Shown piece after piece: positions 1 to 64,000 of a DNA stretch of 64,000 nt (its first letter is position 1; each line of letters opens with the position of its first letter). The notes beneath the pieces were generated by a model. That model worked only from the letters and a program-made list of their open reading frames with translations. It had not been told where the DNA came from and did not search any database. Source of the DNA: Candidatus Latescibacterota bacterium (GTDB taxonomy: Bacteria; Latescibacterota; UBA2968); contig OZ242311.1 of the NCBI GenBank assembly GCA_965207885.1, positions 5,376,001 to 5,440,000 on the forward strand, written 5' to 3'. The position numbers and the translations under genes are program-made.

Positions 1-3000
1 TCATTGCCGCCAGTTGTCGATCATTCTGAGCGGGCTTCTCCTGATCAATTGTTTTAAATAGACCTTGTAGTTCTAAATATAAGTTGTCAATCAGCCAGTT
101 TGACTGTGCAATGCACTTCTCCTTACTACTTTCCTCTCTCCACAGACTCACAATCGTGCGAGGAATCACAAGTGCGAGATTAAGTACGAATGCAATCTCT
201 CCTTCCTTGTTTGAAGTGTTTTCAGGCATTGGGGGGAACTGTAGAATGTTTTTCTCCAATAGACAAGCGGCAATATAACGCCGAAAAATACGAAGTTCCG
301 GTGTCTCTGTAAGGAAGCCATTTTCATCCACTCTGGCTCGAGATAGATAGTAAAGAATTTCTTCCTCTTCAATAGGAATAAATCGAACATTAGCAGCGCG
401 TAGTTTGGTGATTATGTTGTAATATTCTGAATCAGGTATAGAACCGCTACTCACAAGACCTTTCAAGACTTCGTTTATACCAATGATAGGAATTTCGCCA
501 CTGTGAAAATAGCCGTTCACAAATCTATCATCAGACCAAATCACATCACCTTCGCTTGCCTTGAAGCTTAATAGGTCGCTCAAAAGTCTTTCTGAGAGAT
601 TCTGTTGATCCAGTACCTCAGCCTCCTCATTTCCCTCATAAGGTATCACCTCATAGATTCCACTGTCTATGCCATCGCGAATTCTGTTTATTAGCCTATC
701 AAGCCAGTTGATTAAGTCGTTTCTTCGTCTATGAATTTCTAATTCAGAACGTACAGAGTCGAGTTCCGGTTTTTCCAAATAAACATCAAAATGATCGCAA
801 ACTGTGCGAAGCATATCTGATTCTGCGAGGACATGTGCAATACCTCGATTTTCTAAGAAGATACGCCTTCCCTGCTGCGGAATTACGCCATTGGGATTCT
901 TCTGGCCTTCCTCACCCAATTCCTTAAGTGTCTGTTCATACTTCTCTTTTGATAGCTGTCCCTGTTTATCAAGCGAATCGACAAGGGCACGGCAATTTAC
1001 AATGTATTTGTGTGCTTCATCCGGTAATGTTGGAGGACCACTCATATCCTGCGTAGTCAAGCGAGAAAAACAGACTACGTACCCATTTTCTCTGCATGCC
1101 CTTTCAAAAACTGCCACCCAGTGTTCACCCATTTCTTCAATCAGTTTCGGGTTGCTATCCGACAAGGGCGTCTCATATTCCCAGATATTCAGCAATCCTT
1201 CACTTTCTATATCAATTATCTGGTTAGCAATTTGCAACCGTGAAGGTTGATGATGTGTCAGTTCGTCTTTAATTCCCAGCAGACAGGGGACAAGAGTTTT
1301 AGGTATTCTTAACGGAGCAAAAGTGTCCTCAACTTTAGATAGAATATCCAAATGGGCAGCCAAAAGAACGGCGGTGATATCCAAATTGAGACGCCATTGT
1401 GGTTTCTTACTGAGATCAAAGTCAACTTTTCGCCCTCCATGTCTTGCAAATAAATAGAATTGATTTCTCGGATCTGGTGCTTTTGCATTTTCACTTAAAC
1501 CGTAATGAAATAGTTTTAAGAGTGCTCCATTTAACTCTTTAGCAATGATATGAATAGGAAGAATTCCTTGATCATAAACATCTTTCATTTCTTCTATATG
1601 CTCTCTTCGCTGTTTAGCAAATGAAATCATATCTTGAAGATCTAAGAGAGTGACCCCACCTTGTCTGCTGTCTCCCAGTTTTCGCATCCTTATTAAAAAC
1701 GGGTTAAGTTCCTCACCCTCATCTAATCCAAGTTGAAAGCCTAAATGAACTATCTCGCTAACCTGATCATCAGACACATCTTCAGAAACAGCCTTTTTCC
1801 AAAAAGAGATGGCGAGATCGCTATCTTCCAATTTTACTAAATAGGCGATTCTGAGTAAGTCTTGTTGCGTTAGATCGGGTAATTCTCTGTGTTGGCGTGC
1901 AATAATAGCCAATTTTTTAAGATTTCCTGTTTCATGGTAGAGACCCATTAAAGCAAGCAAATTGTCAGCATTTGGTTCTTCTTTTACAAGGTCCTCAGCC
2001 TCTTTAATAGCTTCTGAAACATCTCCAAGCATATTTTGGCAACTCACCCTGAGTCTTCTTAGGTCATTAGATAACACACCAGCTTCAAACAGGTCTCTAT
2101 TGCTATCCAATAAACTCAGACAGATATCAAACTGATTGCTATTATGGTAGGCAATAGCTGCAAGTCTTAATGCTTCAGGAGTTCCAATTCCATCTATGAG
2201 TTGCTGGCTTTTTTCTGCCACATACTCCCAATTACCTTGTTCTCCCATCAGACTACAGCAGTTAAAGAGAAAAGACATATCACCCGTTTCTTCGTAAGCG
2301 TTTTCTAAAAATTCAACAAGCGGTTGCCAATCATCGTTTTTGCGTGCAATAGCCTGAAGAGCTATCATTTTTTCATAATAGAGATTTTCTTTTTGGCTAC
2401 TTTGATCAATGACCTTTAATGCAGATTTTGGATCGTCGTTAGCCATCAGTGACTTCACATAAAGAGAAGTCCAAACTCTAATTTCCTCTTGTGACTTAAA
2501 TCGAGACTCGGAATTGTCCAGTAATTCGATGGCCTCTGTTATTTTTTGCGATACAAGTTTACAGATCACCAGCGAGATCACATGTGATATATCAGATTTT
2601 TCTTCTACTATGATGGAGCTTAATGCTTTCTCACTTGGCTCAAGATCAAGTCCATAATTGCGATGTGTTGCCCATTCTATGGCTCGGAAATCTGTTGGGT
2701 CATATTGGAGTAGTTCTCGACAATAATCTATTGCTTCCTCCTGTTTATCAGGATCATTCGCAAGACAAGCAAGATACCAACATTGCAATATCTTCTTTTC
2801 CTTTCCATCTTCAGTTTCTTCAGAAAGCTTCTTAAATATTGCTGCCGCTTCTCTTAAACGTATTAGACTATCATCATCACGCTTGATAAATAACCAGCTT
2901 ACAGGCTCAGGCCACTGAACAAGCCGGTCTGGCAGAGCAACAGGCGAAAGAGCACTAAAATAATTAATTATTGCGGCTGTCTCTCTCTCGATCTTTCGAT

Positions 3001-3118
3001 CTGGTTCTTGCTCTAATGCCTTACTTATTTCCAGCCGTGCTTGTGCAAGGTTCTTCAATAGAAGGTTCCCAAGAGCCTTGAGCCGATATGTTTCAGAATT
3101 TGGTTTAAGTTTGGCCAT
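1..3118 (-). CDS. Large TPR-like plus PIN-like domain protein (partial, runs off left edge, >1039 aa)
   Basis: Not in the ORF track because it has no stop in the window. ATG at 3118 (MAKLKPNSETYRLKALG) follows GAGGA; the frame was open wherever I checked it, including positions 2-120. Helical N-terminus; PIN-like motifs WRLNLDITAVLL and DVIWSDDRF. Confidence 0.7.
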   Translation of the reverse strand, partial: MAKLKPNSETYRLKALGNLLLKNLAQARLEISKALEQEPDRKIERETAAIINYFSALSPVALPDRLVQWPEPVSWLFIKRDDDSLIRLREAAAIFKKLSEETEDGKEKKILQCWYLACLANDPDKQEEAIDYCRELLQYDPTDFRAIEWATHRNYGLDLEPSEKALSSIIVEEKSDISHVISLVICKLVSQKITEAIELLDNSESRFKSQEEIRVWTSLYVKSLMANDDPKSALKVIDQSSQKENLYYEKMIALQAIARKNDDWQPLVEFLENAYEETGDMSFLFNCCSLMGEQGNWEYVAEKSQQLIDGIGTPEALRLAAIAYHNSNQFDICLSLLDSNRDLFEAGVLSNDLRRLRVSCQNMLGDVSEAIKEAEDLVKEEPNADNLLALMGLYHETGNLKKLAIIARQHRELPDLTQQDLLRIAYLVKLEDSDLAISFWKKAVSEDVSDDQVSEIVHLGFQLGLDEGEELNPFLIRMRKLGDSRQGGVTLLDLQDMISFAKQRREHIEEMKDVYDQGILPIHIIAKELNGALLKLFHYGLSENAKAPDPRNQFYLFARHGGRKVDFDLSKKPQWRLNLDITAVLLAAHLDILSKVEDTFAPLRIPKTLVPCLLGIKDELTHHQPSRLQIANQIIDIESEGLLNIWEYETPLSDSNPKLIEEMGEHWVAVFERACRENGYVVCFSRLTTQDMSGPPTLPDEAHKYIVNCRALVDSLDKQGQLSKEKYEQTLKELGEEGQKNPNGVIPQQGRRIFLENRGIAHVLAESDMLRTVCDHFDVYLEKPELDSVRSELEIHRRRNDLINWLDRLINRIRDGIDSGIYEVIPYEGNEEAEVLDQQNLSERLLSDLLSFKASEGDVIWSDDRFVNGYFHSGEIPIIGINEVLKGLVSSGSIPDSEYYNIITKLRAANVRFIPIEEEEILYYLSRARVDENGFLTETPELRIFRRYIAACLLEKNILQFPPMPENTSNKEGEIAFVLNLALVIPRTIVSLWREESSKEKCIAQSNWLIDNLYLELQGLFKTIDQEKPAQNDRQLAAM

Positions 3119-4160
3119 TTGATTCATCCTCAAAATCCAAAATTTCTAAGCCTTCCTCAAAGCGACCGAGCATAAATAGAAAAGTTGCTCTCAGGTTGAG
3201 ACTGTCTATATCCTCCTGATTATCCAGAACGCTGACTGCCTCTTCAGGTCCTTTTTCGTAACAGACGATCCACGCATGAATGCGAATTTGATTTTGTGAA
3301 GGCATGAGGGTCCGGGCTTCATCAGCCAATTCCCGAGCGCGACTAATGTCGCGATTTTCGTCCAATTCGATACCAGCCTCAAAAAGAAGCACATCGGCTT
3401 TTACTTCTGATGACAGAAAAGGCCATTTACCATTTCTTAAACCTTCCAGCCATTGCTTTACTTTCGACGTATGACCTTCCTGCCATTCCCTACGCATACG
3501 TTTAAGCTGTTCTGCCGTGTCTTCCGATGCTTGTCCTGATAGCTGGTTTATTTGATTTTCTAATGCTGATGTTATAACAACAGACGGTTGAGTAGCGGTA
3601 TTTTCCACAACTGACGATGGAGGTGTTAATGTTCCACATATTTCTTTTGTCCAGTGGTCGGAAGGATGTAAATAAGAACCTACAATCCCTGGATGAGGCC
3701 GAAGCTTATTGCGAATTTGAGCGGCTGACCACACTTCATAATCAATCCCATACTTTGCAAAACACTTCGTCTGTTTCAATATTTCTTGTTGGCGATTTGT
3801 TTTGCTAAGATCACAGGCTACAAATAATATGAACCGTTTGACCTTGCATTTAGACCAGTGACTGTCCCAATGTTTAAAAAATTCATCCGATACATCTCGA
3901 ATTTGATAAGGAGAAAAATCTCTGTAACATTTACACTGACCGAGTTCTATTTCATCCGTATTTTTTCTTTTCGCTATGAGATCTATGCCCTGCTGTCCTT
4001 CGCCGCGCACTCCATAAATTTCACAAGTTGCGACAGTGTCTTCTTCAAAAAAAAGATCTCGACAGAGTTCTTGGAATACAAACTCGTCTATTTCATGAAA
4101 AGGAGGAACTTGACCGGGCCTGATACCAGGAGTCATATTGGGTATGGAGTTGCCCGTCAT
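3105..4160 (-). CDS. Mrr-like PD-(D/E)XK restriction endonuclease domain plus TPR-like helices
   Basis: FQELCRDLF...GEGQQGIDL...GQCKCY (D...QxK) N-terminal nuclease motif; helical C-terminus; overlaps the next gene by 14 nt. Confidence 0.7.
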   Translation of the reverse strand: MTGNSIPNMTPGIRPGQVPPFHEIDEFVFQELCRDLFFEEDTVATCEIYGVRGEGQQGIDLIAKRKNTDEIELGQCKCYRDFSPYQIRDVSDEFFKHWDSHWSKCKVKRFILFVACDLSKTNRQQEILKQTKCFAKYGIDYEVWSAAQIRNKLRPHPGIVGSYLHPSDHWTKEICGTLTPPSSVVENTATQPSVVITSALENQINQLSGQASEDTAEQLKRMRREWQEGHTSKVKQWLEGLRNGKWPFLSSEVKADVLLFEAGIELDENRDISRARELADEARTLMPSQNQIRIHAWIVCYEKGPEEAVSVLDNQEDIDSLNLRATFLFMLGRFEEGLEILDFEDESNGQT

Positions 4161-4235
4161 ACTATTTCCTTATTAATCCACGTTAATTGTGTCTGCCGTT
4201 ATAACATAGCGATTCTATGTACATCTTTCAAGGGG

Positions 4236-5459
4236 CTATACTGCGTTCCGCACATCAATCTTCCCTGTCACCGCAGCGGAAATCAGTGCGGTTCGGCGTT
4301 CTTTGAGCAGCTCAATCGCCGTTTCACATTTTTCAATGAGAGTATCGATTTTCGCGATTTCTTTGTCGAGGAAGGCGATGATTCGCTTTTGTTCTTTGAG
4401 TGGGGGCACGGAAACGATACAGTTACCGATGAAATCCCAATTTGCCCGAGGCATCTTTGCCCCATAAGTTTATGAATCAACCACTTTGATAAATCCATCG
4501 GTAAGCAGTAAGTATAGCAATAACCGGCGATCAAAACTCGTACTCTTGAAAACCAGAAGTTCTGTTGAACACAAGCCTTCAAAGTCTGGGTTACAGGCTT
4601 TGGCGAGATATGGCCGAAGTTTGCCAAATAAGGTCATCCCTTTACCAAAACGATTGGCAACACTGGTTGGAACAACATTTGGGTCAATAGGCAGTAGTTT
4701 CCCTGTCCAAGACTGGATATTCTCCAAGCCGACATACGGCAAAGGCTTTTCTCGGTTGGCGTCAATTTTTTGGTCTGTCAACTGAACACAAAATTTAAGC
4801 CGCCGCACCTCCCAATGCTCCGGCACCTCTCCCAACCACTCAACCCCACTGTCTTTCATCTTCACATTCGTGTTCAATCCTCTGGTAACGGCATGTGAAA
4901 TGATCGCTTGCCGCTTTTCCTGAAGCAGTGTGATCAATTGCTCTTGCTTGTCAATGAGGGTGTCAATATTCGTCGTTTCTTTGTCGAGGAACGCGGCGAT
5001 TTGTTTTTGTTCTTCGAGTGGCGGATACAAACCTATCTGTTGATAGGCATCCTCGCGATTGAGACCAGGTACTATCGAGTCTTTGGAAACGGCATCTAAT
5101 TGTAATAAACCAAGCAGGTAGTAAAGCCAGCGGATATTTGCGGTCGTGTATCTGCTATCCACAAAAAATGTTGTATCAATCGCAAACGCTGAATCTGATG
5201 AGTAATTTACCTTCCCAAAAGAACCTTTACGACCAATGATAATGCAAGGTGCGGTCGTGTTCGAGAACGAATGTAATCCTACGTGCCCGTTTGATCCATA
5301 GACAGGAACATTACCTTCTATCCGCATTTCTGAAGGCAGAGAATCTCCGTATGCAAAGCGACAGATATACTTTAATTGCCGCACCGCCCAATGCTTCGGC
5401 ACCTCTCCCAATCCCTCAACTCCACTTTCCTTATATTCTGCATACTTCCGAAAACTCAT
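4236..5459 (-). pseudogene. hsdS: Type I RM specificity subunit HsdS with one in-frame TAA at 4470-4472
   Basis: [46 protein letters not shown]; reads VVDS*TYGAKMPRANW and continues in frame to ALISAAVTGKIDVR. Confidence 0.85.
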
Positions 5460-5494
5460 GCTTCGTTCTCCTCAACGGACTCGCATTACAAATC

Positions 5495-5518
5495 GGGCAA
5501 GGCATGCCTCGCCCCTAC
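5495..5518. repeat. GTAG-type REP-like palindrome
   Basis: gggcaaggcatgcctcgcccctac: hairpin followed by CTAC; related elements at 26098-26148. Confidence 0.6.
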
Positions 5519-5532
5519 GATTCTTTTGGATA

Positions 5533-5661
5533 TAATTGTGTCAGCACTGCTGGCACTTTTAACGGGTTGAGACGGTCCATGGTAATTGTCTCAGCGATGC
5601 TGAGACTTTTGGCGGCCTGAACACGATCCCCAATAATTGTCGCACCACTGGTGAGACTTTT
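5533..5661. repeat. Three 28-bp palindromic repeats with 22/23-nt spacers
   Basis: taattgtgtcagcactgctggcactttt (5533), taattgtctcagcgatgctgagactttt (5583), taattgtcgcaccactggtgagactttt (5634). Confidence 0.8.
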
Positions 5662-5704
5662 TTGTTTGTATGTACGTTATGCCGCGCGGGACGATCAAAA
5701 CCTT

Positions 5705-5736
5705 CTGGATTGCGGCTAAAACCATGCCGCAATGAC
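5705..5736. repeat. Dispersed palindromic element (CTGGATTGCGGC...GCCGCAATGAC family)
   Basis: Near-identical copies at 7857-7889 and 28561-28592, and an inverted copy inside 61357-61397. Confidence 0.75.
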
Positions 5737-5796
5737 GACTTTTACACGAAAGTTGAGGTATTTAATTTTATCGCTAGATAACCTGCCCACAGATTA

Positions 5797-7818
5797 TCAC
5801 CCATTCAAAATCCCTCCAACCGTTTCAACAATACCATCCGTCACACCTTCAATCATTTCAACAATACTATCCGTCACACCTATCAAATCCGCACCAATCT
5901 CATCTAACGGGCGGGGCGGTTTGAACACGTAGAAATATCGGTTAAAAGGAATTTCGTAACCCACTTTGGTCTTGCTGTAATCTATCCAGGCCTCCGGCAC
6001 ATGGGGCTGGATTTCGCGTTCGAAATACGCATCAATATCCTCCCGCAACGGCACATTCTCATAATCGCGCAAATCGGGATCGGGTTCTGGCTCGCCTTTG
6101 CGGTTGGTACAAACATCAGCGGTCTCATCATACTCGCTCAAGGATTGATAAATCAACTTCAACTGAGCCGTAGTAATATTCACTTGCGCCCCTGTAAAAG
6201 CATCCGTAAGAATGCGAATGAACGCATCGCGGTTTTTATACTGACAATCACCCTCAAGCGTACCCAGAACCTCGAGAACGCGCTGTTGCTGTTCTTGTGG
6301 CAAACGGGTAAAGCTCCTCGCCGACTCGAGAATCTCAATACGATCTTCACACACTTGAAAATTGCGCTTGAGCGGGCGCTCAATGGTGATGCGCTGATAC
6401 CCGAAATCAACATTGTCAAAAATCTTCACGCGATCCTGTACATCCTCAAAATCGCCAAACAATTGCGTAATCTCCGCGATCTGTCCATCGGAAATCTCCT
6501 TGCGCTTGCTACCCAGGCTCTGGATCATCGCAACGTGAAAATCTGCGGCATTGATCAATTGCACTTTACCCTTGCGCTGCGGCGTCTTCTGATTCGTAAT
6601 AATCCAGATATAGGTCGCAATACCCGTGTTGTAAAACATATCCGTAGGCAGGGCTATAATCGCTTCCAAATAATCATTCTCAATAATCCAGCGGCGGATC
6701 TCGCTCTCCCCACTCCCCGCGCTACCCGTAAAAAGGGGTGACCCATTGAGCACAACAGCCAGACGGGACAAATCGCCATTCTGATTGAACTTTGAAATCA
6801 TGTGCTGCACAAAAAGCAAAGCACCATTGTCAACACGCGGAAGCCCTGCGCCAAAGCGTCCCCTATAACCGAGGTGATTGGCTTCGTCCTTGATCTCGGA
6901 TGCCACCTTCTTCCAATCAACCCCAAACGGTGGATTGGACAACATATAGTCAAACTGCCCATCAGGAAGACCATCTTCTGTAAAACTATTGCCGGGATGG
7001 ATATTTTTTGCATCCTGTCCCTTGATCATCATATCTGACTTACAAGTCGCATAACTCTCATCATTCAACTCCTGCCCATACACAATCAAACTGGCTTCTG
7101 GGTTGAGTTCCCTGAGATAATCCTCCGCAATAGAAAGCATCCCTCCCGTGCCACACGCCGGATCGTACAACTTGCGAATAATACCCCGTTGGGTAAGCGC
7201 GGCCTCATCCTCTAAAAACAGAAGATTGACCATCAACCGGATAACTTCACGAGGCGTAAAATGCTCGCCAGCCGTCTCATTACTCTGCTCGGAAAACCTG
7301 CGGATGAGTTCTTCAAAAATATAGCCCATGTGCAGATTGGAAACGCGATCTGGATGCAAATCCGCCTGTGCAAAGCGGCTGACAATCAGATAGAGCAAAT
7401 TATCCCGGTCAAGCCGCGCAACCTGCTCGTGCAACTTAAAACGATCAATAAAAATATCACGCGCATCATACGAAAACCCGTTAATCATATTATTCAAATT
7501 AGCAGCAATATTGTCGGGATCGTCCAGCAACCTCTCAAGGGTAAACGGACTTGTATTGTGAAAATTGTGCCCACTCGCCATATTGAGCATGGTCTCGCGC
7601 ATCGTATCGTCGATATTCTCGGGCAAGTTTTTCAACTGCGCCTGCACAGCGTCTTTCGTCGGCACCAACACGCAATCGAGCCGTCGCAAAACCGTGAACG
7701 GCAGCACCACCTTTCCGTACTCCGATTGTTTGTAATCACCCCGCAGAAGTTCCGCAATGGACCAGATAAAACCGATATGTTCACCAAAATCTGCACGAGT
7801 GCTCGAATTATTTGTCAT
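5797..7818 (-). CDS. hsdM: Type I restriction-modification methyltransferase subunit M
   Basis: IWSIAELLRGDYK, GEHFTPREVI, YDPACGTGGML, SNPPFG (N6-adenine MTase). Confidence 0.95.
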   Translation of the reverse strand: MTNNSSTRADFGEHIGFIWSIAELLRGDYKQSEYGKVVLPFTVLRRLDCVLVPTKDAVQAQLKNLPENIDDTMRETMLNMASGHNFHNTSPFTLERLLDDPDNIAANLNNMINGFSYDARDIFIDRFKLHEQVARLDRDNLLYLIVSRFAQADLHPDRVSNLHMGYIFEELIRRFSEQSNETAGEHFTPREVIRLMVNLLFLEDEAALTQRGIIRKLYDPACGTGGMLSIAEDYLRELNPEASLIVYGQELNDESYATCKSDMMIKGQDAKNIHPGNSFTEDGLPDGQFDYMLSNPPFGVDWKKVASEIKDEANHLGYRGRFGAGLPRVDNGALLFVQHMISKFNQNGDLSRLAVVLNGSPLFTGSAGSGESEIRRWIIENDYLEAIIALPTDMFYNTGIATYIWIITNQKTPQRKGKVQLINAADFHVAMIQSLGSKRKEISDGQIAEITQLFGDFEDVQDRVKIFDNVDFGYQRITIERPLKRNFQVCEDRIEILESARSFTRLPQEQQQRVLEVLGTLEGDCQYKNRDAFIRILTDAFTGAQVNITTAQLKLIYQSLSEYDETADVCTNRKGEPEPDPDLRDYENVPLREDIDAYFEREIQPHVPEAWIDYSKTKVGYEIPFNRYFYVFKPPRPLDEIGADLIGVTDSIVEMIEGVTDGIVETVGGILNG

Positions 7819-7856
7819 GGATACCCCTTGTATTTATTATAGGTGACTCAACATCA

Positions 7857-7889
7857 CTGGATCGCGGCTCAACACCGTGCCGCGATGAC
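7857..7889. repeat. Dispersed palindromic element copy
   Basis: ctggatcgcggctcaacaccgtgccgcgatgac, with compensatory changes in the stem relative to the 5705 copy. Confidence 0.7.
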
Positions 7890-7984
7890 GGCGGCTCGGC
7901 CATGTCAACCAATATAAAAAACTCTATACTTCTTTGTCCCACAATATTAAAATGATCTCATAACAAAAATCAGGAGACAATCTC

Positions 7985-9388
7985 ATGGCATCAGACATAA
8001 ATTACGCAAGCTGGCCCCGGCATGTGGCGCGTCATATTGATGTGGGTGATCAGAAGCAACTCTTTCTGGACGACGGGTTTCTGGTAGAACGCGCCGAAGG
8101 GATTCGCTATGTCATGCACCAGCCGGTAAAACACGCACAGAACCCGTTGCTCGTACCCGACACGCCCTGGGAATTGCAGGTACAACTCTACGGCTCCGTC
8201 CTGTGGGATGAAGAAGCCCAAATCTACAAAATGTGGTACACAAACCGAACCCGCAAATACGGCAAAGACAGCGCAGTACTCATGGCCTATGCCACCTCTG
8301 AAGACGGACTCAAATGGAAAAAACCTATCTTCAACATCCTATCCCATGAAGAATCTGCTAAAACCAACCTGCTACTGGATCCCGGACCCGGCGGAAGCGG
8401 CGGCGTATGCGTCTTAAAAACACCTGATGAGCAGAACAAAACATACAAAATGCTCTACAAAACCATCGAAGAGGGCGGCGGATTAAAAGTCGCATTCTCC
8501 CCAGACGGCATCCACTGGACAAAACACCCCAAAACCGTCTTACCCGGCGTCTTTGACACATTCAACGTCGCGGTCCAGGACAACGACAAATACGTCGCGT
8601 ACGTACGCATAAACCAGAGACCGCGAAAGCGGCACCGCGCATTGGGACGCATCGAATCCGAAGACTTCATCCACTGGACCACACCGACAATCGTCCTGAA
8701 ACCAGATGAGCGCGACCCCGAAGACACAGACATATACACATCCGCTGCATTTAAGTACCCGCAAGCGGATTATGCCTATATTATGATGCCCAGCCTTTTT
8801 GATTGGCGAACGGGAAAACTTCAGGTACAATTGGCCACGAGTCGGGACAATGCACATTGGAATCGAGCAGGAAACCGCGAGATCTTCATCCCACTGGGAG
8901 AACCAGACAGTTACGAATCGGAAGAAATCATGGTCGGCGCGCCATCAGTCGTAAAAGATCAAATCCACATCTACTATCACGGCAGCAACCGGCCACACTG
9001 GAATGGAATGGGACGTCCGTTTAAAGAAAAAAGCGGCATTGGTCTGGCAACACTGCGCCTGGATGGATTCATCTCGATTGACGCAGGTGAAAAACCGAGC
9101 GGCGGCACAATAACAACCGTACCCATACAATTCTCGGGCACCCACCTGGAAATAAACGCAGATGCAACCTGGGGAGAGATACGCGTCGAAATTTTAAACG
9201 ACGAAAATGAAGTAATCGAAGGATTTGATCGCCTATCGTGCCAACCCGTAATCGGCGACTCTGTGCGCCATCGCGTCTCCTGGTCGGGCGGCGATGTACG
9301 CACCTTGGTCGGAACAACCGTAAAACTGCGATTTCATATCCTCTGCGCCCGGCTTTACGCCTTTCAATTCAAAACAAAACACCCCTAA
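7985..9388 (+). CDS. Five-bladed beta-propeller glycoside hydrolase-like protein (GH32/43/130 clan)
   Basis: KQLFLDD, YKMWY, YATSEDGLKW, SPDGIHW, SEDFIHW Asp-boxes, LRLDGF; AGGAG RBS. Confidence 0.7.
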   Translation: MASDINYASWPRHVARHIDVGDQKQLFLDDGFLVERAEGIRYVMHQPVKHAQNPLLVPDTPWELQVQLYGSVLWDEEAQIYKMWYTNRTRKYGKDSAVLMAYATSEDGLKWKKPIFNILSHEESAKTNLLLDPGPGGSGGVCVLKTPDEQNKTYKMLYKTIEEGGGLKVAFSPDGIHWTKHPKTVLPGVFDTFNVAVQDNDKYVAYVRINQRPRKRHRALGRIESEDFIHWTTPTIVLKPDERDPEDTDIYTSAAFKYPQADYAYIMMPSLFDWRTGKLQVQLATSRDNAHWNRAGNREIFIPLGEPDSYESEEIMVGAPSVVKDQIHIYYHGSNRPHWNGMGRPFKEKSGIGLATLRLDGFISIDAGEKPSGGTITTVPIQFSGTHLEINADATWGEIRVEILNDENEVIEGFDRLSCQPVIGDSVRHRVSWSGGDVRTLVGTTVKLRFHILCARLYAFQFKTKHP

Positions 9389-9402
9389 CCCAAGGAGACC
9401 CC

Positions 9403-10308
9403 ATGTCCACACACTTTGTATTTGTCACAGACAGCCATCACCACGCCGCTGCCGAAAAAGACTTCGGCGCGCCCAAAATGCTAACGCGCAGCCATGAAAT
9501 ACACCGTGCAATGGTACCCGCCATCAACGCCTGCAAAGCGGACTTCATCGTACACGGCGGCGACGTGGTCTGCGGCGGTGGGGCATTTGAAATGCCTTTT
9601 GATATCTACTTGCAAACCATAGACGAAGCCAAAAACGCGTTTGACGGCCTTCACGCGCCCACATACTACGTCCCGGGCAATCACGATTGCGATGCACAGG
9701 AAGGGAGTTTTGAGGCTTTTGCCCGACAATTTCCAATCCCCGAAACCCTGGACATCGTCGAAGCCGCGCCGCGCCTGCGCCTGGCGCTCGCCAACGTGTA
9801 TCCCATCAGCCCACTGGAAGACAGCTTGGGCACATGGACAGAAGCACACGACCGCATCTTGCGCGAAGCCGCTGCAAGAGCTCATGACGACCGCTGCGCC
9901 CTCATCCTGTTCATTCACCCCTGGGTCTTCCCCCAATACGAAGCACAGGCCGATTTCGTCCCGAGTGGCGTTGTCACCAACGCCGAGCAACTCATGGAAG
10001 CCGTAAAAGACCTGCCCGCTGTCATAGCCATCTTCACCGGACACAGACACATCAATCGCATCCGCATGTATCGCGACTTCCTCATCGTTGACACCGCCTG
10101 CCTGATTGGCTTCCCACTGGGATTCCGCGAAATCTGGCTCACGGAAGACGGCTATTTCAAAACGCGCTTCCGCACACTGGACCTGCCCGACCTGATGCAG
10201 GCTTCCTTTGACCGCTCACCCGTACAAACAAATCAAATGTGGCAAGGAGAAATCCACGACCGCGACACGGAAATTTTGATCCCGCGACTAAAAGCACTCT
10301 GGGAATAA
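9403..10308 (+). CDS. Calcineurin-like metallophosphoesterase
   Basis: VTDSH, HGGD, PGNHD, TGHRH motifs; start chosen after AAGGAG. Confidence 0.85.
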   Translation: MSTHFVFVTDSHHHAAAEKDFGAPKMLTRSHEIHRAMVPAINACKADFIVHGGDVVCGGGAFEMPFDIYLQTIDEAKNAFDGLHAPTYYVPGNHDCDAQEGSFEAFARQFPIPETLDIVEAAPRLRLALANVYPISPLEDSLGTWTEAHDRILREAAARAHDDRCALILFIHPWVFPQYEAQADFVPSGVVTNAEQLMEAVKDLPAVIAIFTGHRHINRIRMYRDFLIVDTACLIGFPLGFREIWLTEDGYFKTRFRTLDLPDLMQASFDRSPVQTNQMWQGEIHDRDTEILIPRLKALWE

Positions 10309-10309
10309 A

Positions 10310-11095
10310 CTATCGCCCCTGAAAATCCGGCTTGCGCTTCTCCATAAATGCCGCGCGGCCCTCTTTGTAATCCTCACTCGCAAAACACGCATCGATAACC
10401 CGCTGGCACAAATCGAGATCGCGCCGATCTGCATCTTTGCCAATCTCTGCAATAATCTGCTTGGTCGCGCTAATCGTAAGCGGCGCATTACCCGCAATGG
10501 TCTCGGCATAATCATCCACATAAGCGTCTAACTCATCCCGCGATAAAACCCGATTAATCAGACCCATGTGATACGCCTCAGAAGCATTGAACCGACGCGC
10601 CGTAAACAAAATCTCGCACGCATTGGCAGGACCCACCAGACCCACAAGCGGTTTGAGCGCACCGTACCCATACCCCAGACCCAGCTTCGCAGCGGGAATG
10701 GCAAAAGACGAATCATCGGACGCAATCCGCAAATCGCAACACAGCGCAGTCGCAAGCCCACCACCAATACAATACCCTGCAATTTTGGCAATCGTGGGCT
10801 TGAGCACCTGCGCGAGCTTCTCATAAGCGCGTCCCATAGTCGCATTATACACCTCCACCGCATCTGCCGTCCCGCGTTGCGCTTCAAACTGCGAAATATC
10901 TGCCCCCGCAGAAAACGCCCTGCCGCCCTCGCCCGAAAGCACAATAACGCGAACCGCATCGTCCGATTCAAAATCGTCAATAGCCCGCGCCATACCCTGC
11001 CACATCTCATAAGAAATGGCATTGTGTTTCTCCGGCTGATTCAGGCGAATATGCCCAACACCGCCATCTTTCTGCACAATAATTTTATCTGTCAT
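10310..11095 (-). CDS. Enoyl-CoA hydratase/isomerase
   Basis: AFSAGADI, GYCIGGG, DYKEGRAAFMEKRKP. Confidence 0.9.
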   Translation of the reverse strand: MTDKIIVQKDGGVGHIRLNQPEKHNAISYEMWQGMARAIDDFESDDAVRVIVLSGEGGRAFSAGADISQFEAQRGTADAVEVYNATMGRAYEKLAQVLKPTIAKIAGYCIGGGLATALCCDLRIASDDSSFAIPAAKLGLGYGYGALKPLVGLVGPANACEILFTARRFNASEAYHMGLINRVLSRDELDAYVDDYAETIAGNAPLTISATKQIIAEIGKDADRRDLDLCQRVIDACFASEDYKEGRAAFMEKRKPDFQGR

Positions 11096-11119
11096 TGAAT
11101 AAATACCCCACAGAGAACA

Positions 11120-12307
11120 TCAAACGACATTCTCCTCTTTCATAGCCGCAATTTCACCTTCCGAAAACCCAAACTCACTCAAAATCTCATCCGTATGCTC
11201 ACCCCGTTCGGGCGACGCCCTGTAGGGCAGATCTGGCGCATTGCTCAAATTAGTCGCATTCCTCACCACATCGCAATCCCCCATAACGCTGTTATTCACC
11301 GAACGCGACATCTTCAAATGCATAACCTGCGGATCGGACCACATCTCATCCATGCGATAAATCGGCCCACACGGCACACCCGCGTCATTCAGCGCATCAA
11401 TCCAATGGGCACTATCTTGCCCTATAAAATACTTTTGCAAACTCTCATTCAGCGCATCCCGATTGGTCAACCGCACTCCGCCATTGGAAAACCTGGGATC
11501 CCTGAACAAATCCCCAGCACCCAGCACATCGCACAAACGCTGCCACATAAGCTCCCCGCTACAGGCAATATTGATATACCCGTCGCGGGTTTGAAACACA
11601 CCCGTCGGAATACTCGTGGGATGATTATTACCCGCCTGCTCGGGCACCTCATTTGCAATCAGCCACCGCGCCGCCTGAAAATCCAGCATCGCAATTTGTG
11701 CCTCCAGCAATGACGTATGCACCCACTGCCCCTCCCCTGTCTCCTCGCGCTGAAGCAAAGCAGTGAGAATACCAATAGCGGTGTACAAACCCGAAGCGAG
11801 ATCTGCAATCGGCACCCCGACGCGCACCGGACCCTGCCCCGGCAAACCCGTAATCCACATTAACCCCCCCATACCCTGTGCAATCTGATCAAAACCCGGC
11901 CGCAAACTATACGGACCATCCTGCCCAAACCCCGAAATACTCGCGTACACAATACCCGAATTCTCTCTCTTACACCTCTCATACCCAATATCGAGGCGAT
12001 CTTTAACATCCGGCCGAAAATTCTCCACAACCACATCCGCGCGCTTAACCATGCGGAAAAACGCCTCGCGACCCGCATCGGCTTTGAGATTCAAAGTCAT
12101 CCCGCGTTTGTTTCTGTGCAAATTTTGAAAATCCGGCCCGTGACGCGGTCCCCCCATAGTCTTTGCCTCGTCAATACTTTCAGGCGGTTCAATTTTAATA
12201 ATATTCGCCCCCCAATCCGCAAGCTGACGCACAGCAGTGGGACCCGCGCGCACACGGGTCAAATCGAGCACAGTAAAACGGGCGAGAGGTGCATGTCCAT
12301 TTTTCAT
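11120..12307 (-). CDS. Family III CoA-transferase (CaiB/BaiF)
   Basis: LDLTRVRAGP, LADWGA, ADVVVENFRP, SISGFGQDGP. Confidence 0.92.
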   Translation of the reverse strand: MKNGHAPLARFTVLDLTRVRAGPTAVRQLADWGANIIKIEPPESIDEAKTMGGPRHGPDFQNLHRNKRGMTLNLKADAGREAFFRMVKRADVVVENFRPDVKDRLDIGYERCKRENSGIVYASISGFGQDGPYSLRPGFDQIAQGMGGLMWITGLPGQGPVRVGVPIADLASGLYTAIGILTALLQREETGEGQWVHTSLLEAQIAMLDFQAARWLIANEVPEQAGNNHPTSIPTGVFQTRDGYINIACSGELMWQRLCDVLGAGDLFRDPRFSNGGVRLTNRDALNESLQKYFIGQDSAHWIDALNDAGVPCGPIYRMDEMWSDPQVMHLKMSRSVNNSVMGDCDVVRNATNLSNAPDLPYRASPERGEHTDEILSEFGFSEGEIAAMKEENVV

Positions 12308-12322
12308 AACACAAGTAACTCC

Positions 12323-13129
12323 TCAATAACTTACGCCCTGCACACCCGGCGGCATCTTAGGCGGCAGAGGTTGAACAATCTTACGTCGTTCGGGCGTCAA
12401 ACGCGCAATCAACTCGGGCGAAGGCTGATAGCCGTATCGGTCATTACCCCAGTGCGGACCATAGCGAATAATAGCAACGCGTCGTTCACCGGGACGCGTG
12501 CGCTCTGACGAACCGTGCGCCATACAATCCACAAAAAAAATCGCATCACCCGCATCGAGTTGAATTTGAACAGCCGCTTCAACGCGATCCAGCGAATGTC
12601 CACTACCCGTACCTTTGGGATCCTCAAACGCGGGATGAAGCAAATTGGACTTATGCGAACCGGGAATCGCCATCGTCGCCCCATCACCATCCCCAATATC
12701 GTTAAGCGCCATCAAAATATTGATCTGCCCGCAGCGAAACTGATTGTTGTGAAAGCGAAACTGCGTGCGGATACGCCGCTTGTGCGCGCCCGAATGAATG
12801 CGCGTCGCACCGCCCCGAGACCGAATATCGATAAATGACTCATCGATAAAAAGACCATCATCCCCACCGACAAAGCGCCTCATGTGATGAACCCACGATG
12901 GATGGTCAATCAAGCGTTCAAAAGGTTCACCCATCTCAAAAATATTGTGCAAATGTCGTGGCCCCCCGCTCCGATGAACCCACCCCCGCCATCCATCGGG
13001 TTCGAGATCGTCATACGTATCGATAATCTCATTGAGTTCGACGAGATGCTCGGCATCCACGGCATTTTTGAGCACAATATAGCCGCGCAAATCAAAAAGA
13101 TATTCTTCCATTTCAGTCGGTCGCATCAT
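12323..13129 (-). CDS. Phytanoyl-CoA dioxygenase (PhyH) family protein
   Basis: FDLRGYIVL, IHSG, MAIPGSH, AHGS; Fe/2OG-type motifs. Confidence 0.8.
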   Translation of the reverse strand: MMRPTEMEEYLFDLRGYIVLKNAVDAEHLVELNEIIDTYDDLEPDGWRGWVHRSGGPRHLHNIFEMGEPFERLIDHPSWVHHMRRFVGGDDGLFIDESFIDIRSRGGATRIHSGAHKRRIRTQFRFHNNQFRCGQINILMALNDIGDGDGATMAIPGSHKSNLLHPAFEDPKGTGSGHSLDRVEAAVQIQLDAGDAIFFVDCMAHGSSERTRPGERRVAIIRYGPHWGNDRYGYQPSPELIARLTPERRKIVQPLPPKMPPGVQGVSY

Positions 13130-13803
13130 TCTCCCCTAAGAATATTGCACAACTCCGATAAACTGCTAATCTCATAATCAGGCTCCGGAATATCGTCCCG
13201 CCGCACCGCCCCATCCCGGTTGAGCCATGCAATGGAAATACCAGCCCGTTTTGCACCAACAATATCATCCTCCTGAGAATCGCCAACATACAGAGTCTGA
13301 TCGGGATCGGCACCGAGAGCCTCAAAAGCAGCAAAGAAAATATCGGGATTCGGTTTATAACACCGCGCGGACTCCGAACTAATCACAACCGGAAAACTCA
13401 GATCATTAGCACGCAAAGCAGACATGAGATGCCCGTGATCCGCATTGGAAATCACACCGATTTTCACATCGGGCAAAGCATCAATAGTCGGTTTCACATC
13501 GCAGAACAAGGGCACACAGCCAAAAGCATCAAAAAGACCTGCCGTATAAGACTCGGGATTTGCCCGCACATTCAAATCGGCAAACGTCTTCTCCAGGCCA
13601 ATAATATGCGCATCCCAAAACGTGATAAAATCCCTCTCTTTCAACAGGGGAAAGAAATAGCGATCCCAGTGATCGAGAAACGCCTCCTTGCTCATATCGA
13701 TCTGCAAATCATCCACAATAATCTGACACGTCTCGTACAACGCATCAAAAGCTGTGTCAAAAAGCGTCCCATACCCATCAAAAAAAATCGTCCCGTACAT
13801 CAC
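13126..13803 (-). CDS. HAD-superfamily hydrolase
   Basis: FFDGYGTL, SNAD, KPNP, VGDSQEDDI. Confidence 0.88.
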   Translation of the reverse strand: MMYGTIFFDGYGTLFDTAFDALYETCQIIVDDLQIDMSKEAFLDHWDRYFFPLLKERDFITFWDAHIIGLEKTFADLNVRANPESYTAGLFDAFGCVPLFCDVKPTIDALPDVKIGVISNADHGHLMSALRANDLSFPVVISSESARCYKPNPDIFFAAFEALGADPDQTLYVGDSQEDDIVGAKRAGISIAWLNRDGAVRRDDIPEPDYEISSLSELCNILRGE

Positions 13804-14546
13804 CGATAATCCTCCGCATCCCCCTCGGGTTCAAAACCGAGCACATCGCGCGCATGCGTCATATCCCGATAGCTGTATTTATTATTCGAAACCACATAAA
13901 AAATGTCAAACTTGAGATCCTCGGACACCTCAATACACGACTCAACCATGCCAGCAATCGTACTTTGGCTGCACCACACAGAATAACCGCGCGTCCCATT
14001 GGGCCGATCCTCGGCATTCACCGCACCGATGCGGAGACAAATAACAGACAGATCCGTACTATCGGCATAATGCCGCGCCAAAGCCTCGCCCCAGACCTTT
14101 GTACAACCGTAAATCCCGCGCGGGCGCGTAGGCGTCTCGTGGGAAAATTTATCCCAACTCTCGGGCACCTCATCGTATCGCCCCGACACAATCGCACCAT
14201 ACGGCGAATCATTCTCCCAACCCGCTGTCACCGATCCACTACTCGCAAAAATAACGCGCGTGACCCCGGCGCGAAGTGCCGCTTCAAAAACATTATAAGT
14301 CCCCACGATATTGTGCGCGACAAACCCCTCAAAATCGCTTCTAATCGCAGCAGCCAGATGCACAACCGTATCAACCCCCTCAAACGCCGGACAAATCGCG
14401 TCAAAATCCGAAATATCAGCCCGCCGACAATCCACGCCAGCCACATCGCGGCGATTGAGCGCGCGAAGCTCATACTTGCCCTCAAGCTGCTCGCGAACAG
14501 CCCCGCCAATAAGCCCACTCATGCCTGTAATGAGAATTTTTTTCAT
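13800..14546 (-). CDS. NAD-dependent epimerase/dehydratase (uronate dehydrogenase-like)
   Basis: ITGMSGLIG, HLAA, YGCTK. Confidence 0.85.
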   Translation of the reverse strand: MKKILITGMSGLIGGAVREQLEGKYELRALNRRDVAGVDCRRADISDFDAICPAFEGVDTVVHLAAAIRSDFEGFVAHNIVGTYNVFEAALRAGVTRVIFASSGSVTAGWENDSPYGAIVSGRYDEVPESWDKFSHETPTRPRGIYGCTKVWGEALARHYADSTDLSVICLRIGAVNAEDRPNGTRGYSVWCSQSTIAGMVESCIEVSEDLKFDIFYVVSNNKYSYRDMTHARDVLGFEPEGDAEDYR

Positions 14547-14953
14547 ATGTTGTCTCCCTGAACGTTTCACCTCTCTGTAAAATCACATCTACCATCAATG
14601 AGAATACATTGAGAATCGGAAATTATCAAGACCGATTTTGCTTGTGGTTCTCTCTTCTTATACCCGAAGACAAATCTTCTGGATATAAATTAAAATATCA
14701 GACAAGTCACTTTGAGCGTAAAACCGGTTTGCAGACACCACCCGAAATTATCCATATATAGTTTTTTTCGCTATATACGGAATCTTATCCATAAATATTT
14801 GTTAAAAAACAACATACGAGCCAGCCTGATTATTTTTGGCCATATATAGTCAAAAATATACAAAACTCAGGTTGGCTTTTTTTTCGTTTCAAAAAAATAT
14901 ATCTCGATGGAAAATAACGCCTTATGAACAAAATGATCTATAGAAATTCATAT

Positions 14954-14968
14954 TGGCACGATTATTGC
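14954..14968 (+). promoter_or_regulatory. Sigma54 -24/-12 promoter
   Basis: TGGCACG-ATTA-TTGC exact consensus in an AT-rich intergenic region about 140 nt upstream of 15110; repeated CCATATATAG boxes further upstream are candidate enhancer sites. Confidence 0.8.
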
Positions 14969-15109
14969 CTCCTGTGAAGGGTAAATCTTTTTCATCCACC
15001 AATAGTGTGAACAGTTTTGCGCGGTCCCGTGCCCCATAGTTCCTGAGGATTTGACCGGGTCAATTGAACGCCAGGATTTTCACAACTATCTATAGGGAAA
15101 GGAACCCCC

Positions 15110-17718
15110 ATGAGAGCATTATCACATTCTTCTCGACAAGCTAACCTTCTGCAAACTTTTGTCTGGAATGCCGAACACGGCGGCTATCGCGGGCGATGCA
15201 AACGCCTCCCTCGCTTTGTAAAATCAGTCGCCCACCGGACCACATCGCTCCTGATCGCCTTCGGGGCGTTCGTGCTGGCGCTGACTCTTCCCGCCTACGC
15301 CCTGTACACTGAGGGGCGGACGTTGGTGAACAACACCGGCCAGACATCGACTTCCTCCCCGAGCCTGCTGAAAGACTATACCCACGCACAGGGATTCACG
15401 ACGGGGTCGCACAAGTTCTGGTTGACCGGCATCGAGGTGGAATTCGAAACCGGCGGCACGCATCCCAATCAAATGGATCAGGTGCTTGCCACCGTGAATA
15501 AAGCCACTGAGTCGGCGACGTCGTAGCGGGTTTGACGGCGACGCAGGCATCCGCTGGCGTGACGCTCCTGAAGACGTCGTGGGCAAGTGAAATTACTATC
15601 CTGGAAGCGAACACCGACTACGTCGTCGTCCTGTGGGCCGGTCTCAGCTATTCCACGGCCAGTGTGAAGCTCACCGATAGCGACGCCGAGGACTCGGGCG
15701 GAGAGTCGGGCTGGAGCATTGCGAACCACGGATACCACAAGGAGCGGGGCTCGCGTGAGGCGTGGACGACATCCACGAGCGCCAAAAAGATCCGGGTGCT
15801 CGGTGAGCGATTCCTCACCGTGTCCGATGCGGAGGCGACCGAGGGTACGCACTCTGAGATACACTTCTTTGTGACATTGAGTAAGCCACCGGGGTCCGGA
15901 GAAGAAGTTAATGTGAATTACTACACCGTCGAAGGCACTGCGAAGGACGGCGACGACTATGTGTACAAGAGAGGGTCGCTGAGGTTCACATCCGGTCAGA
16001 CTCAGAAGACGGTCAGCGTAACCATCATCGACGACGACATCGAGGACGACGGGGAGACGTTCCAGCTGTTCCTGACAGGCGGGCCGCTTCCCACCTCCAA
16101 ACACGGGACCGGGACGATCAAAAACAACGAGGGCAGGGCACCGACTGTGTCGGTGGCCGACGCGCAAGCCACCGAGGGCCCCGGAGCGACGATGGACTTC
16201 GCGGTGAAGCTCGACCGGGCACTGGAAGATACGGTGACGGTCGATTATGCGACCGCCGACGGCACGGCGACCGCGGGTGCCGACTACACGACGACGAGCG
16301 GCACGCTGACATTCGCGCCGGGCGATCAGCGCAAGACGATTTCGGTACCGATCGCGCAAGACGCGGTGGAGGACGACGGGGAGACGCTGACGTTGACCCT
16401 GAGCAACATTTCCGGGGCGAAACTCGCCGACGCGCAGGCGACCGGGACGATCCACAACAATGCGCCGCCGACCGGCGCGCCCACCATCAGTGGCACGCCG
16501 CAGGTCGGTGAGATACTGACGGCGTTGGTCGATGATATTTCGGACGGGGACGGCATGGACAATCCGGCCTTCGCCTACTCGTGGTTCAGAAAGATCGACG
16601 GCGGCACGTACATGCTGAGTTGCTGTGGGGCATCCACCTACACGCCAAAGGCGAGGGACGAAGGGCATGCCATCTACGTCACAGTGTCATACACCGACGG
16701 CGCGGGCAACCGGGAGGCGGTCACCAGCGAGCCGACGGCGCCGGTACAGGCAGAAGGCTCAACCAACACCCCGGCGACTCAACAGGACGGTGTACAGAAC
16801 AACGAAGAGGCGGTGGAAACCACTCCCAACACCCCTGCCACAGGCGCACCAACCATCAGCGGCACGATACAAGTGGGACAGACGCTGACCGCATCGGTCG
16901 CGGACATCCAGGACGAGGATGGGCTGGACAACGTCACATTCAGTTACCAGTGGATTGCCGACGATGAGGATATATCCGGCGCAACAGACGCGACCTACAC
17001 CCTGACGGATAATGATGCAGGCAAGACCATCAAGGTAAGAGTCACATTCACCGACGACAGGAATAACCAGGAAACGCTCACCAGCGCGGCCACAGTCGCG
17101 GTTCCGGCTCAGCTAACGGCGAGCTTTGTAGATATGCCCGCGTCGCACGATGGCCCGTCAACTATCTTCACCTTCCAACTCCTCTTCAGCGAGGACCCCG
17201 CGGTGAGCTTCCGGACGCTCAGGGATACGTCCTTCGCCGTAACTGGCGGGACAGTGAAGCGTGCCCGACGTGTGAACGGACGCAACGACCTGCGTGAGAT
17301 CCACATCGAGCCTGCTGGAACCGATGCGGTGAAGATAACCCTGGCAGGCGGGCGAGCCTGTGGCACCACAGGCGCCATCTGCACGTCGGACGGACGACCG
17401 CTCTCAAACACGCTGAAAGCAACAGTAGCTGGTCCTGCGCTGAACTTCGGTCTGGATGTGAATTATCCCAATCCGTTTAATCCCGAGACACAGATCCCCT
17501 ATACCTTATCTGAGACAGGTCCGGTAGAATTGGCGATCTACAATATCATGGGGCAGCGTGTCCGGATTCTCGTGCAGAGTGTACAGGCTGCAGGTCGTTA
17601 CCAGGTCGTGTGGGATGGTCGCAACGACAATGGTGTGCCGGTTGCCAGTGGGATATATCTGTCTCGGCTGTCCAGTGTGCAGGGGGTGCAGGTGCGTCGG
17701 CTATTGTTGCTGAAATAG
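15110..17718 (+). pseudogene. Secreted Calx-beta / Ig-repeat protein with C-terminal FlgD-Ig domain, frameshifted near 15510
   Basis: ORF 15110-15526 carries the signal peptide (LLIAFGAFVLALTLPAYA). ORF 15532-17718 has 2 Calx-beta (YATADGTATAGADY), 2 TGAPTISGT repeats and NYPNPFNPET...WDGRND. The two ORFs are in different frames. Confidence 0.75.
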
Positions 17719-17776
17719 TATAAGTCGCTGCTTTGCAAGCCGATATTGCGCTTGTAACCGGGATGCGACAACACAA

Positions 17777-17812
17777 AGGGCTGTTCAGTATCTCATTGGA
17801 CAGCCCTCGTTT
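17777..17812 (+). terminator. Probable intrinsic terminator
   Basis: agggctgttca...tggacagccct hairpin followed by cgttt. Confidence 0.55.
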
Positions 17813-17847
17813 GAATATACCTCATCACAATTTTTTTATTTTCAAAC

Positions 17848-19045
17848 CATAGTACACGACAAAAAATAAAAGACCTGTGAAAAAAGCTAAAAAGAGTTAG
17901 GTTTGAATGTCCCAAGACAAACCTTTCTCATCTTAACAAGGCACAGGTCTATGTCTCCTGAAACTATTGAACTTCAAACGATTATGCAAGGATATTTTCA
18001 CTGGCATAAAGCCCGAATAACGTTTACCGCTGCGTTCATATTGTCGCTGATAAAATTGCGTAGCGTCAATTTTATGAAACTGGCAAACGCACTCAATGGA
18101 ACCGTCAAGCAGAAATCTAATTATCGTCGTATCCAACGCTTCTTTGCCCACTTTGCCTTACCCTATGCGTGTGTGAGACAATTGATCTTGCACTTATTAC
18201 CTATAAAGTCGGATTTTATAGTCTCAATAGATCGCACCAATTGGAAGTTGGGAAAATTCAATATCAACATCCTAACCGCAGGCATTATCTATGAAGGGGT
18301 CGCCTTTCCTATCTGTTGGCACTTGTTAAAAAAACGGGGCAATTCCAATAGTGATGAGCGTATCCATTTGATGCAAGAAATGCTCAACTGCATCTGCAAA
18401 TCGCATATCCGCGTTGTCGTCGCAGACAGAGAATTTATTGGAAGAGAATGGTTTAGGTGGTTAGACACACAAAATATACCCTTTGTTATTCGCATCAAGG
18501 AAAACGCTCTTGTCTCATCAGGCGGTAGAGAGATCCCCATAAGAAAACGGTTTGAAAATCTTAATATCCATCAGCAGGTCAACTTGTGCAAACGCCACCG
18601 CGTTTATGACCTGCCTGTATATCTGTCTGCACTAAGATTGAAGGACCAATACCTCATTCTTGCCAGCAACCAAAAAGGTCAAGCCGCATTGGATACCTAT
18701 AAAAAACGATGGGGCATTGAAGTCCTTTTTGCCAATCTTAAAAGTCGAGGATTTAATCTGGAAGAGACCCATCTTATACATCAAGACCGCATTGAGAAAC
18801 TCATCGCGCTTTTGGCCATTGCCTGCATCTGGGCGCATATCATCGGCGAATGGATAGCAAAAACAAATCCTTTGACGATCAAAAATCACGGGCGGATGGA
18901 GAAAAGTCTCTTCCGATATGGGTTGGACTATTTGCAGTATGTCCTGCTCAATATAAACCAACAAACCCAACAGTTCCTCATATGCATTCGTTTACTGAGT
19001 AATCCGCCACTGTTTAAAACAATTTAAGTTTTGTCGTGTACCATG
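17848..19045 (+). mobile_element. IS4-family insertion sequence (1198 bp)
   Basis: 17-bp TIRs catagtacacgacaaaa / ttttgtcgtgtaccatg (16/17 match); flanks tttcaaac / gttcaaac form an imperfect 8-bp target duplication. Confidence 0.88.
17903..19027 (+). CDS. IS4-family DDE transposase
   Basis: IDRTNWK, ADREFIG, YKKRWGIEVLFANLKSRGF (Y-R-E-K motif); the true start may be the ATG at 17951. Confidence 0.9.
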   Translation: MNVPRQTFLILTRHRSMSPETIELQTIMQGYFHWHKARITFTAAFILSLIKLRSVNFMKLANALNGTVKQKSNYRRIQRFFAHFALPYACVRQLILHLLPIKSDFIVSIDRTNWKLGKFNINILTAGIIYEGVAFPICWHLLKKRGNSNSDERIHLMQEMLNCICKSHIRVVVADREFIGREWFRWLDTQNIPFVIRIKENALVSSGGREIPIRKRFENLNIHQQVNLCKRHRVYDLPVYLSALRLKDQYLILASNQKGQAALDTYKKRWGIEVLFANLKSRGFNLEETHLIHQDRIEKLIALLAIACIWAHIIGEWIAKTNPLTIKNHGRMEKSLFRYGLDYLQYVLLNINQQTQQFLICIRLLSNPPLFKTI

Positions 19046-19125
19046 GTTCAAACATAAAAATGCAACCGTAGTATTTTTCAAATGTTAAATTTATAAATTT
19101 GTTTTTTCCCTAAGGTTCCTTTTCT

Positions 19126-22100
19126 ATGATCAAGCCTCTCGACCGCGCGGGTACCTGGCGGACTTATTCTCTGGATAGCGGCCTTGCCGGGTTGCGCGTT
19201 GAACACATTGCCGAAGACAGCGAAGGCTATCTCTGGTTCGCCACATGGGACAACGGTGCCTGTCGCTTCGATGGAGACGAATTCCAGAATTTTACCCAAC
19301 AGGACGGTCTTGTTAATGATCGTACTTATTTTCTTGCACAAGACAGTCAGAATCGATTGTGGTTTGGTACCGCAAATGGCGTCTGCTGGTACGACGGAGT
19401 TGGATTCCACCATTTGAAGGACGATGGGATTGCAGACCGAACAGTGCAGTGCATCTACGAAGACCGTGAGGGACGTATATGGTGTGGCGGTTCCAGGACC
19501 CTGGGATATTACGATGGCACTGTGTTCCACGACCTGATTCCGCGCTACCTCCAGCACTACGAGCAGCCGCCTTCTCCTGAGTGGCACCATTTTTGTTGGG
19601 GTATTACCCAGGATCTCAAAGGCCATCTGTGGTTTGGTTTTGACTACCCCATTCGCTTCGATGGCACATCCTTCCACCGCTATGATAAGAAAGAAGGGTT
19701 TCCCCAGGAAGGGACCGCCTATGTCGTGGACAGTGATCATACCGGCAAGGTGTGGATCGGTCAGTTTGGACATCGAGACGGACTCTGGTGCTATGCCGAT
19801 GGCACCTTCCAATCTGTTCAGGTAGATTTAGGAGGTTTGGTACGCAAAATTCAGTATGATCGGGAAGGTCGAATGTGGTGCTGCACTGCAGGTGGGGTGC
19901 TCTGTCAGGACGGTGATGGGTTCAGCAAGTTTCCCCTTCCCGATGGCTTACCTCATCCAGCAGTCAAATCCATGTATCAGGATCGCGATCATCGGTATTG
20001 GTTCGCCACCTGGAGTGGCGTCTTGCTCTACGATGCCCATAGTATCAGCGTTTTTGACCTCGGTAAAGCTATTCCCAAAGACAAAGAGCCGAACGAGGTC
20101 TCGCAGATCGTGCAGGACTGCCAAGGAGATATATGGGTTGGATGTATATCTCCCCTTCTCTCCGGTCCGATCAATAGCGTCTTTCGCTTTGACTGTAAGC
20201 ACTTTGTTTTTGTAGGCACTGAGGATGGCCATGATATCGACAGTTGTTTCTCTATCTACGAGGATCACGAGGGGTATCTATGGTTCGGCGGCCTCAACGG
20301 CCTGTTCCGCTACGATGGGCAGAAGCTAAAAAAAATGGAAGTAGCTGAGGATTTAGACGAAAGGAGTATCAGCACAATCATCCAGGACGCGCAAGGTCAA
20401 TTCCTTTTCGGCTATTGGGAAAAGGGCTCCTATAAAACCGTATATAAAAAAGAAGAGCTTTCGGTCAGCCCATTAAAGATCATTTACCAGCGGGACGAAG
20501 AGTTCCAAACCATTTTTGTAGAGAATAAAAAGAAAGATTCTTTAGATCGTATTGGCACTGTGGTTATCGGACGCAATAGCGAGATCTATTTTCATTTGGC
20601 CTGCCACAATTTCTCACCTGGCGACAGGGGTCTGGGGTGCTGGCATCCCGAAGATGGGCTTAAATTTTATGGGATTGAAGATGGGCTGATAGACGACAAG
20701 GTCAATGACTTGCTGTTAGACCGCGCTGGCAATCTGTGGATCGCCACTTTGAGCGGTCTTTGTCGCTTTGATGGCCATACCTTCCACACGTTCACGACTG
20801 AAGACGGTCTGCCGAACAACCACATCCGTTGTCTATTCGAGGATCGGCAAGGCCACCTCTGGCTCGGCACAGACGGAGGCGTGGCTCACTACAATGGTCA
20901 GTATTTTCAGACCATCAAGTCACCGCATATAGCACCGGTTTCCCAGATACTCGAAGATCGTGACGGAGCCTTCTGGTTTGGCACGACCCTGGGTTCTATC
21001 ATACGCTACCGTCAGCGGCAAACGCCGCCTCAAATTCGCCTGCTTCAGGTTGTCTCTGATCAGGTCTATGAGAACCTGAAGGAAGTCATCCTATCTACGG
21101 TAGGACAGCAGGTGATTTTCGAGTACAAAGGCCTGAGTTTTTCCACACATCCCCGCGACATGCTCTACATCTATCGCCTGAAAGGCTATGATGCCGACTG
21201 GCAGCCTGCGACTCGAAAGATGCGGACCTACTACCGGGACTTGCCGCCGGGCGATTATACCTTTCAAGTCAGGGCGATAGATCGCGACCTCAATTACTCG
21301 GAGATCGCACAGGTGCAACTCTCAGTCGAGATAGATCCGCGTATTGAAGGCCTAACGGCGACACTAAATAATCAGGGGGAAAACGAGTTTATCGGTCAAA
21401 GTGCAGCCCTGCACGCGTTTCAAATCCAGCTTGGAAAGGTCGCATCTGTTGATCTGACGGTACTGTTTAAGGGTGAGACGGGTGTGGGCAAGGGATTGGC
21501 TGCTCGGACACTACACGCGCTGAGTTCCCATAGTGATGGACCTTTTATACAGGTCAACTGCGGTGCCTTGCCCGAAACGCTGATCGATAGTGAACTTTTT
21601 GGTCACGAGAGAGGGGCTTTTACCAGTGCAGTCTCTCGCAGGCTGGGCAAGGTGGAACTGGCCAGGGGAGGTACGCTTTTTTTAGATGAAATCGGCGATA
21701 TGGCTCAGGAAACGCAGGTCAGGATGTTGCGCTTGCTGGAAGAGGGCACATTTGAGCGCATAGGAAGCAGCGAGACGCTGAGGGTGCAGACGCGCATTGT
21801 GGTAGCGACCAATCGCAATTTGGAAGAGATGGTCAGCGCAGGCGCTTTTCGCGAGGACCTCTATTATCGCCTTCAGGTCTTTCCGCTCTCTTTGCCGCCC
21901 TTGCGCGAACGCAAGGAGGACATACCGGACTTAGCCGAATATTTCAAGAATCAGATAGCAGTACATATAGGCACGCAAATTGACCCTTTGACATCAGAGA
22001 TTATCGCAGTGTTGCAAACCTATCATTGGCCTGGAAATGTGCGAGAACTAAAGCATACGATACAGCGGGCTGTAATCACCTGTAATGAGTCTCGAATCAA

Positions 22101-22344
22101 ATTGGAAGATCTTGGACTGTACGGTTCTCAAGTCAAAGATACGGCCCAGGAGGAGCACACCCTATTCGCTTCTCAAGACCGCGAAATCGTGCCTTTGGAT
22201 GAATTTGAACGCTACTACATCCTCAAAGTGCTCGAAGCCACCAAATGGCGGATAACCGGATCTAAGGGAGCAGCGACCCTGCTGGGATTACCGCCTTCTA
22301 CCCTGTATGGCAAAATGAAAAAACTGGGGATCAAACGTCCTTGA
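19126..22344 (+). CDS. Sigma54-dependent activator with N-terminal two-component-regulator beta-propellers and Y_Y_Y domain
   Basis: Many (E)DxxGxLWF propeller repeats, YRLKGYDADW...LPPGDYTFQVRA, GETGVGKG, ELFGHERGAFTSA, LFLDEIGD, WPGNVREL, C-terminal HTH. Confidence 0.9.
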   Translation: MIKPLDRAGTWRTYSLDSGLAGLRVEHIAEDSEGYLWFATWDNGACRFDGDEFQNFTQQDGLVNDRTYFLAQDSQNRLWFGTANGVCWYDGVGFHHLKDDGIADRTVQCIYEDREGRIWCGGSRTLGYYDGTVFHDLIPRYLQHYEQPPSPEWHHFCWGITQDLKGHLWFGFDYPIRFDGTSFHRYDKKEGFPQEGTAYVVDSDHTGKVWIGQFGHRDGLWCYADGTFQSVQVDLGGLVRKIQYDREGRMWCCTAGGVLCQDGDGFSKFPLPDGLPHPAVKSMYQDRDHRYWFATWSGVLLYDAHSISVFDLGKAIPKDKEPNEVSQIVQDCQGDIWVGCISPLLSGPINSVFRFDCKHFVFVGTEDGHDIDSCFSIYEDHEGYLWFGGLNGLFRYDGQKLKKMEVAEDLDERSISTIIQDAQGQFLFGYWEKGSYKTVYKKEELSVSPLKIIYQRDEEFQTIFVENKKKDSLDRIGTVVIGRNSEIYFHLACHNFSPGDRGLGCWHPEDGLKFYGIEDGLIDDKVNDLLLDRAGNLWIATLSGLCRFDGHTFHTFTTEDGLPNNHIRCLFEDRQGHLWLGTDGGVAHYNGQYFQTIKSPHIAPVSQILEDRDGAFWFGTTLGSIIRYRQRQTPPQIRLLQVVSDQVYENLKEVILSTVGQQVIFEYKGLSFSTHPRDMLYIYRLKGYDADWQPATRKMRTYYRDLPPGDYTFQVRAIDRDLNYSEIAQVQLSVEIDPRIEGLTATLNNQGENEFIGQSAALHAFQIQLGKVASVDLTVLFKGETGVGKGLAARTLHALSSHSDGPFIQVNCGALPETLIDSELFGHERGAFTSAVSRRLGKVELARGGTLFLDEIGDMAQETQVRMLRLLEEGTFERIGSSETLRVQTRIVVATNRNLEEMVSAGAFREDLYYRLQVFPLSLPPLRERKEDIPDLAEYFKNQIAVHIGTQIDPLTSEIIAVLQTYHWPGNVRELKHTIQRAVITCNESRIKLEDLGLYGSQVKDTAQEEHTLFASQDREIVPLDEFERYYILKVLEATKWRITGSKGAATLLGLPPSTLYGKMKKLGIKRP

Positions 22345-22373
22345 TGATAGCCATATCGTGAGGCCCCAATAGA

Positions 22374-22409
22374 AAAAGCCCAACGGTTTGGAAGAGGCCG
22401 TTGGGCTTT
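22374..22409. terminator. Bidirectional intrinsic terminator
   Basis: aaaagcccaacgg...ccgttgggcttt; second copy at about 23497-23530. Confidence 0.7.
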
Positions 22410-22470
22410 AAAAAAATAAAATTCGATCACACCTTCGCTGCACCTCAATTACAGGCGCCTGAGTAACTGG

Positions 22471-22716
22471 TCATAGTCCGCGTGCGATCCTATCCAGTGA
22501 AAAAGCATCATCAAGTGGTACCGTATCACCCGCAGCAACTTCCCTTCTTACTCCTTCAGCCAAACGATCCCACTGCTCATCCGTCGTGGCTTCAAAGCGC
22601 TCTGTCCAGGCCCGCTCGTCTTTCAGGTCAGCTATAATACGTGCAGCAATAGCATCCCGCTGATCTTGAGGCAGTTTTTGAATCTCTGCGACGACCTGTT
22701 CCAGTAAATCAGCCAT
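22471..22716 (-). CDS. Small putative antitoxin, copy 2
   Basis: AAGGAG RBS; resembles small acidic helical proteins that usually precede RelE/ParE-like toxins. Confidence 0.6.
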   Translation of the reverse strand: MADLLEQVVAEIQKLPQDQRDAIAARIIADLKDERAWTERFEATTDEQWDRLAEGVRREVAAGDTVPLDDAFSLDRIARGL

Positions 22717-22767
22717 TTCTGTAGCTCCTTGCGCGAAGGGCTGCGAAGATCAAGTCGATCCAAAGGG

Positions 22768-22992
22768 TCATGCAGCGAGAACCGGATGGTTAAGCCGATC
22801 ACTGGCAAATCGCAAACAGGCGCGAATGTCCTCAGGTTCAAGGTCTGGATGCTCTGATAGAATTTGTTCACGAGTCAAGTCATGAGCGAGCAAATCCAGC
22901 ACATCCGTGACGCGAATCCGCATACCCCGAATACAGGGCCGTCCCCCACACTGATTGGGATTGACCGTGATACGATCTGTTAGAGTATCTAT
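22768..22992 (-). CDS. DUF433-family antitoxin (start codon ATA; possibly inactivated)
   Basis: Hand translation DRITVNPNQCGGRPCIRGMRIRVTDVLDLLA...HPDLEPEDIRACLRFA; AAAGGA RBS then ATA; followed by a 6-codon MTLWID stub. Confidence 0.8.
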   Translation of the reverse strand: MDTLTDRITVNPNQCGGRPCIRGMRIRVTDVLDLLAHDLTREQILSEHPDLEPEDIRACLRFASDRLNHPVLAA

Positions 22993-23004
22993 AGCTGTCC
23001 TTTC

Positions 23005-23358
23005 TTACACAAAATCTTTGTCCAGCATCGCTGACACAGAGGAAATATAGTCCCTATCAGACATCTGACGCTCTAAAACTCGCACCTCAGCCTCCAATCG
23101 CTCACCGAGGCGATCTTTCTCCAACTCCAAATTGTAGCGTGTCTGAAGATTGAGCCAGAACCGATCCGTGGTTCCAAAGTAGCGCGCCAGCCGAAGTGCT
23201 GTGTCTGCCGAAATAGCGCGCTTGCCGTGTACAATCTCGTTAATCCGGCGAGGAGGCACTGAGATGTCCTTTGCCAGACGATATTGGCTAATACTCAGAG
23301 GCTCGAGAAATTCCTCGAGCAAGATCTCTCCCGGATGAATTGGGGGCATTGTAGGCAT
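23005..23358 (-). CDS. higA: HigA-family antitoxin (XRE HTH)
   Basis: PIHPGEILLEEFL, QYRLAKDI, RINEIVHGKRAISADTALRLARYFG, FWLNLQ. Confidence 0.92.
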   Translation of the reverse strand: MPTMPPIHPGEILLEEFLEPLSISQYRLAKDISVPPRRINEIVHGKRAISADTALRLARYFGTTDRFWLNLQTRYNLELEKDRLGERLEAEVRVLERQMSDRDYISSVSAMLDKDFV

Positions 23359-23592
23359 AGATACCTCCTAATGGTAAATTTCAAATGCTATCACAATGAC
23401 GAAGCAGATGATTTTTTTCCTTGTTAAAGAAAGCCCGTCAGTCAATTATGAGCAACACTAAAAGCACTTGTGAAGTCGCCAGTAAGACTCCAATAAAAAA
23501 GCCCAACGATTTGAAAAGGCCGTTGGGCTTCTAAAAAACAAGATTCGATCACACCTTCGCGACACCTCAGTTACAGACGCTTGAGTAACCGG

Positions 23593-23829
23593 TCATAGTC
23601 CGCGTGACAGTGAAAAAGCATCATCAAGTGGCACCGTATCACCCCCAACAATTTCCTTTCTCGCTGCTTCAGCCAAACGATCCCACTGCTCATCAGTCGT
23701 GGCTTCAAAACGTTCTGTCCAGGCCTGATCATCTTTCAGGTCAATTAGAATACGTGCGGCAATGGCATCCCGCTGGTCTTGCGGCAATTTTTGAATCTCT
23801 GCGACTACCTGTTCAAGTAAATCAGCCAT
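23593..23829 (-). CDS. Small putative antitoxin, copy 1
   Basis: Paralogue of 22471-22716; AAGGAG RBS. Confidence 0.6.
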   Translation of the reverse strand: MADLLEQVVAEIQKLPQDQRDAIAARILIDLKDDQAWTERFEATTDEQWDRLAEAARKEIVGGDTVPLDDAFSLSRGL

Positions 23830-23862
23830 TTCTGTGGCTCCTTGCGTCAGGGGCTACGAGGA

Positions 23863-24279
23863 TCAATCTTCTGGTTCGGCGGGATTGTCTTTTGGGATCA
23901 AGATAAATGGATTGGCAATTGTGGTTTTGCCAAAACGCTTGAGCAATTGGACCTCATTGCTTGGGTCGAGATTCTCCTCGCGGATCACACGCTGAATGGC
24001 CGGCTGTCCCAAGCCAGGGATACGAACAACGAAAAACGGCCACAACACGTCAGATTCGTAGCGCTTGTCTAAACGCGGAAAATTGACGATTGGATAAGCG
24101 TCTTTCTTCTTCCGGAAAGTATCCGTGTATTCGAAACACCACTTTCCGTCATGAAGAGAGAGATGCCCCACATCGAGGTCGCCGTATCGCAACAAAAATT
24201 CAGCAGTTTCATCTTGCGGGGTGCGAAGGTGCTTCAGCCCGCCTTGGTGGAACAGGATTTTTTTTAGGGTCGATATCAT
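23863..24279 (-). CDS. HipA N-terminal-domain (HipS-like) protein
   Basis: VGHLS...WCFEY...FP...YESDVLWPFFVVRIP pattern; no kinase domain. Confidence 0.7.
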   Translation of the reverse strand: MISTLKKILFHQGGLKHLRTPQDETAEFLLRYGDLDVGHLSLHDGKWCFEYTDTFRKKKDAYPIVNFPRLDKRYESDVLWPFFVVRIPGLGQPAIQRVIREENLDPSNEVQLLKRFGKTTIANPFILIPKDNPAEPED

Positions 24280-24310
24280 AGCATACTCCATTAGGGGATT
24301 TTCTCAGACA

Positions 24311-24532
24311 TTATGGCCCTGTTGGCTTGCCCAGTCGCCGTTGTTCCGCTTCCCATTGGAGCGCAGCCTCTTGAGTGGTGCGAAAACCGACCTGAAAAAT
24401 GTGGCCCCTGTCCCAACCGGGTTTTCGCTGGTGCTCGGCCTCGCGGCGATCAAGATCTCTGGTGATGCCCGTGTGGACAATGCGATTGCCCAACTTAAAG
24501 TGGTATTTGTAAACGGTTCTACTGGTTGCCAT
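24311..24532 (-). CDS. Small GIY-YIG-like protein
   Basis: YKYHF...HTGITRDLDRREAEH; GGAGGT RBS. Confidence 0.6.
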   Translation of the reverse strand: MATSRTVYKYHFKLGNRIVHTGITRDLDRREAEHQRKPGWDRGHIFQVGFRTTQEAALQWEAEQRRLGKPTGP

Positions 24533-24700
24533 GTCGTTAGACCTCCACATTGACGTACTCCCCAAGCCAAAGCATTGGGATTCTAAAATCTTGTTGCTTC
24601 AGCAGGGATTGTGGGATCAACAGTAGTTGCTTGCTTCCCCGAAGTTCGGCAAGTCTTACGCTACCTCCGCCAGAGGTGGACGCCCCCACCTGTGAATGTT
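24530..24700 (-). ncRNA. Putative TnpB omegaRNA (scaffold plus flank-derived guide)
   Basis: Inferred from established TnpB biology: overlaps the tnpB 3' end and right-end hairpin; the 5' boundary is approximate. Confidence 0.55.
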
Positions 24701-26056
24701 TATCGCCGCGTTGAGGTCTCTGTCTATCTCAAGACCACACTCGCAACAATGGAATGTTCTCTCTCGCAATTCGAGATTCTCTTTCACTGTATCACAAGCC
24801 GAGCATGTCTTTGACGTGGGTAGCCATTTGTCGATTTGTTTGACAACTTTGCCCGTCTTTTTTGCCACATACTTGAGAATGTTCAAAAAGTCTGAGAAGC
24901 CCAAATCGCTAATCTTTCGTCCCCACAACGCTTTCATGGCGTCAATGTGCAAAGTCTCAAAGAACATAACGTCATAGTCTTTACACAGTTGATGGGCAAG
25001 TCGCCAATGATAGTCTCTACGCTGATTAGCAACGCACCTATGCACTCTGGCATGATTTACTCTTGCTCTGTGACGATTGCTGCTACCTTTCTTCTTGCGA
25101 GAAAGATTGCGATTAGCCTTTTTGACTTTCCTCGAATTACGATTGAAGAACAATGGCGATTGTGTCCTTGTGCTGTCTGAGGCTGTTAGATATGTTTGCA
25201 AGCCAAAGTCAAAACCTGCGGTTTTACCGTTCTTGATCATGAATGACTTGATACCCTCAGCCTTTGCAACAACACATAGCCACAAATCGCCTACGCGGTC
25301 ACGTTTGATTGTGACCATCTTGATACGCTCTACATCGAACTTTCTGCTCTTATGGTATCTGAATATACGCTTGCCAATACGCACCTTGTTACGCTCAAGG
25401 AATTTGTATCCTGCTTGCTTCAGCGTATAGGACTGATACCGAAAGCGAGACCTGAAAGTAGGCGGACGCTTGTTGTCTCTGGCAAAGAATTTCTGATAGC
25501 CAAAGTCTATGCGCTCAACCACATTTTGCAATGCCTGTGACGGCAACAAACGCCAATGTGCAAATCGTCCTGTTCTTTTCAGCTTTGCCAAATGGTTAAT
25601 CATTGTGAACTTACTCGGATATTTGCCAAAACGCCGATAGTATCGCTTGTGCAAGGCAATGAAATGATTATACACCTCAGCAAAAGAATCTATATCCCTA
25701 TGGATATACATATTGCGATCGCAGAGACTATACATTTTGTATTTGTATGTTAAGTATTCCATAATGTAAATATACATAAAAACAGTAATTTATGAAAATT
25801 TTATGTAGTCAGTGAACGGATGATTTTGGTCGATGAAGTGCTGGCGCACTTGTACACCGCTCCACCGCCCACATTGCCTTGAGCAATGTGCCACCATGCT
25901 AAGCATGTTCCGTGATGATTTTACACGGAAGCACCGCACCATAAGCATGTCCCTGCGAAAGCAGGGATTCGGAAGCCCTTGCAAAACAACGCTCGCTAAC
26001 TCGCGTCTGCTTCCCAACGCTAAAGCTCTCTGCGAGTGGGTCTTACGGGCTGTAAG
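24550..26056 (-). mobile_element. IS200/IS605-family element (tnpB intact, tnpA decayed)
   Basis: Right end gaatcccaatgctttggcttggggagtacgTCAA at 24550; left-end hairpin (cccaacgctaaagc...tggg) preceded on the minus strand by TTAT at 26057-26060. Confidence 0.75.
24656..25762 (-). CDS. tnpB: RNA-guided endonuclease TnpB
   Basis: RuvC GFDFG / FETL / DRDLNAAINI, zinc finger TSKTCSAC...CCEC. Confidence 0.93.
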   Translation of the reverse strand: MEYLTYKYKMYSLCDRNMYIHRDIDSFAEVYNHFIALHKRYYRRFGKYPSKFTMINHLAKLKRTGRFAHWRLLPSQALQNVVERIDFGYQKFFARDNKRPPTFRSRFRYQSYTLKQAGYKFLERNKVRIGKRIFRYHKSRKFDVERIKMVTIKRDRVGDLWLCVVAKAEGIKSFMIKNGKTAGFDFGLQTYLTASDSTRTQSPLFFNRNSRKVKKANRNLSRKKKGSSNRHRARVNHARVHRCVANQRRDYHWRLAHQLCKDYDVMFFETLHIDAMKALWGRKISDLGFSDFLNILKYVAKKTGKVVKQIDKWLPTSKTCSACDTVKENLELRERTFHCCECGLEIDRDLNAAINIHRWGRPPLAEVA

Positions 26057-26097
26057 ATAATTGTCGGATATAACATCAGAAATAGGTACAAAAAACA

Positions 26098-26148
26098 GGG
26101 CGACCACAAGGGTCGCCCCTACAGTCGCGGCAGGGATGCCGCTCCTAC
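26098..26148. repeat. Two GTAG-type REP-like palindromes
   Basis: gggcgaccacaagggtcgcccctac and cgcggcagggatgccgctcctac. Confidence 0.65.
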
Positions 26149-26179
26149 GACTTAATTTTCATACTTCACTCTTCTTACT

Positions 26180-27100
26180 TCACACTTCCAACCCCACACC
26201 AAACGCCCTCTCAAACTCCCCCCAGAGATCGAGATCGACATCGGCAGTGGCATCGGAGAGCACCTCGTCGAGTTCGCGGGGAGAAGCCGGTCCCACAAGA
26301 AGCATACCATTGCCATTTAAGGGTGCAGCCAGACAAAATTGCAGAGCAAAGCGACGAATACTAATCCCGCGCGCATTGCACCACTCCCACATCGCAACAG
26401 CGCGCTCTGCCTGTCCTGGATAGCGGCGGCCAGACAACTCGGCATCGGGCTTGGGACCAGCCAGCAAGCCCATCCCCTGCACACTCGCCAGAATAAGACC
26501 CACATCGTGCTCAAGTGCGAGAGGAATCGTCGTCTCCGCAGCAGTCTGACTCAGCAGCGTATAATCGAGAAACGTAATCACAATATCGCAAACCCCCGTC
26601 TCAATCGCGTAGCGGTGAAAATCGTGAGAACGACAGCCAATACCCGTATATCCAATCAACCCCTCGTCTCTCATCTTCAAAAGCTCATCCGAAGCAAATC
26701 CCGGTGAATAAACCTCTTCTATATCCCTCGGATCGTGGATAAGCAACGCATCGATATAATCCGTCTTGAGCTGTCTCAGACTATTCTCAACCGTCCACCG
26801 GATCGACTTCGCCGAAAAATCGTGTCGCCTATCCCGATGGGTACCCGCTTTAGTCTGCAAATAAACCTTCTCCCGGTACCCTCCTTGAAGCGCGAGACCC
26901 ACACGCCGCTCGCTCTCGCCCCCGCCATAAGCGGCAGACGTATCGATAAAATTAATTCCCCGATCAATCGCCTCTCGCACAGTCGCAATCCCCTCATCAT
27001 CAGACACCCGCTGCGGACTGCCGAGAAAAGCACAGCCAAGACCAATCGCTTTGGGTTTAAGTTCCGTGCGACCAAGACGTCGCGTTTCGAGTTCAGGCAT
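26180..27100 (-). CDS. Aldo/keto reductase
   Basis: RRLGRTEL, GINFIDTSAAYG, TKAG, SLRQLKTDYID. Confidence 0.9.
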   Translation of the reverse strand: MPELETRRLGRTELKPKAIGLGCAFLGSPQRVSDDEGIATVREAIDRGINFIDTSAAYGGGESERRVGLALQGGYREKVYLQTKAGTHRDRRHDFSAKSIRWTVENSLRQLKTDYIDALLIHDPRDIEEVYSPGFASDELLKMRDEGLIGYTGIGCRSHDFHRYAIETGVCDIVITFLDYTLLSQTAAETTIPLALEHDVGLILASVQGMGLLAGPKPDAELSGRRYPGQAERAVAMWEWCNARGISIRRFALQFCLAAPLNGNGMLLVGPASPRELDEVLSDATADVDLDLWGEFERAFGVGLEV

Positions 27101-27113
27101 AGCATCTCCTTAT

Positions 27114-28550
27114 TTATTTTCGTTCACTTCTCACATAACGCGCCAGCAAGCTCAGATTCCGAATAAACGTGCGGCACGAAAGAATCTCCGCCTCAATGCG
27201 CTCGCGTCTATTCTCTGGATTTCTCAACGACCCCTGCTCGACCCAGCGACCCCGGTCATCGAGCGTATCAATAATTTCCCTCACGCGATCAGCACCCGGG
27301 TTTGTAATGCGCCCACGCTCAGATAAAATCTTCTCCCGCCCCTCTGCCCTGATGCGATTGTACAGAACCTCAACCCGCTCAATCCGATTCCCACTCACCT
27401 TAAACGCATAATGCGTGGGCAGATCCGAATCGTCATACGTAAGCACATAATCGCGGGTAAAAAACAGCGGCCGATTGGTCTGAAGCTCGTAAAACCGCGC
27501 CAGGCGACCATCGGGCAAAAGCGAGCGCTTTGCCCAATCCAGCGCCCTGGGAATCGGAACCAGAAAACGCGCCTCCCCAGTCGCCAAATACAAATCCAAA
27601 AGCACTTGCAAAACCCCAAAACTCTCGCCACCCGTAACAGAAGGCGGCTCAAAACGACGCGCCCAGGTCGGCTCCATATCCAAATTGTACTGCTGCGCCC
27701 ATGCGGGCTGTGGCTCGGGCATCTGCGCCAGAATAATAAAATCGCCACCCCGCTTAGCCGCATCGAGATAGCGGTCATCGCCGTAAACATCGTACGCCTC
27801 AACCATCGTCTCGATCACATCGGCAATCGCATTATCATTAAACGTATAATAATCCAAATAGCGCGTATTGGGATAGGTCCGCGACCACGTCTTGGGATAA
27901 CGCGCCTTCTTCACCGGAAACTTTTCCGGATCGGGAAAAGCCTCAAACCGCTGGGGCCACGCCCCATTTGGATACTGCGCCTTGAGAAGCGCATCGAGCC
28001 CAAATTGCACCGCCGCGTGAATCTCCTCATCCTCAAAATCTTGCACCTTATCCACCCGCATCAACAACTGCAACGCACTCTGCGTATTATTGTCGTCGAG
28101 CGTCGTGCGATTGCGGCGGTTCCCTGTATCGACATCGCCCCGATCGACATCTCGCCGAAAGTGCCAGCGCTTACTTCCCTCCGCATCAAAATCAATCCGA
28201 TAATCCCAACCCCCAGAAGCGAGTTGCCCCCACACAAGCGCGCGCGCCGCCTCAACAGCACCATTGAGAAACAGCGTATCGCCCGTAGCCTCATACGCCT
28301 CCAAAAACGCCATACCCACAGCAGGCGTACCCGGCGGCTGCACCCAGATCGTCGAAGGCGACGCCGTACCCTCGCCCTCGCGCATGGAAAAATCGGTCTT
28401 ATACCGCCACAAATAACCGCCATGAGTCGCAACATCGGTGCGGAAATAGCGCGTCGCCATAACCATCGCATCAATCGCAGCCCGATGAAGACTTTCATCC
28501 GCACCGAGCGGCGCACTGACCATCAGGAGCAAAACAAAAAAAAATTTCAT
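27114..28550 (-). CDS. Secreted pectate lyase PL10 (PelA)-like protein
   Basis: Signal peptide; AQYPNGAWPQ, TFNDNA, WAQQYN...ARRFEP. Confidence 0.75.
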   Translation of the reverse strand: MKFFFVLLLMVSAPLGADESLHRAAIDAMVMATRYFRTDVATHGGYLWRYKTDFSMREGEGTASPSTIWVQPPGTPAVGMAFLEAYEATGDTLFLNGAVEAARALVWGQLASGGWDYRIDFDAEGSKRWHFRRDVDRGDVDTGNRRNRTTLDDNNTQSALQLLMRVDKVQDFEDEEIHAAVQFGLDALLKAQYPNGAWPQRFEAFPDPEKFPVKKARYPKTWSRTYPNTRYLDYYTFNDNAIADVIETMVEAYDVYGDDRYLDAAKRGGDFIILAQMPEPQPAWAQQYNLDMEPTWARRFEPPSVTGGESFGVLQVLLDLYLATGEARFLVPIPRALDWAKRSLLPDGRLARFYELQTNRPLFFTRDYVLTYDDSDLPTHYAFKVSGNRIERVEVLYNRIRAEGREKILSERGRITNPGADRVREIIDTLDDRGRWVEQGSLRNPENRRERIEAEILSCRTFIRNLSLLARYVRSERK

Positions 28551-28560
28551 AAAAACCTTT

Positions 28561-28592
28561 CTGGATTGCGGCTAAAACCCTGCCGCAATGAC
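28561..28592. repeat. Dispersed palindromic element copy
   Basis: ctggattgcggctaaaaccctgccgcaatgac. Confidence 0.75.
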
Positions 28593-28728
28593 GTACGCAC
28601 AACTCAGTAGTGACAGTTGCTTTTAACCCTTATCGCGCTGCAAGCTATCCCATTCACCTTCTGCGGTCAACCGCAAAATGTCCACATCAGTTGCGCTTTT
28701 AATCATTAGCATTTAAATTCAATTCACA

Positions 28729-29376
28729 ATGGACATCCTCTACCTCGACAATCACCTGCTGGTCGTACGCAAACCCGCTGGCCTGCTCGTACAGGGCAAC
28801 CACACCGGCGACAAAAACTTGCTGGACATGGGCAAAGCCTATCTCAAAGTCAAATTCAACAAACCCGGCAACGTATTTCTCGGACTCGTACACCGATTGG
28901 ACCGCCCAGTATCTGGCGTCGTCGTCTTTGCGCGCACATCGACATCAGCGCGCCGCTTATCGCAACAATTTCGAGAGCGAACCGTTGAAAAACGCTATAT
29001 CGCTCTCGTCCACGGCAAAACCCCCGAAAACGGCCATCTCGTAAACCACATCGCGCGGCGGCAGACAAAAAGCCGCATCGTAACCCCTCCTCATGGACAA
29101 CGCGCAGAACTCACGTACGAGCGACTGGCATACCGCAACGGCATATCCTCGGTGCGCGTGGACCTCGCCACCGGGCGCCATCATCAAATACGCGTACAAT
29201 TCGCGGACATAGGCCATCCCGTACTGGGCGATTTTAAATACGGATCGCGCAAACCATTTCCCAACCGCGCCATCGCCCTCCACGCACAGAGCCTGACCAT
29301 AATACACCCGACAAAAAAGGAACGCATGACCTTTGAAACCCGACCAGAAGCATTTTGGCCTAAATCTTTCACATAG
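28729..29376 (+). CDS. RluA-family pseudouridine synthase
   Basis: KPAGL, VHRLDRPVSG, TGRHHQIRV, GDFKYG. Confidence 0.92.
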   Translation: MDILYLDNHLLVVRKPAGLLVQGNHTGDKNLLDMGKAYLKVKFNKPGNVFLGLVHRLDRPVSGVVVFARTSTSARRLSQQFRERTVEKRYIALVHGKTPENGHLVNHIARRQTKSRIVTPPHGQRAELTYERLAYRNGISSVRVDLATGRHHQIRVQFADIGHPVLGDFKYGSRKPFPNRAIALHAQSLTIIHPTKKERMTFETRPEAFWPKSFT

Positions 29377-29396
29377 CTTTAGAGCACACCCCACTC

Positions 29397-30296
29397 ATGA
29401 CCGAACAAATAACCTATCGCAATCGCAAAACAGATGAAATGATCTCCGAACCGCTCATATTGCCCCGCATTCAATATGCTGTCGCGCGATCTCGTGTCGC
29501 AATATTTGTTTACAACATACTCCTGAACACATACCCATTTTGCTGGCTACTCGGCAAATGGATGGATCTGAAGGGATCGCGAAAAAAAATCCAGGCATTT
29601 GTACAAAAATACGACATCAACCTAGACGAAATCGAATTGCCCCTGAACCAATACAAAAATCTAAACGCCTTTTTCTCGCGCAAACTCAAACCCGACGCAC
29701 GCCCCTTTATCGCCGATTCCCACATCTTCTGTTCACCCGCCGATGGAAAAGTACTCGCATATCCCAAACTGAATGCACAAACCCGTTTACCCGTCAAAGG
29801 GTCCCATGTCGATATTGCACACCTTCTATCATCAAAAGAATCCGCAATCCCTTATAGAAATGGTGCTGCGCTCGTCATTCGATTGGCCCCGTCAGACTAC
29901 CACCGCTACCATTTTCCCGTTGCCGGCATCGCAACTGCATCTGCTAAAATCTCTGGGCGCTATTATCTCGTCAACCCCATTGCCCTCGACGTAAAACCCG
30001 ACTTATTTGCCCACAACAAACGCGAAGTAACATACCTCGAAACCGAACACTTTGGACGCATCATGATCATGGAAGTAGCGGGCTGGGGCGTGGGGCGCAT
30101 CGTCCAAACATACCAGCCGGGCAATGTAGAACGTGGGCAGGAAAAGGGCTATTTTCAATTTGGAGGATCTACTCTGGTACTCCTGTTTGAGCCTGGGCGC
30201 ATTGTCTTTGACAACGACCTCACCCGCGACACACAATCAGACATCGAAGTCCAGGTACACGCGGGATCACAACTGGGCGTGCAGGCCGTATCATGA
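29397..30296 (+). CDS. psd: Phosphatidylserine decarboxylase proenzyme
   Basis: FFSRKLKPDARP, SPADG, RLAPSDYHRYH, FGGST cleavage motif. Confidence 0.9.
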   Translation: MTEQITYRNRKTDEMISEPLILPRIQYAVARSRVAIFVYNILLNTYPFCWLLGKWMDLKGSRKKIQAFVQKYDINLDEIELPLNQYKNLNAFFSRKLKPDARPFIADSHIFCSPADGKVLAYPKLNAQTRLPVKGSHVDIAHLLSSKESAIPYRNGAALVIRLAPSDYHRYHFPVAGIATASAKISGRYYLVNPIALDVKPDLFAHNKREVTYLETEHFGRIMIMEVAGWGVGRIVQTYQPGNVERGQEKGYFQFGGSTLVLLFEPGRIVFDNDLTRDTQSDIEVQVHAGSQLGVQAVS

Positions 30297-30820
30297 ATCC
30301 GGAAACACCTTCCAAATTAATCGCACTATCGGGCCTGTTCTTTGCCTTTGGCATTGTAATCTATGCCATACACGCGCAATACGAAGTCGCCCTCATATCT
30401 CTGCTATTCGCCGCCCTGCTCAATATCTGGCGCGACCCAAAACACATCGCCCTCAACCGCCTCATTGCAATTTGCACCTATGGTTTTGCACCTGCTATCT
30501 TTGCCTATTGCTTTGGATTAAAAGGCCCCCTATCCGTCGCATTGCTCATCGGATACACAGGGGTTTACGCCATAAAATTATCAGACACAGACCGGGACGA
30601 AATGCCATCATCGGTATTACTCCTGCCGCTGGCATTCACAACGCGCTTTATCCTGCCCGACGAACGCGTTGGACAAATTTTATTCATCACATATCTTTTA
30701 ATAATCGTAGCCATGCTCCTCAACATACCAGCGCGCAAACCAAAAGCGATTGTATTTGCCTCGGGAATTGCAATACTCATCGCAAGCTACGCGTGGGCTA
30801 TCTGGACGGCAATGCAATAA
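30293..30820 (+). CDS. Membrane protein, weakly PssA/CDP-alcohol phosphatidyltransferase-like
   Basis: About 6 TM segments, ATGA-coupled to psd, TYGFAPA segment; catalytic DGxxAR motif absent. Confidence 0.45.
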   Translation: MNPETPSKLIALSGLFFAFGIVIYAIHAQYEVALISLLFAALLNIWRDPKHIALNRLIAICTYGFAPAIFAYCFGLKGPLSVALLIGYTGVYAIKLSDTDRDEMPSSVLLLPLAFTTRFILPDERVGQILFITYLLIIVAMLLNIPARKPKAIVFASGIAILIASYAWAIWTAMQ

Positions 30821-30842
30821 ACCTTTAACCCCAAAATATCCT

Positions 30843-32216
30843 ATGCCAACAATCAACCTCATCACCCTCGGCTGCCCCAAAAACACCGTCGATTCCGAGC
30901 GCATGCATCACCTCCTCAAGCTCAACGGCTACGACCTCTCGGACGACGCAGAAGACGCCGACATCATCGTCGTCAACACCTGCGGATTCATCGAACCAGC
31001 CAAAGAAGAATCAATAGCAACAGTAATGGACGCCGCAGAATACAAAAAAAATGGACGATGTCGCGGCGTCATCGTCACGGGCTGCCTGGCCGAGCGATAC
31101 CGAACAGAATTGGAAACCGAACTCGTCGAAGCAGACAAGATCGTGGACCTTGCTGGCGAACGCGAAATCGTCGCACACTGCGATAACCTGTTGGGCACAT
31201 CGCGCATACACACCATCCGAGATGCTGAAGCGCGCCATCTCCTCACCCCAAAACACTGGGCGTACTTGCGAATCTCGGACGGATGCGACAGAACATGTGC
31301 ATTTTGCGCCATCCCGAGCTTTCGCGGAAAAAACAAAAGCGAAAACCTGGACCGCCTCATCGCCGAAGCCTATCGCATGGTCGGCAACGGCGTGCGCGAA
31401 ATCGCCCTTATCGCCCAGGACACCATGCGATATGGCGCAGATCTGTACGGCAAACCCCGGCTGATAGACCTGATAGAAGAACTGATCCAAATCGAGAAAC
31501 TCGACTGGGTGCGAATGTTATACGCATATCCAACCGGTTGGCGCAATGAACTCATCGACCTCCTGGCGACCGAAGAAAAATTGTGTGCCTACATCGACCT
31601 GCCCATCCAGCACGCATCAGACCCCCTACTAAAAGCCATGAACCGGGGCACCACAAAAGCGGGCATTCGAAAACTGATCCACACCTTGCGCGAACGCATC
31701 CCAAATCTGACCATCCGATCATCAATCATCACCGGATTTCCCGGCGAACGCGATGAACACTTTGCAGAACTCATGGACTTTGTCGATGAAATGCAATTCA
31801 ACCGCCTCGTCGGATTCACCTATTCGCACGAAGAAAATACGCAGGCAGGCGCACTGCAAGACGACGTACCCGAAGACATCAAGCGCGAACGGTTAAACGA
31901 CCTCATGGCATTGCAGGCGCAAATATCGGGCGAATTAAACGCTGCACACATAGGACGCACCTTCAAAGTACTCGTAGATGAAATCTCAGACGACCCGGCA
32001 TATCACTACATCGGACGCACGCGAATGGACGCCCCGGAAATCGACGGCGCCGTATTCTTCACTGGTCCTGCAAACATCGGCGACTTCGTCGAAGTCGAAA
32101 TCACCGATGCAACCGAACACGACCTCATCGGACATGTCGTCAAAACCAACGCCCTATTGGAAATCGCGCCCATTAAAGCATCCGCAGATGACGCAGAAAA
32201 AACGCGAGTAATTTGA
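30843..32216 (+). CDS. rimO: Ribosomal protein S12 methylthiotransferase
   Basis: LGCPKNTVDSE, NTCGFI, ISDGCDRTCAFCAIP, DAPEIDG, TRAM domain. Confidence 0.93.
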   Translation: MPTINLITLGCPKNTVDSERMHHLLKLNGYDLSDDAEDADIIVVNTCGFIEPAKEESIATVMDAAEYKKNGRCRGVIVTGCLAERYRTELETELVEADKIVDLAGEREIVAHCDNLLGTSRIHTIRDAEARHLLTPKHWAYLRISDGCDRTCAFCAIPSFRGKNKSENLDRLIAEAYRMVGNGVREIALIAQDTMRYGADLYGKPRLIDLIEELIQIEKLDWVRMLYAYPTGWRNELIDLLATEEKLCAYIDLPIQHASDPLLKAMNRGTTKAGIRKLIHTLRERIPNLTIRSSIITGFPGERDEHFAELMDFVDEMQFNRLVGFTYSHEENTQAGALQDDVPEDIKRERLNDLMALQAQISGELNAAHIGRTFKVLVDEISDDPAYHYIGRTRMDAPEIDGAVFFTGPANIGDFVEVEITDATEHDLIGHVVKTNALLEIAPIKASADDAEKTRVI

Positions 32217-32290
32217 GCGTTTTACGCAGATGAAAGGCAAAAGAGGGGCTGGAGGCTGGGGCTGACCGCTAATCGCTAACAGGAAAAATC

Positions 32291-32755
32291 ATGACCATCA
32301 TCGCTGCAATGGACAAAAACCGCGTCATTGGTCGGGACAACAAAATGCCCTGGCACATCTCTGAAGAATCCAGGCACTTTCGGCGCACCACAACCGGACA
32401 CACCCTCCTGGTAGGGCGCAAAACATATCAATCCTGGGGTGGCAAACCCCTGCCGGATCGCCTGCATGTCATTGTAAGCCGCACCATGCCCGATACAAAA
32501 GGCATAGATGTGTGCAGGTCGCTTGAAAAAGCCATTGAAAAAGCCAGATCCTATGGCCGCAAAGTATTCATCTGTGGAGGCGGCGAAATATATCGCGCCA
32601 CACTATCAAAAGCTGACCGGATGATTCTATCGTACATCGACGCAGAATACGCAGGCGATGAATACTTCCCCGAATTTGACGAAAATGAATGGAACATCTC
32701 AAAAAATGAGGTGTATGTTCAATTCACAGTCGTATATTATGAACGAAAAAAATAA
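32291..32755 (+). CDS. folA: Dihydrofolate reductase
   Basis: IAAMDKNRVIG, MPW, GRKTY, PLPDR, CGGGEIY. Confidence 0.92.
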   Translation: MTIIAAMDKNRVIGRDNKMPWHISEESRHFRRTTTGHTLLVGRKTYQSWGGKPLPDRLHVIVSRTMPDTKGIDVCRSLEKAIEKARSYGRKVFICGGGEIYRATLSKADRMILSYIDAEYAGDEYFPEFDENEWNISKNEVYVQFTVVYYERKK

Positions 32756-32841
32756 GGTTCAACAGTGAAGGTGTCAGTATTCTGAATGGTGTTCAGAAGA
32801 CGTTTGAGCATGCGACAAGCGTATTCATCTGGAGAATTGAT

Positions 32842-34086
32842 ATGCTCAGCGAACGGGAAATTTTGGAAAAAATTGAATCGGGAGAAAGCTCAGGCGTTGA
32901 GTTTAAAGAAGTAAAACTTGTTGGTGGACAATTCAGACCTCATCGATATGGGCTGTCCGATGAGATCGCCGCTTTTGCCAATCAGCAAGGGGGAGTCGTG
33001 ATTTTCGGCGTTTCCGATAATCGGGAAATCCGCGGTGTCAATATCAATAATGTTCCAAGACTGATTCATTTTATTACTGAAATATGCCACGACCTGATAG
33101 AACCTCCTCTCGTGGATTATTTCGTAGATAGTATCCGGGTTCCCGATAAGGCGGGGGAACAAAAAATACTGGTTTATATCAATATTACGCGGAGTTTGTG
33201 GGCACACCAGAGCAGCAACGGATTCTTTTCGCGACAAGGGGATACCAAGCGCAGAATGACGACGGAGCAATTGGGCAGATTGTTACAAGCCCGCTCACAA
33301 GCGCGTATTATCTCTTTTGACGAACAGTTTGTGCCAAACACGAATAAAGACACACTAAGGCGAGAACTCTATCAGAGATTTATCCCCAAAGGCTTCCCCG
33401 ATCAGGAAGTCGAAGATCTGCTTAAAAGGCGTTTGCTCGTGAAAGAAGGGGGAGAATATCGCGCATCGGTCGCCGGTGTGTTAATGTGCCATGACAGTCC
33501 CGATGAATACCTCTACAACAGTTTCATTCAAGCTGTTTTTTATCGAAGTGAGGAAAGGGACGCGAACTACCAGATTGATGCCAAAGATTTTAAGGGGCCC
33601 CTGGACCAACAGATCATAGACGCCTTCAAATTTGTCGAAAAATTCAATGAGGTATCAGCGCGCAAAGACATTGGCAGAATTGACCGACCACAATACAGCA
33701 TGCGAGCCGTTTTTGAAGCCCTGGTGAACGCTGTTGTACACAGAGATTACTCAAAAATCGGCTCGAAAATTCGGTTGTTCATGTTTTCAGACAGGCTCGA
33801 ACTCTATTCGCCTGGCGCGTTGGCAAACACCATAACAGTGGAAAATTTGCGTTATGCACAAGCCACCCGCAATGAATTGCTCGCCCGCTTACTCTCGGAA
33901 ATCACCTTGCATGACACGATGAGCAGACAAGTAACCCGGCGACACTTTTTGGAGCGACGAGGCGAAGGCGTAGGCATCATCTTAAACGAAAGCGAGGCAC
34001 TCAGCGGTCAAACGCCTGTTTATGAATTGTTCGACGAAGAATTGCGCTTGACGATCTTTGCCGCCAAATCGCTACAAGAAACGTAG
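32842..34086 (+). CDS. AlbA_2 (Schlafen-like) plus HATPase_c_4 domain protein
   Basis: ESSGVEFKE, AAFANQQGGVVIFGVSD, EALVNAVVHRDY, YSPG, ERRGEG. Confidence 0.85.
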   Translation: MLSEREILEKIESGESSGVEFKEVKLVGGQFRPHRYGLSDEIAAFANQQGGVVIFGVSDNREIRGVNINNVPRLIHFITEICHDLIEPPLVDYFVDSIRVPDKAGEQKILVYINITRSLWAHQSSNGFFSRQGDTKRRMTTEQLGRLLQARSQARIISFDEQFVPNTNKDTLRRELYQRFIPKGFPDQEVEDLLKRRLLVKEGGEYRASVAGVLMCHDSPDEYLYNSFIQAVFYRSEERDANYQIDAKDFKGPLDQQIIDAFKFVEKFNEVSARKDIGRIDRPQYSMRAVFEALVNAVVHRDYSKIGSKIRLFMFSDRLELYSPGALANTITVENLRYAQATRNELLARLLSEITLHDTMSRQVTRRHFLERRGEGVGIILNESEALSGQTPVYELFDEELRLTIFAAKSLQET

Positions 34087-34191
34087 GCATTGTCATTTCG
34101 GATAAATTTAAGATCGGCAATTCCCTTCTTCCCACTATTCCAATCTCTTACTTCTCCCCCTTTATTTTTTATTTTACCACTGGGGGTATTC

Positions 34192-35031
34192 ATGCACACA
34201 TATCTCGACCAACTGCAACACGTATTGGACCACGGCGTAAAAAAGGGAGACCGCACGGGAGTGGGCACAATCTCGTGTTTTGGCCTGCATGCGCGCTATG
34301 CAATGGCAGACGGATTTCCCGCAGTAACCACCAAGCGACTGGTGTGGAAATCGATACTATCGGAACTCCTGTGGTTTATATCCGGATCCGACAACATCTA
34401 CGACTTAAAAACCTATTTGAAAAGCAATCGGCTGTGGGATGGCAATTACGAAGATTATTTGAACCGCCTGGGAATGGATAAAAACGACGGCAGCATGGGG
34501 CGTATTTACGGTGTACAGTGGCGGCGGTGGAAAGGCGCCAATGGGAAAGTGGTCGATCAGCTTCAAAATGCGATTAATCTAATCCGAGAAAACCCCGAAT
34601 CCCGGCGCATCATGGTCAATGCCTGGAATGCAGCGGAAATAGGCACTCGGGACGTGGCCCTGCCCCCGTGTCACAACTTCTTCCAATTTTACGTCGCAGA
34701 AGGCAAACTATCCCTACAAATGTATCAACGATCGTGCGACATGTTCTTAGGCGTACCACTCAACATCGCGTCCTATTCCGTATTATTGCACATGGTCGCA
34801 AAAATCACGAACCTCATACCCCATGAATTTATCCACATCCTGGGCGACGTGCACATCTACTTAAACCACCTCGACGCAGTAAAAGAACAACTATCTCGCA
34901 AACCATATCCCCTGCCCAAATTGCGGATTGAAGACCGCGGACAAACCGAAATCGGCGATTTTGAAATGGACGACTTTGAACTCATCAATTACCAGCACCA
35001 CGACACCATCCGCGCGGAAATGGCGGTTTAA
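34192..35031 (+). CDS. thyA: Thymidylate synthase
   Basis: DRTGVGT, ELLWFI, YGVQWR, LPPCH, YQRSCD, PLNIASY. Confidence 0.96.
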   Translation: MHTYLDQLQHVLDHGVKKGDRTGVGTISCFGLHARYAMADGFPAVTTKRLVWKSILSELLWFISGSDNIYDLKTYLKSNRLWDGNYEDYLNRLGMDKNDGSMGRIYGVQWRRWKGANGKVVDQLQNAINLIRENPESRRIMVNAWNAAEIGTRDVALPPCHNFFQFYVAEGKLSLQMYQRSCDMFLGVPLNIASYSVLLHMVAKITNLIPHEFIHILGDVHIYLNHLDAVKEQLSRKPYPLPKLRIEDRGQTEIGDFEMDDFELINYQHHDTIRAEMAV

Positions 35032-35043
35032 GACGGCCACCCA

Positions 35044-35181
35044 TTATTCCCTTTTATCGCGTATTGCGCGAATCATCTGCCACAAGATATATCCAATGCC
35101 GACCAGGATAAAAACGGACGTGAGAACCAGAAAAATCTGGAAGCCTAAAGGCAGGTTTTCAAATGGAATGATCGGATACAT
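35044..35181 (-). CDS. 45-aa single-TM small protein
   Basis: MYPIIPFENLPLGFQIFLVLTSVFILVGIGYILWQMIRAIRDKRE; fills the intergenic gap; below the ORF-track cutoff. Confidence 0.5.
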   Translation of the reverse strand: MYPIIPFENLPLGFQIFLVLTSVFILVGIGYILWQMIRAIRDKRE

Positions 35182-35232
35182 GATGGGTAAACCAGTTATT
35201 ATCACTTTTGCCGAGCGTCATCTGAACAGGAC

Positions 35233-35955
35233 GTGAATATCGTGAAAACGTTACTCTTAATCTGTGCCGAAAGCGAAATGCAGATATCTCGCCAATTTAT
35301 CAACGCGGCAATTGACGCCAAAATTGCCGATCAGGTAGTAGCCACTTCATTTGATAAATTGGAAGAAAGCGTACATACCGGTGAAGGAATCGAACAAATC
35401 CTCGTCTTCCCCGCACTGATCGCCCTGCCCGATGCAATGCGCGAAAACCTGTTACAACGCATCGCATCTCTCCAAAACGAAAACCCACAAATACGCATCC
35501 TCCTCACCAACCCATTGGGCGGTGACCCCCGCTTATTCGACATGATCCAGGACCGCATGGCAGCCGCGCTGAAAAGCACGCAAAACACACCCATATTAAC
35601 AATAGAAACATCGGATACGTCTCGAACCCTCGACTTTGAAAATTTCGCCACACTACCAGATCAGGTCGCAGACATAAGTAAACTCATCCCCGACCGCCAG
35701 GGACAGGGCGTTTGGGTACGCGAAGTATTGGACCACACACCCAATGCCGACGCAATTTTTTACGCAGACGCCGACCGTTTCTCAGCCACCGTCGATCTTG
35801 CCCTCGTTCGAGAGCAAGGATTGTTAATCTACGGACTGGAAGGACAACCCCTCCCCGCCAGCTATGGCGGCCCCCTGCGACTGATCATACCCGGACACGA
35901 CGACCGCTGTGCAAATGTCAAGGGCGTAGCGCGGGTCGAAATCGTTTTAAAATAG
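35233..35955 (+). CDS. CbiX/SirB-like domain fused to a molybdopterin-oxidoreductase-like domain
   Basis: LTNPLGGDPRLFDMIQDR and LIYGLEGQPLPASYGGPLRLIIPG...NVKGV. Confidence 0.6.
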   Translation: MNIVKTLLLICAESEMQISRQFINAAIDAKIADQVVATSFDKLEESVHTGEGIEQILVFPALIALPDAMRENLLQRIASLQNENPQIRILLTNPLGGDPRLFDMIQDRMAAALKSTQNTPILTIETSDTSRTLDFENFATLPDQVADISKLIPDRQGQGVWVREVLDHTPNADAIFYADADRFSATVDLALVREQGLLIYGLEGQPLPASYGGPLRLIIPGHDDRCANVKGVARVEIVLK

Positions 35956-36047
35956 AAGAGTATGTACAAAAAGTTAAACCAAAAAACTTCAACATCTAAA
36001 AGGCATAATCAAATTTTGGCGTTGCAGTCAAAAAATGGAGGTTTAAG

Positions 36048-36818
36048 ATGCTGAAAAACTGCGTTCTACTTATGATGACAGTCATAACATTGGGACAAGC
36101 AGACGCAGGAGTACTGCCAGAAACCCCCAAGCCTCAAGGCGGCGACATCGTCGGCTCCTGGGTAGCTGAGAAGATCGCGCTAAACGCTTATGTCCCCGCC
36201 GGGCTTGTACAGGCTGTATCACCTCTTACAGTTGAAGGCGAGATCAACGGCACAATAACTTTTGGGGCAGACGGTAGTGTTCAATCTGACTACAGAACAG
36301 CGACCAATATCTCTGCGGTATTATTGGTTCCACTCTCGGTCACTGTCCTCGATACGAGCCAATACACAGGTAATTACACGATTGCGTCCGATACCCATGC
36401 ACTCACCATAATGCGCGAAAATGAAGACCCACTCAATTATACGTACACGGCTACGGCGGATTCACTGCATATTATACGCCCACTTCTTTTAGAAGAATTA
36501 TTGGCATCAATACCCGAATCTGTAAGAGGCCTGGCACTAAACGCCCTCTCCCAGTACGTACCGCCAGATGATCCCATTAAGATAGTGATCACTTTTTCGA
36601 AAGCGATAGATACGGGAACGCCGAGTATGCTAACTGGTGACTTTGATGGCGATGGACAGGTCGGGATCACAGACTTTTTGCTTTTTGTTGAAGTATTTGG
36701 AACCCAGAGCGGACAGGAGAACTTCGATCCAAAATTTGATCTCGACAGCGATGGAACCGTTGGCATTACCGACTTCCTCATCTTCGTGGAATCTTTTGGC
36801 AAAACGGTCAATGGATAG
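36048..36818 (+). CDS. Secreted protein with C-terminal dockerin/EF-hand-like domain
   Basis: Signal peptide; GDFDGDGQVGITDF and DLDSDGTVGITDF. Confidence 0.75.
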   Translation: MLKNCVLLMMTVITLGQADAGVLPETPKPQGGDIVGSWVAEKIALNAYVPAGLVQAVSPLTVEGEINGTITFGADGSVQSDYRTATNISAVLLVPLSVTVLDTSQYTGNYTIASDTHALTIMRENEDPLNYTYTATADSLHIIRPLLLEELLASIPESVRGLALNALSQYVPPDDPIKIVITFSKAIDTGTPSMLTGDFDGDGQVGITDFLLFVEVFGTQSGQENFDPKFDLDSDGTVGITDFLIFVESFGKTVNG

Positions 36819-36872
36819 CTGTCAGTTGCTCAACACCAACGCCGGTCACACGCATCAAAGGAGAAACACACC

Positions 36873-37763
36873 ATGTCATTGCCACAAGAGCAAATTGACC
36901 AGTATCGCGATCGGGGATTCACGATTGCGGAAAATGTATTAGATGACTCTGCCTTTGAACCGATTGAACACACTTATGACGTATTGATCAATCACAAGGC
37001 GCAAGAACTATTGGAAGAAGGGTCGATCTCATCCGTACATGCAGACAAATCCTTTAGCCATCGCTTAGCCGCGATTGCACGGGAATTAGACGATGAGGGA
37101 TATGACGCACTGCGCAGTTTTGCGGGTGGATTCGACATCATGCGCGCGCGTGTGAAACCAATGTTCGACATCTTCTTCAACGAACAATTATTATCCGCAG
37201 TCGAAAGCCTCATAGGACCAGAAATAACCCTGAGCCCCATTCAGCATTTCCGCCCCTACCTGCCTGCGCGAGAAACACAACCCGGACAGGTACCCTGGCA
37301 TCAGGACCAGGGCGTAACAAAAGAAGAAGCGGACATCTCGGAAATCATAACCTGCTGGATACCACTCGTAGATGTCACACCAGAACGCGGGTGCTTACAG
37401 GTACTGCCCGGCGTGGTACCCATGGGACTGCTCGAACACCAGCGCGAAGGCGGCACCATGATCAAACCCATGTACATGCCGGAAATCGAACCCGTAAACT
37501 GCATCATGAAACGCGGCGACGTACTCATGATGAGTGCGTACACCCCGCACAGAGGCCAGCCAAATCGCTCCAATCTGGTGCGCTGGAGCATGGACCTGCG
37601 ATTTCAAAAAACGGGCACACCTACAGGACGTCCATTCTGGCCTGAATTTATTGTCCAGAGCAAAGAAAATCCCGCATCTGTACAAAACAGCTTTGACGAA
37701 TGGTGTACGCGGTGGATAACAGACCTGCGCGAGAGCAAAGGGACCCATCTACATCGGGTATAA
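36873..37763 (+). CDS. Phytanoyl-CoA dioxygenase (PhyH) family protein
   Basis: PWHQD, WIPL, GCLQVLPG, TPHRG, RWSMDLR. Confidence 0.88.
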   Translation: MSLPQEQIDQYRDRGFTIAENVLDDSAFEPIEHTYDVLINHKAQELLEEGSISSVHADKSFSHRLAAIARELDDEGYDALRSFAGGFDIMRARVKPMFDIFFNEQLLSAVESLIGPEITLSPIQHFRPYLPARETQPGQVPWHQDQGVTKEEADISEIITCWIPLVDVTPERGCLQVLPGVVPMGLLEHQREGGTMIKPMYMPEIEPVNCIMKRGDVLMMSAYTPHRGQPNRSNLVRWSMDLRFQKTGTPTGRPFWPEFIVQSKENPASVQNSFDEWCTRWITDLRESKGTHLHRV

Positions 37764-37772
37764 CGTCCCACA

Positions 37773-38576
37773 TCATTCAAACGGGATATCATCCGCATTA
37801 AAAACCTGCGTGCGTTTCATCATGCGGCGTTCCGATGGTGGAAAGGGTTCGCGGCGATGCATTGTGGGACGGTTGTCCCACATCACCAGATCGCCGATCT
37901 GCCAGACATGGGTCCACAAAAATTCGGGACGGGCGGCGTGCTCAAAAAGCGTCTTGAGAAGCGCGTCGCTTTCATCGACGGGCATATCGAGAATATATTT
38001 GGTCAGATGGGGACCCGCATAAAGCGACTTGCGTCCGGTTTCTGGATGGGTGCGCACGACCGGATGGTCAACGCGTTCGGGTGGGTTTTGTTCCTCAACA
38101 TAATGGCGATGTACGGCTCGCAATCCCGTGAGCCGTTTTTTCATATCTTCATCTAAAGCCTCATACGCGGCATAACAATTGCACCACTGGGTATTGCCCC
38201 CTGCACTGGGAATCTCAAGCGCATAAAGAACGGAAATCGTACCCGGTCGCTTGAGATACGACAAATCGGAGTGAAAGCTAACCTCTCCATCGCCCAGAGC
38301 ACCGATGGGCTGGCCGTTCTCCTCGATATTGGAAACAATAAAAATCTCTTTGTTTTCCCGATCCAGTTGTTTGCGAACGTGTTCTACCGCGCGACCAAAA
38401 TAATTGGTAAAGCGAATCTGATCTTCCTCACTCAAATCCTGATCGCGAAAATATACCACACAGTAATCGAGCAATGCCTGGCGAATCGCCCGGACGGTAT
38501 CATCATCGAGTGCCTGCGAAATATTAAGCCCCCGAATTTCAGCGCCGAGTGCGCCGCCAGAAGGTATGACTTGCAT
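37773..38576 (-). CDS. TauD/TfdA-family dioxygenase
   Basis: FHSDLSY, HPVVRTHPETGRKSL, WDNRPTMHR. Confidence 0.9.
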   Translation of the reverse strand: MQVIPSGGALGAEIRGLNISQALDDDTVRAIRQALLDYCVVYFRDQDLSEEDQIRFTNYFGRAVEHVRKQLDRENKEIFIVSNIEENGQPIGALGDGEVSFHSDLSYLKRPGTISVLYALEIPSAGGNTQWCNCYAAYEALDEDMKKRLTGLRAVHRHYVEEQNPPERVDHPVVRTHPETGRKSLYAGPHLTKYILDMPVDESDALLKTLFEHAARPEFLWTHVWQIGDLVMWDNRPTMHRREPFPPSERRMMKRTQVFNADDIPFE

Positions 38577-38589
38577 AGTTCGTACCACC

Positions 38590-39423
38590 TCATCTATCCG
38601 GCCATTTATACGCGACCTTTGCATTCTTCCAAAAATACTTCTCCAGCACCGCGTCACCCTTTTGAGAAAAATACTCATACACAAGGCGTTGCGCCTCGGC
38701 AGGGGTGCGCTTGCTGCGTTCGAGAACCGGCCAATCACTGCCGTAAATCACGCGATCTTCACCAAAAAGCTGCCAGAGCGCGTCGAGCAAATAGACATAA
38801 AAATCGGGATCTGTGGGCGCCGGAATGACCTGACAGCGCAAATCCATCAGGCCCGACACCTTGCAAAAAATATTGGGCTGTTCCGCGGCTTTTTGCATAA
38901 GCTCCAAACGCTCGGGCGCGATGGGATTCCCATCTGCCGGAATATTGCCGCAGTGATTGATTACAATGCGAAGATCGGGCAAACGACGCGCGATTTCGAT
39001 AACCGCTTCATTGATCCCCGAATCGAGTTCGAGATCGTGTTCGACGAGCTTTTCAAGAGCACCCGCCATCTCGCCCAAATCCTCTCGCTCCCAGGGATGG
39101 GTGCGCGGACGAATACCCAAAAACAGCGGATTGGGAGATAGGCGATTGAGATGATCGCCAAAATCCTCAGCGCGCGGATCGAGATTGCCAACCAGCCCCA
39201 CGATAAACGGATCATCCTCAATCACATCGAGCACCCATTGGTTATCTTCAACCCATGTACTCGCCTCGACAATAATAGCTCCCGTAACACCTTCAGACGC
39301 GACCAGCGCTCTGTAGTCTTCGGGCATAACCCGGCGATAAATCTCGTCATCCGGCTCGGGAAAAGGCACACCCTCTGGGCGAGTGGGGTCGTAAATATGG
39401 ATATGCGTATCAATAATCATCAA
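38590..39423 (-). CDS. Amidohydrolase_2 family (lactonase-like)
   Basis: IDTHIH, NHCG, CKVSG, YGSDWP. Confidence 0.88.
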   Translation of the reverse strand: MMIIDTHIHIYDPTRPEGVPFPEPDDEIYRRVMPEDYRALVASEGVTGAIIVEASTWVEDNQWVLDVIEDDPFIVGLVGNLDPRAEDFGDHLNRLSPNPLFLGIRPRTHPWEREDLGEMAGALEKLVEHDLELDSGINEAVIEIARRLPDLRIVINHCGNIPADGNPIAPERLELMQKAAEQPNIFCKVSGLMDLRCQVIPAPTDPDFYVYLLDALWQLFGEDRVIYGSDWPVLERSKRTPAEAQRLVYEYFSQKGDAVLEKYFWKNAKVAYKWPDR

Positions 39424-39431
39424 TGACTCCT

Positions 39432-40334
39432 CTATAATGCAACTTCTTCTATGTCCATATGCTCGCGCAATCGCCCAAGCGCGCGGTCTTTGAGCTGTCG
39501 CACGCGCTCGCGGCTAATGTGAAAACGCTTGCCCACTTGCTCGAGCGATTCCGCGTCATCAACATCCAGACCAAAATAGCGGTTGATAATCTCGGCTTCG
39601 CGCTCGGGCAAATCGGCCAGGCCCTTGTGCAAAAGATCGCGCAATCGGCTGGCATGCACATCCTCATCTGGCAGGGGTGCATCATCGGGAACAACATCGG
39701 CAAACCGGCGGTCGCCATCTTCATATACCGGGCTGTCGAGCGAAACAGATGCCAGGCTCGTTTGAAGTGCCTTATGCACCCGTCGAGGTGAAAAATCGGT
39801 TTCTGAAGCCAACTCGTCAATCGTGGGAACGCGACCGGATGCTTGTGAGAGTGCGGCAGACACTTTATTGAGCACATCGCGATCATCTATTTGATTGACC
39901 GGAAACGCGACCGGATGTGTCTGGCGATTGAGCGCAGAGAGAATCGCCTGGCGAATCCACCACACCGCATAAGTGATAAATTTGTACCCGCGTTCAGGAT
40001 CATAAGTTTGGGTAGCGCGTATAAGGCCCATATTGCCTTCGGCAATGAGATCGGAAAGGGGCAAACCGCGCCCCGTGTATTCGCCAGCCACGCGCACAAC
40101 AAAGCGCAAATTGGCTGTAATGAGATGATCCAGCGCCTTTTGATCGCCCTTGCGCGCGGCATTTATGGCTTTGACTTCGTCTTCGCGGGAAAGAGGGGTG
40201 TATTTGCGAATATCGCGCAAATAAAGATCTGTAAGCTGGCCCTGAGCCTGCGAAGAAGAATCGCTCCCAGATAGGGCCTGTCCCGTAGTGTTTTTATACG
40301 GGAATTCTGCTGATTTTTTTAATTCTTTTTTCAT
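39432..40334 (-). CDS. Sigma-70 factor, RpoD/SigA-like alternative sigma
   Basis: LYLRDI, ANLRFVV, DLIAEGNMGL, YAVWWIRQ, ISRERVRQ; ATGA-coupled to the upstream MerR gene. Confidence 0.92.
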   Translation of the reverse strand: MKKELKKSAEFPYKNTTGQALSGSDSSSQAQGQLTDLYLRDIRKYTPLSREDEVKAINAARKGDQKALDHLITANLRFVVRVAGEYTGRGLPLSDLIAEGNMGLIRATQTYDPERGYKFITYAVWWIRQAILSALNRQTHPVAFPVNQIDDRDVLNKVSAALSQASGRVPTIDELASETDFSPRRVHKALQTSLASVSLDSPVYEDGDRRFADVVPDDAPLPDEDVHASRLRDLLHKGLADLPEREAEIINRYFGLDVDDAESLEQVGKRFHISRERVRQLKDRALGRLREHMDIEEVAL

Positions 40335-40837
40335 AGCTTTAATTCCAGTGTCTCGGCAGTTGGTGTAGAATGAAAAAATGGTACGGACTGACACGTCGGT
40401 TGGTTGAGCGTTTGACACGCTGGACAGAGACGCTCTTCAACTCTGAGATCACAGGGCAAACACGCGCAGATACTGGCTATGGTTTGGGTCAGCGTTTTGC
40501 GTATATGCTTGTAGTGCTCAATCTGTTCCTCAACTTCTTTAAGGCGTGCATTGAGATCTTCGAGAATATCATGCGCGAGTTCGCCTGCAGTTTTATTTTG
40601 TTCTCGTTTGTCAATAATGACCTTGATATGTTCGAGATCAAATTCCATCTCTTTAAGACTCAAAATCATGCGCAACCGCGTCAGTTGCTCGTGGGAATAA
40701 CATCGAAAACCGCCACTACTTCGACATTCGGGATATATCAGACCCATCTCTTCGTAATAGCGCACTGTGCGCGTAGTCGTACCGGCTTCTTTTGCCAATT
40801 TCCCAATATGCATCAAACCATCATCGCATTTTGACAC
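40331..40837 (-). CDS. MerR-family regulator with Cys-rich C-terminus
   Basis: IGKLAK...RTVRYYEEMGL...GFRCY; CACLPC...CPAC...C. Confidence 0.9.
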   Translation of the reverse strand: MSKCDDGLMHIGKLAKEAGTTTRTVRYYEEMGLIYPECRSSGGFRCYSHEQLTRLRMILSLKEMEFDLEHIKVIIDKREQNKTAGELAHDILEDLNARLKEVEEQIEHYKHIRKTLTQTIASICACLPCDLRVEERLCPACQTLNQPTCQSVPFFHSTPTAETLELKL

Positions 40838-40872
40838 GACAAATCACCTCGTTTCTATAAGCAAAACAGACA

Positions 40873-40961
40873 AACTTTGACGTAACGTTAAAGTTGGGCG
40901 AAAAAATATACCTCAACAAAACATCAATGTCAACAAAAAACTTTGACGTCACGTTAAGGTT
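40873..40961 (-). promoter_or_regulatory. Sigma70 promoter flanked by two MerR-type operator palindromes
   Basis: TTGACA (40933-40928), 17 nt, TATATT (40910-40905); aactttgacgtaacgttaaagtt (40873) and aactttgacgtcacgttaaggtt (40939). Confidence 0.75.
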
Positions 40962-40976
40962 TGGCAATCAGCAGTC

Positions 40977-42152
40977 TTAATGATGGAACAAACGCACCCC
41001 GGTCATAACCAGAAGCATACCGTATTCATCACAGGCTGCGATGACATCGTCGTCGCGCACTGACCCCCCGGTCTCAACCACGTATTTAACGCCCGTGCGA
41101 GCGGCGCGATCAATATTATCTCGAAAGGGAATAAACGCATCGGAACTGAGCACAATCTCGTCCATTTGTCCAATCCACCCTCGCCGCGCATCCTCCTCCA
41201 AAGGAGAAGGTACAGTATCGAAACAGGCTTCCCAAATCCGACGTTCCTCATCGGTCATATTGCCGCGCAAATAAGCTTCAATAGCGTTGATCTTTTCAGG
41301 GCGCTTCAGACCCCTTCTAAATTTGAAATTGAGAATATCTGGATGCTGGCGCAAATACCACGCTTCGGCCTTGCCCGCGGCAATCTCCGTACACGCCAGA
41401 CGATTTTGCTGTCCGGCACCATTGCCGATAACCTGTCCATCAAAGGCAAAACACATCGAATTGGATTGCGTGTACTTCAGAGCAATAGTCGCCAGGAGCA
41501 TATCGCGCTGTGCTTCGGGAGACACCTCTTTATTCTTTGTCACAATATTCGTTAAAATATCTGCATTAATGGCTTTGGTATTGCGCGTCTGTTCCAGAAC
41601 AACACCGAAAACATCGCGAGTCTCTGATCCAGCAGGTGCATATGATTCATCCACCTGAAGAATGGGATAACTGCCGCCTTTTTTCTTCTTGAGAATATCG
41701 AACGCCTCCGGTTGATACCCCGGAGCAATAATACCATCGGACACTTCGCGGCTGAGCAAGCGCGCAGTCGATTGATCCACCTCATCGCTTAAAGCCACCC
41801 AATCGCCAAAAGAAGAGAGCCTATCCGCACCCCGAGCGCGGGCATAAGCCGTAGCCAGAGGCGAAAGATCGAGATCATCGACAAAATACGCCCTTTGCAG
41901 CGCGTCGGAAATGGGAACCGCAACAGCAGCACCAGCAGGGCTTAAGTGCTTAAAAGAGGCAGCTGCCGGCAGACTGAGCACCTCTTTAAGCTCGCGCACG
42001 AGTTGCCAGGAATTGAGCGCATCGAGCAAGTTGATATAACCCGGCGCGCCATTGAGCACTGTGAAGGGCAATTTACCGCTGGGAGAGTACGCACGCGCAT
42101 CAGATTGATGCGGGTTGCAACCATAACGAAGAATCAGTCCATCTTGAGACAT
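40977..42152 (-). CDS. purH: AICAR formyltransferase (stand-alone, no IMP cyclohydrolase domain)
   Basis: LRYGCNPHQ, SFKHLSPAG, KYTQSNS, SSDAFIPFRD, GGSVRD, RLFHH; 391 aa. Confidence 0.9.
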   Translation of the reverse strand: MSQDGLILRYGCNPHQSDARAYSPSGKLPFTVLNGAPGYINLLDALNSWQLVRELKEVLSLPAAASFKHLSPAGAAVAVPISDALQRAYFVDDLDLSPLATAYARARGADRLSSFGDWVALSDEVDQSTARLLSREVSDGIIAPGYQPEAFDILKKKKGGSYPILQVDESYAPAGSETRDVFGVVLEQTRNTKAINADILTNIVTKNKEVSPEAQRDMLLATIALKYTQSNSMCFAFDGQVIGNGAGQQNRLACTEIAAGKAEAWYLRQHPDILNFKFRRGLKRPEKINAIEAYLRGNMTDEERRIWEACFDTVPSPLEEDARRGWIGQMDEIVLSSDAFIPFRDNIDRAARTGVKYVVETGGSVRDDDVIAACDEYGMLLVMTGVRLFHH

Positions 42153-42172
42153 AAGACAATCCTTTTAAAAAT

Positions 42173-42204
42173 AAAAAAGCCCAATCCTATAGCGGATTGA
42201 GCCC
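42173..42204 (-). terminator. Riboswitch-controlled terminator
   Basis: gctcaatccgctataggattgggc followed by a U-tract; overlaps the aptamer 3' CGCCTGGGC. Confidence 0.75.
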
Positions 42205-42280
42205 AGGCGATCGACCCCTTGAATTTTAGTTCTAACGCTCCCTTCCGGTTATTTCCGAATATTCGCCAGTTGCGTCAGAT
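42200..42280 (-). ncRNA. ZMP/ZTP (pfl) riboswitch
   Basis: ctgacgcaACTGGCGAA...AACC...GGGAGcgttag...gtcgatCGCCTGGGC upstream of purH. Confidence 0.85.
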
Positions 42281-42320
42281 ACTATTGATAGAACCAATAT
42301 AACGGGAGACTACATATATG

Positions 42321-43541
42321 TCAACAGCCATCAGCCTGCCCTCTGTCCGCACCCGATACAATTTCCGTCGCACCTGTTTCAGTGGTCACAAAACAGAGCA
42401 ATTGCTCGGGATCAGCCAGGTCGAGAACAACGGGCGAATGCGTAGTGGTCAAAATTTGGGCACGCGCCCTGTCCTCGTGCTGTGCTACAGCACTGAATGC
42501 TTTGAAAACCGCTTCTACCGCGCCGGAATGGAGACCATTTTCCGGAACTTCGAGCAAACATATCCCATCGCCATCGGGCACATAAGCCAGCAATGTTAGA
42601 GCCAGCAATCGCAGGGTCCCATCGGACAACATCCACGACGGCGTCTCGAGATCATTGTGGTGCTTAACCACGAGATAGCAGTGCTGATCTTCGGGACGCA
42701 CAACCGTGTAAACAGTGGATAAACCCGGCAAAACAGTACGCAACAGCGCCAGCCAGGCCGCATGCCTGTCCGGCTCATTCACTTTCAGGTCAGCGACCAC
42801 CCAGGGCAGATTAGTACCATCGGACAACAGATTGCGCGGTTGTCCCGGCGGACTGGGACGACGAATGCGTTCTCCATTGAGATCGAATTTGTGAATACTA
42901 TTTGAAAGCGTGTGTTTGAGCCATGTAGCAACGGGAAAACGCGCTTCATCCTCGGGTAAATTGCCCAGTGCCGAACGCTTTGCGCCGAGCTTGAAAGAAG
43001 GATCCCATCCCGCACCGGATTCATCGTAAAATTTATCATTTCCACCAGGCACTTTATTCACAATGGTTTTGACGCCGCGCAGCCTGGGCGTCGACAGAGT
43101 TTGCGGTGTGGGACCCTCCACTGCAAAGAGCGACTCTTGAACAGCGCGGTCATCTCGCTGAATATCTGTGAGCAAAAGCACCCGCTCGGACAGAATCCCG
43201 ACATCACTATTTTCCTCAACCACGCCAATGGCGATTTCGTATCGACACCGCGAAAAATCCCGATCGGAAAACAGATTGGATTCGTGCACGGGTACAGCCA
43301 ATTCAACAGCGATTTCAAATCGATCTGCAAAACCGTGCCAGGTCAAATCGCGCAACTCACTCGCCCGACTGTAAATCGCTGCATCGAGGCCATCGCGCAC
43401 AAAATCCCCGAGAAACGCAATCGCGTCGAGAAAAGTCGTTTTGCCGCTGCCATTCGCACCAACCAGCATGTGAAAAGGCGCGAGATCCTGTTCAATATGA
43501 CGCAAACACTGATAATAAAGGGTTTCAAGACGCTGGATCAT
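42321..43541 (-). CDS. AAA_21 / ABC-type ATPase
   Basis: GANGSGKTT, LSDGTLRLLAL, LLEVPENGLH, TTHSP. Confidence 0.85.
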   Translation of the reverse strand: MIQRLETLYYQCLRHIEQDLAPFHMLVGANGSGKTTFLDAIAFLGDFVRDGLDAAIYSRASELRDLTWHGFADRFEIAVELAVPVHESNLFSDRDFSRCRYEIAIGVVEENSDVGILSERVLLLTDIQRDDRAVQESLFAVEGPTPQTLSTPRLRGVKTIVNKVPGGNDKFYDESGAGWDPSFKLGAKRSALGNLPEDEARFPVATWLKHTLSNSIHKFDLNGERIRRPSPPGQPRNLLSDGTNLPWVVADLKVNEPDRHAAWLALLRTVLPGLSTVYTVVRPEDQHCYLVVKHHNDLETPSWMLSDGTLRLLALTLLAYVPDGDGICLLEVPENGLHSGAVEAVFKAFSAVAQHEDRARAQILTTTHSPVVLDLADPEQLLCFVTTETGATEIVSGADRGQADGC

Positions 43542-43622
43542 GTGTGGCTCCTGTATTAAGTTAGGAGCATAGTACATGACAGAAAGAGAAGCGTCAAGAG
43601 CAAATCCATTGAGGGATCTCCT

Positions 43623-44357
43623 TTGCAATCCAAAAAAACAGTCTTAATCACCGGTGCAACAGACGGGATTGGCCGGGCACTTGCAGAAATCTATCGGACG
43701 CGAGAAGATAGGCTAGTACTGGTGGGCAGACGCCCACTGGACACACTCAATGATCCGTTATACACCAAAGACACATATTGTCGTACAGACCTATCGCAGG
43801 ACAAGTGTGCAGAACGGGTATGTGAATTTCTGAACGCGCAAAAAATCGACGCCATAGACCTGGCGATTCAAAATGCTGGCACCGGATATTTTGGACCTAT
43901 CGCAGAACAAAGCGCGGAAAGCATTCGGGAGATCACAGCAGTCAACCTGATGGCCCCCTTGCGCTTGACACACGCCCTGATGCCATACCTGAAAAAAACC
44001 AATGGAAAACTCGTAATGATCGGCTCAATCGCACATGCCTTCCCCTGTCCCGATTACGCCGTGTATGCAGCGAGCAAAGAAGCCCTCAACACACTGGGAC
44101 GCAATTTGCAAATCGAAGGCGACATAAATGTACAGATCATTCACCCGGGAGCGACGCGCACGGGCTTGCATCAAAAAATTGGCATAGACAGTAAAAAGAC
44201 AGAGGGATTTCCGTCTGCAGAAAGGGTCGCCCAAAAAATCACACAGGCGATAGATAGACAGCGTTTTATCGCGACAATTGGATGGAGAAATGCATGGGCG
44301 CGATTTTTGGGACGCTATTGCGAGGGCATGGTCAACGCCATAGTGCGAGCAACGTGA
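43623..44357 (+). CDS. Short-chain dehydrogenase/reductase
   Basis: TGATDGIG, NAG, YAASK. Confidence 0.88.
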   Translation: MQSKKTVLITGATDGIGRALAEIYRTREDRLVLVGRRPLDTLNDPLYTKDTYCRTDLSQDKCAERVCEFLNAQKIDAIDLAIQNAGTGYFGPIAEQSAESIREITAVNLMAPLRLTHALMPYLKKTNGKLVMIGSIAHAFPCPDYAVYAASKEALNTLGRNLQIEGDINVQIIHPGATRTGLHQKIGIDSKKTEGFPSAERVAQKITQAIDRQRFIATIGWRNAWARFLGRYCEGMVNAIVRAT

Positions 44358-45100
44358 AACACGCGGTCATTACAGGCGCGGCGCATGGAATCGGCAAAGC
44401 ACTTGCCCACCGCTTCGCACAGGCGGGATATGCCATAACGGGCGTGGATGTAGATGCCGCAGGCGCAGCGAAAGTCGAACGAGAATTAGCTGCGCGATTT
44501 GTCATTGCAGACCTGCGCTCAGAAGCGGACATCGCGCGCGTACTCCCCGAATTGCGCCAGAAAAAACCGATTGACGTATTGATACACAACGCGGGCATCA
44601 ACGCCGTGGGGCGATTCCCCGACATGAGCATAGAAGCTCAAGAACAACTGATCGCCGTGAACTTCTACGCACCGATGCGACTCACAGCGGCATTACTCAA
44701 AGCCGACCTGATCGCAAAAGGTGCGTCCATAGCCTTCATCTCCTCCCTTGCCCACTACACGAGCTATCCGGGTGCTGCAACTTATGCCGCGACCAAAAGC
44801 GGATTGGCCTCCTACGCACGCAGTTTATCCATCGCTCTCGTGCCGCAGAATATTCACATCATGACAGTCTTTCCCGGTCCAACGCGCACAGCCCATGCGC
44901 GGCGTCACAGCCCGCACAACACACGCGAAGAAAAACGCATGCCACCCGAAAAATTGGCGCACCACATCTTTCGAGGCATAAAAAAGAAAAAGCACCTGAT
45001 CGTACCAGGTGCTACCAATCGAATGCTCGCCCTCCTGGGCAAATGGTGTCCGCCTATGATGGAATATGCGATGCGTAAGATGATTTTGGAAAAGTTGTGA
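44354..45100 (+). CDS. Short-chain dehydrogenase/reductase
   Basis: TGAAHGIG, HNAG, YAATK; GTGA overlap with the previous gene. Confidence 0.88.
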   Translation: MKHAVITGAAHGIGKALAHRFAQAGYAITGVDVDAAGAAKVERELAARFVIADLRSEADIARVLPELRQKKPIDVLIHNAGINAVGRFPDMSIEAQEQLIAVNFYAPMRLTAALLKADLIAKGASIAFISSLAHYTSYPGAATYAATKSGLASYARSLSIALVPQNIHIMTVFPGPTRTAHARRHSPHNTREEKRMPPEKLAHHIFRGIKKKKHLIVPGATNRMLALLGKWCPPMMEYAMRKMILEKL

Positions 45101-45123
45101 GATCTTTTGACTCTTGACCTGCC

Positions 45124-45837
45124 CTACTCACACTTTTTCCCCACAAAAAAAGGACCCAGCGATTCGACATAAAGCGCGGTTTGCTGGGTCTTTCTCATAT
45201 CCTGCACAACGCGAGAGAGCGGATAGAGTTCTGCACCGATCAAACCAATGACAAAATCATTGTCATCGACATCGAGGCCATAGCTGGCCAGACGAATATC
45301 GTGCGCATAATCTTCGCGTCCATAAGCGCGTCCAATAGAAGCGTGCTCCATCAAAATTTTGCGCTGTTCCCTGTGATCGAGACGAGCAAAAGCCCCATTG
45401 CGACGCAGCGGGTACCAGATCGCCCAGGGCCATTCGGGATTGAGCACATTATCTCGCGGTCGGGTGATAAGGGCGTATTCGAGATCCGGCTCATAACCCG
45501 TGGCATACGTGCGCCCGAGCATCGTGAGTTCAGGACGGCGGGTACAGGCAGCGAATGGATCGCTATTGAGCAACGCACGAATATCCGTCACAAACAAATC
45601 CGGCGATTCCGTCAAAAAAACAACGCCAATGCCATAGGGATCTTGCACATCAAGATAGAGCGCAGCATCGAGATCACTTTGTTCCAGGGCTTGAGATACC
45701 GCACCAACATCCTTGACATCTGTGAAAACCTGCAACTGCATATAAAGCCGCCGATCACTCGTTTGCGGTTTCCCATCAGCAGGCGCACCGTGTTCGAGGA
45801 TATCGAGTTTTTCTTTTGATTCAGTAGAATGATGCAC
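45124..45837 (-). CDS. Chlorite dismutase family, coproheme decarboxylase (ChdC/HemQ)-like
   Basis: WYPLRR, EHASIG, YGLDVDDNDF, GPFFVG. Confidence 0.75.
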   Translation of the reverse strand: MHHSTESKEKLDILEHGAPADGKPQTSDRRLYMQLQVFTDVKDVGAVSQALEQSDLDAALYLDVQDPYGIGVVFLTESPDLFVTDIRALLNSDPFAACTRRPELTMLGRTYATGYEPDLEYALITRPRDNVLNPEWPWAIWYPLRRNGAFARLDHREQRKILMEHASIGRAYGREDYAHDIRLASYGLDVDDNDFVIGLIGAELYPLSRVVQDMRKTQQTALYVESLGPFFVGKKCE

Positions 45838-45965
45838 GTCTTCAGGCCTTCCATTGTGTGTGTTTTACTGCAAAACGCTTTTCATTTTCAACGCGGAAAG
45901 ATAGGGCTTGACCTCAAAAAGAGCAAGCCCCAGATCAGTGGATGAACGATTATCGCATCTGCGAA

Positions 45966-48167
45966 TCAAAAAAACGACAACTTGTAATGCGCTTTAAAAC
46001 TCCGCCCTGTTTCGGGCATCACGGATCGAATGCGCGAAAGATGATTGCGGTATTCCGTATCCAAAAGATTGTCCAAAGAGAGAATAATACTATGGCGGGT
46101 ATGGTCGGTATTAATGTCGCGCTGGGCATACACACCGAAAACAGCATAGCCATCCGTAGGCTCTTCAAATATATCCACACGCTCCTGTCGTGTAACAAAT
46201 TCCGCAGTCCCACCAACCGTAAGAAAGGGATGCTCATAAGTCGTACTTCCAACAAATTTGAACGGCGGAATCTCGGGCAGAGGCAAATGCTCATCCCGGT
46301 TCTCTCCACGCACATAACTGCCGTTCAATTCCAGATTCAAACGCGTATTCAAACGCCACCCCAGATGCATCTCCAGACCCAAAAATCGCGCAGCAACACC
46401 ATCGGCAGCGTAAATTGGCAGAAGTTGGGCAAAATTGATCTCTCCGGTATTGCGCGGGGCAATATAGGTATCAAACTCGTTCCAATATCCGCTCAAAACA
46501 AAATCGACGCCCGGTTGCAAATAGTGAAAAAAGACCTCAAAGCCCAGACTCGTTTCGGCCTCGAGATCGACATTGCCCACCTCAAAAGTGTAAGCAGCCA
46601 GATGCGGTCCATCGTTGTAAAGCTCTTCAATCGTGGGCACGCGCTGAGACCGGCTTAAGTTTAAACCTCCGGTCAGCCAATCAGTAAAGGACACAAGCGG
46701 GCTGATTGCCGCAGACCAGACGTGAAAGGTGCGATCTACATCGAGATCTGCAATGCTCTTTGTTCTTGGGCGCGGATCAAAGTCGGCATACGTATAACGC
46801 GCAGCAACCTGAAATTCGATGTGTCGATAGCTAAACTCGTGATAAAAACCAAGGTAAGCGTTTTGCTCTCGCGTGGGCGGCGTAAAAACAAACGCGCCCA
46901 ATTTGAGATGGTGGTGACCAAAGCCCAGGGACAGAACGGTATTTCGCGTCTGGCCCTGTGTGTTCATAAGCAATTTGAGATCACCGCGGTAGTCGTGGAA
47001 CAAAAACTCGGACCCAATATTACCGCTGGATTCGTACTCGAAGTGGTGATAGTAAGTCCTGGTAAAATCCACCTCTACACTACTGAACACCTGACGATCA
47101 AAATGGTATGCCGCCTTGCCATCAAATACCCGACGCTCAATATCCAGATCTACGCCATTGGGATGCCCGCCAATAAATCCACCGGGAATGCCGTATTGGG
47201 TCAAAAACTGATCAAAAGAAGCCCCGATATATCCCCGGTCAGTGGGATATGACAGACCGAGCGTATGCGTACGCGTTTCAATCGGTGTATTGGCGAGCCT
47301 ACCAATGGGGGTTTGCACATCTCGAGTATCGCGGTACGTGGTCTCGGCATACAGCGCAAGCGGCCCCACGGGCACTGTAATCCCAACGGCAGAGAGATAC
47401 CCCCGATTGACCGTCTCGCCATAAGCACCAACACTGCCAGAAACGCGCTGCGGATGGTATTCTGGAATCTTCTGTTTCACCACATTGATAACCCCACCAA
47501 TGGCCGATGCCGTGTGAAGCAGTATGCGCGGTCCCCGGATGATTTCGAGACGTTCTGAATTAAAAGGCTCAAGCGTAACAGCGTGATCGGCAGAAGTAGC
47601 GGAAAGATCGCGGGTCTCCATACCATCTATATTGATCTGCACGCGATCGCCACTAAGACCGCGTATAACCGGCCGAGCAGGTGCAGGTCCCATGCTGCGG
47701 ATGGCGACGCCGATTTCGTTTTTCATCGTCTCTGCAAGCGTGAGACTGTACTTCTTCTGAAGCTCATCTCCAGAAAGCACGCCAGTCGCTTCGTGCAATT
47801 CTTCAAAGCGGGTTTCCGCACTTTTCCCTACCACGTCAATGGTATCAATCTGGATCTCCCGGGCGACCATTTCGACGTACAGAATGGGCACTTTCTCATC
47901 CGAAACCCTTATTTCCCGACTCACCAATCCATACCCGACACGAAAAAAAGACAGACGATGAACGCCCTCCGGCAGATGAAAGATAAAACGGCCTCGTTCA
48001 TCGGTTGTCGTGCCCTCTGCGCCATCATTGACTTTGATATCAACATCGCCGATTGCGCGTTGGGTCTTGTGATCAAAAACATATCCCTCGAGCAATCGCG
48101 TCTCTTGAGATGCGCCGATCGCAAAAAAAAAGAACACAACAACCAAAAAAGAAGTCGTGAATCTCAA
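45966..48167 (-). CDS. TonB-dependent receptor (ZnuD-like), copy 1
   Basis: Carboxypeptidase-like N-domain, RPVIRGLSGDRV, DHAV plug, GPHLA, NLLDTEYRNHLS, terminal F; TTG start after GGAG. Confidence 0.88.
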   Translation of the reverse strand: MRFTTSFLVVVFFFFAIGASQETRLLEGYVFDHKTQRAIGDVDIKVNDGAEGTTTDERGRFIFHLPEGVHRLSFFRVGYGLVSREIRVSDEKVPILYVEMVAREIQIDTIDVVGKSAETRFEELHEATGVLSGDELQKKYSLTLAETMKNEIGVAIRSMGPAPARPVIRGLSGDRVQINIDGMETRDLSATSADHAVTLEPFNSERLEIIRGPRILLHTASAIGGVINVVKQKIPEYHPQRVSGSVGAYGETVNRGYLSAVGITVPVGPLALYAETTYRDTRDVQTPIGRLANTPIETRTHTLGLSYPTDRGYIGASFDQFLTQYGIPGGFIGGHPNGVDLDIERRVFDGKAAYHFDRQVFSSVEVDFTRTYYHHFEYESSGNIGSEFLFHDYRGDLKLLMNTQGQTRNTVLSLGFGHHHLKLGAFVFTPPTREQNAYLGFYHEFSYRHIEFQVAARYTYADFDPRPRTKSIADLDVDRTFHVWSAAISPLVSFTDWLTGGLNLSRSQRVPTIEELYNDGPHLAAYTFEVGNVDLEAETSLGFEVFFHYLQPGVDFVLSGYWNEFDTYIAPRNTGEINFAQLLPIYAADGVAARFLGLEMHLGWRLNTRLNLELNGSYVRGENRDEHLPLPEIPPFKFVGSTTYEHPFLTVGGTAEFVTRQERVDIFEEPTDGYAVFGVYAQRDINTDHTRHSIILSLDNLLDTEYRNHLSRIRSVMPETGRSFKAHYKLSFF

Positions 48168-48235
48168 AACGAATCTCCAACAGAGAAAAAGCCCCCACCC
48201 TGTGTCTAAAAGACCGGGTGGGGGCAAAGCAGTTA

Positions 48236-48724
48236 CTACCCTCCGACATGCACGGGAATGGGAATCGTGCGAAAATCCACATGATCGTCGTGCGTGACCT
48301 GGAGCTCAATCGTAGTTTCGCCTACCTTGAGACCCCGCAGGTGAAAATCAAACTTGCCGACATCGTCGGCATCCTGAACAACTTCCAAAACCGTGGGATC
48401 GGCAATCGCCCATGTAAATTTGAAATCCGGATCATCTGGCGGGTCAATCTCGTCGCCATCTTCATCCAGAAAACGGATGCTCCAGTGCGACGTTTCCTCA
48501 TTGAGAGGGGCGTCGAGATGATCTTTCCGACCACCGCTGGCATCAATCTGCCCTCGAAAATAGCGGAAAAAACGATTGCCCGAATCTATGATAACCAGAC
48601 CCTCGGGTTCGAAATGCTCTTCCTGGTGTGACGTGGGATCGTCACTACCACAACCGATCACAAAGAAAGTCAGAACTGCCACAGCGGCAAAGGTGCGTTG
48701 AAAAGATTTTCTTGCAAAAAACAT
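48236..48724 (-). CDS. His/Asp-rich lipoprotein, copy 1
   Basis: Lipobox VIGC, HQEEHFEPEG, HDDHVDF. Confidence 0.8.
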   Translation of the reverse strand: MFFARKSFQRTFAAVAVLTFFVIGCGSDDPTSHQEEHFEPEGLVIIDSGNRFFRYFRGQIDASGGRKDHLDAPLNEETSHWSIRFLDEDGDEIDPPDDPDFKFTWAIADPTVLEVVQDADDVGKFDFHLRGLKVGETTIELQVTHDDHVDFRTIPIPVHVGG

Positions 48725-48846
48725 GATAGTCTCCTGAATAAGCCCGCACGGGCAGAGAACACAGAGAGAGGTCCTCTCATGCCCGCACAAAAAGGCACAA
48801 AAATACAGAAAAATAATGCAAACTTTAGTATTGAGATATTCAGTAT

Positions 48847-49125
48847 TCAGAAGACTACTGGAGGGGATCGGCCCTGAGGCAAAAGGAAAAATTGGTAGGA
48901 TAATAATGTAGCGTTCGACAGAAAATAAAACCAATAGACATATAACGCGCGAAAAATAACTATGGCACTGATAAGACCACAAAAGCTATAAACCCAATAG
49001 CAAACGAGGCAATGGATGTCATGGTCAACATGGTCAACCGCATGCCCAAAGGCAAGGGCAAACGCGCCGATGAACAATAGGGCGATCAGCCTTTTAACGA
49101 GCGGGTGTCTGAGGTAGAGATTCAT
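48847..49125 (-). CDS. Leader peptide: signal/TM, His-rich CxxC, C-terminal RSPP (DUF2946/CruR/CutF-like), copy 1
   Basis: GHAVDHVDHDIHCLVC ... PQGRSPPVVF. Confidence 0.75.
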   Translation of the reverse strand: MNLYLRHPLVKRLIALLFIGAFALAFGHAVDHVDHDIHCLVCYWVYSFCGLISAIVIFRALYVYWFYFLSNATLLSYQFFLLPQGRSPPVVF

Positions 49126-49234
49126 TTTTAATACTATATGGGGCTATCTCGAGCAAACATTTTCTGCTACAAGTGGCGTTGATCTTTTTTGCCTCTTAAG
49201 TTTAAAGATAGAACTTGACGCCAAAAAGAGCAAG

Positions 49235-49262
49235 CCCCAGATCAGTCTGCTGGTCTGGGGCG
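49235..49262 (-). terminator. Terminator-like hairpin after TonB receptor copy 2
   Basis: gccccagatcagtctgctggtctggggc followed on the minus strand by ttgctcttttt. Confidence 0.6.
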
Positions 49263-49293
49263 TAGTAAGGTTTTAGGATAACTGACCGCTAAA

Positions 49294-51495
49294 TTAAAAG
49301 AAAAACATCTTGTAATGCATTTTAATACTCCGACCCGTTTCGGGCATCACGGATCGAATGCGCGAGAGATGGTTGCGGTATTCCGTATCCAAAAGGTTGT
49401 CCAAAGAGATAATAATACTATGGCGGGTATGATTGGTGTTAATGTCGCGCTGAGCATAGACACCAAAAACAGCATAGCCATCCGTAGGATCTTCAAATAT
49501 ATCCACGCGCTCCTGTCCTGCGACAAATTCCGCAGTCCCGCCAACCGTAAGATAAGGATGCTGATATGTCGTGCTTCCAACAAACTTGAGCGGTGGCATC
49601 TCGGGCAGAGGCAAATGCTCATCCCTGTTCTCTCCACGCACATAACTACCGTTCAATTCCAGATTCAAACGCGTATTCAAACGCCACCCCAGATGCATCT
49701 CCAGACCCAAAAATCGCGCGGCAACACCATCGGCAGCGTAAATCGGCAGAAGTTGGGCAAAATTGATCTCTCCGGTATTGCGCGGGGCAATATAGGTATC
49801 AAACTCGTTCCAATATCCGCTCAAAACAAAATCGAAACCCGGTTGCAGATAGTGAAAAAAGACCTCGAAGCCCAGGCTCGTTTCGGCCTCAAGATTGACA
49901 TTGCCCACTTCAAAAGTGTACGCAGCCAGATGCGGCCCATCGTTGTAAAGCTCTTCAATAGTAGGCTCCCGCTGGGATCGGCTGAAATTGAAACCGCCCG
50001 TTAGCTGATCGGTAATGTTCACAAGCGGACTGATTGCCGCAGACCAGGCGTGAAAGGTGCGACCTACACCGAGAGCCGCAATACTCCTTGTCGTCGGACG
50101 CGGATCAAAGTCGGCATACGTATAACGCGCAGCAGCCTGAAATTCAATGTCGCGATAAATAAATTCGTGGTAGAGACCTAATGAAGCGCATTGCTCTCGC
50201 GTGGGCGGCGTAAAAACAAAACCCCCCAATTTGAGGTTATGATGACCAAAGCCCAGGGACAGAACGGTATTTCGCGTCTGGCCCTGTGTGTTCATAAGCA
50301 ATTTGAGATCACCGCGGTAGTCGTGGAACAAAAACTCGGACCCAATACTGCCGCTGGATTCGTACTCGAAGTGGTGATAGAAGGTCCTGGTGAAATCCAT
50401 CTCTACACTACTGAGCACCTGACGATCAAAATGGAAGGCCGCCCTGCCATCAAACACCCGGCGATCAATATCCAGATCTACGCCATTGGGATGCCCACCA
50501 ATAAATCCACCGGGAATGCCGTATTGGGTATCGAACTGGTCAAAAGAGGCACCGATATATCCCCGGTCAGTGGGATATGACAGACCGAGCGTATGCGTGC
50601 GCGTGTCAATAGGTGTGTTGACAAGCCTGCCAATAGGCGTTTGCACATCCCGGGTATTGCGGTACGTAGTCTCGGCATACAGCGCGAGCGGCCCCACAGG
50701 CACTGTGATTCCAGCGGCAGAGAGATACCCTCTATTAACCGTCTCGCCATAAGCACCAACACTGCCAGAAACGCGCTGCGGATGGTATTCCGGAATTTTT
50801 TGTTTCACGACATTGATAACCCCACCAATGGCCGATGCCGTGTGAAGCAGTATGCGCGGTCCCCGAATAATTTCGAGACGTTCTGAATTAAAAGGCTCAA
50901 GCGTAACCGCGTGATCAGCAGAAGTAGCGGAAAGATCGCGGGTCTCCATACCATCTATATTGATCTGCACGCGATCGCCACTAAGACCGCGTATAACTGG
51001 TCGAGCAGGTGCAGGTCCCATGCTGCGGATGGCGACGCCGATTTCGTTTTTCATCGTCTCTGCAAGCGTGAGACTGTACTTCTTCTGAAGCTCATCTCCA
51101 GAAAGCACGCCAGTCGCTTCGTACAATTCTTCAAAGCGCGTCTCTGCGCTTTGGGCGACCACCTCAATGGTATCCGCAACAATTTCCCGGGCAATCATTT
51201 CGACGTACAGAATGGGCACTTTCTCATCCGAAACCCTTATTTCCCGACTCACCAATCCATACCCAACACGAAAAAAAGACAGACGATAAACACCCTGCGA
51301 CAGACGCAAGACAAAACGGCCCCGATCATCGGTTGTTGTACCCACCGCGTCATCATCGAGTATGATATCGACATTGTCAATTGTGCGTTGGGTCTTGTGA
51401 TCAAAAACATATCCCTCGAGCAATCGCGTCTCATCCGACGCGCTGATCGCGGAAAAGCAGACCACAAAAACGAGAATGAAGGCTGTAAATCTCAA
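49294..51495 (-). CDS. TonB-dependent receptor (ZnuD-like), copy 2
   Basis: Paralogue of the same length as copy 1; TTG start after AGGAGG. Confidence 0.88.
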   Translation of the reverse strand: MRFTAFILVFVVCFSAISASDETRLLEGYVFDHKTQRTIDNVDIILDDDAVGTTTDDRGRFVLRLSQGVYRLSFFRVGYGLVSREIRVSDEKVPILYVEMIAREIVADTIEVVAQSAETRFEELYEATGVLSGDELQKKYSLTLAETMKNEIGVAIRSMGPAPARPVIRGLSGDRVQINIDGMETRDLSATSADHAVTLEPFNSERLEIIRGPRILLHTASAIGGVINVVKQKIPEYHPQRVSGSVGAYGETVNRGYLSAAGITVPVGPLALYAETTYRNTRDVQTPIGRLVNTPIDTRTHTLGLSYPTDRGYIGASFDQFDTQYGIPGGFIGGHPNGVDLDIDRRVFDGRAAFHFDRQVLSSVEMDFTRTFYHHFEYESSGSIGSEFLFHDYRGDLKLLMNTQGQTRNTVLSLGFGHHNLKLGGFVFTPPTREQCASLGLYHEFIYRDIEFQAAARYTYADFDPRPTTRSIAALGVGRTFHAWSAAISPLVNITDQLTGGFNFSRSQREPTIEELYNDGPHLAAYTFEVGNVNLEAETSLGFEVFFHYLQPGFDFVLSGYWNEFDTYIAPRNTGEINFAQLLPIYAADGVAARFLGLEMHLGWRLNTRLNLELNGSYVRGENRDEHLPLPEMPPLKFVGSTTYQHPYLTVGGTAEFVAGQERVDIFEDPTDGYAVFGVYAQRDINTNHTRHSIIISLDNLLDTEYRNHLSRIRSVMPETGRSIKMHYKMFFF

Positions 51496-51559
51496 AACAT
51501 ACCTCCTATAAAAAACCCTCATCCTGTGTCTGAAAGATCGGATGAGGGCAAAGCAGTTA

Positions 51560-52048
51560 CTACCCTCCGACATGCACGGGAATGGGAATCGTGCGAAAAT
51601 CCACATGATCGTCGTGCGTGACCTGGAGCTCAATCGTAGTTTCGCCTACCTTGAGACCCCGCAGGTGAAAATCAAACTTGCCGACATCGTCGGCATCCTG
51701 AACAACTTCCAAAACCGTGGGATCGGCAATCGCCCATGTAAATTTGAAATCCGGATCATCTGGCGGGTCAATCTCGTCGCCATCTTCATCCAGAAAACGG
51801 ATGCTCCAGTGCGACGTTTCCTCATTGAGAGGGGCGTCGAGATGATCTTTCCGACCACCGCTGGCATCAATCTGCCCTCGAAAATAGCGGAAAAAACGAT
51901 TGCCCGAATCTATGATAACCAGACCCTCGGGTTCGAAATGCTCTTCCTGGTGAGACGTGGGATCATCACTACCACAACCGATCACAAAGAAAGTCAGAAC
52001 TGCCACAGCAGCAAAGGTGCGTTGAAACGAATTTCTTGCAAAAAACAT
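51560..52048 (-). CDS. His/Asp-rich lipoprotein, copy 2
   Basis: Mature protein identical to copy 1. Confidence 0.8.
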   Translation of the reverse strand: MFFARNSFQRTFAAVAVLTFFVIGCGSDDPTSHQEEHFEPEGLVIIDSGNRFFRYFRGQIDASGGRKDHLDAPLNEETSHWSIRFLDEDGDEIDPPDDPDFKFTWAIADPTVLEVVQDADDVGKFDFHLRGLKVGETTIELQVTHDDHVDFRTIPIPVHVGG

Positions 52049-52172
52049 GATACAGTCTCCTGAATAAGCCCGCACGGGCAGAGAACACAGAGAGAGGTCC
52101 TCTTATGCCCGCACAAAAAGGCACAAAAATACAGAAAAATAATGCAAACTTTAGTATTGAGATATTCAGTAT

Positions 52173-52460
52173 TCAGAAGACTACTGGAGGGGATCGGCTC
52201 TGAGGTGAAAGGGAAAACTGGCGGAATAAAAATGTGGAGTGCGGCAGAGCGAAAAAACAACAGGCGTATAATGCACTCAAAATGACTATGGCACTGATAA
52301 GACCACTAAAGCTATAAATCCAATGGCAAACGAAGCAATGGGTGTCATGTTCATCATGGTCAACATGGTCAACCGCATGCCCAAAGGCAAGGGAAAATGC
52401 ACCGACGAGCAATATGGCGATCAGCGTTTTAACGAGCGGGTGTCTGGTGTAGAGATTCAT
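52173..52460 (-). CDS. Leader peptide: His-rich CxxC plus RSPP, copy 2
   Basis: GHAVDHVDHDEHDTHCFVCH ... PQSRSPPVVF. Confidence 0.75.
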   Translation of the reverse strand: MNLYTRHPLVKTLIAILLVGAFSLAFGHAVDHVDHDEHDTHCFVCHWIYSFSGLISAIVILSALYACCFFALPHSTFLFRQFSLSPQSRSPPVVF

Positions 52461-52519
52461 TTTTAATACTATATGTATATGGGGCTACCTCGAGCAAAAA
52501 TAGTTGTCTATCAATGCGC

Positions 52520-52972
52520 CTATTTGTCCCCTGCGGAATGCGCTCGCAATTGTCTAATCGATTGCAATCGCAAAAGCAGCTTTTCGAGATTTGATTTTAG
52601 CTCTTTTTGGATCTCGACCATTTGCTCGGGCGTCACCTGTAGATTTTCTTTTTCGCCATGGTGTTCATGGCCGTGATCATGGGCCTCTGCCGAGTCATCT
52701 CCCGGCACTTCAACCACATTTTTTTCCCACAATTCAAAGTCTTTTTCGATAACCTGAAGACTATCGCGTATATCCACAGCATGATGTGAAAATGACTTCA
52801 GGCTATCCAGTTGGTTCTCAAATTGCTCTTCAATTTCCATCATCGCCTTGTGAATATCCGCCGCCTGTTGCAAGTGGTGTGCATCTTCTTTATTTTCTCC
52901 ATGGCAAGAAACAAAGAACGCAAACATTATAACACTTATCACTTTGAGCCGCATTGGATTTTGTCTCTCCAT
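52520..52972 (-). CDS. His-rich helical lipoprotein
   Basis: FVSC lipobox; VVEVPG...HDHGHEHHG. Confidence 0.7.
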   Translation of the reverse strand: MERQNPMRLKVISVIMFAFFVSCHGENKEDAHHLQQAADIHKAMMEIEEQFENQLDSLKSFSHHAVDIRDSLQVIEKDFELWEKNVVEVPGDDSAEAHDHGHEHHGEKENLQVTPEQMVEIQKELKSNLEKLLLRLQSIRQLRAHSAGDK

Positions 52973-53000
52973 ATCTTACGTCTCCTTTCGCGTGTTTATC

Positions 53001-53399
53001 CTATTTTTCACAATCATCTTTGCGACATAAATGATGATTCCGAATATGGCCTGAGATCAAAAATCCCGACCCAAAAACGGTCCCCACCCGTTCCCCTATT
53101 TCCCCAAAAAGATCATGGCCAACCATAACCATTATGACGAGAAGGGACAGCCCGAGGATACCGAAACCAATGACAAATTGATCTTTATGACGGCGACACC
53201 CCAATCCAAGAGCAAGAATGCTGGTGGGCAGAATCAGCCACATCAAAAGCCCATGAAAATGTTCATCGCCAACAAATGTAGTAGCCAACAACGGAAACGC
53301 AATAAGTGCAACAGGCAATGTCAAACAATGGATCGCACACATTGTTGAAAGAACAATGGCGATTTTATCACCTGCGGTTTGATAGCTCAAACGCGCCAT
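53001..53399 (-). CDS. MerC-domain membrane protein
   Basis: DKIAIVLSTMCAIHC, HFH, GCRRH, HIRNHHLC. Confidence 0.82.
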   Translation of the reverse strand: MARLSYQTAGDKIAIVLSTMCAIHCLTLPVALIAFPLLATTFVGDEHFHGLLMWLILPTSILALGLGCRRHKDQFVIGFGILGLSLLVIMVMVGHDLFGEIGERVGTVFGSGFLISGHIRNHHLCRKDDCEK

Positions 53400-53434
53400 T
53401 TATTATCTCCTTCTTATTCATAATAACGACACAA

Positions 53435-53968
53435 TTAATATGTATCACCAGGATTGTTTTTCATATCGCGCTTATCCATCACCTCGGCTTTGCTGATGCG
53501 AAAAAAGAGTTCGGAAGGATCTTTTTGCAACAATTCCAGACGACCTGTAATAGTAACGGGATAATAAGTAAAATCAATCGGTTTGCTCGGGTGAACATCT
53601 ACAAGAGACTCAGGCCCACCTCCGCCTACACAAAATGAACAGCCCCCAAGTGAATACGGAGTCAAAACAAAACGCGCCTGTTTTTTTTGAGCCGATAGCG
53701 GAATCATAAACCCGACAAGCTCGACGTGTTTGCCATTCATTTTTTTCAACGTATCGGAAAATATGGGTATAAAGGTTGGCGCATAGGGATCATAACTCAC
53801 CGTCGCAAGGGTTTCCCAAAGCGACCCCTTCATCATCTGGGGCAATGGAGACGCCTGAAGTTCTGGGCGATGGTCTAATGACGAGGGCGGTGCCTCACTG
53901 CCAGTATCTATTCTCAAAACCACAGCAAATAACAAAATAAACATTACCGTGCGTTGTATATTCATCAC
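53435..53968 (-). CDS. DUF3299-family protein
   Basis: GKHVELVGFMIPL, FVLTPY..GCSFC, PVTITGRL. Confidence 0.75.
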   Translation of the reverse strand: MMNIQRTVMFILLFAVVLRIDTGSEAPPSSLDHRPELQASPLPQMMKGSLWETLATVSYDPYAPTFIPIFSDTLKKMNGKHVELVGFMIPLSAQKKQARFVLTPYSLGGCSFCVGGGGPESLVDVHPSKPIDFTYYPVTITGRLELLQKDPSELFFRISKAEVMDKRDMKNNPGDTY

Positions 53969-55239
53969 GATACCTCCACAAGTGTTTGTGCAACATCTGT
54001 CCGATAGACCTGAAGCGCCGGTATAAGAGCCGATACACTACCCAACACAAGCGCCAGACCAATGAGCCAGAATTCATCGGACAAAATAATCCATCCCGTC
54101 AAATTTATATGCTGTGCCTCGCGCACCCATGCGCCAATCACCTCAGTGCTGGCATGCCCAAGCACAAAGCCCAATCCCGTACCCATAAATGTAAGCAAAA
54201 CCCCCTCCAAAAGCACCTGAACAAAAAGTTTGCCGCGACTTGCCCCCAGAGCACGCATCATAGCCAGATCGTATCGCCGATCTTTCATCGCATTATAAAG
54301 TGCCACAAAAATGCTCAACGCCGCTGCAAACACCAGAACCCCACCAAAAACCCGCACCACCTCCAACCCAACACCGAGCAATGCAAAAAGGCGCGTTGTC
54401 TCAAATGCGGGGGACGCAGCCTGAAATTTGGTCTCTTTATTAACATACCTCGGAAATGACACGGCTGCAATAGGTGAACGATAGCGAATCAACAAACCCG
54501 TAACTTCGCGCTCGGCATCGGCTTCACTGTCCATCGGCAAACCGAGAACATCGCGTGCGCGATTCTCATCGGCCTGGCTCTCCAGGTGGTGATCCAGTCC
54601 ATCGCCCTCTTCTTCATGCGGTTCGTGAACCAGCCAGACCGTTTCCACAGCAGTCAGTAACAGACGATCGATAATCGAACCCGTTGGTTGCAAAACACCC
54701 ACCACGCGAAACGGTTGCGATTCGTGTTGTTCAGAAGCTGTTTCTGCGGTCAACCCATGCGAACTAATAACCTCATCACCCAGTGCAAGACCCGTCTCGC
54801 TGGCAACCTGCGCGCCTATAACCACCTGGTATGGCTCATCCCAAAAGGTACCATCAACCAATTCCGCCCGGTAGTGTTTGGCGTATGCGGATGTCGTTCC
54901 CACAATGCGATATCCCCGATAATTATCCCCCAATGCCAGAGGTATCGCCTGTGCAACCGCTCTGTTTTTTGCCAGTTCACGCGCCTCTAAAAGCGGTATA
55001 TTTCCCGTTGGCACATCAACGTGAAAGACACTGGATAAAATCAATTGCAAAGGACTGCCCTTAGCCCCCACAACGACATCGATATTTTGAACATTTCGGT
55101 GCAAATTCTCTTCAAATTGTTCGCCAAAAAGCAACAAAACAACGACAATACCCGTTCCAAGTCCCAACAATATCATATTGAGCAATGTATTCAACTTGCG
55201 CCGATAAATATAGGCCAGACTAATTTTGAAAAGATTCAT
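53965..55239 (-). CDS. ABC transporter permease (MacB/FtsX-type, ZrgC-like)
   Basis: VGAKGSPLQLIL, PLALGDNYRGYRIVGTT, His-rich inserts, LAMMRALGASR. Confidence 0.88.
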   Translation of the reverse strand: MNLFKISLAYIYRRKLNTLLNMILLGLGTGIVVVLLLFGEQFEENLHRNVQNIDVVVGAKGSPLQLILSSVFHVDVPTGNIPLLEARELAKNRAVAQAIPLALGDNYRGYRIVGTTSAYAKHYRAELVDGTFWDEPYQVVIGAQVASETGLALGDEVISSHGLTAETASEQHESQPFRVVGVLQPTGSIIDRLLLTAVETVWLVHEPHEEEGDGLDHHLESQADENRARDVLGLPMDSEADAEREVTGLLIRYRSPIAAVSFPRYVNKETKFQAASPAFETTRLFALLGVGLEVVRVFGGVLVFAAALSIFVALYNAMKDRRYDLAMMRALGASRGKLFVQVLLEGVLLTFMGTGLGFVLGHASTEVIGAWVREAQHINLTGWIILSDEFWLIGLALVLGSVSALIPALQVYRTDVAQTLVEVS

Positions 55240-55889
55240 GTGGGCAATTCCACCTGTTCATCGAGCGCAATACAATGGTCAAAACTATCGGTAATGCGAT
55301 GATCATGTGACGCCACCACCAGAGTTGCCTGAACCTCTCGCGCCGATGACGTGAGCAAATCCAACACCTGCTTGCTGCGCGCGTCATCCAATCCAGATGT
55401 CGGTTCATCGGCCAACAGCAATTGGGGGCGGTTAACAACAGCCCGGGCGATTGCCACGCGCTGTTGTTGACCAAAACTCAGTTCCGATGGATAAGCGTGT
55501 TCGCGACCTGCGAGACCGAGAGCCGCAAGCACCTGTTGGACACGCGCTTTGTCCTGCTGTACACCGGCCATATAATGCGCCATAAGCAAATTTTCCAGCA
55601 CCGTAAAAACCGGGAACAGGTGAAATTGTTGAAAAACAATGCCAATGCGTTGCCCGCGAAATCGATCGCGAGCGGTCTCTGTCATTGCATAAATATCCTG
55701 TTTGGCAATATGCACACTGCCCTGTGAGGGCTTTAACAAACCGGCGATAATATGCAAAAGCGTCGTCTTCCCGCTTCCCGATGGCCCGTGCAACAGCCAT
55801 TTTTCATCGGGCTGGGCCTCAATATATTCTGGCAAGTCCAATACAAGACGACTGCCATAAACATGCCCAACGTGTTTAAGTACAAACAT
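55236..55889 (-). CDS. ABC transporter ATP-binding protein (LolD-like)
   Basis: GPSGSGKTT, LSFGQQQRVAIAR, LLADEPT. Confidence 0.92.
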   Translation of the reverse strand: MFVLKHVGHVYGSRLVLDLPEYIEAQPDEKWLLHGPSGSGKTTLLHIIAGLLKPSQGSVHIAKQDIYAMTETARDRFRGQRIGIVFQQFHLFPVFTVLENLLMAHYMAGVQQDKARVQQVLAALGLAGREHAYPSELSFGQQQRVAIARAVVNRPQLLLADEPTSGLDDARSKQVLDLLTSSAREVQATLVVASHDHRITDSFDHCIALDEQVELPT

Positions 55890-55969
55890 GAGATAGTATT
55901 CAAAAAATGCGATGTGTGACTTCTAAATGTTACGAGGCCGTCAAAATCGAGCGGATGAGGCAGTTTCGG

Positions 55970-57190
55970 TCATTCTGACTCCTCAACCATTTGAAGCTCC
56001 GGAAACGGGTTCCGGAACCCTGCCCAGGTCTTGCTGTTAGCGGAGGCGAGGCGCTCGTCGAGCAGGCATGCATCGAGGCGAGCGCGCATCGCCGCCTCGT
56101 GCATCTGCTGGCCGATGAAGACGAGTTGTTGCGCGCGATCGCCGAAGCGAGGATGCCAGTCCGGCTGCTGGTCAGGTCGCCGACCCTCGGGGTGCCCCCA
56201 GTGTTCGCGAGGCACGGCCGCCCACCACATCCCAACGGGGTTCACGTTGATGACGCCGCCGGCTTGAGACCACTCGTAGAGGATCCGATGGTCAGCGGCG
56301 ACCCAGAAGAAGCCCTTCGAGCGGAGCACGCCGCTCCAGTTCTCGGCGTCGTGCAGAAGTGCCCACAGCTTCTCGGCGTCGAAGGGCTGCGACGTCCGAT
56401 AGGTGAAGCTCGAGATCCCGTACTCCTCAGTCTCCGGCGTGTGCTCACCCTGAAGCTCTCGAATCCAGCCGGCGGAGTGCGCCGCCTTCTCGTAGTCGAA
56501 CAGGCCCGTGTCGAGCACGCATTTGAGAGGAACCTCTCCGTGCGTCGCCATGAGGACCTCCGCGCCGGGGTTGAACGCTTTCACGATCGCCTCGACCTCG
56601 AGAGCCTGATCGTCGCTCACGAGATCGAGCTTGTTCAGCACGATGACGTCGGCGAACTCGATCTGGTCGATGAGCAGGTCGGTCACCGTCCGGTGATCTT
56701 CTTCGCCCAGCGACTCACCCCGGTCTTGGAGCGCCTCGGCGGCGTTGTAGTCCCGCAGGAAGCTCGCCGCGTCCACGACTGTGACCATTGTGTCGAGGCG
56801 CGAAACCTGACCCAGGCTCACACCGTTCTCGTCCTCGAAGGTGAAGGTCTGCGCGACGGGAATAGGCTCCGAGATCCCCGTGGACTCGATGAGCAGGTAG
56901 TCGAAGCGTCCCTCCTGCGCGAGCCGTGAGACCTCGGCGAGCAGGTCGTCTCGCAACGTGCAGCAGATGCAGCCGTTCGACATCTCGATCAGCTTCTCCT
57001 CGGTCCGCGAGAGTTCCGCACCGCCGCGCTCAACGAGCGTCGCGTCGATGTTGACCTCGCTCATATCGTTGACGATGACCGCGACGCGCATGCCCTCGCG
57101 GTTGTTGAGCACGTTGTTGAGTAGAGTAGTCTTGCCTGCGCCGAGAAAGCCGGACAGGACAGTAACGGGAAGTCTCTCTGACAAGGGCAC
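55970..57190 (-). CDS. COG0523 Zn-metallochaperone GTPase (YciC/ZigA type)
   Basis: [50 protein letters not shown]. Confidence 0.92.
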
Positions 57191-57270
57191 TTTAGTTTCC
57201 TCTCTTAAAGGGTGATGACATCCAACAGCGAATCATTCAAACCGGTAGCGATTCAGTTTGCGGTCGTGCT

Positions 57271-58317
57271 TCACCTGTTGCCCACTCGCCAAACCGTCGC
57301 GCCACCCTGAGCGTCGAGCGCAGCAAGCGCACGTCCATCTGGTCGCCAGTACAAGGCGCTGACAACATCTGCCACAAGCGCAATTCCTATCGGATTGCCT
57401 TGTCCATCGCGCCTGAGTGACCACACAACTACGCCGCCATCCCGAGCTCCCGAGGCCAAGCGCATCCCGCGGTGAGCGAAGGCGAGCTTTGTAACAGTTT
57501 GAACATGAAAATATAGAGTACCGGGCCGCGTGCCTTCGGGACCTCTTCCCTGGAAGCTCCAGACCGTCACCGCCTCGCCTCCACCGGTGGCCAAAAGGGT
57601 GCCAGTGTCATCGAAGGCCAAGGCGGACGGCTTGGCAGGATATCCTGACATCATCGAGTCCTGCTTCGTGGAGCGACGCCAGAAATGCACCGAGTTGTCC
57701 TGGCTGCCGCAGGCCACGATATCCCCGTCCGGGCTCAGTACCATCGACACCAAGGATCCCATCCACTCCAGCTTCTGGCGAAGTTCCCCAGTAGATGCGT
57801 CGAAGAACGTCACCCGACCGTAACAGGCCGTCGCCAACTCCCCTGCGCTGGACCAGGCGATCGCGCTGACGGTGCTGGGATGATCATCAGATCGCCAGAC
57901 TTCTCCGCCGTCCGCACCATACGCGCGAACCTGCCGGGAGCAGGAAGCCGCCAGCCATTGGCCGTCCGGCGACCACGCCACGTTCTCCACCCAATCGCTG
58001 CCGACGTCGATAGCCTGTTTTACCTGACCTTCGGCGACACCCCAGATAAGGACTCGTCCGTCCTGGCCAGCCGTAGCGAACGCGGTTCCGCTTGGGTGGA
58101 TCGCCATCGCGAGCACGCCGCCATCATGCCCTCTCTGCCGGGCCCAGGCGCTTGCGCCGGACTTGCCGTCGAACGCGTAGATGCCACCCGCGGCGTCACT
58201 GACCACCAGTGCCTCACCGCGGAGGGTCCAGCCCCCGGCGATGGCGTAGTCGCCGACCGCCGCAGACCAGCCCCGGCGAAGAACACCCTTTGAGCTGACG
58301 ACATTCAAATCAGACAT
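57271..58317 (-). CDS. WD40-repeat protein
   Basis: ATAGQDGRVLIW, VAWSPDG, ACGSQDNSVHFW, LASGARDG. Confidence 0.9.
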   Translation of the reverse strand: MSDLNVVSSKGVLRRGWSAAVGDYAIAGGWTLRGEALVVSDAAGGIYAFDGKSGASAWARQRGHDGGVLAMAIHPSGTAFATAGQDGRVLIWGVAEGQVKQAIDVGSDWVENVAWSPDGQWLAASCSRQVRAYGADGGEVWRSDDHPSTVSAIAWSSAGELATACYGRVTFFDASTGELRQKLEWMGSLVSMVLSPDGDIVACGSQDNSVHFWRRSTKQDSMMSGYPAKPSALAFDDTGTLLATGGGEAVTVWSFQGRGPEGTRPGTLYFHVQTVTKLAFAHRGMRLASGARDGGVVVWSLRRDGQGNPIGIALVADVVSALYWRPDGRALAALDAQGGATVWRVGNR

Positions 58318-59651
58318 GCCTCGAATCCCTGCCGCATGCTCTGCTCATCGAGGTTGCGGCCGATGAAGACGAGCTGATTGCGCCGGGGCGAGTCTCCCCA
58401 TGGACGCTCCGGCTGGCCGTCAAAGAGCATGTGAACCCCCTGGAAGACGAAGCGACACGACTCACCCGCGAGGCTGATGAAGCCCTTCATTCGGAAGATG
58501 TCCACCCCGCGCTCACGGAGCAGTTCGCCAAGCCAGACGTCGAGCCTTTCGGAATCTACGTCGCCGTCCATCTCGATCGCGATAGAGCCCACCTCGTCGT
58601 CGTGCTCGTGCTGTGCGACCCAGGTGCGCTCGACCTCTTGCTTGATTGTCGCTCCTTCCGCGTTCGTCAGTTGGAGATCGAACTCCTCCGCGGTGTGCTG
58701 GGCGTAGAGGCCAATCCGCATCTGCGTATCGACCTCCAGGAAGAACGACTTGCGCCCTGCGGAATCGAGCCGGAGGTTCACATGCTTTCCGACAGGAATC
58801 TCTTCCCCCGGGCGAATGAGGTCCGCAGGTTCGGCGTACCGCCGCACACTCCACTCCGCACCCTCACGGAGGGCAGCGTCATCCGTGCCCTGGTCGGACA
58901 CGACGACGAGCGACATCGTCGGATCAGGTCCATCGGCGAGGCTGAGTTCGTAGCGGCCGATATCGAGCGAATAGACGCCAGTCCATTCGAACGGATACTC
59001 CGGCTCGAGGAAGGCGGGACGACGCTCGAGCACCTGATCCAGGTCGAAGGCACCGAGGTTGAGTACCGTGTCCAGGGAGACGTTCGCCCGCTCGCTACGC
59101 ACGACTTGCGCCATTCGGTTCATGTCCTGGATCCGAGCCTCGATCCTGTCGAGCACCCCGCCGTTGACGAGGTCCGTCTTGTTAAGAACAAGGACGTCTG
59201 CGAACGCGATCTGTTCCGTGCTCTCGTCGCTTCGTCCGAGTTGCTGCTCGATGTGGGCTGCGTCAACGAGCGTGACGATCCCGTCAAGCGCGAACTCCGC
59301 GCGAATCTCGTCGTCCATGAAAAAGGTTTGAGCGACCGGACCGGGATCGGCGAGCCCTGTGGTCTCCACCAACACGTAGTCGAACTTGTCTCGGCGCTTC
59401 ATGAGGTTGCCGAGCACGCGAATCAGGTCTCCGCGCACCGTGCAGCAGATGCAGCCGTTCGACATTTCGAAGATCTCCTCGTCAGCATTTATGACAAGCT
59501 CATGATCGATGCCGACCTCCCCGTATTCGTTCTCGATCACGGCAATGCGCTTGCCGTGCTCCTCACTCAAGATCCGGTTGAGCAGGGTCGTCTTGCCAGA
59601 GCCGAGGAAGCCGGTGAGGATGGAAACAGGTACTTTTCGCGGTGTGTTCAT
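58305..59651 (-). CDS. COG0523 GTPase (YjiA/CobW type) with inserted domain
   Basis: TGFLGSGKTT, NEYGEVGID, GCICC, ETTGLADP, FRMKG, FQGVH. Confidence 0.92.
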   Translation of the reverse strand: MNTPRKVPVSILTGFLGSGKTTLLNRILSEEHGKRIAVIENEYGEVGIDHELVINADEEIFEMSNGCICCTVRGDLIRVLGNLMKRRDKFDYVLVETTGLADPGPVAQTFFMDDEIRAEFALDGIVTLVDAAHIEQQLGRSDESTEQIAFADVLVLNKTDLVNGGVLDRIEARIQDMNRMAQVVRSERANVSLDTVLNLGAFDLDQVLERRPAFLEPEYPFEWTGVYSLDIGRYELSLADGPDPTMSLVVVSDQGTDDAALREGAEWSVRRYAEPADLIRPGEEIPVGKHVNLRLDSAGRKSFFLEVDTQMRIGLYAQHTAEEFDLQLTNAEGATIKQEVERTWVAQHEHDDEVGSIAIEMDGDVDSERLDVWLGELLRERGVDIFRMKGFISLAGESCRFVFQGVHMLFDGQPERPWGDSPRRNQLVFIGRNLDEQSMRQGFEACLI

Positions 59652-59710
59652 CTAGTTCTCCTGGAGCAGAGGGTGGTGATGTGCCGATCAATATACATTC
59701 TATTCTCCCT

Positions 59711-61021
59711 TCAGACAGCGAGACCAGCCCGGATGAGCCACGGTTTCGACAGCCCTTCTGCCGTAGATCCATCGAAGAGCAACCGCCGGTCTCGCAGTAA
59801 GACGACGCGCGTTGCCTGGGGTGGCAGTGAATGAAGGCAGTGGGTTGCCCAGACGCACGTTGCGCTCGTCCGACGAACAGACTCTACAACGAGCGTGCGA
59901 AGCTCATGGGCCGCGACGGGATCAAGCCCGGCCGTGGGCTCGTCGAGGAGCAGCAACGCGGGCTCGAGCACCAGGAGACCGGCGAGCGCAACCCGGCGTT
60001 GCTCCCCGAAGCTGAGCTGATGACACGGACGCTCCAGCAGATGGTCTATGCGCAAAGCCATCGCCACCTCGCGGGATCGACATTGCGCCTCGCCTGCCTC
60101 AACGCCACGACAAAGCAGGCCCCAAGCAATGTCCTCGGCGACGGTGCTTGCGATGAAGTGGTGTTCTGGGTTCTGGTCGAGAAGCGCCACGCGTCCGTGG
60201 AGCCGAGCGCGGAGCGTCGCATCGGGCGACACGTGGTTTCCGAGGCGAGTCATGGTCCCTTGCGCGGGTCCGTCGAGCCCCGCGAGCAGACGCAATAAGC
60301 TCGTTTTCCCGGCTCCACTTGGCCCACACACGAGCAGCCACTCCGCTCTTGCCAAGCGAAGTTCGAGTTGCTCAAGCACCAACTGCCCACTGCGTTCGAC
60401 GTCGATGGCATCGAGGTGGACGCCGTCATGAGCCCGAACGTCTTCGCAGGAGGCACCACGCAGCAGTGCGTTCTCCTCGGCACGTTCGAGGCGCGCGAAG
60501 GCATGCAGGGCACCTTCGCCGAGCAGCGGTCCCCAGGCGGCCAGAGGCAAACGCGGGGACCCCAGACGGAGGCGGGCCGCGTCACGCCGCTGGACCCACT
60601 CACGCTGGGTAAGAACACCGTGCATGAGCGCGTGGTCAAGACTGGCCACGACGCCCTCAGGAATCCGAAGCCAGAGCAGGAGTTGTCGCAGCGACGCCCA
60701 GTCAACCTGGGTGCCAAGCCAGAGGATCCAGATAACACCACACAAGACCCTGGTGCTCGTTTGGACGATGATATCCGCGTTGGAATCCAGGGCGACCCCA
60801 CCAAGCAGTGCGAGCGCCACGAGGGCCAACATCCACGCGAGGGCAGGCTTAATCCTTCGGCGTCCACGGGCATGTGCGAACAGCAGAAGCACCGCGGCGA
60901 TCCCTGAGCCGATCAGGGACAAGGTGGTACTGCGTGCGCCTGCGTTGACGATCAGTACGCTGCTGGTCAGCGCGATACCCAATGCCGCAACCCATAGCGG
61001 TTGGCGGCGCTCGAAGAACAA
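59711..61021 (-). CDS. ECF transporter T-component plus ATPase fusion (CbiQ-CbiO-like)
   Basis: TM N-half with ARLRLG / ALLRG coupling motifs; GPSGAGKT, DQNPEH, LSFGEQRRVALA, LLDEPT. Confidence 0.8.
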   Translation of the reverse strand: MFFERRQPLWVAALGIALTSSVLIVNAGARSTTLSLIGSGIAAVLLLFAHARGRRRIKPALAWMLALVALALLGGVALDSNADIIVQTSTRVLCGVIWILWLGTQVDWASLRQLLLWLRIPEGVVASLDHALMHGVLTQREWVQRRDAARLRLGSPRLPLAAWGPLLGEGALHAFARLERAEENALLRGASCEDVRAHDGVHLDAIDVERSGQLVLEQLELRLARAEWLLVCGPSGAGKTSLLRLLAGLDGPAQGTMTRLGNHVSPDATLRARLHGRVALLDQNPEHHFIASTVAEDIAWGLLCRGVEAGEAQCRSREVAMALRIDHLLERPCHQLSFGEQRRVALAGLLVLEPALLLLDEPTAGLDPVAAHELRTLVVESVRRTSATCVWATHCLHSLPPQATRVVLLRDRRLLFDGSTAEGLSKPWLIRAGLAV

Positions 61022-61028
61022 AGAGTGC

Positions 61029-62116
61029 TCAGCGTGGAGGTGTATCGCGCCCTCCTCCGAGCACTCGTTCCCAGCAGCGCCCTGCGATAAATCCCAATCC
61101 GAAGAGTATGAGGATCGACATCGCGAGCCCGATCTCCCCCTGGCTCAGGTCGAAGATGCTCTCTGTGGGCGGTCGCCCCGCCTCCTCCGCGGTCGCACCG
61201 AATACGGTTCCGTCAATGCCTTCATAGCCGCATCCCGACAGGCCGATCACGAGCAACAGAAGCATGATGGACGCAAGGGGCGCGGACACGGTGCGAAGCT
61301 TCCTCAGTGCATCTCGGCAAAAAAAATTGTGCATATAAATCCTATGTCATTACGGCATGGTTTAAGCCGCCTGTCTGCCAACAGACAGGCAATCCAGAAG
61401 TTTTTAAACCGTCAGTGTGCAAGAATGACGGCAATCTATATGCTGAAAGACTTACGCCACGATACACTCAGCGAATTCGGCAGGAGGTCTGGCCGACGTG
61501 TGACCAACAGCCGTACAATGCCGACGGAGGCGACGGCTTCAAGAACCGCCAAGGGGATCTGGACAGGGGCAAACCCGAGCAGCACCGCGGCGAAGGTCGT
61601 CGCAGGCGCCGTCACATCGGACAACGCCACGGCAAGCACCGCGGCGTCTGCCACATATACGCTCAGGCCGCCGACGCCACATGCGAAAGCGAGGCGAAAA
61701 GCCCCGTCTATACCGAGCCGCCGGAGCAAAGCCCAAAGCCCAACGGTCGTCAGAGGCCCCAGCAGTCCGAGCGTCAGGGTGTTGACCCCCAGCGTCGTGA
61801 GCCCGCCGTGAGCGAAGAAGACCGCCTGCAGCAAGAGCACGAAGAACGTGGGCCACACGATGCGGCGGACGCCGACAACCAGGGCGAGCACCGGCGTAAG
61901 GCAGATGTGACTGGTTGCGCCCACGACGGGGACTGGTAGCGGTAGCAGAGTGCCGGCAAAGAGCAGGCTCGTGGCGCCCGCCATGATGACCGAGGACGAC
62001 GGTGTGTTGCGTCGCGTTCGTTGCTCTTCACGAAGGCTCCAAAAGACAGTGGGGGCGGCCAGGGCACTCCACGCGATGGCTTGGCTGAGCGGAAGCACAC
62101 CTTCTGATAGATGCAT
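61029..62116 (-). pseudogene. cbiM: Fused CbiM-CbiN-like Co/Ni ECF substrate component, split by a MITE
   Basis: MHLSEG N-terminus, GATSH, LQAVFFAHGGLTTLGVN; removing 61307-61470 restores one frame (PNSLRKLRTV). Confidence 0.8.
61307..61467. mobile_element. 161-bp MITE with nested palindromes
   Basis: Imperfect TIRs gtgcatctcggc / gccacgatacac; TCA duplicated at 61304-61306 and 61468-61470; AT-richer than the island. Confidence 0.8.
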
Positions 62117-62550
62117 CAGCCCCCTCCTTGATGTTGATGTGATGCCGCATTGCCACACGCATCACAGGTTCCGAGCAATACCACCTCATGTCCCGTCATC
62201 TGAAACCCGTCTGGAACCAGAGAATCGAGGCCCTCGACGCAACCGAAGAGGTCAAACGCGTGGTCGCAGGTCGAGCAAAGAAAGTGATGGTGATGCTCGC
62301 GGTCCTTGGGCTCGTACCGAACGCCGCGGCCCAACCCCTCGACCGACTCCAGCGTGCCTTCCTCAACACCCCGTTGGAGCGCGCGGTATACCGTGGCGAG
62401 ACCGACACTCTCTCCGCTTCCGCTCAGGCGGCTCCACAGTTCCTTGGCGGATAGGGGGCCGTCCGCTTCGCTAAGGGCTCGCAAGACGGTTAGCTGCTGC
62501 TTCGCTCTTTGCTGCTGCTTCGCTCTCTGTTGTTGATTTACTCTTTGCAT
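62116..62550 (-). CDS. Fur-family regulator (Zur/Nur-like)
   Basis: PLSAKEL, VGLATVYRAL, EHHHHFLCSTC, GTCDAC; QQQRAK tandem repeat at the N-terminus. Confidence 0.9.
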   Translation of the reverse strand: MQRVNQQQRAKQQQRAKQQLTVLRALSEADGPLSAKELWSRLSGSGESVGLATVYRALQRGVEEGTLESVEGLGRGVRYEPKDREHHHHFLCSTCDHAFDLFGCVEGLDSLVPDGFQMTGHEVVLLGTCDACGNAASHQHQGGG

Positions 62551-62555
62551 GAAGA

Positions 62556-62585
62556 AATGATAATCAATTCTCACATTACTGTCAA
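62556..62585 (-). promoter_or_regulatory. Sigma70 promoter with overlapping Fur-family box
   Basis: TTGACA (62585-62580), 17 nt, TATCAT (62562-62557); aatgataatcaattctca operator-like dyad. Confidence 0.75.
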
Positions 62586-62596
62586 GACTTAATGGG

Positions 62597-62642
62597 TGAC
62601 TACTCCCAACACTAAAGCTGTTGGGTTTTACGGGCTTTTCGG
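62597..62642 (-). mobile_element. IS200/IS605 end-derived mini element (PATE-like)
   Basis: Minus strand TTAT|ccgaaaagcccgtaaaacccaacagctttagtgttgggagtagTCA; similar to the left end at 26010-26060. Confidence 0.55.
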
Positions 62643-62899
62643 ATAAAACCGTACACAACGGGTGCATCAACGACCCGAAATGACGGCAGATGGTTGAGAA
62701 AACAGATCAAACGCAGAAAGGACGATCAAACAACCGGCAGGGAACTGCCTTGAACTGACCTCTGAAAGTCAATCAATGTTCATATTCATTTACAAATATT
62801 TACAGGGAACCCAACCGCCCTTCACAATGTTTAATTTAGACAAATGCCATAAACGGTTATATTTTGACGTGTCTCGGATAGCAAAAAAGGAGTGATCCA

Positions 62900-63688
62900 A
62901 TGCACACCAGATGGTTTTTCCTCTTAGCACTGTTCCTTACTGCCTGCATAGGTCCGTTAGACCCGAACAATTCCGAATACATTGAAATACAAGAAGTAAC
63001 CGTCGGTCCTGCTCTGGCCAGATGCTACGGCGTCGGCGAACAGACCTGCATGATCGTTGACGGCTCATTGTTCTACGACAGCATAGAAGGCTTCAACTTC
63101 GAAGCGGGCTACAACTATCGTCTGCGGATCGGCAAATACGATCCCTATAATGGAGAAGAACCCCCGCAGGATGCTGGCCAATACAGTTATCGCCTGCTGG
63201 AACAAATAGAAAAAACCCCTGCGCCATCCACTCCGACAACCTTATCTGTGGGACCGACGCGGGTAAAATGCGAGCAAAGGGACGACTTTTGCCTGCTGAT
63301 TAACGGTGCGTCATACTACGACATCATCACCGACTTTGAGTACGAAGCCGGGTATCACTATACCCTCAATGCAAACCAATACAGCGATGGCCGATATGTA
63401 TTGACTGAAATAGCCTCAAAAACCGAAGTAACGGGCACAGAAGAAGAAATAACCGTAGGACCACACAGAACCTCATGCGGCGACAACGACTCCGTGTACT
63501 GCAACGTCATCAATGGCGAAGCCTCCCGCAGTGAAATCGTGAACTTCCAGCCCCGGCACAACTACAGCTACCGTCTGCGAGTCGAACGATTCGACATGTT
63601 TACCAACAACACAACCCCGCCGTCATCCAACATCCCAACCTACGGCTATCGCTGGCTGGAAACACTCGAGCAAAACACCAATAATTGA
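62900..63688 (+). CDS. DUF4377-repeat lipoprotein
   Basis: LTAC lipobox; three VGP..C...C...IxxF..ExGYxYxL repeats. Confidence 0.75.
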   Translation: MHTRWFFLLALFLTACIGPLDPNNSEYIEIQEVTVGPALARCYGVGEQTCMIVDGSLFYDSIEGFNFEAGYNYRLRIGKYDPYNGEEPPQDAGQYSYRLLEQIEKTPAPSTPTTLSVGPTRVKCEQRDDFCLLINGASYYDIITDFEYEAGYHYTLNANQYSDGRYVLTEIASKTEVTGTEEEITVGPHRTSCGDNDSVYCNVINGEASRSEIVNFQPRHNYSYRLRVERFDMFTNNTTPPSSNIPTYGYRWLETLEQNTNN

Positions 63689-63693
63689 AGTCC

Positions 63694-64000
63694 CTACGAA
63701 AACGCCTGACTCAAATTCTTGCGATGCAGAACGAACCAGATCACAATCGGTGCGCCAATCAGGGACGTCACCGCATTCAGCGGCAAAACAAATTGACTAC
63801 CCGGCAAATGGGCGATCAGATCAGATAGCAGTGCCAGCGTCGCCCCCAAGCAAGTGACCGCAGGCATAAGCACGCGGTGATCCGACGTATGCAACAGACT
63901 GCGGCAAAGATGCGGCACAGCCAGACCCAAAAACGCAATCGGACCGCAAAAAGCAGTCGTTGCGCCCGCCAGAATCGACGCGCTGATCAAAATCCACAAG
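63694..64000 (-). CDS. FecCD/BtuC-family ABC permease (partial, C-terminal end)
   Basis: AFCGPIAFLGLAVPHL, LPLNAVTSLIGAP. Confidence 0.88.
   Translation of the reverse strand, partial: LWILISASILAGATTAFCGPIAFLGLAVPHLCRSLLHTSDHRVLMPAVTCLGATLALLSDLIAHLPGSQFVLPLNAVTSLIGAPIVIWFVLHRKNLSQAFS

Follow-up and report, generated by a model that had tools for sequence, protein, structure and literature searches.

A candidate metal-sensing arrest-peptide leader and a clade-conserved helix predicted to mask a lipoprotein Shine-Dalgarno sequence in Latescibacterota

The window, i.e. the whole stretch of 64,000 nucleotides that was analysed, encodes a 92-aa leader (leader A) followed by genes for a lipoprotein and a TonB-dependent receptor. 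We regard it as rather probable that leader A is a divergent CruR/CutF-like metal-sensing arrest peptide, which would be the first gene of a leader–lipoprotein–TonB receptor unit. The features concerned were as follows.

48847-49125, minus strand: leader ORF A, 92 aa
48859-48870, minus strand: putative arrest site RSPP, encoded by CGA TCC CCT CCA (R 48870-48868; S 48867-48865; P 48864-48862; P 48861-48859)
48858-48850, minus strand: tail codons VVF, followed by the stop codon TGA (48849-48847)
48844-48858, minus strand: 5' arm of the helix, GUAGUCUUCUGAAUA, comprising the final three amino-acid codons, the stop codon and the 3 nt that follow it
48749-48785, minus strand: inner GC-rich hairpin within the loop of about 103 nt, present in the copy A fold
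48726-48740, minus strand: 3' arm of the helix, UAUUCAGGAGACUAU, which holds the lipoprotein Shine-Dalgarno (SD) sequence AGGAG
48236-48724, minus strand: lipoprotein A, the putative regulated gene, 162 aa, lipobox VIGC
45966-48227, minus strand: TonB-dependent receptor A, best NCBIfam match ZnuD, far below the cut-off
52173-52460, minus strand: leader ORF B, a 95-aa tandem paralogue of leader A
52046-52184, minus strand: junction B, with a 15-pair helix and loop as in copy A
49294-52048, minus strand: lipoprotein B and TonB-dependent receptor B

The leader and its family

Translation of ORF A gave the protein that an earlier, sequence-only reading of this DNA had described, a 92-aa leader with HxxDHxDHxxHCxxC and a terminal RSPPVVF. 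That reading had also claimed an export signal; an N-terminal hydrophobic helix was indeed present (K11 and R12, then a hydrophobic stretch; helix 8-31 in the AF2 model), the signal peptide being judged by sequence and AF2 alone. The His/Asp/Cys cluster, H28xxD31H32xD34H35xxH38C39xxC42 (residues 28-42), was separated from RSPP by 43 hydrophobic residues, and the protein ended in R86SPP89VVF, with PP at residues 88-89 of 92. AF2 predicted a helical hairpin (helices 8-31 and 40-81, mean pLDDT 79). Since this hairpin was confident and the spacer is a predicted transmembrane helix, leader A is also compatible with a stable small membrane protein. No SD sequence was found for the leader itself, and consensus promoter scans 5' of both leaders returned no site on the minus strand. 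A hairpin with a U-run was located 5' of leader A by folding; the terminator scan misses two long-loop hairpins, both of which were folded instead.

The leader is a conserved, real coding gene. Twenty close homologues had 61–81% identity to leader A, and the leader was present in 20/20 genomes of the genus (leaving out the window's own genome) and in 42 of the 168 genomes of the phylum Latescibacterota. In an alignment of 27 diverse members (A3), the sole invariant columns were C39, C42, R86, P88 and P89, with H28 nearly invariant; the two cysteines and the R, P and P of the motif were invariant in an alignment of 21 sequences (A2) as well. The distance from CxxC to RxPP was 42–46 residues in the 46 proteins carrying both motifs (43 in both window proteins), including protein P0042, in which the script counted 23 residues from a second CxxC and reading by eye from the aligned one gave 42. 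Twenty-two distant loci had a distance of 42–43, and 15 of them had the RAPP form. The tail after PP was 2–3 residues long in 37/46 proteins. Serine occupied the variable position of RxPP in 35/46 proteins and alanine in 11/46; the swap also occurred inside the close clade, where P0014 and L002:1910 carry RAPP. Within that clade the second helix had conserved residues (W44, Y46, F48, G50-S53; A2), while across the wider family its length was kept and its sequence was not (A3). A search of the whole genome for C-terminal CxxC...RxPP frames with the leader layout yielded 8 frames fitting the pattern; two were the leaders and the remaining six looked spurious on reading.

Profile searches of the leaders against Pfam and NCBIfam gave no match. 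Membership of Pfam DUF2946 (PF11162) is set by an HMM gathering score of 23.7 bits, which the window leaders did not reach; the two window proteins (P0001, P0002) had no match to it even at E<=10, and a six-frame PF11162 search of the whole genome gave a single, unrelated sub-threshold place. DUF2946 was matched by 10 of 23 remote relatives with sub-threshold E-values of 7e-4 to 0.34, and each of these matches ran from position about 51–59 to 117 of the model. Among look-alike clusters in the atlas, which are feature-based and serve as a lead only, one was auto-named 'putative DUF2946' and one had PF11162 on 54% of its members. A word-indexed search with alignment A3 added almost nothing. Since DUF2946 did not match the window leaders, homology to CruR and CutF rests on motif geometry, the sub-threshold links and the feature-based look-alikes.

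The helix at the leader–lipoprotein junction

The end of leader A (48858-48844) and the lipoprotein SD region (48740-48726) formed 15 of 15 possible pairs, two of them G-U, the same count as in the sequence-only reading. The helix was present in the MFE and centroid folds of a 181-nt stretch of copy A (−52.6 kcal/mol, z −3.3; 1/200 shuffles as good), which also contained the inner hairpin proposed in that reading. The 5' arm includes the anti-SD CUUCU, and the first A of AGGAG lies 11 nt 5' of the lipoprotein ATG (48724-48722). Folding, suggested there as a check of the helix, placed it in the MFE structure of both copies. Leader B has three extra residues in the His cluster and the same 43-residue spacer and RSPPVVF end as leader A; junction B, whose 3' end is the lipoprotein B ATG (52048-52046), had the helix in its MFE and centroid folds (z −2.27, 1/200 shuffles), a 2-nt insertion close to the ATG giving it one G-U more than A. 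The 122-nt spacer between leader A and the lipoprotein gene was U-rich and structured. It had no convincing intrinsic terminator: copy A showed one weak terminator-like site, and copy B had none. An Rfam search of 48200-52700 gave no family at E<=1. A register-shift model built on a direct repeat, CUGAAUACUGAAUA, that lies at the stop codon was dropped because the repeat is missing in junctions L011 and L013-L017. Most close relatives kept the inner hairpin; unrelated sequence stood in its place in the same six junctions.

The 15-bp duplex was worth about −20 kcal/mol and brought the predicted cost of opening the start region up to about 12 kcal/mol. When the nucleotides to P-site +15 were held unpaired, the opening cost of −15..+5 fell from 12.3 to 6.4 kcal/mol in copy A, and the median of 25 junctions fell from 11.3 to 6.7 kcal/mol with the same block. 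In this blocked-state model the SD of copy A was still weakly paired, with P(unpaired) only 0.06. The helix starts at P-site +7, and the models support a geometry that would fit unmasking by a ribosome whose P and A sites are occupied by the Pro-Pro codons.

All 23 close-clade leader–lipoprotein junctions kept the helix with 12–15 of 15 pairs, with spacers of 93–288 nt and loops that varied in sequence and length. In these junctions 93% of cells were paired, versus 22–46% in slid registers, and in an alignment of 25 junctions (A5) 92.9% of 367 cells paired, versus 42–47% after sliding by 1–3 columns. When about 330–520 sliding 20-nt windows over leader and spacer were compared, the SD region had its single best match in the leader 3' end in 21/23 close-clade junctions. 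Two close junctions were weakened: L013 had 5 better windows elsewhere, and L014, with an uncompensated A-C, had 77. Among 15 distant leader–lipoprotein junctions, the leader end was the best partner in three and not in the other 12. The leaders heading ABC operons were represented by one fold, which had no SD-masking structure (z −0.05).

Double-sided changes in A5 affected 4 pairs in 5 cells, a pair count reached by 4/500 shuffles, and the covariation score was 0.141 versus 0.115 ± 0.006 (reached by 1/500 shuffles), the tested structure having come from one of the aligned sequences. They included a stop codon change from TGA to TAA with a partner change from C to T (L017) and a T-A to A-T exchange (L016). 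One-sided changes were mostly wobble-compatible, such as C-G to U-G at two columns in 9/25 and 8/25 rows, and extended to a non-synonymous Ser/Phe change of the leader's last codon. The covariation is modest; both arms are under other constraints (coding, SD). These data support conservation of the SD-sequestering helix within its clade. It is not a property of the whole family, being missing in more distant relatives. Thus the comparison of homologues proposed in the sequence-only reading bore out the helix among close relatives (23/23), with modest covariation and no extension to distant ones.

Gene context and comparison with known arrest peptides

The order leader–lipoprotein–TonB receptor was found in both copies and for 23/25 leaders (window plus 16 loci); the remaining two leaders stand first in an ABC operon. 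Lipoprotein A had the conserved motifs H(Q/E)EEHFEPEG and HxxHxDF, matched no Pfam or NCBIfam family and had a predicted Ig-like beta-sandwich fold. Fold matches were generic (Ig-like, filamin and S-layer only), so the fold is uninformative on the metal, and an atlas search with the lipoprotein returned only unnamed lipoprotein clusters of related phyla. ZnuD was the best NCBIfam match of both receptors (234 versus a cut-off of 950 bits), which are 89% identical to each other. The true start of receptor A is likely a TTG near 48170 preceded by GGAG, about 65 nt past the lipoprotein stop and 3' of a strong hairpin at 48226-48192 with a U-run. A switch acting jointly on lipoprotein and receptor had been proposed earlier; with a receptor that seems to have its own start, this proposal is weaker than it was put there.

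Neighbouring genes encode DUF3299 and a MacB/FtsX-type ABC transporter, two CobW/COG0523 proteins, CbiM and a FUR-family regulator. Judging by gene content, the ZnuD-like receptors, CobW/COG0523, the FUR-family regulator and the DUF3299-ABC genes point to zinc rather than copper, in line with the non-copper context previously suspected, and CbiM points to Co/Ni. Metatranscriptome contigs from four runs of one study (X1-X4, labelled sponge metagenome) were short pieces, 90–99% alike, covering the N-terminal half of the leader, the lipoprotein and the receptor, with none spanning the spacer. As they come from an RNA library in which DNA is possible, they are no proof of co-transcription or of an RNA end.

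According to PMC9426467, CruR (Bp2923) of Bordetella pertussis, a DUF2946 protein, has a CXXC, 45 intervening residues (conserved within 1–2) and RAPP three residues before its end, and five additional residues abolish regulation. In the CruR toeprint of PMC12992588 the P and A sites hold the two Pro codons; the same paper describes RSPP as prone to arrest, as partially permissive in ApdA/ApdP and as depleted from proteomes. Like CruR, leader A is a small gene at the head of an operon with a TonB-dependent transporter and is followed by a long intergenic spacer. Both proteins have a hydrophobic N-terminal segment, putatively of the export type in leader A, an invariant CxxC, a spacer of fixed length (45 residues in CruR, 43 in leader A) and R-x-P-P three residues before the stop; in an operon for uptake, metal would most naturally release the stall. 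They differ in that CruR has RAPP, matches DUF2946, is 145 aa long and has copper-type neighbours, whereas most members of the leader A family have RSPP and leader A has no Pfam DUF2946 match, 92 aa, a dense His/Asp cluster beside the CxxC and zinc-type neighbours. Rho-dependent termination was shown for CruR, while the predicted output of leader A is SD unmasking, and CruR homologues are mostly reported from Proteobacteria, not Latescibacterota. Sequence comparison supports a leader family with a CruR-type layout of CxxC, fixed spacing and R(S/A)PP near the stop.

Like SecM-secA and ApdA/ApdP, leader A has R-x-(G/P)-P at its C-terminus, a putative localisation signal at its N-terminus and a predicted SD-occluding helix, which a stalled ribosome would likewise open. 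SecM and ApdA/ApdP serve as monitors of the Sec/YidC machinery, and the force of translocation relieves their arrest. Leader A, by contrast, carries a metal-ligand cluster and lies in a metal-uptake locus. SD-shielding stems opened by stalled ribosomes are described for SecM-secA and CutF-cutO in 10.1101/2025.02.05.636593 and PMC9973294, which also report TonB-like neighbours and non-copper (His-rich, Ni/Co) subgroups in the CutF-like class. As in CutF of Rhodobacter capsulatus, where melting by a stalled ribosome has been proposed, the SD of the following gene is shielded by an mRNA stem, a predicted one in leader A; leader A also had the features of the CutF-like rules given in PMC9973294 (92 aa, PP at 88-89, hydrophobic N-terminus, 122-nt spacer). 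According to the same sources, CutF differs in having CxxxC and PPP and in its dependence on EF-P, whereas the motif of leader A belongs to the RAPP type, a type described there as EF-P-resistant; in a copper-induced stall serving a detoxifying oxidase, whereas leader A precedes uptake genes; and in an anti-SD located in an intergenic stem-loop, whereas leader A supplies the anti-SD itself, through its final codons and its stop codon.

Proposed mechanism and alternatives

We infer the stalling, the metal response and its direction as follows. In free mRNA, the last three codons of the leader, its stop codon and the next 3 nt are computed to pair with the lipoprotein SD region. A ribosome on the leader would stall at R-S-P-P; judging from the CruR toeprint, its P and A sites would then hold the two Pro codons. 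Its footprint would hide GUAGUCUUC, 9 nt whose partner is GGAGACUAU, the SD would then keep only a weak local hairpin (about 6 kcal/mol to open), and a second ribosome could start on the lipoprotein. The nascent His4-Asp3-Cys2 cluster might govern the duration of the stall, since at 43 residues from the arrest site it would be near the tunnel exit when the ribosome is at RSPP. Metal binding might pull or fold the chain and so release the arrest, after which the helix would re-form and the uptake genes would be off at plentiful metal; this direction is the one expected from CruR and from the operon's role in uptake. The gene neighbourhood makes zinc the likeliest ligand. A narrower proposal, which we put forward tentatively and with some doubt, is that leader A is a zinc-sensing natural arrest peptide, the first of its kind, in which His4-Asp3-Cys2 would fold around Zn, the pull so created would release the RSPP arrest, and the stop-codon region would again mask the SD of a zinc-uptake operon.

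Because a terminating ribosome also opens the helix, some coupling is possible without a stall. The leader could be a genuine small membrane protein with plain translational coupling and no metal-dependent stall, i.e. a two-helix protein with a periplasmic His/Cys metal site (e.g. an uptake accessory or chaperone), whose helix is melted by any ribosome at the last codons while RSPP merely slows the end of translation. The AF2 hairpin, the second-helix residues conserved in the close clade and the coverage of the entire 5' arm by a terminating ribosome are consistent with this. We nevertheless consider it unlikely, since the wider family keeps only the length of the second helix and its invariant residues are exactly CxxC and R-PP. 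The fixed 42–46 spacing and the 2–3-residue tail are hard to explain for a membrane protein, and the same spacing is a functional ruler in CruR (PMC9426467). In addition, RxPP is among the most avoided tetrapeptides of bacterial proteomes (PMC12992588), and, on our reading of the eight frames, the CxxC...RxPP C-terminal layout was unique to the two leaders in the genome.

Transcription attenuation of the CruR type as the main output, with the stalled ribosome blocking Rho or an RNA element and a secondary role for the SD helix, seems quite improbable. CruR acts in this way 5' of a TonB-dependent transporter (PMC9426467), in distant relatives within the phylum the spacers are about 300 nt long and the SD pairing is missing, and a lipoprotein gene left untranslated would in itself favour Rho polarity. 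The spacer of leader A, however, is not C-rich and unstructured, it lacks a convincing intrinsic terminator, and the conserved feature of the clade is the SD pairing itself. That the complementarity is a by-product of an AGGAG SD and leader-end codons containing CUCCU, with no regulatory role, is very hard to credit. Both arms are under independent constraints and covariation is confined to 5 cells in 4 pairs; yet pairing continues for 5–6 nt on either side of the SD core, where it takes in non-coding and spacer positions, outlasts full replacement of the loop, the compensated stop change and the Ser/Phe swap of the last residue, and far exceeds that of slid registers.

To our knowledge, the only experimentally studied metal-responsive arrest peptides are CruR and CutF, both copper-sensing. 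If a zinc-linked RSPP member is confirmed, arrest-peptide sensing would cover a further metal and reach a phylum that is uncultured and apparently associated with sponges. Zinc sensing would then provide a protein-based substitute for a zinc riboswitch; no Cu or Zn riboswitch is known according to the CruR authors (PMC9426467). The short leader family, outside DUF2946 and in several phyla, would likewise be a general, retunable metal sensor before outer-membrane uptake genes. Since the DUF2946 model misses this short branch, surveys using it undercount such leaders; Table S1 of PMC9426467 and File S1 and Figs S5–S7 of PMC9973294 may already include relatives or zinc-type contexts. With 92 codons and 122 nt the locus is a compact test system, in which three parts (ligand cluster, length ruler, and arrest motif together with helix) are separable, and natural variants in RAPP/RSPP, His-cluster length and spacer are on hand.

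Duplicated leader–lipoprotein–receptor modules

Positions 45966–52460 of the window (minus strand) hold a tandemly duplicated three-gene module made up of a leader, a lipoprotein and a TonB-dependent receptor:

48847–49125, minus strand: leader A, open reading frame of 92 residues, read from the sequence
48724–48722, minus strand: ATG of lipoprotein A (162 aa, lipobox VIGC), 122 nt after leader A
48192–48226, minus strand: very stable hairpin, then UUUUU, past the lipoprotein stop and ahead of the probable receptor start (−31 kcal/mol, z −4.7)
49261–49222, minus strand: hairpin with a U-run past receptor B, found by folding
52173–52460, minus strand: leader B, a 95-aa paralogue preceding the second lipoprotein and receptor

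All features of leader A described in the sequence-only reading, a 92-residue frame with HxxDHxDHxxHCxxC and a terminal RSPPVVF, were present. Its N-terminus was basic (R6, K11, R12) and was followed by a hydrophobic stretch, the cluster H28-x-x-D-H-x-D-H-x-x-H-C39-x-x-C42, a mostly hydrophobic stretch of 43 residues and the end Q-G-R86-S-P-P89-V-V-F. In the genome of the window, leaders A and B were the only credible reading frames with both a CxxC and a C-terminal RxPP at this spacing. Receptor A contained plug, barrel and N-terminal CarboxypepD_reg domains; its top NCBIfam model was ZnuD, far under the cut-off (234 vs 950 bits). The receptors of the two modules were 89% identical. Over the stretch that begins with the RSPP codons and includes the lipoprotein start, the copies were set apart by a single substitution and a 2-nt spacer insertion; spacer and lipoprotein were near-identical and the middle of the leader had diverged, which suggests gene conversion or strong constraint on the RSPP-to-lipoprotein stretch. 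Two module copies were likewise present in many related genomes.

No Shine-Dalgarno (SD) sequence was seen upstream of either leader (49126–49170 and 52461–52510, GUAUUAAAAAUG), and a scan found no consensus promoter there. Several relatives had a TTGACT-type hexamer approximately 30–35 nt 5' of the leader ATG, which would be compatible with leaderless or very short-leader mRNAs. The public gene call P0047 (164 aa), in which the leader TGA is read as Trp and the frame runs on into the spacer, probably arose from gene calling with a different genetic code and does not represent a genuine extended leader.

Leaders A and B matched no Pfam or NCBIfam model, and a genome search with PF11162 (DUF2946, the family of CruR from Bordetella pertussis) gave nothing at their places. 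A profile search over 1.84 billion representatives yielded 23 proteins of 88–126 aa, which shared the layout with one exception (P0033, without the motif). DUF2946 was detected below threshold in 10 of the 23 (E 7e-4 to 0.34), always with the C-terminal half of the model, from CxxC to RAPP; feature-based look-alikes included clusters auto-named or partly annotated DUF2946, which we treat as a lead only. C39, C42, R86, P88 and P89 were invariant among 27 diverse members, and H28 nearly so. In the 46 proteins bearing both motifs (RSPP in 35, RAPP in 11), the CxxC-to-RxPP distance was 42–46, counting one that scored 23 from a second CxxC as 42 by its aligned CxxC, and the tail past the prolines had 2–3 residues in 37.

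The leader passes all filters of a rule-based list of CutF-like proteins (PMC9973294). According to PMC12992588, RSPP has emerged as an arrest sequence from random screens, is a partially permissive variant in ApdA/ApdP and is strongly depleted from proteomes. We read the leader as a short and divergent RSPP-type relative of the arrest-peptide leaders CruR and CutF, or else as a convergent look-alike. It resembles CruR in peptide layout and uptake context, and SecM and CutF (Rhodobacter capsulatus) in the masking of an SD; the class is known, and this combination is undescribed in this phylum and metal context.

A helix over the lipoprotein Shine-Dalgarno region

The 15 nt after the second Pro codon (48858–48844; three sense codons, TGA and three further nucleotides) paired at 15 of 15 positions, with two G-U pairs, with 48740–48726, the arm holding the lipoprotein AGGAG. 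This pairing had been proposed from the sequence and was confirmed by folding: the helix appeared in the minimum free energy (MFE) and centroid structures of both copies (copy A, z −3.3; copy B, z −2.27; for either copy a single shuffle out of 200 did as well), and the inner GC-rich hairpin was recovered within its loop in the MFE fold.

A leader profile matched 42 of 168 genomes of the phylum (8 of 49 genera), among them all 20 further genomes in the genus to which the window belongs. The window and 16 related loci from Latescibacterota MAGs contained 25 leaders, many genomes having two. All except L003:2652 and L004:2351, which head an operon of ABC ATPase, FtsX-type permease and DUF3299 genes, preceded the same lipoprotein family, whose start was always MFF. 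The helix register was kept in all 23 leader–lipoprotein junctions (12–15 of 15 pairs each), as expected from the sequence-only reading, although spacer length varied between 93 and 288 nt and L011 and L013–L017 had spacers of unrelated sequence. Over these junctions 93% of cells were paired, vs 22–46% in registers slid by 1–4 nt. In an alignment that added L020 and L037 (25 rows, 367 cells), 92.9% were paired vs 42–47% when slid, changes on both sides occurred at four pairs (five cells; this pair count was reached by 4 of 500 shuffles) and the covariation score was 0.141 vs 0.115 ± 0.006 (reached in 1 of 500), all for related sequences, a structure derived from one of them, and arms otherwise constrained, one being coding and the other carrying the SD. 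L017 had a TAA stop codon with its pairing partner changed from C to T, and L016 had A-T in place of a T-A pair. C-to-T changes were frequent in the 5' arm and retained a G wobble. One of them replaces the final Ser by Phe, which argues that the RNA, and not the peptide tail, is under constraint. Among all 20-nt windows of leader and spacer, the leader 3' end was the top partner of the SD region in 21 of 23 junctions, the exceptions being L013 (5 better windows) and L014 (an uncompensated A-C, 77 better windows).

More distant leaders from other genera (L018–L037) mostly ended in RAPP, with the same lipoprotein–receptor pair approximately 290–510 nt downstream and a repeated CGUGUC...CGUGUC...GACACG element directly past the stop. 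Here the SD found its best partner in the leader end at only three junctions out of 15 (L020, L035:2874 and L037), and the leader-to-ABC junction of L003 had no significant structure (fold z −0.05). Masking of the SD by the leader's 3' end is thus confined to the close clade plus a few neighbouring leaders and does not extend to the whole family.

Other arrangements were also seen. The leaders at L003:2652–2927 and L004:2351–2626 ended in RSPPVV and the start region there had no SD; the equivalent ABC operon of the window (from 55889) had no leader. In L018 (one leader, 257–631) and L023 (two in tandem, 389–1088), the next gene encoded a porin-like outer-membrane protein with the shared motif GTS-AFNPA-S-NGLF, followed by a periplasmic-binding-like gene and no lipoprotein. 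In L024–L036 (genus g10), with RAPP leaders, spacers of that length and the same lipoprotein family, the CGUGUC repeats and GACACG allowed two alternative hairpins, one using the leader's last codons, an attenuator-like layout. The window itself has a direct repeat, CUGAAUA-CUGAAUA (48837–48850), whose first base is the third position of the final sense codon and which takes in the stop codon; its second copy could pair with UAUUCAG while a ribosome covers the first. Most close relatives have this repeat, which is absent from L011 and L013–L017.

Proposed switch and its reach

The footprint of a stalled ribosome extends to about +15. Toeprinting of CruR placed both RAPP Pro codons in the P and A sites (PMC12992588). 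By analogy, the P site would be 48864–48862 and the helix would start at P-site +7; the footprint would cover GUAGUCUUC, the partner of GGAGACUAU, thereby freeing the SD core and leaving only six A/U-rich pairs during arrest. The modelled cost of opening the lipoprotein start (−15 to +5) was 12.3 kcal/mol in copy A and 10.9 kcal/mol in copy B; with the nucleotides under the footprint kept unpaired, it dropped to 6.4 and 6.8 kcal/mol, respectively (medians over 25 junctions, 11.3 and 6.7 kcal/mol). In this blocked state the SD still formed a weak, G-U-rich hairpin with the invariant AUGUUUUUU (Met-Phe-Phe; 48716–48724 and all 23 lipoprotein starts). There the U-run of AUGUUUUUU paired weakly, mostly by G-U, with CAGGAGAC; in this model the pairing may form a second, leaky layer of SD masking. 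Unmasking of an SD by a stalled ribosome is the principle of SecM–secA and CutF–cutO (10.1101/2025.02.05.636593).

At arrest, 46–60 residues would separate the His/Asp/Cys cluster from the peptidyl-transferase centre, which puts the cluster close to the tunnel exit or slightly outside it, where folding driven by metal could pull the chain. Zn-dependent folding of a zinc finger has reportedly released SecM arrest. The metal may be sensed in the cytoplasm, which is the proposal for CruR, or in the periplasm, which is that for CutF. Given the uptake-like make-up of the operon, we favour relief of arrest by metal over its induction.

The sequence-only reading had the switch act on both lipoprotein and receptor. 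Of the two, only the lipoprotein has its SD masked by the helix; receptor A apparently uses a TTG start near 48170, preceded by a GGAG of its own, approximately 65 nt past the lipoprotein stop and behind the hairpin at 48192–48226. That hairpin could be a partial terminator setting the lipoprotein-to-receptor ratio, and the receptor may possibly follow the lipoprotein, e.g., via polarity. The hairpin and U-run after receptor B suggest separate transcription of module A.

Candidate metals

Genes upstream of the modules, all on the minus strand, encode:

a His-rich 150-aa protein, a MerC-like protein, DUF3299, a MacB/FtsX-type permease and an ABC ATPase
two CobW/COG0523 GTPases, a WD40 protein, an ABC protein with CbiM and a FUR-family regulator

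Zur regulons typically hold COG0523 proteins, ZnuD-like receptors and DUF3299–ABC systems. The suggested non-copper variant is consistent with such zinc-type neighbours, but the ligand set of His, Asp and Cys, which suits Zn, is compatible with Ni, Co and Cu as well. The CbiM neighbour points to Co/Ni. In a Caulobacter Zur-regulon table (PMC4176598), a DUF2946 gene heads a Zn/Cd efflux operon; a zinc link of the wider family has thus already been seen in annotation. Our searches of the literature on arrest peptides and zinc, and on DUF2946 and zinc, found no description of a zinc-responsive arrest peptide; zinc sensing by the leader, if proven, would be considerably more interesting.

Positions 56000–62000 form a block of 61–65% G+C in a region otherwise at about 44–54%. 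It contains the two CobW/COG0523 genes, the WD40 protein and the CbiM ABC protein, with the FUR-family regulator at its edge, and may be an acquired metal-homeostasis island.
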